From a virus: a DNA stretch of 44,108 nucleotides. Positions 1 to 44,108 of this stretch are shown piece after piece. The stretch's first letter is position 1. Each line of letters begins with the position of its first letter. The stretch lies in UHGV virus genome UHGV-0106768; one strand, 5' to 3'. The notes beneath the pieces were generated by a model. The model saw only the letters and a program-made list of their open reading frames with translations. It searched no databases and was not told where the DNA came from. Position numbers and translations under genes: made by a program.

Positions 1-104
1 TACTGACAACTTCGCCATCAACCCACTTCGCCACGATAGATATACAGAACAAGAGACTGGAGCTATGTTGGAAATACCATAAGTTGCGAAACAGGAGGGC
101 GTAA

Positions 105-1097
105 ATGACTATATATCTTGAAAGAGGACCGTTTCTCACCATTCCCGATAAGCTGCATCCGGGACAGTACAGAGTGATCCGTAACCCCGACTGGCACGGA
201 GAACTGCCGGAGATCGTGTCCTTCACCGATTTTCTCAAATGGAACTACACACTGGAGTACGGTCAGTATATCCGAAAACTGCACTGCTATCGTCGGCTTC
301 CGCTGCCGTGGGGCGTTCCACAGGATGCCGAGATCGAAACTGTCATCATCGAGGAAGGCAGATATGACCGCATTGATCACGATTCCTTTGATATGTATGT
401 GATATGCGATGTCGTGTTCGAGATGAACGGCTGCCGGCAATGCCAGAAGTATATCGTGCACGGCTTTTACTGCTCTTACGGCGGTTCAGACTTTCTGTGT
501 GATGCGGAGCTGTACGATGGGCAGTTTATCCGGCTGAACAATCCTCTGGATGAGTTTCTGGTTCCCGTTCTCTCAAAGAAAGACTTTGAGAGCATTGCAC
601 AGGATATCCTCAACAGCTACTATTCATATAAGTCGAATTATCCTTGCCGCATCAATACTGCTTCGATTGCAAAGGCTATGGGGCTTGACATCAAGTATGC
701 CCGACTGTCAAAAAACGGAAATGTCAAGTCCAAGCTGATCCTGGACAAGCGGGATACGACCGTCTATGATAAGGAATGCAAAGCTGTCAAAATGCGGATC
801 GACAGTCCTACGATCCTTGTGGACGAGTCATTGGAGGAGGATGAAGCGCAGAACGCCATTATTCATGAGTGCGTTCACGCTTACCTTCACAACCTCTTCT
901 ATGAGCTGCAGAGCTACTATCGGAAAATGGTCGGCAGGAAGATGCCGGAGTTCAATGACTACTTCTATTCCAAGACGCAGCGTAGCTGCCTGAAATGGAT
1001 GGAAACACAGGCAAATGCCATCCCACGCTTTATTCAGATGCCGGAGGAGCAGGCATCCGATGTCATCCTGAACTTCTTCGAGCGACTCCCCGGATAG
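105..1097 (+). CDS. ImmA/IrrE-type (M78-like) zinc metallopeptidase domain protein; upstream part of a gene broken by an in-frame TAG
   Basis: AGGAGGG RBS just upstream of ATG 105. HExxH in AIIHECVHAYLH, followed by METQANAIPRFIQMPEE (E-x-x-AN...MP pattern of ImmA/IrrE). Ends at TAG 1095-1097, but the same frame stays open into 1134..2033. Confidence 0.7.
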   Translation: MTIYLERGPFLTIPDKLHPGQYRVIRNPDWHGELPEIVSFTDFLKWNYTLEYGQYIRKLHCYRRLPLPWGVPQDAEIETVIIEEGRYDRIDHDSFDMYVICDVVFEMNGCRQCQKYIVHGFYCSYGGSDFLCDAELYDGQFIRLNNPLDEFLVPVLSKKDFESIAQDILNSYYSYKSNYPCRINTASIAKAMGLDIKYARLSKNGNVKSKLILDKRDTTVYDKECKAVKMRIDSPTILVDESLEEDEAQNAIIHECVHAYLHNLFYELQSYYRKMVGRKMPEFNDYFYSKTQRSCLKWMETQANAIPRFIQMPEEQASDVILNFFERLPG

Positions 1098-1133
1098 CCT
1101 GACTGGGACGATTACAGAGAACTGATCGACCTT

Positions 1134-2033
1134 GTGAAATGGAAGTTCGGAGTATCCCGCAATGCTGCGAAGAAGCGTATCATTGAGCTTGGCTGGCCGG
1201 AGGTGCGCGGTGTGTATGTCTACAACACCACAGGATATGTTGAGGACTACGATGTCGAACTGAGATTCCCGGATGACTATACCTATACACTGTCATTCCG
1301 TCATATCTCTGATGTGTTCGCATCCTGCGAGACCTTTGCAGAGCTTGTAAGCTCCAAGAAGTTCATATATCTGGACGGTCATGTTGTCATCAACAGCGAC
1401 AAGTATATCCGTAAGGAACACGGCATCGCTATAGGCTTGACAGAGTATGCTAGACACCACATGGCAGAGTGCTGTCTGGATTTCAAGCGTATCTACGCAG
1501 AATTCGACTACAGCTATACCTATGGCGAGCTACACAAGGATGACCTGACCGAGATCACGGCCGAAAACCGTTCGTTCAGCGATGAACAGCGAAAGAAGAT
1601 CCGCATGGCAATGTATGAGATCACAGAAGAAAACGATAAACTGACCGTTCCTTCAGATGTCAACGAATTCGGCAAGGCGGTGCGTTTCCATATGGAGAGA
1701 TGCGGTCTCACCTCGGATCTGGTTGCAGACCGCAGCGGCATGGGTGTGAACACTGTCAATAAGATGCGCAGCGGTAAGAAAGTGAAGCTCGAAACGGTAC
1801 TGGCATTCTGTGTAGCTTTGGAGCTTGAGGAGTCGTTCCGCATTGACCTTATGCAGAAAGCAAAGGTCGATTATGATATGAACAATCCCGCCCACAGGTT
1901 GTATGTGACGATTTTTGAGCTTATGGAGAAGCCTAATGTGTTTCAGATCAACGAACTGCTGAAGGCAGAAGGCTTTACTCCGTGGACGAGAGACTGCGAG
2001 GAAAAGAAGCGGTACGCTAAGATAAGTATGTAA
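1134..2033 (+). CDS. Downstream part of the ImmA/IrrE-like gene, ending in an XRE-family helix-turn-helix
   Basis: Same frame as 105..1097, with no RBS or ATG of its own (the track start is GTG). FGVSRNAAKKRIIELGW is the usual C-terminal ImmA/IrrE motif. HTH-like segment GLTSDLVADRSGMGVNTVNKMRSGKK. Terminator follows. Confidence 0.65.
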   Translation: MKWKFGVSRNAAKKRIIELGWPEVRGVYVYNTTGYVEDYDVELRFPDDYTYTLSFRHISDVFASCETFAELVSSKKFIYLDGHVVINSDKYIRKEHGIAIGLTEYARHHMAECCLDFKRIYAEFDYSYTYGELHKDDLTEITAENRSFSDEQRKKIRMAMYEITEENDKLTVPSDVNEFGKAVRFHMERCGLTSDLVADRSGMGVNTVNKMRSGKKVKLETVLAFCVALELEESFRIDLMQKAKVDYDMNNPAHRLYVTIFELMEKPNVFQINELLKAEGFTPWTRDCEEKKRYAKISM

Positions 2034-2046
2034 TAACAGCATTTTC

Positions 2047-2073
2047 AGGAGGCTTTCGAGCCTCCTTTTTTTA
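2047..2073 (+). terminator. Rho-independent terminator
   Basis: AGGAGGCT-TTCG-AGCCTCCT stem-loop followed by a T7 tract, directly after the stop at 2033. Confidence 0.85.
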
Positions 2074-2095
2074 TGCCCTGAAATATTTTCATGAA

Positions 2096-2130
2096 GCCCC
2101 CAGAAAAAATGGGGGGCGATTTTTGTTTTT
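2096..2130 (+). terminator. Second rho-independent terminator
   Basis: GCCCCC / GGGGGC stem with an A-rich loop, followed by GATTTTTGTTTTT. Confidence 0.7.
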
Positions 2131-2256
2131 GAAACAGTTTAGAAATAGAATATTTATAAAATATCCATTTAATTTAGATGATGTGAACAAGTGCAGATTA
2201 TATATCAAAGTTGAGATAAGCATAGTGCATAAAAAACAGCCCCCATTTTTTATGTA

Positions 2257-2285
2257 TGTAAAAGAGAATTCGGATATGTTATGAT
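2257..2285 (+). promoter_or_regulatory. Candidate extended -10 promoter for the long leader
   Basis: TGTAAA - 17 nt - TATGAT, with TG one base upstream of the -10, inside an AT-rich tract. The -35 is weak. Confidence 0.3.
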
Positions 2286-2340
2286 ATAGACACAGTCAAG
2301 GACAGGCACCGCCGCCCATGACTGGAAACAACCTCTATAT

Positions 2341-2460
2341 GCCGGATGCATACGGCAGAGGACGGTCATATGAGAGCAGAACTGAACACCACAGGTATAT
2401 CCCGTGTTCGGAATCTGACATCATATGGCTACTCTGTGTCATGCATCCGGCTATTTTTCT
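2341..2460 (+). promoter_or_regulatory. About 111-nt extended hairpin plus T-tract (attenuator or terminator-like) in an untranslated leader
   Basis: Five nested helices (2341-51/2441-51, 2356-60/2432-36, 2364-72/2422-30, 2377-80/2414-17, 2384-89/2404-09), then CTATTTTTCT. Confidence 0.6.
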
Positions 2461-2520
2461 GCCGCGGCATTCGGAGCATGGCAAATCGATCATTACATTT
2501 GTTAGTCAGGGCGCGCACTG

Positions 2521-2644
2521 GCGGACAGATGCTCATAACGGAAAACAATGCCTGTGGTCTGTATAGACCGGAACAGGTACCGAAAGATTTTCCGTGTGGA
2601 CATTGTCTGCCTGCGTGCCTTTTCGCAGTAAGAGCATCTGCCGC
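2521..2644 (+). ncRNA. Three-way-junction structured leader element (unclassified cis-regulatory RNA candidate)
   Basis: Closing helix 2521-2534/2632-2644 (13 bp, one bulge). Inner helices 2538-45/2588-95, 2551-55/2573-77, 2556-60/2565-69 and 2611-15/2624-28. No credible ORF. Confidence 0.5.
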
Positions 2645-2650
2645 TGAGTG

Positions 2651-2671
2651 CGTTCCTTGCAGAAAGGAACG
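2651..2671 (+). promoter_or_regulatory. RBS-sequestering hairpin
   Basis: CGTTCCTT (2651-58) pairs perfectly with AAGGAACG (2664-71). The 3' arm is the only Shine-Dalgarno-like sequence before ATG 2675. Confidence 0.6.
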
Positions 2672-2674
2672 ATT

Positions 2675-3397
2675 ATGGAAAACGTGAATGTTCAGAATGC
2701 TGCCGCTATTACCGATCAGACCACACTCGGAGAACTGCTTGCAATGCTTGACCTCGCTGATAAGGCAGGCAAGATGCCGACACCGAGAGAACTGTTTGAG
2801 ACCGCCGGTGAGACGATTGCCGACATGAACGGCTGCACGCTCTTCAGCAACGGGTTCGCTGTCTACCAGAATATCACCGGACGTACTGTTGTCTGGCTGC
2901 CTTACTGTAAGAGCTTCACCTATTACTTCGGCAAGCTCCGTGATTCCGAGAAAGACACGCTGACAGAGACCTATGAGCTGCCGGATGGATTTCTGGAAAC
3001 ACAGCCGTGGGTGATCGCAGTAACACTGATCGGCGACCATCGTGTGGAGGCAAACAGCATGAACCGCACCGGCAGCCGCAAGGATACCACAGATTATGAC
3101 AGCGCCGATAACGGCGATAAAGACGGTGATGCAGAGGAGGCTTTGGCAGATCCGTATCGCAGGGCATTCAACTGGTATGACGGACGCATGGGCGAGAATC
3201 CGCAGGATGCCGTGGAGCGCAGAGAGACACGCGAGGAGATGCTTGCAGACATGACGGACAAGCAGCGTGAAGCCTTTATTATGTACTTCAGGGATGGTAT
3301 GACGCAGGAAGAGATTGCTTCATATATAGGGGTAAGCCGTGATTCCATAAATGACAGGCTTGAAGGTGCATTGAAAAAAGCAAAAAAATATTTTTGA
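2675..3397 (+). CDS. Sigma-70 region-4-like HTH regulator (sigma-factor-like protein of the kind seen in Clostridial ICEs and phages)
   Basis: The C-terminus DKQREAFIMYFRDGMTQEEIASYIGVSRDSINDRLEGALKKAKKYF matches the region-4 HTH pattern. The start is taken at ATG 2675 after AAGGAA. The track ORF starts at GTG 2648. Confidence 0.7.
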   Translation: MENVNVQNAAAITDQTTLGELLAMLDLADKAGKMPTPRELFETAGETIADMNGCTLFSNGFAVYQNITGRTVVWLPYCKSFTYYFGKLRDSEKDTLTETYELPDGFLETQPWVIAVTLIGDHRVEANSMNRTGSRKDTTDYDSADNGDKDGDAEEALADPYRRAFNWYDGRMGENPQDAVERRETREEMLADMTDKQREAFIMYFRDGMTQEEIASYIGVSRDSINDRLEGALKKAKKYF

Positions 3398-3441
3398 GGA
3401 TACCCACAAAAAGACCTCTCCCATGACAGTATATGAGAGGG
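3398..3441 (+). repeat. Copy 1 of a conserved 44-nt motif (GGATACCCACAAAA-N4-CCTCTCCCAYGACAGTATATGAGRGG)
   Basis: Nearly identical to 17237-17279. Contains hairpin CCTCTC/GAGAGG with a conserved 14-nt loop. Sits right after a gene end and a T-rich run. Confidence 0.7.
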
Positions 3442-3529
3442 CTTGAAAAGAAACCAAACCGCAAGCGGCTGCAAAGCCCTCGCAGCCGAACCATTATTAC
3501 ATCGGTCGAAAGACCTGAACAGAAAGGAA

Positions 3530-3895
3530 ATGCTTATGCCTATGGAAAACAGAGTCCCGAAAAACCGCTACAACGGCGGTGCCGCGCCCAATGCTGACAA
3601 ACAGGACAAGCCCGATGTGCTGAAGATGATCGAAACGGCAATGGACAAGCGTGCGGCTGGCATAGCACAGACGGTCACGGATATGTTCCGTTTCATGTCG
3701 ATGGCATCCGCCATGCTCCCGAATATGGAGATGGATGTCGGTGTGTTCCGTCTGAAGATCGACGATGACGGCGTGTTCTTTGAAATCCGCTACCCGTCCG
3801 GCTTCAGGCGCAAGCACAAGCCCGATGAGGACGGCGAAAAGCTGCCGGACAACTATGACGATAACGAGGAGGGACTGATCTATGACGGAGACTGA
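3530..3895 (+). CDS. Hypothetical protein
   Basis: Open frame with AAAGGA RBS before ATG 3530/3536. Its end overlaps the next gene. Confidence 0.55.
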   Translation: MLMPMENRVPKNRYNGGAAPNADKQDKPDVLKMIETAMDKRAAGIAQTVTDMFRFMSMASAMLPNMEMDVGVFRLKIDDDGVFFEIRYPSGFRRKHKPDEDGEKLPDNYDDNEEGLIYDGD

Positions 3896-4376
3896 GAAGA
3901 AGTTCACTGTGCCGGGACCGGTGCCTGTGGACGCAAAGAAGCTGATCGATGGGCTTGGTACGATCTTCGGCGGCGTGATCCAGATTCTGGCGGCAATGGA
4001 GCCGGGCATGGCAAAGGAACTGGCAGACATGGCGTTGGGCGGTGTGCCGAAGGAGCAGGTGCCGGAGACCATTAATCCGGACGATTTCGAGGAGATCATC
4101 GCTGCTGACGATCTGCCGTGGGATACAGAGCCGGAGCAGCCTGAACCGCCCAAGCCTGCGGAAAAATCCAAGCCGAAGAAGGCAGCAAAGAAGGCGGAGC
4201 CTGCATCGGAGCTGACCGCCGACGATCTCATCCGTGTGGTGACGCAGAAGATCAAGAAGGACCGCACCAACAAGGACAAAGTGCTGGCACTGCTGAAGTC
4301 CTACGGTGCGGCAAAGGTCAGCGACATTCCGCAGGAAAAGTATGAGGCGTTCCTCACGGATGTGTCGCAGCTCTGA
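3882..4376 (+). CDS. Hypothetical protein with a Pro/Lys-rich linker
   Basis: ATG 3882 preceded by GAGGAGGG. 164-aa ORF with protein-like composition. Confidence 0.6.
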   Translation: MTETEKKFTVPGPVPVDAKKLIDGLGTIFGGVIQILAAMEPGMAKELADMALGGVPKEQVPETINPDDFEEIIAADDLPWDTEPEQPEPPKPAEKSKPKKAAKKAEPASELTADDLIRVVTQKIKKDRTNKDKVLALLKSYGAAKVSDIPQEKYEAFLTDVSQL

Positions 4377-4390
4377 TCGGGGGTGGCATC

Positions 4391-5233
4391 ATGCCTGACG
4401 TTCACGCACTGCTCAGTGCGTCCAGTTCAAAACAGTGGCTACACTGTCCGCCGTCAGTCCGTTTGCAGGAGGGATTTCCGAATGAGAGTTCAGTCTACGC
4501 CGCAGAGGGCACGTTTGCCCACGAGATCTGCGAATACAAGGTACGTAAGTACCTGAAGGAGCGTGTGAAGCGTCCGCAGTCCGAGGAATATGACACCGAG
4601 GAAATCGAGCAGATCACAGATGTGTATGCGGAGTTCGTGATCTCCATCATTGAGCAGATGAAGGAGAACGGCTGTGAGCCGCTTGCTTTTGTTGAGGAGC
4701 GTGTGGACTACAGCCACATTGCCCCTTCCGGCTTTGGCACGGCAGATATGCTCATCATCGGTAAGGACGAGCAGGGACGCGGAATCCTTCATGTATGCGA
4801 TTTCAAGACGGGTGCAGGCGTGTTTGTGGATGCAGACCACAACAGCCAGATGATGCTCTATGCGATCGGAGCTTTAGCCGCCTACGGCTTTTTGTATGAT
4901 TTTGAGATCGTGCGTATGAGCATCATTCAGCCTCGTCTGGATAATATCAGCACATTCGAGTGTAGCAGAGCCGAGCTTGAGGAATGGGGCGAGAGCATCA
5001 AGCCCATTGCGAAACTTGCCTACGAGGGCAAAGGTGAACAGCACCCCGGCGACTGGTGTCGGTTCTGCCGTGCAAAGCCTGTTTGCAAAGCGTGTGCCAA
5101 TGAAGCACTGGCACTCTGCCGTGAGGATTTCCTTGACCTCGATGCCGGAGCATTCGATGATACTGCGGAGGAAAGCGATATGACCGCACCATACGAAGCG
5201 GATATACAGACTGCCGTATTCAAGCAGCCGTGA
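4391..5233 (+). CDS. DUF2800-type PD-(D/E)XK (Cas4-like) nuclease; upstream part, ends at an in-frame TGA
   Basis: N-terminus MPDVHALLSASSSKQWLHCPPS and the Cys cluster CRFCRAKPVCKAC are typical of DUF2800. The frame continues open after TGA 5231-5233. Confidence 0.75.
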   Translation: MPDVHALLSASSSKQWLHCPPSVRLQEGFPNESSVYAAEGTFAHEICEYKVRKYLKERVKRPQSEEYDTEEIEQITDVYAEFVISIIEQMKENGCEPLAFVEERVDYSHIAPSGFGTADMLIIGKDEQGRGILHVCDFKTGAGVFVDADHNSQMMLYAIGALAAYGFLYDFEIVRMSIIQPRLDNISTFECSRAELEEWGESIKPIAKLAYEGKGEQHPGDWCRFCRAKPVCKACANEALALCREDFLDLDAGAFDDTAEESDMTAPYEADIQTAVFKQP

Positions 5234-5362
5234 CTGATTCCTATCAGCGAACTTGCGGAGATCCTGCCGACTCTGAACCGCATCAGCTCTTGGATCGAGG
5301 CGGTATTCGCATTCGTATCCTCCGAGGCGATCAATCACGGTGTACCGATTCCCGGCTATAAG

Positions 5363-5638
5363 GTGGTCGAAGGGCGCAGCAAGCGTGTATTCACAGATAC
5401 AAAAGCTGTGGTCGATACCGCTGTTCAGAACGGGTACACCGACCTTTACAAGCAGACGCTCATCACGCTGACGGAATTTGAAAAGATGATGGGCAAGAAA
5501 AAGTTCAACGAGCTGCTCGGTGAGTATGTCGCCAAGCCACCCGGAAAGCTGGCACTTGTGCCGGAGAGCGATCCGAGAGAACCCGTTGATCTCACAACAC
5601 CCGGTCAGGAATTTGAAGTTCTCTCTGATGATGAGTGA
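5363..5638 (+). CDS. Downstream part of the DUF2800 nuclease gene
   Basis: Same frame as 4391..5233 and open from 5234. The sequence LIPISELAEILPTLNRISSWIEAV...GYKVVEGRSKRVFTD reads as the usual DUF2800 C-terminal region. No RBS of its own. Confidence 0.6.
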   Translation: MVEGRSKRVFTDTKAVVDTAVQNGYTDLYKQTLITLTEFEKMMGKKKFNELLGEYVAKPPGKLALVPESDPREPVDLTTPGQEFEVLSDDE

Positions 5639-5711
5639 GGATCATACAATAATGCCGCAATTATTCTGTTTGGTGAATACGCAAAATTGAATGAAATATA
5701 GGAGGTATACT

Positions 5712-6287
5712 ATGGCAAACACAACACCCGCGACTAAAGTGGTTATTCCCTGTCGCATTTCTTTTGCGAACATCTGGGAGCCAAAATCAATTAATGGCAG
5801 CGAAGAGAAGTATTCCGTTTCCCTACTGATCCCGAAGGATGACAAGGCAACGCTCGCCAAGATCAAGAAGGCAATTGAGGCGGCAAAGGAAGCGGCGAAG
5901 GAGAAGAAGTGGGGCGGCAAGATCCCGCCGAACCTCAAGCTGCCGATGCATGACGGCGACATCGACCGTCCTGATGACGAGAACTATGCCGGTCACTTCT
6001 TCTTCAATGCCACGAGCAAGGATGCACCGCAGATCGTTGACCGCCATGTGCAGCCGATTCTCGATCCGATGGAGTGCGGCAGCGGTGACTATTGCAATGT
6101 CAGCGTGAACTTCTACGGTTTTGCAGCATCCGGCAACAAGGGCATCGCAGCAGGACTCCAGAACATCCAGCTTGTCCGCCACGGTGAGCGTCTTGCCGGC
6201 AGGCCGACCGCCGCATCCGACTTCGTTGAGGTCGAGGGTGATGATGCGGATGATCTCGCAGACGATGATCTGGATTTCCTGAACTGA
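5712..6287 (+). CDS. DUF2815 family protein (phage SSB-like)
   Basis: GGAGG RBS before ATG 5712. The VVIPCRISFANIWEPKS N-terminus and acidic C-terminal tail (DDADDLADDDLDFLN) are typical of the DUF2815 partner of DUF2800 and PolA modules. Confidence 0.7.
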   Translation: MANTTPATKVVIPCRISFANIWEPKSINGSEEKYSVSLLIPKDDKATLAKIKKAIEAAKEAAKEKKWGGKIPPNLKLPMHDGDIDRPDDENYAGHFFFNATSKDAPQIVDRHVQPILDPMECGSGDYCNVSVNFYGFAASGNKGIAAGLQNIQLVRHGERLAGRPTAASDFVEVEGDDADDLADDDLDFLN

Positions 6288-6327
6288 CGCATAAGGGAGG
6301 CTTGCCTCCCTGTACATACACAAACAG

Positions 6328-9213
6328 GTGGTGATTTTATTGAGCAGACGTGTACTTTCTATCGACCTTGAGACCTACAGCGATGTTGACCTTCCGAACT
6401 GCGGTGTGTACCGCTATGTTGAGGGGGATTTTCATATCCTGCTGTTCGCATATGCATTCGATGATGAAGAAACAAAGTGTATCGACATGGCCTGCGGTGA
6501 ACAGCTTCCCGCAGAGGTTGTGGATGCCATACACAATGAAAATATCATCAAATCTGCGTGGAATGCGCAGTTTGAGCGCATCTGTCTGTCAAAATATCTC
6601 GGCATCAGGCTTTCTCCGGACTCGTGGCAATGCACGATGGTATGGGCGGCATCGCTGTCCCTGCCGCTGAAGCTGGCAACGGCAGCACAGGCTTTGAAAA
6701 CTGCACAGCAGAAAGACAGTGTCGGTGAACGGCTGATCCGCTACTTTTCGATTCCGTGTAAGCCTACCAAATCTAACGGCGGTCGCACACGCAATCTGCC
6801 GGAACACGCTCCGGAGGACTGGGCGCTGTTCAAAAGCTACTGTATTCAGGATGTGGAAACGGAACGGGATATCCGCCGAAGACTTGAAAAGTTTCCGCTG
6901 ATGCCGCAGGAATGGGATTTTTATCACATGGATCAGCGGATCAATGACCGCGGCATCCTGATCGACAGAGAGCTTGTGCAGCAGGCAATTATCTGTAATA
7001 TGGCAATGTCTGAGGAGATGACCAAACGCGCCTATGCACTGACGGGACTTGAAAATCCCAATTCTGTATCTCAGCTGAAGTCATGGCTGGAAGATCGCGG
7101 CATCGAGGTGGATTCCCTCGGCAAAAAGAATGTCGCTTCTCTGATCACAGACCTTGACAAGCACAGTGCGGACGGTGAAGCTCTGGATATGATGAAGCTG
7201 CGGTTGCAGATGGCAAAGTCCTCTGTGAAAAAGTATCAGGCGGCAGAGAGATACATCTGTCAGGACGGCAGGGCGCACGGACTGTTTCAGTTTTCCGGAG
7301 CTCAGCGAACACAGCGCTGGTGTCTTACCGGCGATCATGAAATACTGACAGATAAAGGCTGGCTCAGGCTTGATAATTGGCAGGGCGGTAAGATTGCTTG
7401 TTGGAATCCTAATCAGGAAATGGTCTCGTTCCAGAAAGCGAACGTATTGTGCTTTGAATATGACGGTCCTATCTACCGCTATGAGGACAAACGGATCGAT
7501 CAGATCAGCACGCCGGATCACAAAATGCGTGTAAAGAAACGGTATAACGGCGAGTGGACGGATGACACTGTTGGCAATATGGAAAAGTATCGTCCTTCTA
7601 TTCCGTTTACCGGACGCAGACAAACGATGCCCGGCTTGGAGCACGCAGAACTGAGGGTACTGGTGATGACGCAGGCTGACGGCAGCTATAAAGAAGATGG
7701 AATGCTCTGCTTCCATTTCAAGAAGAAAAGGAAAATAGAACGGTGCAAACATCTGCTCAGACAGGCGGGCATTTATTTCACAGTGAATGAATGCAGGACA
7801 GATGGAACAACGCAGATCAAGATTCCTTCCCGTGAGCAGCCGATGTATCTAAGAATGTTTCATAACAAGACATTTGGAATGTGGCTTCTCGATGAAAGCC
7901 CGGATGTTTTCTTTGATGAGCTTCGGTATTGGGACGGATCGCAAAGCGCCAAAAACAGTATCCAATATACCACAACGAACAAAGTGAATGCCGATATTGT
8001 TCAGGCTTTTGCTCATACAAGTGGTCGCTGTGCAAAAATGAAACCGGTCATCCGGGATAAAGAACACCCGAATTGGAGCGATGCATACTATCTCGATATA
8101 TGGCTCACTCCGAAAAACTGTCATGAAATCAGAGTGAAGCCGACTATCTCGCAATTCAGCGGCAAAATATACTGTGCTGAAACCCCAACCGGATACTTCC
8201 TTGTAAGACGTAATGGTAAAGTGTGGGTAACAGGAAACAGCGGGCGCGGCATTCAATTACAGAACCTGCCGCAGAACCACATCTCTACCCTCGATGAAGC
8301 AAGAGAACTTGTCAAAATGGGCTGCTTTGACATGATCGAAGCACTGTACGGCAATACGCCGGATATCCTGTCACAGCTTATCCGCACGATGCTCATTCCG
8401 AAGGACGGCTGTGAATTTATCGTGGCAGACTTCTCCGCCATTGAAGCGAGAGTACTTGCGTGGCTTGCCGGAGAACAGTGGCGGCTCGATGCCTTCAAGC
8501 GTGGCGAGGATATTTACTGTGCATCCGCATCGCAAATGTTCGGTGTTCCGGTCGTGAAGCACGGCATCAACGGTGAACTGCGGCAGAAAGGCAAGGTCGC
8601 AGAATTGGCCTGCGGTTACGGCGGCGGTGCCGGTGCGCTGATCTCAATGGGCGCACTGGATATGGGACTGAAAGAGGACGAACTTCCCGACATCATTTCA
8701 AGCTGGCGCGACGCAAACCCGGAGATCGTGAAATTCTGGTATGCTGTGGAAAAAGCCGCGATTGAAACAGTCAAGGATCACAATGACAGATCGGTCGGCC
8801 GGATCGGATTTCAGTTTTCAGCAAATACACTGTGGATCGTTCTTCCGTCCGGACGCAGGCTTGCCTACATCAAACCGAGATTACAGCCGAACCGCTTCGG
8901 GCGTATGGCACTGACATTTGAGGGGCTTGGTGCAAACAACAAGTGGGTGCGCGGCGAAACCTATTCCGGCAAGCTGACAGAGAACATCACACAGGCAACT
9001 GCCCGTGATCTCCTTGCAGAAGCAATGCGCCGTATAGAACTTGCAGGGCTTGGAATCGTCGGGCATGTGCATGATGAGGTCATTCTCGAAGTGCCGAAAG
9101 GACAATACACGGTCGATGATGTATGCAGCATCATGAATCAGAATCCGAAATGGGCGGAGGACTTACCGTTGTCAAGTGCAGGATATACGGGTGCATGGTA
9201 CTACAAAGATTAA
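6328..9213 (+). CDS. Family A DNA polymerase with 3'-5' exonuclease domain, interrupted by an intein
   Basis: Exo I SIDLETYSD, RT(Q)RW...SGRGIQLQNLPQ, motif A IVADFSAIEARVLAWL, motif C HVHDEV. The true start may be TTG 6340. Confidence 0.9.
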   Translation: MVILLSRRVLSIDLETYSDVDLPNCGVYRYVEGDFHILLFAYAFDDEETKCIDMACGEQLPAEVVDAIHNENIIKSAWNAQFERICLSKYLGIRLSPDSWQCTMVWAASLSLPLKLATAAQALKTAQQKDSVGERLIRYFSIPCKPTKSNGGRTRNLPEHAPEDWALFKSYCIQDVETERDIRRRLEKFPLMPQEWDFYHMDQRINDRGILIDRELVQQAIICNMAMSEEMTKRAYALTGLENPNSVSQLKSWLEDRGIEVDSLGKKNVASLITDLDKHSADGEALDMMKLRLQMAKSSVKKYQAAERYICQDGRAHGLFQFSGAQRTQRWCLTGDHEILTDKGWLRLDNWQGGKIACWNPNQEMVSFQKANVLCFEYDGPIYRYEDKRIDQISTPDHKMRVKKRYNGEWTDDTVGNMEKYRPSIPFTGRRQTMPGLEHAELRVLVMTQADGSYKEDGMLCFHFKKKRKIERCKHLLRQAGIYFTVNECRTDGTTQIKIPSREQPMYLRMFHNKTFGMWLLDESPDVFFDELRYWDGSQSAKNSIQYTTTNKVNADIVQAFAHTSGRCAKMKPVIRDKEHPNWSDAYYLDIWLTPKNCHEIRVKPTISQFSGKIYCAETPTGYFLVRRNGKVWVTGNSGRGIQLQNLPQNHISTLDEARELVKMGCFDMIEALYGNTPDILSQLIRTMLIPKDGCEFIVADFSAIEARVLAWLAGEQWRLDAFKRGEDIYCASASQMFGVPVVKHGINGELRQKGKVAELACGYGGGAGALISMGALDMGLKEDELPDIISSWRDANPEIVKFWYAVEKAAIETVKDHNDRSVGRIGFQFSANTLWIVLPSGRRLAYIKPRLQPNRFGRMALTFEGLGANNKWVRGETYSGKLTENITQATARDLLAEAMRRIELAGLGIVGHVHDEVILEVPKGQYTVDDVCSIMNQNPKWAEDLPLSSAGYTGAWYYKD
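7321..8238 (+). mobile_element. Class-1-type intein with LAGLIDADG homing-endonuclease domain inside the DNA polymerase
   Basis: Starts CLTGDHEILT and ends VWVTGN followed by Ser. Block B is TPDH. LAGLIDADG-like motifs LRVLVMTQADGS and FFDELRYWDGS. Removing it restores GAQRTQRW-SGRGIQLQNLP. Confidence 0.85.
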
Positions 9214-9247
9214 GTGTATAAACAATATTTCAGAGGAGGATATCTTT

Positions 9248-10297
9248 ATGAAACAAGGCAGATCATTACCGGAAGTGCTGACTGAGCTTCAGCGTCAGAA
9301 TGCGGCAAAGCAGGACTACATCGGTGCAGCGGAGGCTTTCCGTCTGGACGAGGACGGCAGCACATTCAATATTGGCACCGACCACAGCTTCGGCACCACG
9401 CAGCTTTTTCATCGTCAGGTGGCATCGGCGCTTGGCATTCCGGCGAAATACTACGATATGATGCAGAAACAGAAGCCCGATCTTCTGGCAGACAATGTGA
9501 ATGCATGGTTCAGTGACAAGGGCAGCAGCTACATGGTGCGTACCCTTGATTACGGCAGCGGACAGGTTGCGAGAGCCTTTCTGTCTGACCGTTACCGCCG
9601 TATCGATAACCTTGAAATTGCCTCGGCTGTTCTCCCGATTTTCGCCGGACAGGAAGGCATGGAGGTCATGAGCTGCGAGGTCACAGAGAATAAGCTGTAT
9701 CTGAAGATCGTCAATCACCGTCTGGAAATGGCGTGTGTCGGTGACCGTGTGCAGGCAGGTGTCATCATCTCCAATTCGGAGGTTGGACTCGGTGCTGTGT
9801 CTGTTCAGCCGCTTGTCTATACACTTGCCTGCACCAACGGCATGGTGGTCAACAGTATGGGCGAACGCCGTACCCATGTGGGCAGAGCTGCGAAGGCGCT
9901 GGAAGACAGCTTCAATATCTACACAGATGAAACCCTCGAAGCCGAAGATAAGGCATTCATGCTGAAGCTCCGTGATACCACAATGGCAGCAATTGAAGAG
10001 GCTCGTTTCGCACAGATCATCGGTGTGTTGGAGCAGAGCCACGGCGCAAAGATCACAGGACGTGTGCAGGATGTCATCGAACTGACCGGCAAGGCGTATG
10101 ACCTGAATCAGCCGGAACAGGACAGCATTCTGAACTATCTCATCAAGGGCGGCGATCTTTCCCTCTATGGTCTGAGCAATGCCATCACACGCGCTTCGCA
10201 GGATGTAGATTCCTACGACAGAGCCACTGCGTTAGAGGGCATCGGCTGGCAGGTGGCGACCATGCCTGCAAATCAGTGGAAGGAGATCAACGCATGA
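9248..10297 (+). CDS. DUF932 domain protein
   Basis: GAGGAGGA RBS. The IISNSEVGLGAVSVQPLVYTLACTNGMV core resembles the DUF932 signature. Confidence 0.65.
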   Translation: MKQGRSLPEVLTELQRQNAAKQDYIGAAEAFRLDEDGSTFNIGTDHSFGTTQLFHRQVASALGIPAKYYDMMQKQKPDLLADNVNAWFSDKGSSYMVRTLDYGSGQVARAFLSDRYRRIDNLEIASAVLPIFAGQEGMEVMSCEVTENKLYLKIVNHRLEMACVGDRVQAGVIISNSEVGLGAVSVQPLVYTLACTNGMVVNSMGERRTHVGRAAKALEDSFNIYTDETLEAEDKAFMLKLRDTTMAAIEEARFAQIIGVLEQSHGAKITGRVQDVIELTGKAYDLNQPEQDSILNYLIKGGDLSLYGLSNAITRASQDVDSYDRATALEGIGWQVATMPANQWKEINA

Positions 10298-10527
10298 GCA
10301 GAACCTGGAAAGACAGAAAAGGATATAAAACACGCAGAAAACGACACGGATATCCTGTGCCGGAAATCTGCAATTACACACGCGGCAGCTATGAAGATTA
10401 TGACCACAGCGATGAGGAACTGTATGTCGATGACCAGTGCTGCGAGAACTGCCGCTTTTGCGGATGTTGCCGTCATACACCGTTCCCGTCGGGCTGGTGC
10501 GAATACTGGAAGGACGGCACACATTGA
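10294..10527 (+). CDS. Small Cys-rich hypothetical protein
   Basis: ATGA start/stop overlap with the upstream gene. CCENCRFCGCCRH cluster. Confidence 0.5.
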   Translation: MSRTWKDRKGYKTRRKRHGYPVPEICNYTRGSYEDYDHSDEELYVDDQCCENCRFCGCCRHTPFPSGWCEYWKDGTH

Positions 10528-10964
10528 GAGAATATGTTGTCGAAAACGAGTTTATCAAGGCGGTAAAAGCGGCAGGCGGTGTGGCATACAAGCTGACATC
10601 GCAGACCGCAAACGGACTGCCGGACAGACTCGTTCTGTTCCCGGCGGCAAAGACGATTTTCGTGGAGCTGAAAGCACCGGGGAAAATGATGCGACCGTTG
10701 CAGCGTAAAAGACGGTATCAGCTTATGAAACTCGGCTTTCCGGTGCTGTGCATTGACAGGATGCCGCAGATCAAGCCGTTCATATCAGCAGCATTGTCAT
10801 GGACACCCGGTGAGCCGTTCCCGGAAGGCATCGGTGCGAAGATACCCGATCTGGAAAGGGCAACGCTGCCGACGGATATGGATAACTTCGGGGAAACGCT
10901 TGAACCCATCGATCCAGACAATCTGATAGAGTTTTATGAAATAGAGGACGGTGATGATGCATGA
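10524..10964 (+). CDS. VRR-NUC domain nuclease
   Basis: EFIKAVKAAGGVAYKL...GLPDRLVLFP...IFVELKAPGK matches the VRR-NUC (PD-(D/E)XK) pattern. The start is uncertain (TTG 10524 overlaps the upstream stop). Confidence 0.7.
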   Translation: MREYVVENEFIKAVKAAGGVAYKLTSQTANGLPDRLVLFPAAKTIFVELKAPGKMMRPLQRKRRYQLMKLGFPVLCIDRMPQIKPFISAALSWTPGEPFPEGIGAKIPDLERATLPTDMDNFGETLEPIDPDNLIEFYEIEDGDDA

Positions 10965-11458
10965 TTAACCCTAAACGCAGAGCTGTGAGAAAAAGCTGCT
11001 CATACTGCGGAACTGTCTTTACCTATGTCGGAAGTCATGGTACAAGAAATAAGCATTTTTTCTGTTCTCATGAATGCTATATTGCCTTTAAGACAAAGAA
11101 AGCAGAAGTGAAATGCGATTGGTGCGGCAAATCAATGCTGAAAAAACGCTCTGAAATATGGAGAACGGATCACAATTTCTGCTGCCCCGAATGCTGTTTA
11201 CTGTATAGGCAAAAGCAAGGCGAAACTTCATGGAATCATCGTGTGAATGGAATAACCGTACACAGGGGCATTTTGGAGAAGAAGCTCGGACGAGAACTGC
11301 GTGCGGATGAAGAAGTACACCATATCGATGGTAACCATTTCAATAATGATCCGGACAATCTCATCGCCCTTTCCAAATCGGAACACGCCAAAATTCATTC
11401 TTCTTGGAAAGCGAGGGACGAGTATGGAAAATACGTTAAAACGCAGTCAGATTCATGA
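10961..11458 (+). CDS. HNH endonuclease with N-terminal Cys4 zinc-finger-like motifs (possible free-standing homing endonuclease)
   Basis: EEVHHIDGNHFNNDPDNLIALSKSEHAKIH. CSYCG...CSHEC and CDWCG...CCPEC pairs. Confidence 0.8.
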   Translation: MINPKRRAVRKSCSYCGTVFTYVGSHGTRNKHFFCSHECYIAFKTKKAEVKCDWCGKSMLKKRSEIWRTDHNFCCPECCLLYRQKQGETSWNHRVNGITVHRGILEKKLGRELRADEEVHHIDGNHFNNDPDNLIALSKSEHAKIHSSWKARDEYGKYVKTQSDS

Positions 11459-12806
11459 ATACCAAAAATACTGTGTTGACTTTATTAAGTCTCATCCCGT
11501 ATCAGCACTCTTTTTGGATTGCGGACTTGGAAAGACGATCATTTCATTGACTGCAATATATGATCTAATGTTTGATGAGCTGAAGGTATTTAAAGTTCTT
11601 GTAATTGCCCCTCTAAGAGTGACAAATGTCTGGAAAGCGGAGGTTCAGAAATGGAGTCATCTGCAAGATGTTGATGTTGCGATAGTAGTCGGAACTGTAA
11701 AACAGCGGATTGCTGCGATTAACAGTAACGCTCTTGTTTACGCTGTCAACCGTGAAAATGTGAAGTGGCTCGTAGAGTATTACGAGAAAAACGGTCTTCG
11801 TTGGGATTTTGACATGATTGTCATTGACGAGCTGAGTTCCTTCAAAAACTACCAGTCACAGCGGTTCAAATGGTTGCGTAAGGTTCGGCCTTTCGTGAAG
11901 CGCTGGGTAGGCTTGACAGGTACGCCGACTTCCAACGGACTCATGGACTTATGGGCAGAGATCGGTATCCTTGACGGCGGTGAGAGGCTTGGACGATTTA
12001 TCGGGCGTTTCCGAGAGTCTTACTTCAAGCCTGCATCCATGAACCCAAGTACGGGTGTGGTGTTCTCATATACACCCCGTCCCGGTGCGGAGGAACAGAT
12101 ATATCAGAAGATCTCCGACATCACCATTTCTATGAAAGCACTGGACTATCTGGATATGCCTGAATGCGTGTATGTCAATCATGAGGTCGAGATGAATGCA
12201 GCGGAGCGAAAGCTCTACGATCAGTTGAAGCACGACCTCATTATCCCGCTTGAGGACGGCGACATTGATGCCGCCAACGCTGCATCGCTTTCCAATAAAC
12301 TGCTCCAGATGGCGAACGGCGCGGTCTATGATGAGAACAAGGAAACACGCACCATTCACAGCCGCAAGCTGGAGATGCTGGAAGACCTGATCGAATCGGC
12401 AAACGGACAACCTGTGCTGATCGGTTACTGGTTCAAGCATGACCGCACCCGAATTATAGAGCATCTGACCGCTTGTGGTTATGCTCCGAGGGATATTAAG
12501 GATTCCGACGATATCACTGACTGGAACGCCGGAAAGATCAGTGTTGCTCTGATACATCCGGCTTCGGCAGGACACGGACTGAATATCCAGTCCGGCGGTC
12601 ATATCCTGATCTGGTTTGGCCTGACATGGAGTCTGGAGCTGTATCAGCAGACCAATGCAAGACTCTGGCGGCAGGGGCAGCAGCACACTGTTACTATCCA
12701 TCACATCGTAACAAAAGACACAGTAGATGAAGATGTCCTGAAAGCTCTCGCTTCAAAGGACGTGACGCAGGAGAAGCTGATCGCAGCAGTCAAGGCAAGA
12801 TTGTAA
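11424..12806 (+). CDS. SNF2-family helicase
   Basis: LDCGLGKT (motif I), VIDELSSFKN (DExx box), and C-terminal helicase motifs GHGLNIQ and QTNARLWRQGQ. Confidence 0.9.
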   Translation: MENTLKRSQIHEYQKYCVDFIKSHPVSALFLDCGLGKTIISLTAIYDLMFDELKVFKVLVIAPLRVTNVWKAEVQKWSHLQDVDVAIVVGTVKQRIAAINSNALVYAVNRENVKWLVEYYEKNGLRWDFDMIVIDELSSFKNYQSQRFKWLRKVRPFVKRWVGLTGTPTSNGLMDLWAEIGILDGGERLGRFIGRFRESYFKPASMNPSTGVVFSYTPRPGAEEQIYQKISDITISMKALDYLDMPECVYVNHEVEMNAAERKLYDQLKHDLIIPLEDGDIDAANAASLSNKLLQMANGAVYDENKETRTIHSRKLEMLEDLIESANGQPVLIGYWFKHDRTRIIEHLTACGYAPRDIKDSDDITDWNAGKISVALIHPASAGHGLNIQSGGHILIWFGLTWSLELYQQTNARLWRQGQQHTVTIHHIVTKDTVDEDVLKALASKDVTQEKLIAAVKARL

Positions 12807-12902
12807 CAATATACAGTCTGTATGATCCACCCCTTATTGACGACAGGAAGACGGCAAAGCGGCGACAATTCGGTTACGCCGCAAACCACGGAGGTGAAAA
12901 CT

Positions 12903-13388
12903 ATGGCTCGTAAGAACAAACGCCTAAAAACAGAATACCACAGAGGGCTCGGCTTTGATCCGAGAAAATATATTACGGCACCGGTGCAGCACCACACCAT
13001 CGCTCACAAGCCGCAGCGCGGTGACATCTGGTTTGCGGATCTTGGCTGTCATCCGGATTCCAGCGTGCAGAGCGGCATCCGTCCGGTTATCATTCTCTCG
13101 AATGATATGGGCAATGCACACGCCGACACGGTCAATATCATTCCCATGACGCGGCATCTGAAAAAGCCGGAGCTGCCGTGCCATACGCATCTGTTCCCCG
13201 ACAGTATTTCCGATCTTCATCAGCATCTATATCCGTCCATGATCCTGGCGGAGCAGCTCACGACTGTCAGCAAGCATGCGCTTCGCAGCTATGCCGGACA
13301 TATCTCGGACGCCGATGCGATGAACCGTATTGAAACCGCTGTCATTGCACAGCTTTTCATTGAAAGGAGACATTCCGAATGCCTGTAA
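12903..13388 (+). CDS. PemK/MazF-fold toxin-like protein
   Basis: GGAGGTG RBS. PQRGDIWFADLG...SGIRPVIILSNDMGN...VNIIPMT matches the PemK/MazF core. No antitoxin-like ORF is adjacent. Confidence 0.65.
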   Translation: MARKNKRLKTEYHRGLGFDPRKYITAPVQHHTIAHKPQRGDIWFADLGCHPDSSVQSGIRPVIILSNDMGNAHADTVNIIPMTRHLKKPELPCHTHLFPDSISDLHQHLYPSMILAEQLTTVSKHALRSYAGHISDADAMNRIETAVIAQLFIERRHSECL

Positions 13389-15808
13389 ATTTCGTAAATA
13401 TCCCGGACGCACTGAAGCAGTCGGCATCCTTCTGTGTCTGGAAGCTGGAAAAGAGATCCGGACGCCCCACAAAAGTGCCGTACAATCCGAGAACCGGCAA
13501 CATGGCAAAAACCAACGAGCCGGACACCTTCACCGACTTCAAGACCGCTATGAAAGCGTATGCGATTGGCGGCTGGAACGGCATCGGCTACAGAGTTTCC
13601 GAGGGAATCGGTGCAATCGACATCGACCACTGTATCCGGGAGGACGGCAGCCTGAATGATGTGGCAGCATCCATTCTCGGTATCTTCAGCACTGCCTACT
13701 TTGAACGCTCTCCATCCGGCACCGGACTGCGCGGCTTCTTCAAACTCAGCCCTGAGTTTGCCTACGATAAGACTGTGTACTACATCAACAACCGCAAACA
13801 CGGTCTGGAGGTCTATCTGCCCGGAACGACCAACCGCTTTGTAACTGTTACGGGAGATATGTTCCGTCCCGGTACCGTTGAGCGTGATGATGATGCACTC
13901 CGCAATCTGCTTGACACCTTCATGAAGCGCAGCACCCGTGTATCAAATAAGACGATCGAGCCTGCATCCTATCTTGATGACGAGGGTGTCATCGCACACG
14001 CATTCGCCTCTGCTTCTGGTGATAAATTCAAAGCACTCTACGAGGGACACTGGGAGGAAGGCTATGATTCGCAGTCTGATGCAGACATGGCGTTCGTGTC
14101 CATGCTGTGCTTCTGGTGCGGCAATGTGGAGGAGCAGATCGACCGTATCTTCCGAACTTCCGGTCTGATGCGTGATAAGTGGGATCGTATGACCGGTGAC
14201 AGGACCTACGGTCAGATCACGATCCGCAATGCCATCGCATCGACATCCGAGATCTATACACCTATTGCGGACTCCTCCGCAGAGGATGATTTTGAAGATA
14301 TTGAGGGCGAGACAGATACAGAGCAGCTGATGTTTGAGCCGGATTTCACCCACATCACCCTGACGCTGGAACAGATGCAGCCGCACACAAATCCTCGCTA
14401 TCAGCGTGACGAGATCGGTATTGGCTATGCATTTGCGGATTACTATAAGCCAATCGCTCATTTCGACCGTGAGCGCGGTATCTGGTATGTCTTTGACGGG
14501 AAGGTGTGGCAGCCGGACGAAAATGCTCTCGCTGTGGCGGAGATTGCAAAGCGTCTGGCAGACAGGCTGTATACCTTCGCCCTTCAGATCAAGGATGAGG
14601 ATACTCGAAACAGGTATATCAAGCGTGTACAGAAGCTCCAACTCCGCAAAAACCGCCGCACCATGATCGAAGATGCGAAATCCGTGTATCCAGTGCCGCA
14701 CGCTATCTTTGACCGCAATACCGATCTGTTCAACAGTCAGAACGGCACGCTGAACCTCACCACAGGTGAATTCCGTCCGCACGATCCGGCAGACTTTCTC
14801 ACCATGATGTCCGGTGTCACCTATGATCCGAATGCCACCTGTCCGAGATGGGAGCAGTTCATTTCCGAAGTTATGTGTAACGATGCTGACCTCGCATTAT
14901 ACTTGCAAAAAGCCCTCGGATATGCGCTTACCGGCGACACATCGCTCGAATGCCTGTTCATCCTCTACGGTGCGACCTCCCGAAACGGAAAAGGCACCAC
15001 AATGGAGACATTTCTGAAGATCATGGGTGATTACGGCAAAACCTCCAATCCGGAGATGCTGTCTACAAAATTCGGCAACACCAATGCGTCCGGACCGTCT
15101 GAGGAGATTGCTCGCCTTGCGGGTGTGCGTTTCGTTAATATCTCCGAGCCGGAGAAGAAGATCACCTTCAATGCAGCACTGGTAAAGCGTATGACGGGTA
15201 ACGATACACTGAATGCTCGTTTTCTGCATGAGAACAGCTTCGATTTCAAGCCGAATTTCAAGATCTTCATCAATACGAATTACAAACCGTCCGTTTCTGA
15301 TATGACACTGTTTTACTCCAACCGTCTGAAGCTCATTCCGTTCAAACGCCATTTTGAGGAGCATGAGCAGGACAAAGGTCTGAAAGCATTTTTCAGTACG
15401 GATGTCTGCCTCTCTGCCATCTTTAACTGGTGCTATGAAGGATATAAGCGGTTTCGTTCCGAAGGTCTGGAGGATCCGGCTGCTGTTTCTCAGGCAACCA
15501 AGGAGTATCAGGAGGAGTCTGACCGCATCGGTCAGTTTGTGGATGCATGGCTCGAAGAAGGCGAAGCATTTGAAGTTCGTACCTCTGCGGCATATAAGCT
15601 GTACGGTGAATGGTGCGATAAGTATGGCTACCGCAAGGAGAACAGCACCAACTTCAATAATGCGATTCAGCGTTTCTTCCCCATCGTGCGTAAGCGTCCG
15701 AACGATACAAAGGGTGCGCAGAAAACAACAATGCTTGTGGGGTGCCGTTTCCTGGATCATGAAAACGGCGAAGCTGACGAACCGGATGAGTTTGCTGCCT
15801 TGGAGTAA
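13379..15808 (+). CDS. Bifunctional primase-polymerase / D5-P4-type primase-helicase
   Basis: N-terminal prim-pol (GIGAIDIDHC), PriCT-like SDADMAFVSMLCFWCG, and Walker A ILYGATSRNGKGT of phage/plasmid P4-family primases. Confidence 0.85.
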   Translation: MPVNFVNIPDALKQSASFCVWKLEKRSGRPTKVPYNPRTGNMAKTNEPDTFTDFKTAMKAYAIGGWNGIGYRVSEGIGAIDIDHCIREDGSLNDVAASILGIFSTAYFERSPSGTGLRGFFKLSPEFAYDKTVYYINNRKHGLEVYLPGTTNRFVTVTGDMFRPGTVERDDDALRNLLDTFMKRSTRVSNKTIEPASYLDDEGVIAHAFASASGDKFKALYEGHWEEGYDSQSDADMAFVSMLCFWCGNVEEQIDRIFRTSGLMRDKWDRMTGDRTYGQITIRNAIASTSEIYTPIADSSAEDDFEDIEGETDTEQLMFEPDFTHITLTLEQMQPHTNPRYQRDEIGIGYAFADYYKPIAHFDRERGIWYVFDGKVWQPDENALAVAEIAKRLADRLYTFALQIKDEDTRNRYIKRVQKLQLRKNRRTMIEDAKSVYPVPHAIFDRNTDLFNSQNGTLNLTTGEFRPHDPADFLTMMSGVTYDPNATCPRWEQFISEVMCNDADLALYLQKALGYALTGDTSLECLFILYGATSRNGKGTTMETFLKIMGDYGKTSNPEMLSTKFGNTNASGPSEEIARLAGVRFVNISEPEKKITFNAALVKRMTGNDTLNARFLHENSFDFKPNFKIFINTNYKPSVSDMTLFYSNRLKLIPFKRHFEEHEQDKGLKAFFSTDVCLSAIFNWCYEGYKRFRSEGLEDPAAVSQATKEYQEESDRIGQFVDAWLEEGEAFEVRTSAAYKLYGEWCDKYGYRKENSTNFNNAIQRFFPIVRKRPNDTKGAQKTTMLVGCRFLDHENGEADEPDEFAALE

Positions 15809-15846
15809 AAGTAGACTTTTCTCCGTATTTGCGCTGTTTTCCGCAG

Positions 15847-15938
15847 TTGGGGCAACGTGGGGCAAGTTTTTTCGGTGGTTATTATTATTACTTCTCTTTA
15901 TATATATTACTATTTTTACTTGCCCCTACTTGCCCCAA
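15847..15938. repeat. 21-nt inverted repeat flanking a 50-nt AT-rich spacer; candidate origin core
   Basis: TTGGGGCAACGTGGGGCAAGT (15847-67) versus the reverse complement of ACTTGCCCCTACTTGCCCCAA (15918-38). The spacer is TTTTTCGGTGGTTATTATTATTACTTCTCTTTATATATATTACTATTTTT. Confidence 0.5.
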
Positions 15939-16114
15939 ATAAATAAAAACAATAGAAAAGATAAGAAGAATAGAGGATTTTCACTGATTTGAACCATTAC
16001 CCATTTTGCACTGTTTTGAACCTTGCCCGATGCTGTCACTGACAAAGAGTGTGTAAGCGACAAAGCGTGGCAAGGTCAAAATCCAACGATCAATCATGCA
16101 GGAGGAACAAGAAT

Positions 16115-17209
16115 ATGAGAATCATCACTTCAGAACAGGTATCCGCAGGACACCCCGACAAGATCTGTGACCAGATCGCAGATGCTATCGTGACCGACTG
16201 CCTGCAGCATGACCACAACAGCCGTGTCGCCATCGAGTGCCTTTTCAAGAACCGCTTCCTTGTGATCGCCGGTGAACTGACCAGCACCCATGAGCCCGAC
16301 TACAAGGCACTGGTGCAGAGCGTGTTTGACCGCATCAACAACGGCGGAGCAGAGAGTACCGATGCAGGTTTTGATTACAAGCTGGATTTCACAGCCGATG
16401 ATCTGGACATTGCGATTCTGGTCGATCACCAGAGTAGCGACATTGCCCTCGGTGTGAATACCGGCGGTGCAGGAGATCAGGGTATGATGTACGGCTATGC
16501 GACCAACGAAACGCCGGAGATGCTCCCGATCCCCTTCGTGCTGGCTACCAGATTTCTGGAACTGCTGAAAGCCTACCCCTGCCGTATGCTGAAAGCCGAC
16601 GCAAAGGCACAGGTCAGCTATGACTATGACAGCGGTCGCATTACCACCTTCCTCTGCTCGGTGCAGCATACACACGATGTGGATGTTGAGGACTTCAAGC
16701 CCATCATCGAAAAGCTGATGGTGAGAACGGCAACCGAATACGGGCTGAATACAGACTTTGCAAAGCTCGTCAACCCGACCGGCAGATTTGTCATAGGCAG
16801 TTCCTTTGCGGACTGCGGCGTTACCGGACGCAAGCTCGCCTGCGATACCTATGGCGGTATCGGGCATATCGGCGGCGGTGCAATGTCCGGCAAAGATCCG
16901 TCTAAGGTTGACCGCAGCGGCGCATATGCAGCAAGAAAAATCGCAAGGGATATCGTCAGTGCCGGATATGCGGATATGGCAGAGGTGCAGATCGCATATG
17001 CCATCGGCGTGGCAGAACCCGTATCCGTGTATGTGGAAACCTTCGGCACGGAGCATCAGGATACGGAGTTCATCAGCCAGTATGTCCGTGAGAACTACGA
17101 CCTGACACCGAGAGGTATCATTGAAGGACTGCATTTGCTGGATGTGGACTACAACGCTGTTTCCGCATACGGACACTTCGGAAAACAGAACCTTCCGTGG
17201 GAACTATAA
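16115..17209 (+). CDS. metK: S-adenosylmethionine synthetase
   Basis: GGAGGA RBS. SAGHPDKICDQIADAI, GAGDQGMMYGYA and GGGAMSGKDPSKVDRSGAY motifs. Confidence 0.9.
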   Translation: MRIITSEQVSAGHPDKICDQIADAIVTDCLQHDHNSRVAIECLFKNRFLVIAGELTSTHEPDYKALVQSVFDRINNGGAESTDAGFDYKLDFTADDLDIAILVDHQSSDIALGVNTGGAGDQGMMYGYATNETPEMLPIPFVLATRFLELLKAYPCRMLKADAKAQVSYDYDSGRITTFLCSVQHTHDVDVEDFKPIIEKLMVRTATEYGLNTDFAKLVNPTGRFVIGSSFADCGVTGRKLACDTYGGIGHIGGGAMSGKDPSKVDRSGAYAARKIARDIVSAGYADMAEVQIAYAIGVAEPVSVYVETFGTEHQDTEFISQYVRENYDLTPRGIIEGLHLLDVDYNAVSAYGHFGKQNLPWEL

Positions 17210-17236
17210 TAAATTTTTTGAAATTTTTTTTTGATT

Positions 17237-17279
17237 GGATACCCACAAAATGCCCTCTCCCACGACAGTATATGAGGGG
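17237..17279 (+). repeat. Copy 2 of the conserved 44-nt motif
   Basis: GGATACCCACAAAATGCCCTCTCCCACGACAGTATATGAGGGG. The stem is kept through an A-to-G change giving a G-U pair. Again follows a gene end and a T-run. Confidence 0.7.
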
Positions 17280-17360
17280 CGTTGCTCAGACCGAACAACA
17301 CATCATTTGCGGGGCTGACCGTCCCTCACCAAATATCAACACAGGAAGGAGGCAGAGACA

Positions 17361-17720
17361 ATGCCGAGCAGACCAAAGACACCATGCCGTCACCCCGGCT
17401 GTGCGGCGCTCGTACCCTACGGTGCGAAGTACTGCGGCAAGCACCGTTCTCTCCATCCGGAGGATACACGCTCCGCAGGCAGTCGAGGCTATGGCACCGC
17501 ATGGAACAAGGCCCGCAAGCGTTACCTTGAGACGCATCCGCTGTGTGTGGAGTGCATGAAGCAAGGACGCTACGTCAAGGCGACCGATGTGGATCACATC
17601 ATGCCGCACCGAGGAGACAATGTTCTCTTCTGGGATCAGAGCAACTGGCAGAGCCTCTGCCACCGACACCACAGCATCAAAACCAGAAACGAGGATCACA
17701 CCCCTGAGTACAAGTACTGA
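17361..17720 (+). CDS. HNH endonuclease (the type usually found next to phage terminase genes)
   Basis: GGAAGGAGG RBS. CVECMKQGRYVKATDVDHIMPHRGD...WQSLCHRHHSIKT. Confidence 0.8.
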   Translation: MPSRPKTPCRHPGCAALVPYGAKYCGKHRSLHPEDTRSAGSRGYGTAWNKARKRYLETHPLCVECMKQGRYVKATDVDHIMPHRGDNVLFWDQSNWQSLCHRHHSIKTRNEDHTPEYKY

Positions 17721-18177
17721 CTGCGGCTCACCAACTTACTCTGCGATTCAGACTCGGCTCAGGGGTGTACCTATGGGCGGGGCTGGGGGCTGGGGCTGCC
17801 CGCCGGGGCGGGTTCATTTCTCTGTGTGAAAGCGAACACAAGACCGTCGGCCCCTCTCGTGTGAAAAAACGCGAATTTGCAAGGGCCCCGGTCATTTGGG
17901 ACACTGACAGAGATATATTAGCTGTAAATGAAATACTGTGCAGAAAACAGAAAACGCAGATTTTTCGTGCTTTTCCATATGCTGCCGTAGGAAACTGCGG
18001 CCGCAGGATACATACAGAGTTTCGTTACAAAATGCACTGTAAAACGGCGAATTTACGTCAAAAAGCGATAGAATTAGCACATTTTTAGCGCCAAACCGCA
18101 TTTTACAGTTTTATTCTTGGCGGAGCCCGTGTGGATACCGAAAACCGCATAAAATCAGAAGTTTCGAGGTGAATCAG

Positions 18178-18471
18178 ATGACAGATTCTCAAAAATATCA
18201 AGTACGAATTATGCGGATGCAGGGCATTGGATATAAGGCAATAGCAAGGTCGCTGGGCTTGAAAACCAATCAGGTGCAGCTCTTTTGCAAGGCTCACGGT
18301 CTTGCAGGAGACAATCATCTGGTCGATGTCAACTATCAAATCTGGTGTCAGCAAAACAACCGCTGTCCGGTCTGCGGTGCAAAAATCGATCAGCCGAGAA
18401 TCGGACGCAGGAAGAGATTCTGCTCCGGTCGGTGCAGAACGAAATACTGCCGTGAGCAGAAAGGAGAATGA
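18178..18471 (+). CDS. HTH (sigma region-4/LuxR-like) plus C-terminal zinc-ribbon protein
   Basis: VRIMRMQGIGYKAIARSLGLKTNQV, then CPVCG...CSGRC. Confidence 0.55.
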   Translation: MTDSQKYQVRIMRMQGIGYKAIARSLGLKTNQVQLFCKAHGLAGDNHLVDVNYQIWCQQNNRCPVCGAKIDQPRIGRRKRFCSGRCRTKYCREQKGE

Positions 18472-18473
18472 GA

Positions 18474-18647
18474 ATGCTTGTAACAGTTTTATGCCTTACC
18501 TACATGATGATCATTATCCTGATCCATGCGATCTGGATCAGCTCAATCATCAAGCATGACGGCAAATGCCACTTTGGTAACTGCAGCCGCTGTCCGTATG
18601 ACGGCTATTGCCCGATGCAGGAAGGAGATACACATGGAGACAAGTAA
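18474..18647 (+). CDS. 57-aa putative membrane peptide with a Cys-rich tail (below the ORF-track cut-off)
   Basis: My own translation is MLVTVLCLTYMMIIILIHAIWISSIIKHDGKCHFGNCSRCPYDGYCPMQEGDTHGDK. It starts 3 nt after the upstream stop, with AGGAGAA upstream. Confidence 0.35.
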   Translation: MLVTVLCLTYMMIIILIHAIWISSIIKHDGKCHFGNCSRCPYDGYCPMQEGDTHGDK

Positions 18648-18915
18648 TGGCAGCAGAGTAGCAGGTGCGGTAATCGCGCCGAAGGCAAATGATGAAATCA
18701 ACCATCCCTCACACTATACCGCCGGCAGCATTGAGGTCATCGACTTCCTCGAAGCATGGGACTTCCCTTTCCATCTGGCGAACGCGATCAAATATATCTG
18801 CCGCGCAGGGCGGAAAGATAAGAACGCTCTCGTCACCGATCTGAAGAAGGCAGTGTGGTATATCAACCGCTACATCGATTATGTTGAGAAGGGTGGCAAG
18901 GAGGGCAAGGCATGA
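18634..18915 (+). CDS. DUF3310 family protein
   Basis: INHPSHYTAGSIEVIDFLEAW...ANAIKYICRAGRKD pattern. GGAAGGAGA RBS. Confidence 0.7.
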   Translation: METSNGSRVAGAVIAPKANDEINHPSHYTAGSIEVIDFLEAWDFPFHLANAIKYICRAGRKDKNALVTDLKKAVWYINRYIDYVEKGGKEGKA

Positions 18916-19397
18916 CGCTGACTGAGAACTTCATTCAGAATGCCATCCATCTCGATGCGGGTGCGGAGGTCATGTACGGCAGCGATCAGATGTACGACAC
19001 CTACCCTTGCCGTTTTCCGGCTGTGGAGTTTCAACTTATGGCAACGGATGCTCTTGTTGAGGTTGCAGACCGCATCCGCATGGAGAAGGGCTACCTTCCG
19101 ATGCATCCGAGAGACGGCAAGACAGACGATGTGGACTGCGATGGTTTCTATGATTTTTATGTCGGGATTTCAAAGCTCCCCGGCGACCATCAGCAGTGCC
19201 AGCTTGACAGCAGCATCAGCTTTATGGTTGTCAATTCGGATTCGGATGACAACGAGGATATGTACAATATCGACTTGACAGAAGCAGAACGGGAATATGT
19301 GTATGAGATACTGAACCGACAGTGCCGGAGGTATCACGGCAAGGACTGCGCCGAACTTCTGGCAGAGTCTGAAAAGGAGCTGATGGATACAGCATGA
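18912..19397 (+). CDS. Hypothetical protein
   Basis: ATGA-type overlaps with both neighbours. 161-aa ORF. Confidence 0.55.
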   Translation: MTLTENFIQNAIHLDAGAEVMYGSDQMYDTYPCRFPAVEFQLMATDALVEVADRIRMEKGYLPMHPRDGKTDDVDCDGFYDFYVGISKLPGDHQQCQLDSSISFMVVNSDSDDNEDMYNIDLTEAEREYVYEILNRQCRRYHGKDCAELLAESEKELMDTA

Positions 19398-21541
19398 GAA
19401 TTATCAAGCGAAACGGCGCAGAGGTGCCGTATGACTGTGAAAAGATCAGAGCCGCAATTACTGCGGCAAACGATGAGATGGATTCCGGCGACAGGATCAC
19501 AGATACAGTAATCGGCTTTATTGCTGGTAATGTAGAAAAGCGATGTGAGGCACTTGCAAGGCCTGTCCATGTCGAAGAAGTCCAGGACATGGTTCTTGAT
19601 GAACTGGACAGGGCCGAAGCGTACAAACTTGCACGGCACTACAGCGAGTACCGCCTGCGTCATGAACAGCAGCGCCGGATGAACACAACGGACGGCAAGA
19701 TTCTCAGTCTCCTTGAGAGGAACAACGAGGAGGCAAAACAGGAGAACGCCAACAAGAACCCGATCATCAACAGCACGCTCCGTGACTATATGGCGGGGGA
19801 GGTCAGCCGAGACATCTGCCGCCGATTCCTGTTTCCCGAAGATGTAATCGCTGCCCACGATGACGGCATCATTCATGTACACGATCTGGACTACATCGCA
19901 GAGCCGATGCATAACTGCTGTCTGGTGAATCTGGAGGATATGCTTCAGAACGGCACAGTGGTATCCGGTACTATAATTGAGAAGCCGCACAGCTTTTCGA
20001 CTGCCTGCAATATCGCAACGCAGATCATTGCACAGGTCGCCTCGAATCAGTACGGTGGACAGACCGTCAGCCTTGCACATCTTGCACCTTTCGTGGATGT
20101 GAGCAGAAAAAAGATCCGCACCGAGGTGTTCGAGGATGTGAACTGCGACTGCGGTGCAAAGCTGTCTGAAAAAGAACTGGACTACATCGTAGAAAAGCGT
20201 GTGCGACGGGAGGTCAAGCGTGGCGTGCAGACGATACAGTATCAGATCAACACGCTGCTCACTACCAACGGACAGACGCCGTTCGTCACAGTGTTTATGT
20301 ATCTTGATGAAGTGCCGGAGGGACAGACCCGTGATGACCTTGCGCTCATCATCGAGGAAACACTGCTTCAGCGTATCGAGGGTGTGAAAAACGAAAAGGG
20401 CATCTGGATCACACCGGCATTTCCGAAGCTGATCTATGTTCTTGATGAGGATAACATTCAGCCCGGTTCCAAGTATTACTATCTCACCGAGCTTGCCGCC
20501 AAGTGTACTGCAAAGCGCATGGTTCCCGACTATATTTCCGCAAAGGTGATGAAACGTCTGAAGGGTGATGTGTATGCCTGCATGGGCTGCCGATCTTTCC
20601 TGACACCTTCGGATGACCACAAATACTACGGGCGATTCAATCAGGGAGTCATCACGATCAACCTTGTGGATGTTGCGTGTAGCGCAGGCGGAGACGAAGA
20701 TAAATGCTGGCAGCTTCTTGATGAACGCTGCGAACTGTGCCGCAAAGCGCTTGTGTGTCGGCATGACCGCCTGAAAGGGACACCGTCCGATGTTGCACCA
20801 ATCCTCTGGCAGTATGGCGCACTTGCGAGACTGAAGAACGGCGAGGTCATTGACGATCTGCTGTATAACAACTACAGCACGATCTCGCTCGGCTATGCCG
20901 GCATCGCGGAAATGACCTATCACATGACAGGCCGTTCGCATACAGAGCCAGAAGGAAAAGCGTTTGCACTGAAGGTCATGCGATTCCTGAACGATAAGTG
21001 CAGCAAATGGAGAGCTGAAAGCAATATCTCGTTCTCGCTGTACGGCACGCCGATGGAGAGCGTCACCTACAAATTTGCACAATGTTTGCAGCGCAGACAC
21101 GGCATCATTCCTCATGTGACCGACAAGAGCTATATCACCAACAGCTATCATGTCCATGTGACTGAGCCGATCGATGCCTTCAGCAAGCTAATTTTTGAGG
21201 CAGAGTTTCAGGAGCTTTCTCCGGGCGGTGCGATCAGTTATGTGGAAGTACCGAATCTGCAAAACAATATCCCTGCAGTGCTGGTGCTCATGAGACACAT
21301 CTACGAAACGATTCTGTACGCCGAACTGAATACCAAGTCCGATTACTGTCAGGCTTGCGGCTATGACGGCGAGATCGGGATCGTGGAAGAAGACGGCAAG
21401 CTGATCTGGGAATGTCCGAACTGCGGCAACCGCGATCAGCGAACACTGAATGTCTGCCGCCGCACCTGCGGTTACCTCGGAACGCAGTTCTGGAATCAGG
21501 GACGCACTGCTGAGATCAAGGATCGGGTGATGCACCTGTGA
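19394..21541 (+). CDS. nrdD: Anaerobic ribonucleoside-triphosphate reductase
   Basis: N-terminal ATP-cone (MRIIKRNGAEVPYDCEKI), C-terminal CxxC...CPNCG zinc site, and glycyl-radical motif RRTCGYLG. Confidence 0.92.
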   Translation: MRIIKRNGAEVPYDCEKIRAAITAANDEMDSGDRITDTVIGFIAGNVEKRCEALARPVHVEEVQDMVLDELDRAEAYKLARHYSEYRLRHEQQRRMNTTDGKILSLLERNNEEAKQENANKNPIINSTLRDYMAGEVSRDICRRFLFPEDVIAAHDDGIIHVHDLDYIAEPMHNCCLVNLEDMLQNGTVVSGTIIEKPHSFSTACNIATQIIAQVASNQYGGQTVSLAHLAPFVDVSRKKIRTEVFEDVNCDCGAKLSEKELDYIVEKRVRREVKRGVQTIQYQINTLLTTNGQTPFVTVFMYLDEVPEGQTRDDLALIIEETLLQRIEGVKNEKGIWITPAFPKLIYVLDEDNIQPGSKYYYLTELAAKCTAKRMVPDYISAKVMKRLKGDVYACMGCRSFLTPSDDHKYYGRFNQGVITINLVDVACSAGGDEDKCWQLLDERCELCRKALVCRHDRLKGTPSDVAPILWQYGALARLKNGEVIDDLLYNNYSTISLGYAGIAEMTYHMTGRSHTEPEGKAFALKVMRFLNDKCSKWRAESNISFSLYGTPMESVTYKFAQCLQRRHGIIPHVTDKSYITNSYHVHVTEPIDAFSKLIFEAEFQELSPGGAISYVEVPNLQNNIPAVLVLMRHIYETILYAELNTKSDYCQACGYDGEIGIVEEDGKLIWECPNCGNRDQRTLNVCRRTCGYLGTQFWNQGRTAEIKDRVMHL

Positions 21542-22005
21542 ATTACTGCGGACTGAATAAAAACGATATCGCCAACGGCGAAGGTGTCCGTGTATCGCTG
21601 TTTGTATCCGGATGCCGGAATCAATGCAAGGGCTGTCACAACCCAGAGGCATGGGATTTCAGCTATGGACAGCCCTTCACAAAAGAAACTGAAGATGAGA
21701 TCATCGAAGCCCTGCGTCCTTCTTGGATACAGGGCATTTCCATACTCGGTGGTGAACCCTGTGAGCCGGAAAATGAAAAAACACTCCTGCCTCTGCTGAA
21801 AAAGATCTGGTGGGAGATGCCAGAAAAAGATATCTGGCTGTACAGCGGATACACTTACGAGCAGTTGCAAGGCAGAGCCATACTTCGGTATGTGGATGTT
21901 CTGGTTGACGGGCCGTTCCTAATCGACCAGAAGGATATCTCCCTTGCATTTCGAGGCAGTCGGAATCAACGGATCCTCCGATTAAGAAATGGGGTGCGGG
22001 TATGA
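21538..22005 (+). CDS. nrdG: Anaerobic RNR activating protein (radical SAM)
   Basis: GEGVRVSLFVSGCRNQCKGCHN cluster. Start overlaps the nrdD stop (GTGA). Confidence 0.88.
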   Translation: MNYCGLNKNDIANGEGVRVSLFVSGCRNQCKGCHNPEAWDFSYGQPFTKETEDEIIEALRPSWIQGISILGGEPCEPENEKTLLPLLKKIWWEMPEKDIWLYSGYTYEQLQGRAILRYVDVLVDGPFLIDQKDISLAFRGSRNQRILRLRNGVRV

Positions 22006-22319
22006 GAGCCAGACTGAAACCGCCGGGAGATGCCGTTCGCTGCGATGCCTGCGGATGTGCCTTTGTGCCGGAGCCGAAAATGCAGCGTGAGGGCGAGATC
22101 GAATACAGCTTCTTCAACTGTGATTACTGTGGCAAAGCGTATATCGTGTCTGTGACCGATGCCGCACTCCGCCGGAGCATCCGCAAGTACCGGACGCTTG
22201 CCGAAAAGCTGAAGGACAAGCCGCTGAGTGAAGAAACGCTCCGTGAAGTCACGGCGCTGAAGGATGCGAACACAAAAAGAGCCGCAGAGCTGCGGCAGAT
22301 GTATATACGGGAGGGATGA
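22002..22319 (+). CDS. Hypothetical zinc-ribbon protein
   Basis: CDACGCAF...CDYCGKAY pairs. ATGA overlap with nrdG. Confidence 0.55.
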   Translation: MRARLKPPGDAVRCDACGCAFVPEPKMQREGEIEYSFFNCDYCGKAYIVSVTDAALRRSIRKYRTLAEKLKDKPLSEETLREVTALKDANTKRAAELRQMYIREG

Positions 22320-22320
22320 G

Positions 22321-23592
22321 ATGAAAACAGCAGAACTTCGCATGATCCCTGTCTCGGAACTGAAGCCTGCGGAATACAACCCGCGTAAAAAGCTGAAGCC
22401 CGGCGACAAGGAATACGAGAAGATCAAAAACAGCATCGAGGAATTCGGTTTTGCCGACCCTTTGGTAGTCAACGCCGATATGACCATCATCGGCGGACAT
22501 CAGAGACTGACCGTAGCGATGGCGCTCGGCTACACGGAAGTTCCGTGTGCGGTGGTAGACATCGACAAGGTTCGTGAGAAGGCACTGAACATCGCACTGA
22601 ACAAGATCACGGGTGCGTGGGACGAGAACCTTCTTGCTGAACTTCTGGAGGATATTCAGAACAGTGATTTCGATCTTGGCAAGACCGGCTTTGACCCGCC
22701 GGAGATCGAGCAGCTTTTCAATCAGGTACACGATAAGCAGGTCAAAGAGGACAGCTTCGATGTGGAGGAGGAGCTTCAGAAACCGACCTTCTCTCAGCCG
22801 GGAGATACCTGGATCCTCGGCAGGCACAGAGTCATCTGCGGCGACAGCACAGTTGCGGAGACATACACAAAGCTGATGGACGGACAGAAAGCAAATCTCG
22901 TCCTGACGGACCCGCCTTACAATGTGGATGTTGAGGAGACCGCCGGCAAGATCATGAACGATAACATGAGCGACAGCGATTTCTACAACTTCCTGCTTGC
23001 CGCCTATAAGTGTATGTATGACAGTCTTGCCGATGACGGCAGCATCTATGTATGGCACGCCGACACCGAGGGGCTGAATTTCAGAAAGGCATTCAAGGAC
23101 GCAGGATTCCAGCTTTCCGGCTGCTGTATCTGGAAGAAGAATTCGCTGGTGCTCGGGCGCAGTCCTTACCAGTGGATCCATGAACCGTGCCTGTTCGGCT
23201 GGAAGCAGAAGGGCAAGCATCAGTGGTACGCCGACCGCAAGCAGACGACCGTCTGGGAATACGACAAGCCGAAAAGCAGTCCCGATCATCCGACCACAAA
23301 GCCCATCCCGCTGATGGCGTACCCGATCAAGAACAGCACCATGACAAACGGCATCGTCCTCGATCCATTTCTCGGCTCTGGCTCTACGCTGATCGCCTGC
23401 TGTGAGACAGACCGTGTCTGCCGGGGCATCGAGCTTGACCCGAAGTTCGTGGATGTCATCGTGAAACGTTACCTCGCATGGTGTCAGGAGAAGCAGACCG
23501 CAGAGGTCGCATATGTTCTCCGTGACGGCCAGAAGCTGTCATACGAGGAAGCGATTGCAGTAATGCCGCAGGACGGTGATGCTGTTGAGTGA
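22321..23592 (+). CDS. ParB-like nuclease domain fused to an N6/N4 DNA methyltransferase
   Basis: N-terminal ParB/Srx pattern (IPVSELKPAEYNPRK...IIGGHQRL). LVLTDPPYNVD motif IV. C-terminal DPFLGSGST motif I. Confidence 0.88.
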   Translation: MKTAELRMIPVSELKPAEYNPRKKLKPGDKEYEKIKNSIEEFGFADPLVVNADMTIIGGHQRLTVAMALGYTEVPCAVVDIDKVREKALNIALNKITGAWDENLLAELLEDIQNSDFDLGKTGFDPPEIEQLFNQVHDKQVKEDSFDVEEELQKPTFSQPGDTWILGRHRVICGDSTVAETYTKLMDGQKANLVLTDPPYNVDVEETAGKIMNDNMSDSDFYNFLLAAYKCMYDSLADDGSIYVWHADTEGLNFRKAFKDAGFQLSGCCIWKKNSLVLGRSPYQWIHEPCLFGWKQKGKHQWYADRKQTTVWEYDKPKSSPDHPTTKPIPLMAYPIKNSTMTNGIVLDPFLGSGSTLIACCETDRVCRGIELDPKFVDVIVKRYLAWCQEKQTAEVAYVLRDGQKLSYEEAIAVMPQDGDAVE

Positions 23593-23935
23593 AGTAAAAT
23601 GCGTTCTCATACACGACAATTTCCAGAATTACAAGGGCTACAGCATTCCGAGGGCACAGCTCGTCATTGCGGATATCCCGTATAACATTGGCGGAGATTT
23701 TTACGCAAGTCGCCCGGACTGGTATGTGAATGGCGACAATCAGAACGGCGAAAGCAGCAAAGCGCACAAGGCGGCATTCCACACGGACTACTCTTTCAAC
23801 ATCGCTGAGTATTTCGCATTCTGCAACCGACTGCTCAAAAAGGAACCGTCCAAAGGTGAAAAGGATGCTCCCTGCATGATCATGTTCTGCGCCTTCCAGC
23901 AGATCCCGGAGGTCATCCGGCAGGCGGAGAAATAA
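23579..23935 (+). CDS. N6/N4 DNA methyltransferase, upstream part (motif IV), ends at an in-frame TAA
   Basis: LVIADIPYNIG is a DPPY-type motif. The frame continues open past TAA 23933-23935. Confidence 0.65.
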   Translation: MLLSEVKCVLIHDNFQNYKGYSIPRAQLVIADIPYNIGGDFYASRPDWYVNGDNQNGESSKAHKAAFHTDYSFNIAEYFAFCNRLLKKEPSKGEKDAPCMIMFCAFQQIPEVIRQAEK

Positions 23936-23965
23936 GGCTTCAAGCACTACCAGTTTTTATGCTTT

Positions 23966-24352
23966 ATGAAGAACTACAGTCCGCAGGTGCTGAAAGCAAA
24001 CATGAGGATCGTTGGTGCTACCGAATATGCGCTGGTGCTGTATCGGGGCAAGCTGCCGAAGTTCCGCAATACCGATGCGGACGGCAAGCGGCACATGATC
24101 TTCGACCATTTCGACTGGGTGCGGGACGGCAAAGATATCCCGAAGATACATCCAAGCCAGAAGCCGGTGAATCTGCTGAAGCGCCTGATTGGGATATTTA
24201 CCGATGAGGGCGATGTGGTCATCGACCCCTGTGCGGGTTCAGGAAGTACACTGAGAGCCGCAAGAGAAATGGGACGCAACAGCTACGGCTTTGAGGTCAG
24301 CAGGGATTTCTATACCAAAGCCCGTGAGCAGATGCTCGGAGGTGCGGAATGA
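23966..24352 (+). CDS. N6/N4 DNA methyltransferase, downstream part (motif I)
   Basis: HPSQKPVNLLKRLIGIFTDEGDVVIDPCAGSGSTLRAA. Same frame as 23579..23935 and open from 23936 (GFKHYQFLCFMKNY...). Confidence 0.65.
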   Translation: MKNYSPQVLKANMRIVGATEYALVLYRGKLPKFRNTDADGKRHMIFDHFDWVRDGKDIPKIHPSQKPVNLLKRLIGIFTDEGDVVIDPCAGSGSTLRAAREMGRNSYGFEVSRDFYTKAREQMLGGAE

Positions 24353-24594
24353 CGAAACAGGAATGTGCCATCGTGACAGCGTACACAGGGTTCGCTATGC
24401 TGAAGGGCAGCGACCTGAAATATCTGTACAATTATCTCTCCGGTCTCATCGGCAGGCCGGTGTATTCACACGAGATCCCTGCGGTCGCAGAAGCCTGCAA
24501 GGAACAAATACGAGAAGATTTCCTTGCCCTGTGCAGGAACGCAAAGGAGGCGGATGATGGATCATACAACAATGACGCTCGGCAGTCTGTTTGA
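24349..24594 (+). CDS. Hypothetical protein
   Basis: ATGA overlap with the upstream gene. 81-aa ORF. Confidence 0.5.
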   Translation: MTKQECAIVTAYTGFAMLKGSDLKYLYNYLSGLIGRPVYSHEIPAVAEACKEQIREDFLALCRNAKEADDGSYNNDARQSV

Positions 24595-26848
24595 CGGCTC
24601 CGGGGGCTTTCCGCTTGGTGGCATCCTCGCAGGGATCGAGCCAAGGTGGAGCAGCGAAATTGAACCTTTTCCGGTGCTTGTCACGCACAAGCGGCTGCCG
24701 CAGGTGCAGCACTACGGTGATGTATCTACGCTGAACGGCGCAGAGCTTCCGCCGGTGGATATCATCACCTTAGGCAGTCCTTGTCAGGACCTGTCTATTG
24801 CGGGCAAGCGTGCCGGAATCCATGACGGTGATCGGTCGAACCTGTTCTTTCAGGCGATCCGCATCATCAAAGAAATGAGGGATGCAACAAATGGACGATA
24901 TCCGCGATACTGCGTCTGGGAAAATGTCCCCGGCGCTTTCTCATCCAACGGAGGAAACGACTTCAAGGCTGTCCTCGAAGCAGTTATCGGAGTTAAAGAA
25001 AAAGGGATCGAGGTGCCTGCGCCTGAAAATCACAGATGGGCAAAATCAGACGTATATCTGGGAGACGGATGGAGCGTGGCTTACCGAGTTTTCGATGCTC
25101 AATACTGGGGTGTCCCCCAACGCAGAGCAAGAATCTACCTTGTCGCAGATTTTGCTGGCGAAAGTGCCGGAGAAATACTATTTAAGTCCGAAGGCGTGTC
25201 TTGGTATACTCCGCAGGGCTTCCGTGCGTGGCAAGGAGCTGCCGGAGGTGCTGAAGAAGGCACTGGAGAAACAGGCGGGCGGTCTGACGCTGGAGGTGGA
25301 ACCCTCTGCCTGAATACACAGGGCAACAGCGGCGTCGGCATCACCGAGGACAAGGCTCTCGCACTGGTCGCACAGGATCACGGGAATCATCCTGCCGTTC
25401 TTGCCGCAGGTTTTTCCACAGAGCATAGTGCAAAAGCACGCAGCATCGGATACGAGGAGGAAGTCTCCCCGACACTGAGAGCAGGTGTTGTTCCTGCGGC
25501 ACTCTCGGTCGAAAACCATCCGACAGACGGTCGTGTGAAGATCCGTGAGGACGACACCTGCCAGACACTTTGCAGCAGAGCCGGGACGGGCGGCAACAAT
25601 GTACCGCTTGTCGCTGAACCGATCACGCTGAAAATCAGGTCAGGCTGCGAAGGCGGCGGCAAGGGCGCTCTCTGGCAAACTGATAAATCTGCTACGCTTG
25701 CTACCAACAACAACCAGACACTCTTTCAGCCAGAGATCAAAGCCTTCGGTGTATGTAGCAAGCATTCCAATGCGATGATGTCAGACAATCCGCACAGTGG
25801 CTTTTACGAAGCGACCACGAGCAGAACGCTTGACCAGAGCGGTGGAAACTCCGTAACATCGAATCAGGGCGGCATCTGCGTGGTAGCACCTGCGCCGGAG
25901 ACATTCGATGTGCGTTTCACATCGGACGGCACGAAAAATGCTCGTGGGCATTGTTACCCGACAGACATTTCCCGATGCCTTGATACGAGCGAGGGATCGC
26001 CAGACTCGAATCACGGCGGTGTCGCTGTGGTGGCTCTTGAACCGGGGGCTGCATCACGTGTCGGCGGTCATGTGTACAGTGACGGCAAAAGCGGTACGCT
26101 TCGAGCCAATGCCGGCGATAATCAGCAGGCTGTTGTGGTCGCCGAGCCGGAGACCTATGCTCTGCAAGGCTCGATGATCGGTCGTGCCGACAAGAACGGT
26201 CCGCAGGGTGACGGCATCAATGAGGATGTGTGCTTTACGCTCAATACTTCAGACAGGCACGCTATTGCCGCACCCGATCCGTCTTTCACGATTTCCCGTG
26301 ACAATCACTTCGCCGTTTCGGAAGATATATCTGTTACGGCAGTTGCGAGAGGTCCTGCAACGGTCGCAGCCCCGGCAGATCACTACTGCACAAGCAAGAA
26401 TTCACACCACACGGTCGCTGTGCATGAGCAGGCAAACACGCTGGTCGCATCCGACTGGAAGGATCCGCCGCTTGTGAACGACCTTCCGAATGACGAGCCG
26501 GTATATATCGTAAGAAGGCTGACTCCGGTGGAGTGCGCCAGATTGCAGGGATTCCCGGACTGGTGGTGTGCCGACCTTGCGATTCCTGATCCTTCTGACG
26601 AGGAGATCGCCTTCTGGATGGAAGTATGGGAAACTTGGAGACAGATCACAAATCCCAAGGGCAAACCGAAAACGGAAAAGCAGATCCGCAAATGGCTGGC
26701 TAATCCGTACACGGACAGTGCCGAGTACAAGTTATGGGGCAACGGTGTCTCAGAGCCCGTTGTGTTCTTCGTGCTATCCGGCATTGCCTGGGCGGCACAG
26801 AATTCTGAAACTAATGCAGCAAATTGTGAACATTCTGATACTATGTAA
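24554..26848 (+). CDS. dcm: DNA (cytosine-5) methyltransferase with a variable region of about 450 aa made of tandem TRD-like repeats (probably multispecific)
   Basis: Motif I LFDGSGG, IV GSPCQDLS, VI WENVPG, VIII QRRARIYLVADF, IX RRLTPVECARLQGFP, X GNGVSEPV. AAGGAGG RBS before ATG 24554. Confidence 0.9.
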   Translation: MMDHTTMTLGSLFDGSGGFPLGGILAGIEPRWSSEIEPFPVLVTHKRLPQVQHYGDVSTLNGAELPPVDIITLGSPCQDLSIAGKRAGIHDGDRSNLFFQAIRIIKEMRDATNGRYPRYCVWENVPGAFSSNGGNDFKAVLEAVIGVKEKGIEVPAPENHRWAKSDVYLGDGWSVAYRVFDAQYWGVPQRRARIYLVADFAGESAGEILFKSEGVSWYTPQGFRAWQGAAGGAEEGTGETGGRSDAGGGTLCLNTQGNSGVGITEDKALALVAQDHGNHPAVLAAGFSTEHSAKARSIGYEEEVSPTLRAGVVPAALSVENHPTDGRVKIREDDTCQTLCSRAGTGGNNVPLVAEPITLKIRSGCEGGGKGALWQTDKSATLATNNNQTLFQPEIKAFGVCSKHSNAMMSDNPHSGFYEATTSRTLDQSGGNSVTSNQGGICVVAPAPETFDVRFTSDGTKNARGHCYPTDISRCLDTSEGSPDSNHGGVAVVALEPGAASRVGGHVYSDGKSGTLRANAGDNQQAVVVAEPETYALQGSMIGRADKNGPQGDGINEDVCFTLNTSDRHAIAAPDPSFTISRDNHFAVSEDISVTAVARGPATVAAPADHYCTSKNSHHTVAVHEQANTLVASDWKDPPLVNDLPNDEPVYIVRRLTPVECARLQGFPDWWCADLAIPDPSDEEIAFWMEVWETWRQITNPKGKPKTEKQIRKWLANPYTDSAEYKLWGNGVSEPVVFFVLSGIAWAAQNSETNAANCEHSDTM

Positions 26849-26925
26849 GCTGTTCTGTATGGGCTTTCCGTGATATGCACAATCTCAGGGGCGTAAAAGC
26901 CCCGTACACTCTACGATTTACAGTC

Positions 26926-26954
26926 TTGATATATCCGCCGTAATGGCGTAATAT
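26926..26954 (+). promoter_or_regulatory. Cassette promoter 1: TTGATA-17-TAATAT
   Basis: Exact 17-nt spacer. Conserved leader and GGAGG RBS follow, then ATG 27011. Confidence 0.7.
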
Positions 26955-27010
26955 GTGACTACCGCAAGGGAAAACCGAGCGGAATCAAAAACGAAACGGA
27001 GGATTCACAT

Positions 27011-28132
27011 ATGAAAACTTATGCAATGATCATTGGAAACCGCAAGGAACTCACAAAGAGAATCGAGGCACTCACCGGAGAGCGCAGCGTATACACCTTC
27101 ATGCCGAGATGCGCCTATGAGATCGGGGCATTCGCAGTCGAGAAGGACGGCACACTTACGGCACAGGACGATGCCGACCAGAGCGTGATCGACACCCTGA
27201 GAGCCGAGGGTATGATCGGTGGTGAGATCATCGCAGAGAGCATCAAGGCAGTCGAGCCGGAGCAGACCGATGAGACCGCAGAGCCGGAACAGCCTGCACC
27301 GCCCGTAAGCACCGATGAATGGGACGATGATGAGGATGACGACGATGAGAACAGCGTCGAGGGCGAGAATGCGGAAGCGGAAGAGCCGGAGGAGTCCGAA
27401 GAAAATGCCGATAAGTCGGAGCCTTCCGCAGAGCCAGAAGCCGCACCTCCTGCGACCGAGGATGCCTGGGATGATGAACCGGAGGATGAACCCGGCGACG
27501 AGCCGGAAGAAACCACCGAGCTTCCTGAACCGCTGACCGCAGAGATCAGCTTCCCGCTGAGCCATCACACGGTGCAGAGCCTTACAAACCTCATCTGCAT
27601 GATCCACTCCCGCGGCGCACTTCTCAGCAAGGCAACCGGCGGACAGTTTTACGCTGACAAGAGCCTCGCCGATGCGATCCTCGATGACAAGACCTTCCGC
27701 AGCATTCACGAGCTGATCGCCTACATCAGAGAATGGGAGGAGACGAATCCTGAACTGAAGGGCATCCGCTTCGCCGATGACAAGCTAATCTTTGACGGCT
27801 TCGGTGCAGCGCAGGATGCCGAAACGGTGCAGACCTTCACCAAGCTCGCCACAGCCATGAACAGGATGGCGATCACGCAGAAACGTGTGCAGGCAAAGGA
27901 TGTCGATGACAGCAACGAAAAGTACGCACTCCGCATCTGGCTGATCCGCCTTGGGCTGAACGGCGCAGACTGCAAGGTTGACCGCAAGCGCCTCATGGCT
28001 CCGCTTTCCGGACACACCGCATTCCGCAACGATGCGGAGCGTGTGCGCTGGGAGGCAAAGCAAAAGGCAAAGCGTGATGCTGCCAGAACCGAACTGACCG
28101 AGGAGGATGAAAACGATGCAGTTTCCGAATGA
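27011..28132 (+). CDS. Hypothetical protein with an acidic low-complexity region of about 90 aa and an amidoligase-like C-terminal tail
   Basis: 373-aa ORF. Acidic tract EPEQTDETAEPEQ...DDDEDDDDENSVEGENAEAEEPEESEE. The C-terminus EKYALRIWLIRLGLNG...LSGHTAFR parallels KKFAMRTWLMRMGFIG...LTGDNSFR of the neighbouring amidoligase. Confidence 0.6.
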   Translation: MKTYAMIIGNRKELTKRIEALTGERSVYTFMPRCAYEIGAFAVEKDGTLTAQDDADQSVIDTLRAEGMIGGEIIAESIKAVEPEQTDETAEPEQPAPPVSTDEWDDDEDDDDENSVEGENAEAEEPEESEENADKSEPSAEPEAAPPATEDAWDDEPEDEPGDEPEETTELPEPLTAEISFPLSHHTVQSLTNLICMIHSRGALLSKATGGQFYADKSLADAILDDKTFRSIHELIAYIREWEETNPELKGIRFADDKLIFDGFGAAQDAETVQTFTKLATAMNRMAITQKRVQAKDVDDSNEKYALRIWLIRLGLNGADCKVDRKRLMAPLSGHTAFRNDAERVRWEAKQKAKRDAARTELTEEDENDAVSE

Positions 28133-28364
28133 AAGACAGCTCAGAGCCTTGCGGGAGCGTTATCCCGCAGGAACCCGCATCCGACTGAAGCATATGGATG
28201 ACCCTTATGCACCCGTACCGCCCGGCACGGTCGGAGAGGTTCAGATGGTCGATGACGGCGGCAACATACACATGGTCTGGGAGAATGGCAGAACGCTCTC
28301 CCTTATAGACGGTGTCGATGATTTCCAAGTCATTTCTGACCGCAATGGGGGCTCCGGAAAATAA
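28116..28364 (+). CDS. DUF4314 domain protein
   Basis: GAGGAGGA RBS. RYPAGTRIRLKHMDDPYAPVPPGTVGEVQMVDDGGNIHMVWENGRTLSL is the DUF4314 pattern. Confidence 0.7.
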   Translation: MQFPNERQLRALRERYPAGTRIRLKHMDDPYAPVPPGTVGEVQMVDDGGNIHMVWENGRTLSLIDGVDDFQVISDRNGGSGK

Positions 28365-28477
28365 GAGATCCTATTCCATTGTATCCGAGTATACCATAGA
28401 ATTTCAAGTATATCAAGTGTACACATACACCAGATATGAGCAATGTATTTTCCTCGATATTCTGTGGTTTTAGCGGC

Positions 28478-28506
28478 TTGCTATATCCTCCGAAAGACGG
28501 TAACAT
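28478..28506 (+). promoter_or_regulatory. Cassette promoter 2: TTGCTA-17-TAACAT
   Basis: Exact 17-nt spacer. Leader hairpin GGGC-AAAC-GCCC at 28521-28532. GGAGG RBS. Confidence 0.7.
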
Positions 28507-28561
28507 GTGACACAACGGAAGGGCAAACGCCCACCGAAAAACCGAATCGGAGGATACCAAA

Positions 28562-29506
28562 ATGACTGAGAAAACCGCACAGCAGATCAACAGAATGAAG
28601 GAGCAGACCATCGGGGTTGAGATCGAGATGAACAACATCACCCGCAAGGCTGCCGCAAAGCTCGCCGCCAACTTCTTCGGCACCAGCCGCACCGAGTACA
28701 CCGCACACCGCAACGGCTACGAAACCTACAGCGCATGGGATGCACAGGGCAGAGAGTGGAAATTCCAGAAGGACGTCAGCATCGCAGGCCCCGACAGCGA
28801 AAAGTGCGAACTGGTCACACCGATCCTGCACTACGCAGACATCGAAACCCTGCAGGAGCTTGTGAGAAGGCTCAGAAAGGCAGGAGCGCGCAGTGATTAC
28901 ACGCGGGGATGTGGAGTCCACTGCCACATTGGAGCCCAGGGACACACACCGCAGACCTTGAGAAACCTCGCAAACCTGATGGCAAGCCACGAAACCCTGA
29001 TCGCCGAGGCAATCAGAGTAGACCAGAGCAGAATGCGCCGCTACTGCAGAACAGTTGACCCGAGATTCCTTGAACAGCTCAACCGCAAAAAGCCCACCAC
29101 GATGGCACAGCTTGCGGACATCTGGTACGGCGCACAGGGCTGCGAATACGGCAGAACCCACCACTACAACGACAGCCGCTATCACATGCTCAACCTCCAC
29201 GCTACCTTCACCAAAGGCACGGTCGAGTTCAGACTTTTCCAGTTCGCACCGCCTTCCAACGGCAAGCAGAACGGGCTCCACGCAGGCAAGCTCAAGAGCT
29301 ACATTCAGCTCTGCCTCGCAATGAGCCAGATGGCAAAGGACCTGCGGAGCGCCAGCCCCAAGGAACAGCAGAAGGAAAACAAAAAGTTCGCCATGCGGAC
29401 TTGGCTGATGAGAATGGGATTCATCGGGGACGAATTCGCAACCGCAAGGGAAACCCTCACCGAGAACCTTACAGGCGACAACAGCTTCCGCTTCGGCAGA
29501 CCTTAA
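28562..29506 (+). CDS. Amidoligase (glutamine-synthetase-like COOH-NH2 ligase family of phages and ICEs)
   Basis: N-terminus TIGVEIEMNNITRKAAAKLAANFFG and the core CGVHCHIG...GTVEFRLFQ match my recollection of the 'putative amidoligase enzyme' family. Confidence 0.7.
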   Translation: MTEKTAQQINRMKEQTIGVEIEMNNITRKAAAKLAANFFGTSRTEYTAHRNGYETYSAWDAQGREWKFQKDVSIAGPDSEKCELVTPILHYADIETLQELVRRLRKAGARSDYTRGCGVHCHIGAQGHTPQTLRNLANLMASHETLIAEAIRVDQSRMRRYCRTVDPRFLEQLNRKKPTTMAQLADIWYGAQGCEYGRTHHYNDSRYHMLNLHATFTKGTVEFRLFQFAPPSNGKQNGLHAGKLKSYIQLCLAMSQMAKDLRSASPKEQQKENKKFAMRTWLMRMGFIGDEFATARETLTENLTGDNSFRFGRP

Positions 29507-29542
29507 AGCCTGCCCTGCGGGGCGGAAGAACAAGCGGAACGT

Positions 29543-29670
29543 CACGGCGGCGCACACAGCACCCTCATCGCCACGTGTGGGGCGGAAGGGTATCCTCCGA
29601 ACACATACCCAACTCAGTCAACCGAGCCACACAGCGCAAATGTAGGCAAGGCATAAAATGCACAACATAC
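29543..29670. repeat. GC-rich intergenic S-module, copy 1 (divergent, hairpin arms apparently in inverted order)
   Basis: CACGGCGGCGCACAC...CCACGTGTGGGGCGG...GGCAAGGCATAAAATGCACAACA shares blocks with the copies at 32.2, 33.1 and 34.4 kb. Confidence 0.5.
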
Positions 29671-29709
29671 GGCACAGAATCGCCCTCGATGATCTGTTCA
29701 TTTACTCGC

Positions 29710-29738
29710 TTGATAATGCCGCCGAAAAGAGTTAACAT
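29710..29738 (+). promoter_or_regulatory. Cassette promoter 3: TTGATA-17-TAACAT
   Basis: Exact 17-nt spacer. Leader variant CTACCGCAAGG. AGGAG RBS. Confidence 0.65.
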
Positions 29739-29777
29739 GGCACTACCGCAAGGAAAAAACGCAAAGGAGAACATAGC

Positions 29778-30239
29778 ATGAACAAGAAAAAATACTACAT
29801 AGCCTACGGCAGCAACCTCAACATCCGCCAGATGCGGTTCCGCTGCCCAGGCGCAAAGCCCATCGGCATTTCCGCGATTCCTGACTACGAACTGCTCTTC
29901 AAGAGCAGCAAGACGGGAGCGTACCTCACCATCGAGCCGAAGGACGGCGGGCTTGTTCCGGTCGCCGTGTGGGAAGTGACAGCCGACGATGAGAAGCACC
30001 TCGACATCTACGAGGGCTACCCGAACTTCTACTACAAAAAAGAAGTACGCCTGCCGATCAAGCTGGCAAACGGCAAGACCAAAAAGGTCACGGCATTTGT
30101 CTACATCATGCACGAGGAGCGTGAGATTGCGATCCCGTCAATGACCTACATCCGCACCTGCGAGGAAGGCTACCGCAACTTCGGATTTGATGTGAAGTAC
30201 CTTGACAGGGCATACATGAGAAGCACAAAGGAGGACTGA
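29778..30239 (+). CDS. Gamma-glutamyl cyclotransferase / AIG2-like protein
   Basis: YYIAYGSNLNIRQMRFRCPGA N-terminus, and ...YEGYPNFY, typical of the GGCT/AIG2 fold. Confidence 0.7.
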   Translation: MNKKKYYIAYGSNLNIRQMRFRCPGAKPIGISAIPDYELLFKSSKTGAYLTIEPKDGGLVPVAVWEVTADDEKHLDIYEGYPNFYYKKEVRLPIKLANGKTKKVTAFVYIMHEEREIAIPSMTYIRTCEEGYRNFGFDVKYLDRAYMRSTKED

Positions 30240-30241
30240 AA

Positions 30242-30445
30242 ATGAAAGAACAGGTTTTTGAGAAGCGTACATGTCCGCAATGCGGACGCACCTACACCGA
30301 GCGTCCTGCCCTATCCCGCTACGACAACGACACGATCATCTGCCCGGACTGCGGCACGAGGGAGGCACTCGAAAGCATGGGCATCAGCATCGAGGAACAG
30401 GACAAGATCCTCGGCATCATCCACGAGAAGTACAACGGCGAATAA
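30242..30445 (+). CDS. Small zinc-ribbon protein
   Basis: CPQCG...CPDCG pairs. Starts 2 nt after the upstream stop. Confidence 0.55.
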   Translation: MKEQVFEKRTCPQCGRTYTERPALSRYDNDTIICPDCGTREALESMGISIEEQDKILGIIHEKYNGE

Positions 30446-30516
30446 GGCGACATAAAGGGGCGTTACAGCCCCTTTCCGCATTCTCAGGGATAACTTTATC
30501 CCCCACTTTCCGGGCG

Positions 30517-30565
30517 TGACACGGCGCGTTCTGGCGCAAACTGTGGGCTTGTGTATATGTACCTG
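30517..30565. repeat. S-module, partial copy
   Basis: TGACACGGCGCGTTCTGGCGCAAACTGTGGGCTTGTGTATATGTACC matches the 3' half of the other copies. Confidence 0.5.
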
Positions 30566-30617
30566 TTCAGCTTGCTGAAAACGGCGATTCTTCTACGATT
30601 TATTTTGCATATAGGCG

Positions 30618-30646
30618 TGGACATATCGCCGGGATCATGGTAATAT
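30618..30646 (+). promoter_or_regulatory. Cassette promoter 4: TGGACA-17-TAATAT
   Basis: Exact 17-nt spacer. AT-rich upstream block TTTATTTTGCA. Leader hairpin GGGC-AGACA-GCCC. Confidence 0.65.
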
Positions 30647-30704
30647 GCTACACAACGGCAGGGGCAGACAGCCCACCGGAATTCATAACATGGAGGATAC
30701 GAAC

Positions 30705-31175
30705 ATGAACGAAAGCTACTTTGAGGAGATGACCTTCCAGTGCGCCGCCTATGAACGCGCCAAAAAGGAGCGCGCCGAGCGCAAGGCTCAGATTGCCGAA
30801 GCCCACGGCTACGACAGCCCGGAGATGGACGCTTGGTACGCTGAGGAGAAGGCGGCGGGTCCTTACCCCTACAGCGGCGGTGAGATGAAAGCCTACTGGG
30901 TGTACAAGATGCGCCGCGAGAACGACGGTGACGAGTTCGAGATGAGCGATTACTGCTGGGACAAGGAATTCCACGATTTCATCGAAACGCTCCGCAAGCT
31001 AGGCATCACCGAGTTCACGATCACCAATCAGAGCACGGCGCTGATGGAGAACATCTACGGATTTATTGCAGAAGGCTGCACGATGGTCGGAACGCACACC
31101 ATCACCAAGAAGAGCCTGCGCTGGAGCGAGGAAGAATACGAAACGGCACAGGGCATCCTTTTCAAGGTGAACTGA
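30705..31175 (+). CDS. Hypothetical protein
   Basis: GGAGGATACGAAC-ATG. 156-aa ORF. Confidence 0.6.
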   Translation: MNESYFEEMTFQCAAYERAKKERAERKAQIAEAHGYDSPEMDAWYAEEKAAGPYPYSGGEMKAYWVYKMRRENDGDEFEMSDYCWDKEFHDFIETLRKLGITEFTITNQSTALMENIYGFIAEGCTMVGTHTITKKSLRWSEEEYETAQGILFKVN

Positions 31176-31183
31176 TATCGACA

Positions 31184-31207
31184 GGAGCAGGGCTTCGGCT
31201 CTGCTCC
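31184..31207 (+). terminator. GC-rich TTCG-loop hairpin after a cassette gene
   Basis: GGAGCAGGGC-TTCG-GCTCTGCTCC. Near-identical copy at 33632-33655. A C/T-rich tail follows, but no clean U-tract. Confidence 0.5.
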
Positions 31208-31293
31208 CCCTCCCCCTTTTCCTCATGTGTAACTCCTACAATACGAAAGGCTGAGATCGGCGATTCTTCTACGTTTTATTTTGCACATAGGCG

Positions 31294-31322
31294 TGGACTT
31301 ATCAGCAGGATCATGGTAATAT
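31294..31322 (+). promoter_or_regulatory. Cassette promoter 5: TGGACT-17-TAATAT
   Basis: Exact 17-nt spacer. Upstream block shared with promoter 4. Leader hairpin GGGC-AGAAC-GCCT. Confidence 0.65.
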
Positions 31323-31377
31323 GTGACACAACGGAAGGGCAGAACGCCTACCGAAAAACGAAACGGAGGATAACACC

Positions 31378-31698
31378 ATGAACCCCTACACACTGAGAAA
31401 GAGCCTGAACCTGATTGATGCCAACACGGCGATCACCCGCGAGGACTTCGAGAGCCTCTTCTGCAAGACTGCAGAGCGTGTCACCTTTACCTTCAACGGT
31501 TGGGACGGCAAGAGCTATGATGGCGAGAGCCGCAGCGGTTACGTTTACCGCACCATCATCGAGGGCTACGAGAATGTGAGATTCGTTAAGGTCGGCAAGG
31601 GACTGCATTACATCGATGAGGACAGCAGCATTACCGAGAAGGCTACGGGCATCGCCCACAAGGAAGCAGAGTGGCTGGTCGATGTGAAGAGAGCATAA
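31378..31698 (+). CDS. Hypothetical protein
   Basis: GGAGGATAACACC-ATG. 106-aa ORF. Confidence 0.6.
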   Translation: MNPYTLRKSLNLIDANTAITREDFESLFCKTAERVTFTFNGWDGKSYDGESRSGYVYRTIIEGYENVRFVKVGKGLHYIDEDSSITEKATGIAHKEAEWLVDVKRA

Positions 31699-31763
31699 GC
31701 AAAACAGCGGAGCCCTTCCTGCGGGGAGGGCTTACCGCAGAAAAAACATGGAGGTTTACGAAC

Positions 31764-32147
31764 ATGAGTACGAATTCAAGAGTCGGAATCCTGCATCAGG
31801 ACGGCGCCACGGAGACAATCTACTGCCATTGGGACGGCTACCCCGAACACCAGATGCCCATCCTCACCGAGCATTATAACACCGCCGAGAAGGTCAAGGC
31901 ACTGCTTGCCCTTGGAGACATCAGCATCCTCGGCGAGCGCCTTGCTCCCGATGCGGATGAGCCGCACAGCTTTGAAAAGCCTGCCGATGGTGTGACGGTT
32001 GCTTACCACCGCGACCGCAAAGAGCCGATGCAGCCTGCGGTCACCCACAAGAGCGTTGTTTCCCTGATGAGCGATGACTGGGGCATTCCGTATTACTACC
32101 TTTTCGATGAGGAAAAAGGAGCATGGCTTCCGCCGACCGAGGACTGA
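31764..32147 (+). CDS. Hypothetical protein
   Basis: GGAGG RBS before ATG 31764. 127-aa ORF. Confidence 0.6.
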   Translation: MSTNSRVGILHQDGATETIYCHWDGYPEHQMPILTEHYNTAEKVKALLALGDISILGERLAPDADEPHSFEKPADGVTVAYHRDRKEPMQPAVTHKSVVSLMSDDWGIPYYYLFDEEKGAWLPPTED

Positions 32148-32170
32148 TAGGTTCAGCCCTGCGGTGCTGA

Positions 32171-32290
32171 CTTGCCCCACGTTGTCCTTTGTGCGGTTTT
32201 CCTGCGATAAGCTTGCCCCTGCGGAAAGCCGCCTCACACGGCGCGTTTGTGTGCCTCCTGTGGGCTTGGTGCTATGTATACAACAAATGG
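32171..32290. repeat. S-module, copy 3
   Basis: CTTGCCCCACGTTG...GCTTGCCCCTGCGGAAAGCCGCCTCACACGGCGCGTTTGTGTGCCTCCTGTGGGCTTGG...TATACAACAA. Confidence 0.6.
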
Positions 32291-32327
32291 CGCAGATACG
32301 CCGATTTTGTTCTGAACATTTAGCCGC

Positions 32328-32356
32328 TTGCTATTCCGGAAAGATCATGGTAATAT
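32328..32356 (+). promoter_or_regulatory. Cassette promoter 6: TTGCTA-17-TAATAT
   Basis: Exact 17-nt spacer. Leader identical in its core to that of promoter 2 (ACACAACGGAAGGGCAAACGCCCACCGAA). Confidence 0.7.
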
Positions 32357-32412
32357 GCTACACAACGGAAGGGCAAACGCCCACCGAATACAAAACACGG
32401 AGGTAAACCACC

Positions 32413-32778
32413 ATGACAAAGAAGGAAATGAAAGCCGCAGTTGACAAGCTGAAGATGCTGCAGAACGGCAAAGCCGCCCTTGAGGGAATGACCGAAGCGG
32501 ACTGCCTTGAGCTTTTCGGGATCAGCAGAGCGCAGGCACTTGCAAACACAAACGCCGCCCTTGCCAAAACCGAGCAGGAGATTTTCAGAGCCGAGCATCC
32601 GCTGACAGGCATCGACAAACAGCTCTTCGAGATCGCAGCAAAGCACCTGATCACGGTGCAGGAGCGCGGAGACCTTGAAGCCCGCCACTGCGACAGCGAG
32701 GACTTCATCGAGGTTTCGGTCTGGGGGCTGGAAGCCGCCCTCAAGGATGCCTACGAGGCAGGACGCAAGAGCAAGTAA
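32413..32778 (+). CDS. Hypothetical protein
   Basis: GGAGGTAAACCACC-ATG. 121-aa ORF. Confidence 0.6.
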   Translation: MTKKEMKAAVDKLKMLQNGKAALEGMTEADCLELFGISRAQALANTNAALAKTEQEIFRAEHPLTGIDKQLFEIAAKHLITVQERGDLEARHCDSEDFIEVSVWGLEAALKDAYEAGRKSK

Positions 32779-32843
32779 CCAAACGGAACAGCGCAGCCCT
32801 TCCGCAGGGAGGAGGGGCTGCCAATCCCGAAGGAGGAAAGAAC

Positions 32844-33023
32844 ATGGATACATACGCACAGCTTGAAATGCTGACCGCAGTCATCGCAAACCTGTCGGCC
32901 ACGGGAACATGGACGGAGCGAGAAGTGATGGAAACGCTGCTGGATGTCTTTGAACCGAAGGAGCTTGAACAGCTCGGCTACGGCGACTGCGTGAACGCAT
33001 ACTTGGAAGAGTACGGCGGATAG
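32844..33023 (+). CDS. 59-aa hypothetical protein (below the ORF-track cut-off)
   Basis: GAAGGAGGA RBS. My own translation is MDTYAQLEMLTAVIANLSATGTWTEREVMETLLDVFEPKELEQLGYGDCVNAYLEEYGG. Confidence 0.5.
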   Translation: MDTYAQLEMLTAVIANLSATGTWTEREVMETLLDVFEPKELEQLGYGDCVNAYLEEYGG

Positions 33024-33034
33024 CGACGACACAC

Positions 33035-33145
33035 GCACCACGTTGCCTCGTGTGGGGCGGTGCCGGGGAGATGCGTACAGCTTGCCCCTGCGAAAAGCCG
33101 CCTTACACGGCGCGTTCTGGCGCGTCCTATACGATGTACAATTCC
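33035..33145. repeat. S-module, copy 4
   Basis: CACCACGTTGCCTCGTGTGGGGCGG...GCTTGCCCCTGCGAAAAGCCGCCTTACACGGCGCGTTCTGGCGCG. An 11-bp stem joins 33050-60 and 33098-108. Confidence 0.6.
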
Positions 33146-33193
33146 GCCCGACTTCCCGCCTCATGTTTGTCACATTTATTTTGCAGACAGACG

Positions 33194-33222
33194 TGGACTT
33201 TTCTGCGAAAAGACGGTAATAT
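33194..33222 (+). promoter_or_regulatory. Cassette promoter 7: TGGACT-17-TAATAT
   Basis: Exact 17-nt spacer. Leader variant GTGACTACCGCAAGAGAAGCGG, as for promoter 1. Confidence 0.65.
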
Positions 33223-33269
33223 GTGACTACCGCAAGAGAAGCGGAATCAATCAAAAGGAGCGAATCTAC

Positions 33270-33623
33270 ATGAAAATTCTGGTATGCGAACCCGGCAAGC
33301 ACCCCTACGTCAAGGACATCGAGTCGGGGCTGGAGAACCTTCAGCACGAGGTGGACGGACTGATTCAGGCCCTCTACCCATTTTCCGAAGAGGCGGCTGT
33401 TGTGTGCAACGAAGAAGGGCTGTTCCGCGATGACCTCGAATGGAACAGAACGGTCGATCCCTATGGTCCGATCAAGGGAACATTCTTCATTTGTGGGCTC
33501 GGCTTTGAAGATTTTACAGGACTGACCGATGAACAGATCGAAAAGTACACTAAGCTCTTCTGGCCTCCTGAGCTTTTCATCCCGACACCGAACGGCATGG
33601 TGGTGCTTCACATTGTGGAATGA
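33270..33623 (+). CDS. DUF3846 domain protein
   Basis: MKILVCEPGKHPYVKDIESGLENLQHEVDGLIQALYPF...VVCNEEG...GTFFICG pattern. Confidence 0.7.
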   Translation: MKILVCEPGKHPYVKDIESGLENLQHEVDGLIQALYPFSEEAAVVCNEEGLFRDDLEWNRTVDPYGPIKGTFFICGLGFEDFTGLTDEQIEKYTKLFWPPELFIPTPNGMVVLHIVE

Positions 33624-33631
33624 CCGCAACA

Positions 33632-33655
33632 GGGGCAGGGCTTCGGCTCTGCTCC
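33632..33655 (+). terminator. GC-rich TTCG-loop hairpin after a cassette gene (copy of 31184-31207)
   Basis: GGGGCAGGGC-TTCG-GCTCTGCTCC, with two G-U pairs. Confidence 0.5.
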
Positions 33656-33726
33656 GCACCATTCCCCGGTCATAATGTACACAACTGAACGCCGAAAAAT
33701 GCAGAAATGATCGTGATTACTCACGC

Positions 33727-33755
33727 TTGATAATGTAGGCAAGAAGAGTTATACT
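33727..33755 (+). promoter_or_regulatory. Cassette promoter 8: TTGATA-17-TATACT
   Basis: Exact 17-nt spacer. Leader hairpin GGGC-GGAAA-GCCC. Confidence 0.7.
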
Positions 33756-33812
33756 GTGTACAACGGAAGGGCGGAAAGCCCAGCCGAAAACGAAAATGCG
33801 GAGGTACACACC

Positions 33813-33992
33813 ATGAAAACGAAGCAGGAACTGATCGAGAAGGCAAAGAAAGAGTGGGGCGAGACTTGGAACGAGGGCATGATCGAGTACGATGCCGAGT
33901 ACAACGAGTACATCGTCTGGGTAGGCAAGCCGGACATCTACAAAGCCTTCTTCGATGCCGACACCCTCAGATGCATTGGCACGAAGTGCTGA
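33813..33992 (+). CDS. 59-aa hypothetical protein
   Basis: GGAGGTACACACC-ATG. The track ORF 33756..33992 contains it. Confidence 0.55.
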   Translation: MKTKQELIEKAKKEWGETWNEGMIEYDAEYNEYIVWVGKPDIYKAFFDADTLRCIGTKC

Positions 33993-34000
33993 GAACAACC

Positions 34001-34018
34001 GCCGCCCTTCGGGGCGGC
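34001..34018 (+). terminator. GC-rich TTCG-loop hairpin
   Basis: GCCGCCC-TTCG-GGGCGGC. No U-tract. Confidence 0.4.
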
Positions 34019-34047
34019 ACAACACCAATACTAAGGAGGACATTTAC

Positions 34048-34321
34048 ATGAGCGAGAACACAGAAAAGCGCGATGCAGCCGAAGAACTAAGAACTTACCG
34101 ATGCACAGGCAGACCGCAACGATGACATCTACGAGGCAGCTTTTGAATTCTGCAAGGTGCTGACCGAGAACCCCGACCTCGAATGGGACATGGCGTTCCT
34201 CGGTGAGATCGCCGACCTTGCCGCTGGCATCATGACCGAGCAGGGACACAAGGTGCGGTTCCCCAGTGTGGTCACCGAGCAGGACGGCACGCAGTACATT
34301 GAAGAATACTACGGCGGCTGA
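34048..34321 (+). pseudogene. Small cassette gene disrupted by a frameshift near codon 14
   Basis: A strong AAGGAGGA RBS precedes ATG 34048. Frame 1 (MSENTEKRDAAEELRTYR...) stops at 34123-25. The +1 frame is open from 34091 to TGA 34319-21 and reads LTDAQADRNDDIYEAAFEFCKVLTENPDLEWDMAFLGEIADLAAGIMTEQGHKVRFP... Confidence 0.55.
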
Positions 34322-34361
34322 TCGGCAAAACGGAGCAGTCCTTCTGCGGAGGGGCTGTTCC

Positions 34362-34485
34362 ACGCCACGTTCGCTTGTGTGGGGGGCTTACGGCTTTCTG
34401 CGGATATCTTGCCCCGCGATAAAAGCCGCCCACACGGCGCATTTGTGTGCCTCCTGCGGCAAGGCATAATATGTACAACAACCGA
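34362..34485. repeat. S-module, copy 5
   Basis: ACGCCACGTTCGCTTGTGTGGGGGGC...CTTGCCCCGCGATAAAAGCCGCCCACACGGCGCATTTGTGTGCCTCCTGCGGCAAGGCATAATATGTACAACAA. Confidence 0.6.
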
Positions 34486-34522
34486 CAAAAAATCACCTTG
34501 CACATTCTGGTAGTTTAGCCGC

Positions 34523-34551
34523 TTGATATATCTGCCGAAAAGAGTTATAGT
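34523..34551 (+). promoter_or_regulatory. Cassette promoter 9: TTGATA-17-TATAGT
   Basis: Exact 17-nt spacer. Leader GTGTACAACGGAACGGGAAACCGAG. Confidence 0.7.
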
Positions 34552-34607
34552 GTGTACAACGGAACGGGAAACCGAGCCGAAAACTACGAAAGAACGAGGT
34601 AAACACT

Positions 34608-34844
34608 ATGTGGCACGAAGGCACGATTCTGGCACCGACCAAGGAAGGCAAGACGGTGGTTCACTACTGGGCAAAGGTCTACGACGAGGGCAGCCAGTAC
34701 GGCATCAACGAGGGCAGAATCAGTAAACTGACACTCAAGGAGAATGGCAAGGTCATCTACAACTACGACAGAGGCGAGGATGTACCCGAGCAGAACGAGG
34801 CTGCGGAGATTGCCCTTGCGATCCTGATGTACGAGTACAAGTAA
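34608..34844 (+). CDS. Hypothetical protein
   Basis: 78-aa ORF after cassette promoter 9. GAGGT RBS. Confidence 0.6.
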   Translation: MWHEGTILAPTKEGKTVVHYWAKVYDEGSQYGINEGRISKLTLKENGKVIYNYDRGEDVPEQNEAAEIALAILMYEYK

Positions 34845-34933
34845 ATAGAACGGTCGGTGGGCGGTAGCATTAAGCCGCCCATCCAAACCAAGACGGACAC
34901 ACATATAAATTCAAGGTGGATATACATAGGAGA

Positions 34934-34961
34934 GGCTTGCAGTTTTGCAGGCCTTTTCTTT
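34934..34961 (+). terminator. Rho-independent terminator closing the accessory array
   Basis: GGCTTGCA-GTTT-TGCAGGCC (one G-U pair), followed by TTTTCTTT. Confidence 0.6.
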
Positions 34962-34992
34962 ATGCACATTTTTATTGGAAGGAGTGATGCGG

Positions 34993-35466
34993 ATGGCTCA
35001 GAGAGGCAGAAAACCAACGCCTACGGCGATCAAAGAGCTGGAAGGCAATCCGGGCAAGCGTCCGCTGAATGATGCAGAGCCGAAGCCGGAACGCAAGGCA
35101 CCGCCCTGTCCGAAGTGGCTGGAGCCCGAAGCAAAAAAGGAATGGCGCAGGCTGTCAAAGCAACTGGAGCAGATTGGTGTGCTGACCGAGGTCGATCAGG
35201 CGGCATTCGCATCCTACTGTCAGGCATACGCACGATGGAAAGAAGCCGAGGAATTCATGACCCAGCACGGCACGATCGTAAAAACAAAATCAGGTTACTG
35301 GCAGCAGGTTCCGCAGGTATCCATTGCGCAAACTTATCTGAAGATCATGAACAAGATCGCAGAGCAGTTTGGCCTGACCCCGGCGGCAAGAAGCCGTATC
35401 ACTGCCGGCGCAGATATGAAAAACGCTGCCGTTGACGATATGGATGAACTTCTCGGAGGTGGCTGA
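34993..35466 (+). CDS. terS: Terminase small subunit, P27 family
   Basis: MAQRGRKPTPTAIKELEGNPGKRPLN N-terminus typical of the P27 family. GGAAGGAG RBS. Confidence 0.85.
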   Translation: MAQRGRKPTPTAIKELEGNPGKRPLNDAEPKPERKAPPCPKWLEPEAKKEWRRLSKQLEQIGVLTEVDQAAFASYCQAYARWKEAEEFMTQHGTIVKTKSGYWQQVPQVSIAQTYLKIMNKIAEQFGLTPAARSRITAGADMKNAAVDDMDELLGGG

Positions 35467-38132
35467 TGGCGAGAACGGCAAAGGCAAGAGAAAGACCTGC
35501 CAACTATCCGAAACTGAAGGATTATAAACCGACACGCTTTATGCTGCCGGAATCGCACTACGATGCGGCAAAGGCTGACCGAGCTGTGCGGTTCATCGAG
35601 AATCTCTGCCATACCAAAGGACGCTGGGCAGGCAAACCGTTCTGGCTGCTTCCGTGGCAGGAACAGATCATCCGGGATATTTTCGGCATCGTCAAAGAGG
35701 ACGATATGCGGCAATTTCGTACCGCCTATGTCGAAATTCCAAAGAAAAATGGGAAGCAGCTTGCACTGGATACACCGATCCCGACTCCGCAGGGATTCAC
35801 CAATATGGGAGATCTGAAGGTCGGAGATACAGTATTCGATGAAAACGGCATTCCGTGCCATGTGGTTGCGAAAAGTCCTGTGGATGATACAGAGCAAGCC
35901 TACAAGCTGACCTTCAAGGACGGCACCTCGATCATTGCCGGGGAAAGGCATCTGTGGAACTGTCAGTATATTTACGGCAAACGCAAGGATGTTCTCTGGA
36001 CGACCGGCGAGATCTATCGCAGGACAACGGAATACAGACAGCGTTTTTCCGACAGACCACAGACAAAGCGGGATTCCCTTATCCGAATTCCGGTGTGCGG
36101 TGTCCTTCAGACAGAAGCGGCAGTTTTACCGATTGATCCGTATCTGTACGGCTACTGGCTCGGAAACGGTAATGTGACCATGCCGGAGATCACTGTTCGG
36201 ACGGAGGATGTCGAGGATATCATCTCGAATATTCCGTATAAGGTACACAACCGTTATCCGCAGAAATGCGGCGGCAGTGAGATCATAAAGTACAATGAAC
36301 TGAAAGCAGTACTACTTGACAGCTTCCGTGAAAAGAAGATCCGACCAGAATATCTGAGGGCATCCGCAGAGCAGAGATGGGCATTACTGCAAGGGCTTAT
36401 GGATTCGGACGGCTGTATCGGTGAACGCAAAGGGCAAAGTGTGTATGTCACAACGCTGCGAGAGCTGGCGCTTTCCGTCAGAGAACTGCTGTGGTCACTC
36501 GGCATCAAAAATGCAGTGAAATGTGAGCCTTCTACACGGCATGGGTGGCCGACCGGCGAGATTTTGTATATCGTCCGTTTTACAACCTTTGATGACCAAC
36601 CGACATCAAGGCTTAAACGCAAAAATACACGCACACAGGCGCGGTTAAAGGAAACTCGCTCCTGTTTTCATTATCTGCTGGATATTCAACCTGTAAATCA
36701 TCCTGTAAAAATGCAGTGCATTCAGGTGGACAGTCCGAGTCACCAATATCTCGCAGGACCGTCATTTGTGCCTACGCACAACAGTGAGCTTGCAGCGGCA
36801 ATTGCACTGTATCTGCTCTACGCCGACAACGAGCCGTCTGCTGAGGTCTACGGCGCTGCTGCTGATCGTGGGCAGGCATCCATTGTATTCGATGTCGCCA
36901 AAAGAATGGTTGAGATGACACCGGCACTTCTGAAACGCTCAAAAATCATGGCGGCGACAAAGCGTCTGGTGAATTACAGTAATGTTGGCTTTTATCAGGT
37001 GCTTTCAGCGGAAGTCGGTACAAAGCACGGATTGAATGTATCCGGTCTGGTTTTGGATGAACTTCATGCCCAACCGAACCGCAGCCTTGTGGATGTTCTC
37101 ACAAAGGGTTCCGGTGATGCCCGTACTCAGCCGCTGTACTTCCTGATCACAACCGCCGGAACGGATCGCAACAGCATCTGCTACGAGTATCACACGAAAG
37201 CAAAAGATATTCTGGACGGCAGGCGCATTGATCCGTCCTTCTATCCTGTGATCTACGGCTTGAACGATGATGACGACTGGAACGCAGAGGAGTCATGGTA
37301 TAAGGCAAATCCCTCGCTCGGATACACTATCGCCATCGACCGAGTCCGCGATGCTCACCGGGAAGCCCTTACAAATCCCGCTGAAGAAAATGTATTCCGT
37401 CAGCTGAGGCTTGACCAGTGGGTAGGCAGTGCGGTGGCATGGATTCCGGAGCATATCTACGACAGGGGCAATCTTCCGATCGACCTCGAAAAGCTCCGGG
37501 GACGGGAGTGCTACGCAGGTCTTGACCTATCCAGCACATCGGATATCACGGCATTTGTGCTGGTGTTCCCTCCGCTGCATGACGGCGAGAAATACATCGT
37601 TGTCCCGCACTTCTGGCTGCCGAGAGAAACGCTCGATTTACGAGTACGGCGAGACCATGTTCCCTACGATGTATGGGAGCGCATGGGATTATTTCATATC
37701 ACCGAGGGCAATGTGGTCGATTACAATTTCGTGCGGAAAACGATCAACGAGCTGCACACGATGTACAACATCAAGGAAATTGCTGCCGACCGCTGGAATG
37801 CCACACAGCTTATCACAGACCTTGAGGGAGACGGATTTACCGTTGTTCCGATGGGCATGGGCTTCAAGGATATGTCCCCGCCGATGAAGGAACTGTACAA
37901 GCTCATACTCGAAGGGCAGTTTATCCACGGCGGCAACCCTGTACTCCGCTGGATGGCAGGAAATGTGGTCGCTGAAATTGATGCAGCGGAGAACATCAAA
38001 CCAAGTAAAAAGAAAAGTACAGAAAAGATTGACGGTATCGTGGCATGGATCATGGCACTTGACCGCTGCATCCGCCACGAAATGCAGGGCAGTGTCTATG
38101 ACGAACCCGGCCACGATCTTGTGGTCATCTGA
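35466..38132 (+). CDS. terL: Terminase large subunit interrupted by an intein in the Walker A motif
   Basis: PKKNGK / SELAAAIALYLL flank the insert. Walker B LVLDELH. C-terminal nuclease region. ATGA overlap with terS. Confidence 0.9.
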   Translation: MARTAKARERPANYPKLKDYKPTRFMLPESHYDAAKADRAVRFIENLCHTKGRWAGKPFWLLPWQEQIIRDIFGIVKEDDMRQFRTAYVEIPKKNGKQLALDTPIPTPQGFTNMGDLKVGDTVFDENGIPCHVVAKSPVDDTEQAYKLTFKDGTSIIAGERHLWNCQYIYGKRKDVLWTTGEIYRRTTEYRQRFSDRPQTKRDSLIRIPVCGVLQTEAAVLPIDPYLYGYWLGNGNVTMPEITVRTEDVEDIISNIPYKVHNRYPQKCGGSEIIKYNELKAVLLDSFREKKIRPEYLRASAEQRWALLQGLMDSDGCIGERKGQSVYVTTLRELALSVRELLWSLGIKNAVKCEPSTRHGWPTGEILYIVRFTTFDDQPTSRLKRKNTRTQARLKETRSCFHYLLDIQPVNHPVKMQCIQVDSPSHQYLAGPSFVPTHNSELAAAIALYLLYADNEPSAEVYGAAADRGQASIVFDVAKRMVEMTPALLKRSKIMAATKRLVNYSNVGFYQVLSAEVGTKHGLNVSGLVLDELHAQPNRSLVDVLTKGSGDARTQPLYFLITTAGTDRNSICYEYHTKAKDILDGRRIDPSFYPVIYGLNDDDDWNAEESWYKANPSLGYTIAIDRVRDAHREALTNPAEENVFRQLRLDQWVGSAVAWIPEHIYDRGNLPIDLEKLRGRECYAGLDLSSTSDITAFVLVFPPLHDGEKYIVVPHFWLPRETLDLRVRRDHVPYDVWERMGLFHITEGNVVDYNFVRKTINELHTMYNIKEIAADRWNATQLITDLEGDGFTVVPMGMGFKDMSPPMKELYKLILEGQFIHGGNPVLRWMAGNVVAEIDAAENIKPSKKKSTEKIDGIVAWIMALDRCIRHEMQGSVYDEPGHDLVVI
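35757..36782 (+). mobile_element. Class-3-like intein (Gln1, Trp-Cys-Thr triad) with LAGLIDADG homing endonuclease in terL
   Basis: Starts QLALDTPIPTPQGF and ends FVPTHN followed by Ser. Block B is GERHLW (W codon 35955-57). Block F is MQCIQVD (C codon 36717-19). Block G is PTHN. LAGLIDADG-like YGYWLGNGN and LLQGLMDSDG. Confidence 0.8.
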
Positions 38133-38147
38133 CAGGAGGTAATGTTT

Positions 38148-39530
38148 ATGAGCTTTTTAAGCTGGCTCGGCATCAGCAAGCCGAGAGATGCGCCGATGCT
38201 GCCTGATATTCAGGACAATGTCCGTGATTCTGGAAATCTGTTCGTATTCGGCATGACGCACAGCGGTGAACGTGTCGATGAGCGCACGGCGATGCAGATC
38301 GTGACTGTTTACGCCTGTGTTCGACTGCTCTCCAATACGATTGCTGGACTGCCGCTGCACCTATACAGATACACCGGCAAGGGCGATGATAAGGAATTAG
38401 CCATTGACCATCCGCTGTACAAAATACTCTATCGGCAGCCGAATCCCGAAATGAGTTCATTCTCGTTCTGGGAAGCACTGATGTGCCACCTTTTACTATG
38501 GGGCAACGCCTATGCACAGATTGTCCGGGACGGCAAAAACGGCATCCTCGGTCTCTATCCCCTGCTTCCCGAAAATGTCGAGATCGACCGTGATCCGAAA
38601 TCCGGCGACCTGATCTACACTTACCACGCCTACACCGACGAAAAGCCCGGTGAGCATGACAAGGATATTATCTTCCGCAGGGATGAAATCTTACACATCC
38701 CCGGTCTGGGATTCAATGGACTGGTCGGTTTCTCACCGATAGCGATGATGAAAAATGCACTCGGTGCGGTCATGGCAGTAGAGCGATACGGCAGCGCCTT
38801 CTTCAAAAACGGAGCGCAGCCTGCCGGAGTTCTCGAACATCCGGGCGTGCTGAAGGATCCGCAGAAGATCCGCGACAACTGGACAAAGGCATACGGCGGC
38901 GCACGGAACGCACACCGCATCGCAGTCCTCGAAGAAGGTATGCAGTATAAGCCAATCTCCCTGCCGCCGGAGGATTCGCAGTTTCTGTCCACAAGAGAAT
39001 TCGATGTGGAGGAAATCTGCCGGATGTTTCAGGTTCCGCCGCATCTGGTACAAGACCTCAAACGCAGTACCTTCAATAACATCGAGCATCAGGGTATTGC
39101 ATTTGTGCAGTATTCTCTTATGCCGTGGATCATTCGCATCGAAAAGGGCATCATGAAAGATTTGCTGCTTGAAGAGGAACAGGATGTATATTTTCCGAAG
39201 TTCAATGTGGACGGTCTCATGCGAGGTGATTATCAGAGCCGCATGAACGCCTATGCCATAGGTGTGGGTAACGGCTTTATGTCGCCCAATGATGTGCGCC
39301 GTCTTGAAAATATGGACTTGATCCCTGACGATCAGGGCGGCAACGACTACTACCTGAACGGCTCGTATAACAAGCTGGAGGATGCAGGTGCGGCATATGC
39401 TCTGAATCAGCCGCAGGAACAGCCGGATACCGAGGAACAGGATGAGCCGGACGAGAATCCGGGCGAAGAAACCGATGACAGATTCCTGCGAAAAAAGCGC
39501 AGGAAGAAATACAAGAATGGGGGTATGTAA
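38148..39530 (+). CDS. Portal protein, HK97 family
   Basis: Position after terL. FSFWEALMCHLLLWGNAYAQIVRD and FLSTREFDVEEICRMFQVPPHL patterns. Confidence 0.88.
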   Translation: MSFLSWLGISKPRDAPMLPDIQDNVRDSGNLFVFGMTHSGERVDERTAMQIVTVYACVRLLSNTIAGLPLHLYRYTGKGDDKELAIDHPLYKILYRQPNPEMSSFSFWEALMCHLLLWGNAYAQIVRDGKNGILGLYPLLPENVEIDRDPKSGDLIYTYHAYTDEKPGEHDKDIIFRRDEILHIPGLGFNGLVGFSPIAMMKNALGAVMAVERYGSAFFKNGAQPAGVLEHPGVLKDPQKIRDNWTKAYGGARNAHRIAVLEEGMQYKPISLPPEDSQFLSTREFDVEEICRMFQVPPHLVQDLKRSTFNNIEHQGIAFVQYSLMPWIIRIEKGIMKDLLLEEEQDVYFPKFNVDGLMRGDYQSRMNAYAIGVGNGFMSPNDVRRLENMDLIPDDQGGNDYYLNGSYNKLEDAGAAYALNQPQEQPDTEEQDEPDENPGEETDDRFLRKKRRKKYKNGGM

Positions 39531-40466
39531 ATGGAAAAGTTCTGGAATTGGATCCACGATGACAGCGGCGGCAGAGTTCTTCGTCTCGAAGGTCCTATCG
39601 ACTCGGAGAGCTTCTGGGGTGATGAAATTACGCCGCAATCTTTCCGCGATGAACTGTATGCCGAGGAGGGTGACATTACACTTTGGCTGAATAGTCCAGG
39701 CGGCAATGTGTTCGCAGCAGCAGAAATTTACACGATGATACGTGATTATCCGCACAGGGTAACGATAAAAATCGCAAGCATTGCAGCATCGGCGGCGAGC
39801 GTGATTGCTATGGCAGGAAATACTGTGCAGATGTCTCCGACCGCACTCCTGTTCGTGCATGATCCGTCCACAATTGCGATGGGAAACGCCAAGGACATGG
39901 AAAAAGCCATCGCAACACTGAATGAGGTCAAAGAGAGCATCATCAACGCATATGCCGCAAAAACCGGACTCAGCAGAAACCGCATCAGCAAGCTCATGTC
40001 GGACGAGACATGGATCAATGCGAAAAAGGCGGTGGAGCTTGGCTTTGCCGATGTGATCCTCTTTGACGAAAAGAAGCCCGAACAGCCTGATCCGGAAAAG
40101 AAGGAGGAGGAAGATCCGGACGAGCCTGAGAAGCCTGATCAGGAAGGCGGTGACGATGAGGGTGATGAAAAGAAAGAGACCGAAAAGAAGCCGTTCAAGT
40201 TGGACACCGACGATGCCCTTTGGGAGTACAGTACCCGTGTCATGGGACAGACCATTCTGGGAAAGATCACCGCTTCCGCAGCAACGGAAGGCACAGAGCC
40301 GTCCGATGACGGCAAGGCAGAGGATGCACAGAAACCTTCCGAGGAAGGGCTGACCGCACCGACAGTTACAGTGCCGGATATGCCTGTGATCGGCATGGAC
40401 GGTAAAACCGCAGACGGCGCAATGCCGTATGAAATTCTGAAACAGCAGCTTGCATTTTTGAGATAA
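39531..40466 (+). CDS. ClpP-like (S14) head maturation protease with an acidic C-terminal extension
   Basis: LWLNSPGGNVFAAAEIYTMI...SIAASAASVIAMAG...FVHDPS. Confidence 0.88.
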   Translation: MEKFWNWIHDDSGGRVLRLEGPIDSESFWGDEITPQSFRDELYAEEGDITLWLNSPGGNVFAAAEIYTMIRDYPHRVTIKIASIAASAASVIAMAGNTVQMSPTALLFVHDPSTIAMGNAKDMEKAIATLNEVKESIINAYAAKTGLSRNRISKLMSDETWINAKKAVELGFADVILFDEKKPEQPDPEKKEEEDPDEPEKPDQEGGDDEGDEKKETEKKPFKLDTDDALWEYSTRVMGQTILGKITASAATEGTEPSDDGKAEDAQKPSEEGLTAPTVTVPDMPVIGMDGKTADGAMPYEILKQQLAFLR

Positions 40467-40522
40467 GGCTGGCTGTATTTTTATGCGACACCGGATTTTA
40501 TCCGGAGAAATGGAGAAAAGAT

Positions 40523-41749
40523 ATGAGCAAGATCATGGAACTTCGCAGTAAACGTAATACCCTGTGGGAGCAGACAAAGGCATTCCTTGAAAAGCACCGT
40601 GGTGAGAACGGTCTCGTGGAGGCATCCGCAGTTGAGCAGTACAACAAAATGGCCGGTGAGGTGCAGGCTCTCGGTGCAGAGATCGAGCGTCTGGAACAGC
40701 AGGCAGCCGTGGATGCGGCACTTTCCGCACCGACCTCCAAGCCCGTCACCAACGCTCCCGGCGCAAAGAACACGCCGCCCACTAACCCGACCGCAACGGA
40801 CGAGTACAAGTGTGCGTTCTGGGATATGATCCGCAACAAGGGCGATCAGCTTGTAGTCCGCAACGCACTCTCTGTCGGTGAGGACACCGAGGGCGGCTAC
40901 ACTGTGCCCGACGAGTTCGAGCGCCGTCTGATTCAGGCGCTTGAGGAAAACAACATCTTCCGCCAGATGGCAACGGTCATCAAGACCAATTCCGGTACCC
41001 GCAAGATCCCGATCGCCAATGACACGATGGAAGCACAGTGGATCGATGAGGGTGAGGAGATCCCGGAGACCGATACTCGTTTCGGTCAGACCACGCTCTC
41101 CGCATACAAGCTCGGCACAATGATCAAGATCAGCAACGAGCTTCTGCACGATTCCGCCTTCGACCTCGCAAGCTATATCGCTGCACGTTTCGGTGTAGCA
41201 ATGGGCAATGCCGAGGAGCGTGCTTTCTTCACCGGTGACGGCGACAAGAAGCCTCTCGGTATTCTCGCAGACACAGGTGGTGCGGAGCTTGGTGTGACAA
41301 CGGCATCGCAGACAACGGTCACTTTCGATGAGATTTTCGACCTCTATTACAGTCTACGTTCTCCCTACCGCCGCAACGCTGTGTTCGTCTGCAATGAAAC
41401 GCTCCTTCTCCAGCTCATGAAGATCAAGGACAAGAACGACAACTATATCTGGAAGCCTTCGCTCGACATTGCAAAGCCCGATACTATTCTTGGCAGACCG
41501 GTTCGCACCAGTTCCTTTATGCCGGCAATTGGCAAGGGCGAACGTGTGCTTCTCTTCGGCGACATGAAAAATTATTGGGTGGCTGACCGTCAGAACCGCA
41601 CCTTCCGCCGCCTGAATGAGCTGTATGCCCGCACCGATCAGGTGGGATTTATGACCACCCAGCGTGTGGACGGCCGTTTGATTCTGCCGGAATCTGTGAA
41701 AGTACTGAAAATGGCAGGCACTAAGGTAGCCGCAGGCGGCAATGCCTGA
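40523..41749 (+). CDS. Major capsid protein, HK97 family
   Basis: N-terminal coiled-coil delta-like region, then the ...EGGYTVPDEFERRLI... pattern. Position after the protease. Confidence 0.88.
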   Translation: MSKIMELRSKRNTLWEQTKAFLEKHRGENGLVEASAVEQYNKMAGEVQALGAEIERLEQQAAVDAALSAPTSKPVTNAPGAKNTPPTNPTATDEYKCAFWDMIRNKGDQLVVRNALSVGEDTEGGYTVPDEFERRLIQALEENNIFRQMATVIKTNSGTRKIPIANDTMEAQWIDEGEEIPETDTRFGQTTLSAYKLGTMIKISNELLHDSAFDLASYIAARFGVAMGNAEERAFFTGDGDKKPLGILADTGGAELGVTTASQTTVTFDEIFDLYYSLRSPYRRNAVFVCNETLLLQLMKIKDKNDNYIWKPSLDIAKPDTILGRPVRTSSFMPAIGKGERVLLFGDMKNYWVADRQNRTFRRLNELYARTDQVGFMTTQRVDGRLILPESVKVLKMAGTKVAAGGNA

Positions 41750-41762
41750 TGAGGGCAGATAA

Positions 41763-42041
41763 GTGACTCTGATCTCACTGCCTGAAACAAAAAACTATCT
41801 CCGTGTAGATCATTGCGAGGATGACAAGCTCATCCTCACTCTGATCGATACGGCACAGCGGCTCGTGATGGATGTGGGGCGCATGACCGAAAAGCAGCTC
41901 GCGGAAAATGAGGAAACCTCCCGGCAGGCTATGCTGTATACTGTTTCGTACCTCTATGGAAACCGCAATACTGCTGATTATCATGCACTGACGCTGACAC
42001 TCAGGGCTCTGCTGTTCGCACAGAGGGAGGGCATTGTCTGA
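41763..42041 (+). CDS. Head-tail connector (gp6-like)
   Basis: LPETKNYLRVDHCEDDKLILTLIDTA pattern and position. Confidence 0.7.
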   Translation: MTLISLPETKNYLRVDHCEDDKLILTLIDTAQRLVMDVGRMTEKQLAENEETSRQAMLYTVSYLYGNRNTADYHALTLTLRALLFAQREGIV

Positions 42042-42400
42042 TGGAGATCGGTAAACTGAATCAGCGCATCGCCGTCCTTGAAAATCATGTCAAAAAAGAT
42101 GCGATCGGCAATCACAAGGCTCAGTGGGAGGAGGTGTTCTCACTCTGGGCATCTGTGACTGTATCCAATAACGGTGCTTCTGAGGAGACGGATACCGGCG
42201 TGACCAGAGCGATTCAGAAGATTGAGGTCATCATCCGGCAAACTCCGCAGACAAAAAGAATGTCCTCAACGCTTTATCGCATCCGCTTTGACGGTCTGGA
42301 CTACGACATCAAAGGCATTGTGCCGAATTACCAGACGCAGGACTATATGAAGCTGATCTGCGAATCCAGAAAGGCAGGTGCGAAGGATGACATCTATTGA
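42041..42400 (+). CDS. Head closure / head-tail adaptor protein
   Basis: ATGG overlap with the upstream gene. LNQRIAVLE...W..V..LWASV pattern and position. Confidence 0.65.
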   Translation: MEIGKLNQRIAVLENHVKKDAIGNHKAQWEEVFSLWASVTVSNNGASEETDTGVTRAIQKIEVIIRQTPQTKRMSSTLYRIRFDGLDYDIKGIVPNYQTQDYMKLICESRKAGAKDDIY

Positions 42401-42755
42401 CGATCTGGCATCGGAGGTCATGAAAGGGCTGACGGAATACGCAGAGCTTGCCGATACAGCCATGAAAAAGGCTGTGAAAAAGACAGCGACCGCAGTCAAG
42501 AACGAAATTTCCGCCAATGCTCCGAAAAAGTCCGGCAGATACAAAAAGAGCTGGGCTACAAAAAAGGTCAAGGAAAACAGCCACAGCCTTGAAATGACCG
42601 TTCACAGCAAGAACCGCTATCAGATCGCACATCTGCTGGAACACGGTCATGCGAAAAGGGGCGGCGGCAGAGTTGCGGCTATCCCGCATATCGCTCCTGC
42701 CGAAGCAAACGGTGCAGATATGCTCGAAACGCTCATCAAGAAGGAGTTATCGTGA
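42387..42755 (+). CDS. HK97 gp10 family morphogenesis protein
   Basis: APKKSGRYKKSW...YQIAHLLEHGH pattern. Confidence 0.7.
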   Translation: MTSIDDLASEVMKGLTEYAELADTAMKKAVKKTATAVKNEISANAPKKSGRYKKSWATKKVKENSHSLEMTVHSKNRYQIAHLLEHGHAKRGGGRVAAIPHIAPAEANGADMLETLIKKELS

Positions 42756-43069
42756 GCTACGAAGAGATCAATGAGATGATGCAGGAGATCGGGCTGCCAT
42801 TTGCGTATCATCACTTCGCAGAGGGTGAAAGCCCCGATCCGCCCTTCACATTGTTTCTGTCTCCCGGCGAGGATACCTTTTCCGCAGATAATTTCATGTA
42901 CCACAGCTTCAAAGAGCTGCACATCGAGCTTTATACGGATGAAAAATCGCCGGATACGGAACAGCGTGTGGAGGAAGTGCTGACACAGCACAACATCTAT
43001 TACACAAAATCTGAGGTATGGATAGAGTCTGAAAAGCTCTACGAAGTCCTCTATATCATGGAGGTATGA
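42752..43069 (+). CDS. Tail component (tail terminator/completion-like), hypothetical
   Basis: GTGA overlap, AAGGAG RBS, and position between gp10-like and major tail genes. Confidence 0.5.
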   Translation: MSYEEINEMMQEIGLPFAYHHFAEGESPDPPFTLFLSPGEDTFSADNFMYHSFKELHIELYTDEKSPDTEQRVEEVLTQHNIYYTKSEVWIESEKLYEVLYIMEV

Positions 43070-43073
43070 AAAA

Positions 43074-43715
43074 ATGGCACTTCAGAAAAACAAAGTCAAG
43101 TTCGGTCTGAACAAGGTCCACTATGCGAAGATCACCGCATGGAGCGATGAGGGTGTGCCCACCTTTGCAACTCCGGTGCGCCTGCCCGGTGCGGTGTCGC
43201 TTTCTATCGATGCCAACGGCGAGAACGAGAACTTTTTTGCCGATAACGGCGTGTACTACGTCATCAACAACAATGCTGGCTACGAGGGTGACCTTGAGGT
43301 GGCGCTCATCACCACCGACTTTGCAACAGCAATTCTCGGTGAACAGCTTGATGCAAAGGGTGTTCTTGTGGAGCGTAACGATGCCGAGACCTCGCAGTTT
43401 GCACTGCTCTTCGAGTTCAACGGCGACAAGAACCACATCCGTCATGTGCTGTACTGCTGCTCGGCATCCCGTCCCTCGACCGAGAGTTCCACTACGGAGG
43501 AGTCCACTGAGGTCAAGACGGAGACTCTCTCGATGAAGGCAACGGCACTTCCTGACGGTCTGGTGAAGTCCAAGACCTGTGAAAGCACCGACCAAACAGC
43601 GTATGATAACTGGTACAGCTCTGTGTATATCCCTGTGGCGGCAACCACCAACAGCACAAGGTCGGCTGCAAGCAGTTCCGGCACATCGACTGCATCTACA
43701 AGCACAACGAAGTAA
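43074..43715 (+). CDS. Major tail protein
   Basis: Position. N-terminus FGLNKVHYAKIT...PVRLPGAVSLSIDANGE, typical of siphovirus major tail proteins. Ser/Thr-rich C-terminus. Confidence 0.75.
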   Translation: MALQKNKVKFGLNKVHYAKITAWSDEGVPTFATPVRLPGAVSLSIDANGENENFFADNGVYYVINNNAGYEGDLEVALITTDFATAILGEQLDAKGVLVERNDAETSQFALLFEFNGDKNHIRHVLYCCSASRPSTESSTTEESTEVKTETLSMKATALPDGLVKSKTCESTDQTAYDNWYSSVYIPVAATTNSTRSAASSSGTSTASTSTTK

Positions 43716-43727
43716 GGAGAGAATATC

Positions 43728-44108
43728 ATGGCTATCAAGAAAAATATCACAATCGACGGCATCGAGGTTCCTTTCAAGGCGAGTGCTTCCCTGCCCCGCA
43801 TTTACCGTGCAAAATTCCGCAAGGACATCTTCAAGGATTTCGCCGCACTGAAGGACTCTGTGGACGAGAGCGATGAGCAGGATTCCGGTCTCGGCATCGA
43901 GAGCCTTGAGGTCTTCGAGAATATCGCATGGACGATGGCGAAGCACGCCGATCCGGAGAACGTTCCCGACAGCCCGGACGACTGGCTCGAACAGTTCAAC
44001 TGCTTCTCGATCTATGAGGTGCTGCCGCAGCTTTTCGAGCTGTGGGGCATGAATCTGGAGACACAGGCAGAGTCAAAAAAAAATCTCGCCCAGTTGACCG
44101 CGAGATGA
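43728..44108 (+). CDS. Tail assembly chaperone (G-like), with an A9 slippery run near its 3' end
   Basis: Position immediately after the major tail gene. A-run at 44074-44082. The stop codon is the last 3 nt of the window. Confidence 0.6.
   Translation: MAIKKNITIDGIEVPFKASASLPRIYRAKFRKDIFKDFAALKDSVDESDEQDSGLGIESLEVFENIAWTMAKHADPENVPDSPDDWLEQFNCFSIYEVLPQLFELWGMNLETQAESKKNLAQLTAR

Follow-up and report, generated by a model that had tools for sequence, protein, structure and literature searches.

How does a phage packaging ATPase function when its P-loop is divided by 342 residues, and by what route could such an insert be removed when its first residue is Gln? This question is raised by the terminase large subunit (TerL) gene of virus genome UHGV-0106768, in a stretch of 44,108 nt that was analysed as a whole (the window). 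The TerL precursor ORF (888 aa including the insert, 35466-38132, + strand) contains the Pfam domains TerL_ATPase and TerL_nuclease, and the insert (35757-36782, + strand) lies in-frame between Lys97 and Ser440 of the P-loop PKKNGK/S (the slash marks the insertion point). Its translation gives exactly 342 residues, QLALDT...VPTHN, running from Gln1 (CAG, 35757-35759) to Asn342, preceded by ...EIPKKNGK and followed by SELAAAIALYLL. The N-extein (aa 1-97, 35466-35756, + strand), delimited by alignment to an intein-free TerL and by 59 empty alleles, ends at Lys-1 (35754-35756) with the first portion of Walker A, and the C-extein (aa 440-888, 36783-38132, + strand), assigned through Pfam and the same alignment, begins with Ser+1 (AGT, 36783-36785) and comprises the remaining ATPase domain and the nuclease domain. 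As judged from its translation, phmmer searches of the PDB, homologues, and an AlphaFold model compared by Foldseek, the insert is, with a probability of about 90%, a bifunctional class 3 intein consisting of a HINT splicing domain and a nested LAGLIDADG endonuclease, with a mechanism predicted by homology and a putative homing activity.

The gene stands in an ordinary packaging and head module, in which terS (34945-35466, Terminase_4), the portal gene (38142-39530), and the genes for a ClpP-type protease and the major capsid protein flank an uninterrupted terL ORF, all of these neighbours being intact. The base composition of the intein (GC 0.48-0.51) is near that of its flanks (about 0.50-0.55), and thus gives no clear signal of foreign origin. 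Megablast searches against GenBank phages gave no match to the terL gene, and only short patches (72-86%) to positions 1-25000 of the window, the phage itself being absent from that set; the IMG/VR contig IMGVR_UViG_3300030438_000122 encodes a TerL 100% identical to that of the window, and probably represents its source or a close-to-identical relative.

The exact boundaries of the insert are established by comparison with alleles that lack it. The intein-free TerL of phage NatCom_20922 (74% identity) aligns to the precursor with one gap, corresponding to residues 98-439. The 80 IMG/VR TerL loci nearest to this one include 59 empty alleles, in which 0 nt separate the Lys codon from a Ser codon that occurs in AGT and TCG variants, 15 full alleles with the 1026-nt insert, and 5 mini alleles with a 471-nt version at the same site, encoding a 157-aa mini-intein which retains aa 1-110 and lacks the endonuclease segment. 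Empty, full and mini alleles therefore coexist at one TerL site, in exteins whose identity to the window's TerL reaches 97-98%, 97-100% and 95-99%, respectively, and the intein itself is 94-100% identical on 15 separate IMG/VR viral contigs. In-silico removal of the insert extends the Pfam TerL_ATPase match from profile positions 37-177 (71 bits) to a contiguous 1-177/178 (90 bits). The insert is thus in-frame, absent from close homologues, and restores the host sequence on removal, as expected of an intein. Since it is placed between the invariant Lys and Ser of Walker A, splicing would restore GKS; this had been put forward in the original prediction, and the invariant Lys/Ser site, the empty alleles and the contiguous Pfam match all bear it out.

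The splicing domain consists of an N-terminal HINT half (intein aa 1-110, 35757-36086, + strand), containing block A (QLALDT) and block B (GERHLW), and a C-terminal half (intein aa 304-342, 36666-36782, + strand), containing block F (MQCIQVD) and block G (PTHN). The relevant residues are His65 (35949-35951) and Trp67 (B:12, 35955-35957) in block B, Cys321 (F:4, 36717-36719) in block F, and Thr340 (G:5, 36774-36776), His341 (36777-36779) and Asn342 (36780-36782) in block G. In a phmmer search of the PDB, the best match is the class 3 DnaB intein of M. smegmatis (Msm, 6bs8, E = 1.3e-21); this intein and its class 3 DnaB counterpart from M. chimaera (Mch, 6rix/6riy) are the nearest in sequence among solved structures, with E = 1e-21 to 5e-18. 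The alignment with 6bs8 is ungapped over residues 2-71 of both inteins, block A being matched residue for residue with Ala1-Leu2-Ala3-Leu4-Asp5-Thr6, and pairs residues 317-342 of the TerL intein with 114-139, such that His65, Trp67, Cys321 and THN fall on His65, Trp67, Cys118 and THN. Database searches identified 289 homologues (best E = 2.6e-215), and conservation among the relatives is close to complete for His65 (99/99), Trp67 (99/99), Cys321 (64/65), Thr340 (60/60), His341 (60/60) and Asn342 (59/60). At position 1, the 93 relatives have Gln (71), Glu (11), Ala (8), Leu (2) or Met (1), with Cys, Ser and Thr all absent; at +1, 56 of 59 relatives have Ser (53) or Thr (3) and the other 3 have Leu, one Leu+1 case being seen at the DNA level in the disrupted TerL of L050 (Selenomonas ruminantium). 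The same signature pattern also holds in 54 genomic loci from named Bacillota, and prophages with relatives of the element were found in Faecalicatena contorta JCM 6483, Acidaminococcus intestini DSM 21505 and Megasphaera elsdenii.

Three features define class 3 inteins: a Trp-Cys-Thr (WCT) triplet, no nucleophile at the N-terminus, and a +1 residue that is Ser in most cases and otherwise Thr or, rarely, Cys (PMC2807308). The TerL element displays all four splicing blocks (A, B, F and G) and ends in His-Asn, and in addition has a non-nucleophilic position 1, the WCT triplet, and Ser at +1. The original prediction had already described a first residue Gln in place of Cys or Ser, with Trp at B:12, Cys in block F and Thr at G:5, and had assigned the element to class 3 on these grounds; each of these statements stands after alignment to class 3 inteins. 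Pfam and NCBIfam intein-splicing profiles gave no significant match to the HINT halves of either this intein or that of DNA polymerase A described below, hence the class assignment rests on PDB homology and the family alignment, together with the predicted fold. For the AlphaFold model of the intein (pLDDT 91.8), Foldseek retrieves PI-SceI (E = 1.6e-17), TliVMA and PI-PfuI with the whole model, and the class 3 DnaB inteins 6bs8/6rix with the HINT part (TM 0.82-0.88 on target), indicating a HINT fold in the predicted, as opposed to a solved, structure.

The TerL intein is a well-preserved example of a kind already known, and not a new system. The class-defining paper of 2010 lists phage terminase large subunits among the class 3 hosts, with insertions mostly at P-loops (PMC2807308). 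The class 3 prototype, the mycobacteriophage Bethlehem DnaB intein (PMC2807308), is 341 aa in length compared to 342 aa for the TerL intein, and also resides in a phage, lacks an N-terminal nucleophile, and contains His65, Trp67 and a nested LAGLIDADG domain, with the block F Cys at 320 (321 in TerL) and Thr-His-Asn at 339-341 (340-342 in TerL); it differs in Pro1, Thr+1 and its helicase host gene. The mycobacterial DnaB inteins (Msm DnaBi1, 6bs8; Mch DnaB1, 6rix/6riy; M. leprae DnaB) are likewise class 3 and located in the DnaB P-loop, sharing with the TerL intein block A xLALDTP, the His65/Trp67 positions, the block F Cys, the THN end, and insertion after the invariant P-loop Lys with Ser at +1, as seen from the Mch DnaB1 N-extein SVGK (PMC7664689) and the P-loop insertion and Ser+1 of Msm DnaBi1 (PMC6195587). 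By contrast, their host is DnaB and not TerL, their position 1 is Ala and not Gln, and they are mini-inteins, whereas the TerL intein keeps its LAGLIDADG domain. At block B position 7, the TerL intein has Gly62, as against Asp62 for Msm DnaBi1 and a dispensable Ser62 for the Bethlehem intein, and the redox-partner Cys48 of Msm DnaBi1 corresponds to Ala48 in the TerL intein, whose family has a conserved Cys34 instead.

Class 3 inteins in actinophage TerL (Bethlehem gp10 TerL1-c, Gaia gp2 TerL1-e, LittleE and Omega gp9) and in Cas4/RecB exonucleases (PMC5050341; bioRxiv 10.1101/2025.01.02.630785) are 33-36% identical to the TerL intein over the full length. The actinophage TerL inteins share the HINT and LAGLIDADG domains and the host family TerL_ATPase / Terminase_1, but lie downstream of the P-loop, at sites c, d and e (in our alignment, the LittleE intein follows ...SAHEFK, about 30 residues beyond the loop), and have Ala1 and block C GDGD, versus Gln1 and GNG in the window. 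PMC5050341 reports splicing for the class 3 TerL inteins of both Bethlehem and Gaia, and cleavage of intein-less terL by the former; the mycobacteriophage TerL1-a P-loop site (Lys/Thr) described there coincides in position with the insertion site of the window's intein. P-loop class 3 TerL inteins are, moreover, present in the deposited genomes of Rhodobacter phage RcKickapoo, Vibrio phage 489E54-1 and Acidovorax phage ACF1, with the same site (GK/...THN/T), the WCT triplet, a LAGLIDADG domain, and 33-34% identity over the full length; these have Arg, Ala and Cys, respectively, at position 1, Thr at +1, and proteobacterial hosts, unlike Gln1 and Ser+1 here. No precedent for Gln1 among class 3 inteins was found in the literature searched; the Arg, Ala and Cys of the three deposited phages suggest that position 1 is simply variable.

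The nested LAGLIDADG homing-endonuclease domain (intein aa 111-303, 36087-36665, + strand) is detected by Pfam LAGLIDADG_3 (E = 1.9e-7) and Hom_end (E = 0.003), and contains the two motifs anticipated from the sequence: YGYWLGNGN (131-139) within block C YGYWLGNGNVT (intein residues 131-141, 36147-36179, + strand), and LLQGLMDSDG (210-219) within block E LLQGLMDSDGCI (intein residues 210-221, 36384-36419, + strand). Foldseek matches include PI-SceI, TliVMA, PI-PfuI and I-DmoI, in keeping with a two-motif LAGLIDADG enzyme built as a pair of alpha-beta-beta-alpha-beta-beta-alpha domains. In PI-SceI, the catalytic acidic residues at the motif ends are Asp218 and Asp326. Block C of the TerL intein reads GNG in place of the GDG of PI-SceI-type enzymes, Asn being present in 83 of 93 relatives and Asp in 8, and block E keeps DSDG, so the enzyme has one canonical acidic residue where two would be usual. 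Because the first motif lacks an acidic residue, full double-strand cleavage is not assured, and the endonuclease may be a nicking, weak or inactive enzyme.

In comparisons with the loci L003 and L005, the splicing halves have dN/dS values of 0.02-0.04 and the endonuclease domain has values of 0.05-0.09, similar to the exteins, showing that both intein domains are under purifying selection. A mosaic history, with an intein younger than its exteins, was hinted at by the comparison with L003 (dS 0.30-0.68 in the intein, below 0.92 in the C-extein), but is not claimed here, as blastn shows an even 88% identity throughout the region and the other pairs are saturated at synonymous sites. Gln or Glu occupies position 1 in about 88% of the members of the Bacillota-phage clade. 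It is conceivable, though doubtful, that this clade constitutes a mechanistic sub-variant of class 3, marked by Gln/Glu1, Gly at B:7, Cys34, and an Asn-bearing LAGLIDADG domain under strong purifying selection. If so, the LAGLIDADG enzyme would be a natural strand-specific nickase and homing would be driven by nicking, while activation of the scissile bond might involve Cys34 or the side chain at position 1, as might redox gating of terminase maturation in anaerobes.

For the favoured reading of a class 3 intein with conventional chemistry, the homologous inteins Bethlehem DnaB, Msm DnaB-1 and Mle DnaB suggest a likely scheme. TerL would be synthesized as a precursor with a split P-loop, presumably devoid of ATPase activity. 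Cys321 (F:4), placed by His65 and Trp67 of block B, would attack the Lys97-Gln1 bond to form a block F branched thioester, the intermediate suggested by the signature and by homology. Transfer of the N-extein onto the Ser+1 hydroxyl would then produce the standard branched ester of block G, after which cyclization of Asn342, with the assistance of His341, would release the intein, and an O-to-N acyl shift would restore ...NGKSELAA... and an active terminase. The endonuclease domain, if active, would target intein-free terL alleles over the P-loop codons and so drive homing during co-infection or phage-prophage encounters; the side-by-side occurrence of empty, full and mini alleles in closely similar terL genes, and the low dN/dS of the domain (0.05-0.09), lend such cleavage indirect support.

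A true intein with the same boundaries could instead follow a class 2 (KlbA-like) route, in which Ser+1 makes a direct attack on the Lys97-Gln1 bond, with Cys321 needed only for structure or activation. The missing N-terminal nucleophile agrees with such a route, and signature-bearing inteins could use either class 2 or class 3 chemistry until an F:4 mutant is tested (PMC5222942). However, all class 3 (WCT) inteins tested so far have an absolute requirement for Cys F:4 (PMC2807308, PMC5222942), while Cys321 is kept in 64 of the 65 relatives and the homology is to class 3 rather than KlbA inteins, making the class 2 route improbable.

Still more improbable is a reading in which a defective prophage carries TerL as a pseudogene, with an insert that is decaying or dead for splicing, and nothing depends on splicing. 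Disruption does occur among a few of the relatives, as the ORF is split in L041, L050 (with its Leu+1) and L053, and one relative has Gly at F:4 and another Asp at G:7. In the window, by contrast, the 888-aa ORF is unbroken with all catalytic residues present, the neighbouring packaging and head genes are intact, dN/dS over the intein (0.02-0.09) resembles that of the exteins, and the near-identical intein alleles are distributed over 15 separate viral contigs. Lastly, a mis-assigned boundary, with the real start of a class 1 intein at a nearby Cys or Ser, was raised solely as a caveat in the original prediction, gained no support, and can be dismissed, as residues 98-439 are uniquely fixed by the 0-nt gap in 59 loci, which leaves no alternative boundary at a Cys or Ser, NGKSE would be lost if the boundary moved one residue in either direction, and block A aligns residue by residue with 6bs8.

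The window was also expected to contain another intein, and this is indeed found in the family A DNA polymerase ORF (6328-9213) as a 306-aa element (7321-8238, + strand) of class-1 type, Cys1...VTGN/Ser+1, with the junctions QRTQRW/CLTGDHEILT...VWVTGN/SGRGIQLQNLP in translation. In-silico splicing makes the Pfam DNA_pol_A match contiguous over the junction (profile 15-264, from 77 to 91 bits), and the element has a weak PDB match to block A of the Spl DnaX mini-intein (E = 0.0012), supporting a class-1-type intein in DNA polymerase A. It is thus reasonable to suppose that both replication and packaging of this phage depend on protein splicing. That the packaging ATPase and the DNA polymerase would be active only after splicing is a normal consequence of inteins inserted at active sites.

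The TerL example leaves the current understanding of inteins unchanged. Its practical bearing lies partly in annotation: because standard profile libraries miss the splicing domain, such TerL genes are annotated as 'terminase' or 'LAGLIDADG endonuclease, partial', and because TerL serves as a phylogenetic marker for gut phages (Ca. Heliusvirales), both gene calling and alignments can suffer from a 342-aa insert. For the intein family, the finding adds a well-populated Bacillota-associated clade to class 3, which has so far been studied mostly in actinobacteria and their phages, and the natural series of empty, full and mini alleles, in exteins reaching 95-100% identity, is convenient for study of the homing cycle.

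The TerL ORF (35466-38132, + strand) is an uninterrupted reading frame of 888 aa in the ORF list and contains the whole insert. The genes around it form a normal phage packaging and head module: the small terminase subunit gene (34945-35466, Terminase_4 match) lies upstream, and the genes for the portal (38142-39530), prohead protease (ClpP-type) and major capsid protein (HK97-type) lie downstream. In Pfam searches with the unspliced ORF, the TerL_ATPase match begins at residue 442, corresponding to profile position 37, TerL_nuclease covers residues 589-872, and a LAGLIDADG_3 domain lies between the two parts of TerL. Translation of 35757-36782 reproduces the 342 residues quoted in the original prediction, with the flanks ...EIPKKNGK and SELAAAIALYLL, and each of the motifs quoted there was found at the position assigned to it.

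The boundaries of the intein are correct, and are fixed without reliance on any intein model. Alignment with the deposited intein-free TerL of gut phage NatCom_20922 (Ca. Heliusvirales, 74% identity), which reads ...EIPKKNGKSELAAAIALYLL... across the site, requires a single gap comprising exactly residues 98-439, and in silico deletion of the 342 residues yields a contiguous TerL_ATPase match (profile 1-177 of 178), raising the Pfam score from 71 to 90 bits. IMG/VR was also scanned with the spliced TerL, and the best 80 loci were typed by separate tblastn searches with the N-extein, intein and C-extein. The empty allele was found in 59 loci, with a gap of 0 nt between the Lys and Ser codons, while 15 carry a full intein (1026-nt insert) and five a mini-intein (471 nt, 157 aa), both at the identical position; one further locus is truncated at a contig edge. 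Extein identity to the window TerL reaches 97-98% for empty, 97-100% for full and 95-99% for mini alleles. The single-gap alignment and the 59 empty loci thus bear out the claim that the insert splits the P-loop between the invariant Lys and Ser. A mis-assigned N-terminal junction, with the true start at a Cys or Ser, is ruled out by the 0-nt gap of the empty alleles and because shifting the junction by one residue in either direction fails to regenerate NGKSE. An insertion point directly after the invariant Lys and before the hydroxyl residue is the classic P-loop position. The same position is occupied by TerL1-a of Kelley et al. in mycobacteriophages (PMC5050341).

The assignment to class 3 was supported by comparison with solved structures and with relatives. 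The best matches in a PDB sequence search with the insert were three class 3 DnaB inteins, namely M. smegmatis DnaBi1 (6bs8, E = 1.3e-21) and M. chimaera DnaB1 (6rix and 6riy). The alignment with these inteins is gap-free from residue 2 to residue 71 of both sequences, so that His65 and Trp67 match the block B His and WCT Trp, and it pairs residues 317-342 with 114-139, placing Cys321 opposite the catalytic Cys118 and lining up the two T-H-N motifs. Conservation was analysed in the best 120 of 289 database relatives, nearly all of which are carried by TerL fragments found in Bacillota metagenomes of gut and rumen. Among these, position 1 is Gln in 71, Glu in 11, Ala in 8, Leu in 2 and Met in 1 (n=93), and Cys, Ser or Thr in none; His65 (B:10) and Trp67 (B:12) are present in 99/99, Cys321 (F:4) in 64/65, Thr340 (G:5) and His341 (G:6) in 60/60, and Asn342 (G:7) in 59/60. 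The +1 residue is Ser in 53, Thr in 3 and Leu in 3 (n=59), and in the one Leu+1 case seen in DNA (L050, a Selenomonas ruminantium locus) TerL is disrupted. The junctions are the same in 54 loci of GTDB species genomes, which include the cultured isolates Faecalicatena contorta JCM 6483, Acidaminococcus intestini DSM 21505, A. fermentans, Megasphaera elsdenii, Fonticella tunisiensis and Propionispora. An AlphaFold2 model based on a 40-sequence alignment was confident (pLDDT 91.8, pTM 0.90); in Foldseek searches against the PDB the whole model matches PI-SceI, the TliVMA and PhoVMA inteins and PI-PfuI, and its splicing part matches 6bs8 and 6rix (TM 0.82-0.88 on target). The intein thus displays all of the sequence features by which Tori et al. 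(2010) defined class 3, namely the lack of a nucleophile at residue 1, the WCT triplet and Ser/Thr at +1 (PMC2807308).

The best-supported account of splicing is the published class 3 pathway (PMC2807308, PMC5222942), and by homology we infer that the block F Cys is indispensable and that a branched intermediate forms at block F. In this pathway, Cys321 would attack the Lys97-Gln1 bond with the help of His65 and Trp67, the N-extein would move from its thioester with Cys321 to the hydroxyl of Ser+1, Asn342 would cyclise, and an O-to-N shift would then restore the GKS P-loop. The only serious mechanistic rival is the class 2 route, involving direct attack by Ser+1, but since every WCT intein tested so far has required the F:4 Cys, we consider this very improbable. 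Because Walker A is split by 342 residues until splicing, the unspliced precursor would be expected to lack ATPase activity, as argued likewise for other P-loop inteins (PMC6195587).

Among mycobacteriophage TerL inteins of class 3, splicing has been reported for those of Bethlehem (TerL1-c) and Gaia (TerL1-e), and the former also cuts intein-less terL (PMC5050341). A 2025 survey described 287 class 3 inteins in actinophages, nearly all in TerL and Cas4 (bioRxiv 10.1101/2025.01.02.630785). The window intein shares 33-36% full-length identity with those of LittleE, Omega, Gaia, Zipp and APunk, and at the identical GK/T site class 3 inteins also occur in deposited phages of Rhodobacter, Vibrio and Acidovorax, with Arg, Ala and Cys, respectively, at position 1. 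The prototype Bethlehem DnaB intein starts with Pro and tolerates substitutions there, so Gln1 represents one more permitted non-nucleophile rather than a departure. The Bacillota-phage clade is large, and the GenBank phage collection contains no member more than 36% identical. Modestly particular to the clade are the dominance of Gln/Glu at position 1, Gly at block B position 7, the conserved Cys34, and Asn in the first LAGLIDADG motif. Cys34 (GIPCHVV, 35856-35858) is at least 90% conserved in the family and is also found in the TerL class 3 inteins of RcKickapoo and the Vibrio phage, but is absent from mycobacterial DnaB inteins, and its position differs from that of the redox-partner Cys48 in Msm DnaBi1.

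GYWLGNGN is the sequence of the first LAGLIDADG motif, in block C (36147-36179, intein residues 131-141); Asn takes the PI-SceI-type catalytic Asp position, while block E keeps DSDG. Asn is found here in 83/93 relatives and Asp in 8, and the nested endonuclease could act naturally as a nickase or possess an asymmetric active site. Relative to L003 and L005, the two closest genomic relatives unsaturated at synonymous sites, dN/dS is 0.02-0.04 for the N-terminal splicing half, 0.05-0.09 for the endonuclease domain, 0.03-0.04 for the C-terminal splicing half and 0.01-0.03 for the C-extein. Purifying selection acts, or acted until recently, on both of the predicted activities, splicing and endonuclease. 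The 157-aa mini-inteins, which lack the endonuclease domain, occur at the same TerL site in IMG/VR (L126-L128, L131 and L137), in genomes (L054-L056) and in P0079, P0089, P0099, P0101, P0112 and P0117; that of L126 is identical to the window intein over residues 1-68, followed by a short unrelated linker in place of ~69-300. The coexistence of empty, full and endonuclease-less mini alleles at one site is the pattern expected of an ongoing homing cycle. The Ser+1 codon (36783-36785 in the window) is AGT or AGC in 20/20 intein-bearing IMG/VR alleles (15 full, 5 mini), whereas in the closest empty alleles it is mostly TCG or TCT, out of reach of AGY by one synonymous step; this split could reflect a lineage effect or an endonuclease-resistant target site.

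The predicted second intein is indeed present, as 306 aa (7321-8238, +) inside a family A DNA polymerase ORF (6328-9213, 961 aa), with the junctions ...GAQRTQRW/CLTGDHEILT...KVWVTGN/SGRGIQLQNLP.... Its in silico deletion makes the DNA_pol_A match contiguous over the junction (profile 15-264, 77 to 91 bits). Cys1, the penultimate Gly and Ser at +1 make it class-1-like, and no splicing or endonuclease domain in it was matched by Pfam or NCBIfam. Provided that both inteins lie in essential motifs, it is plausible that replication and packaging both need splicing. The replication genes of the phage include an SNF2 helicase and a D5-type primase-helicase, and auxiliary metabolic genes on the + strand encode a SAM synthetase (MetK, 16049-17209), an anaerobic ribonucleotide reductase (NrdD with ATP-cone, 19394-21541) and an Amidoligase_2 protein (28562-29506). 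A 774-aa C-5 cytosine methyltransferase ORF (24524-26848, +) has its Pfam match in two stretches separated by a long Gly/Ala/Ser-rich region; it may encode a phage methyltransferase of multiple specificity whose target-recognition region is expanded.

The splicing domain of the TerL intein gave no match in profile-based annotation (Pfam, NCBIfam). Relatives are publicly named only ‘terminase, partial’ or ‘LAGLIDADG family homing endonuclease, partial’, and many of the gene calls are cut short at or within the intein; the founding paper of Ca. Heliusvirales, which takes TerL as its marker gene, leaves inteins unmentioned. The TerL intein is of value mainly as a clean and well-populated example, and as a reminder that profile-based annotation overlooks splicing domains of this kind.
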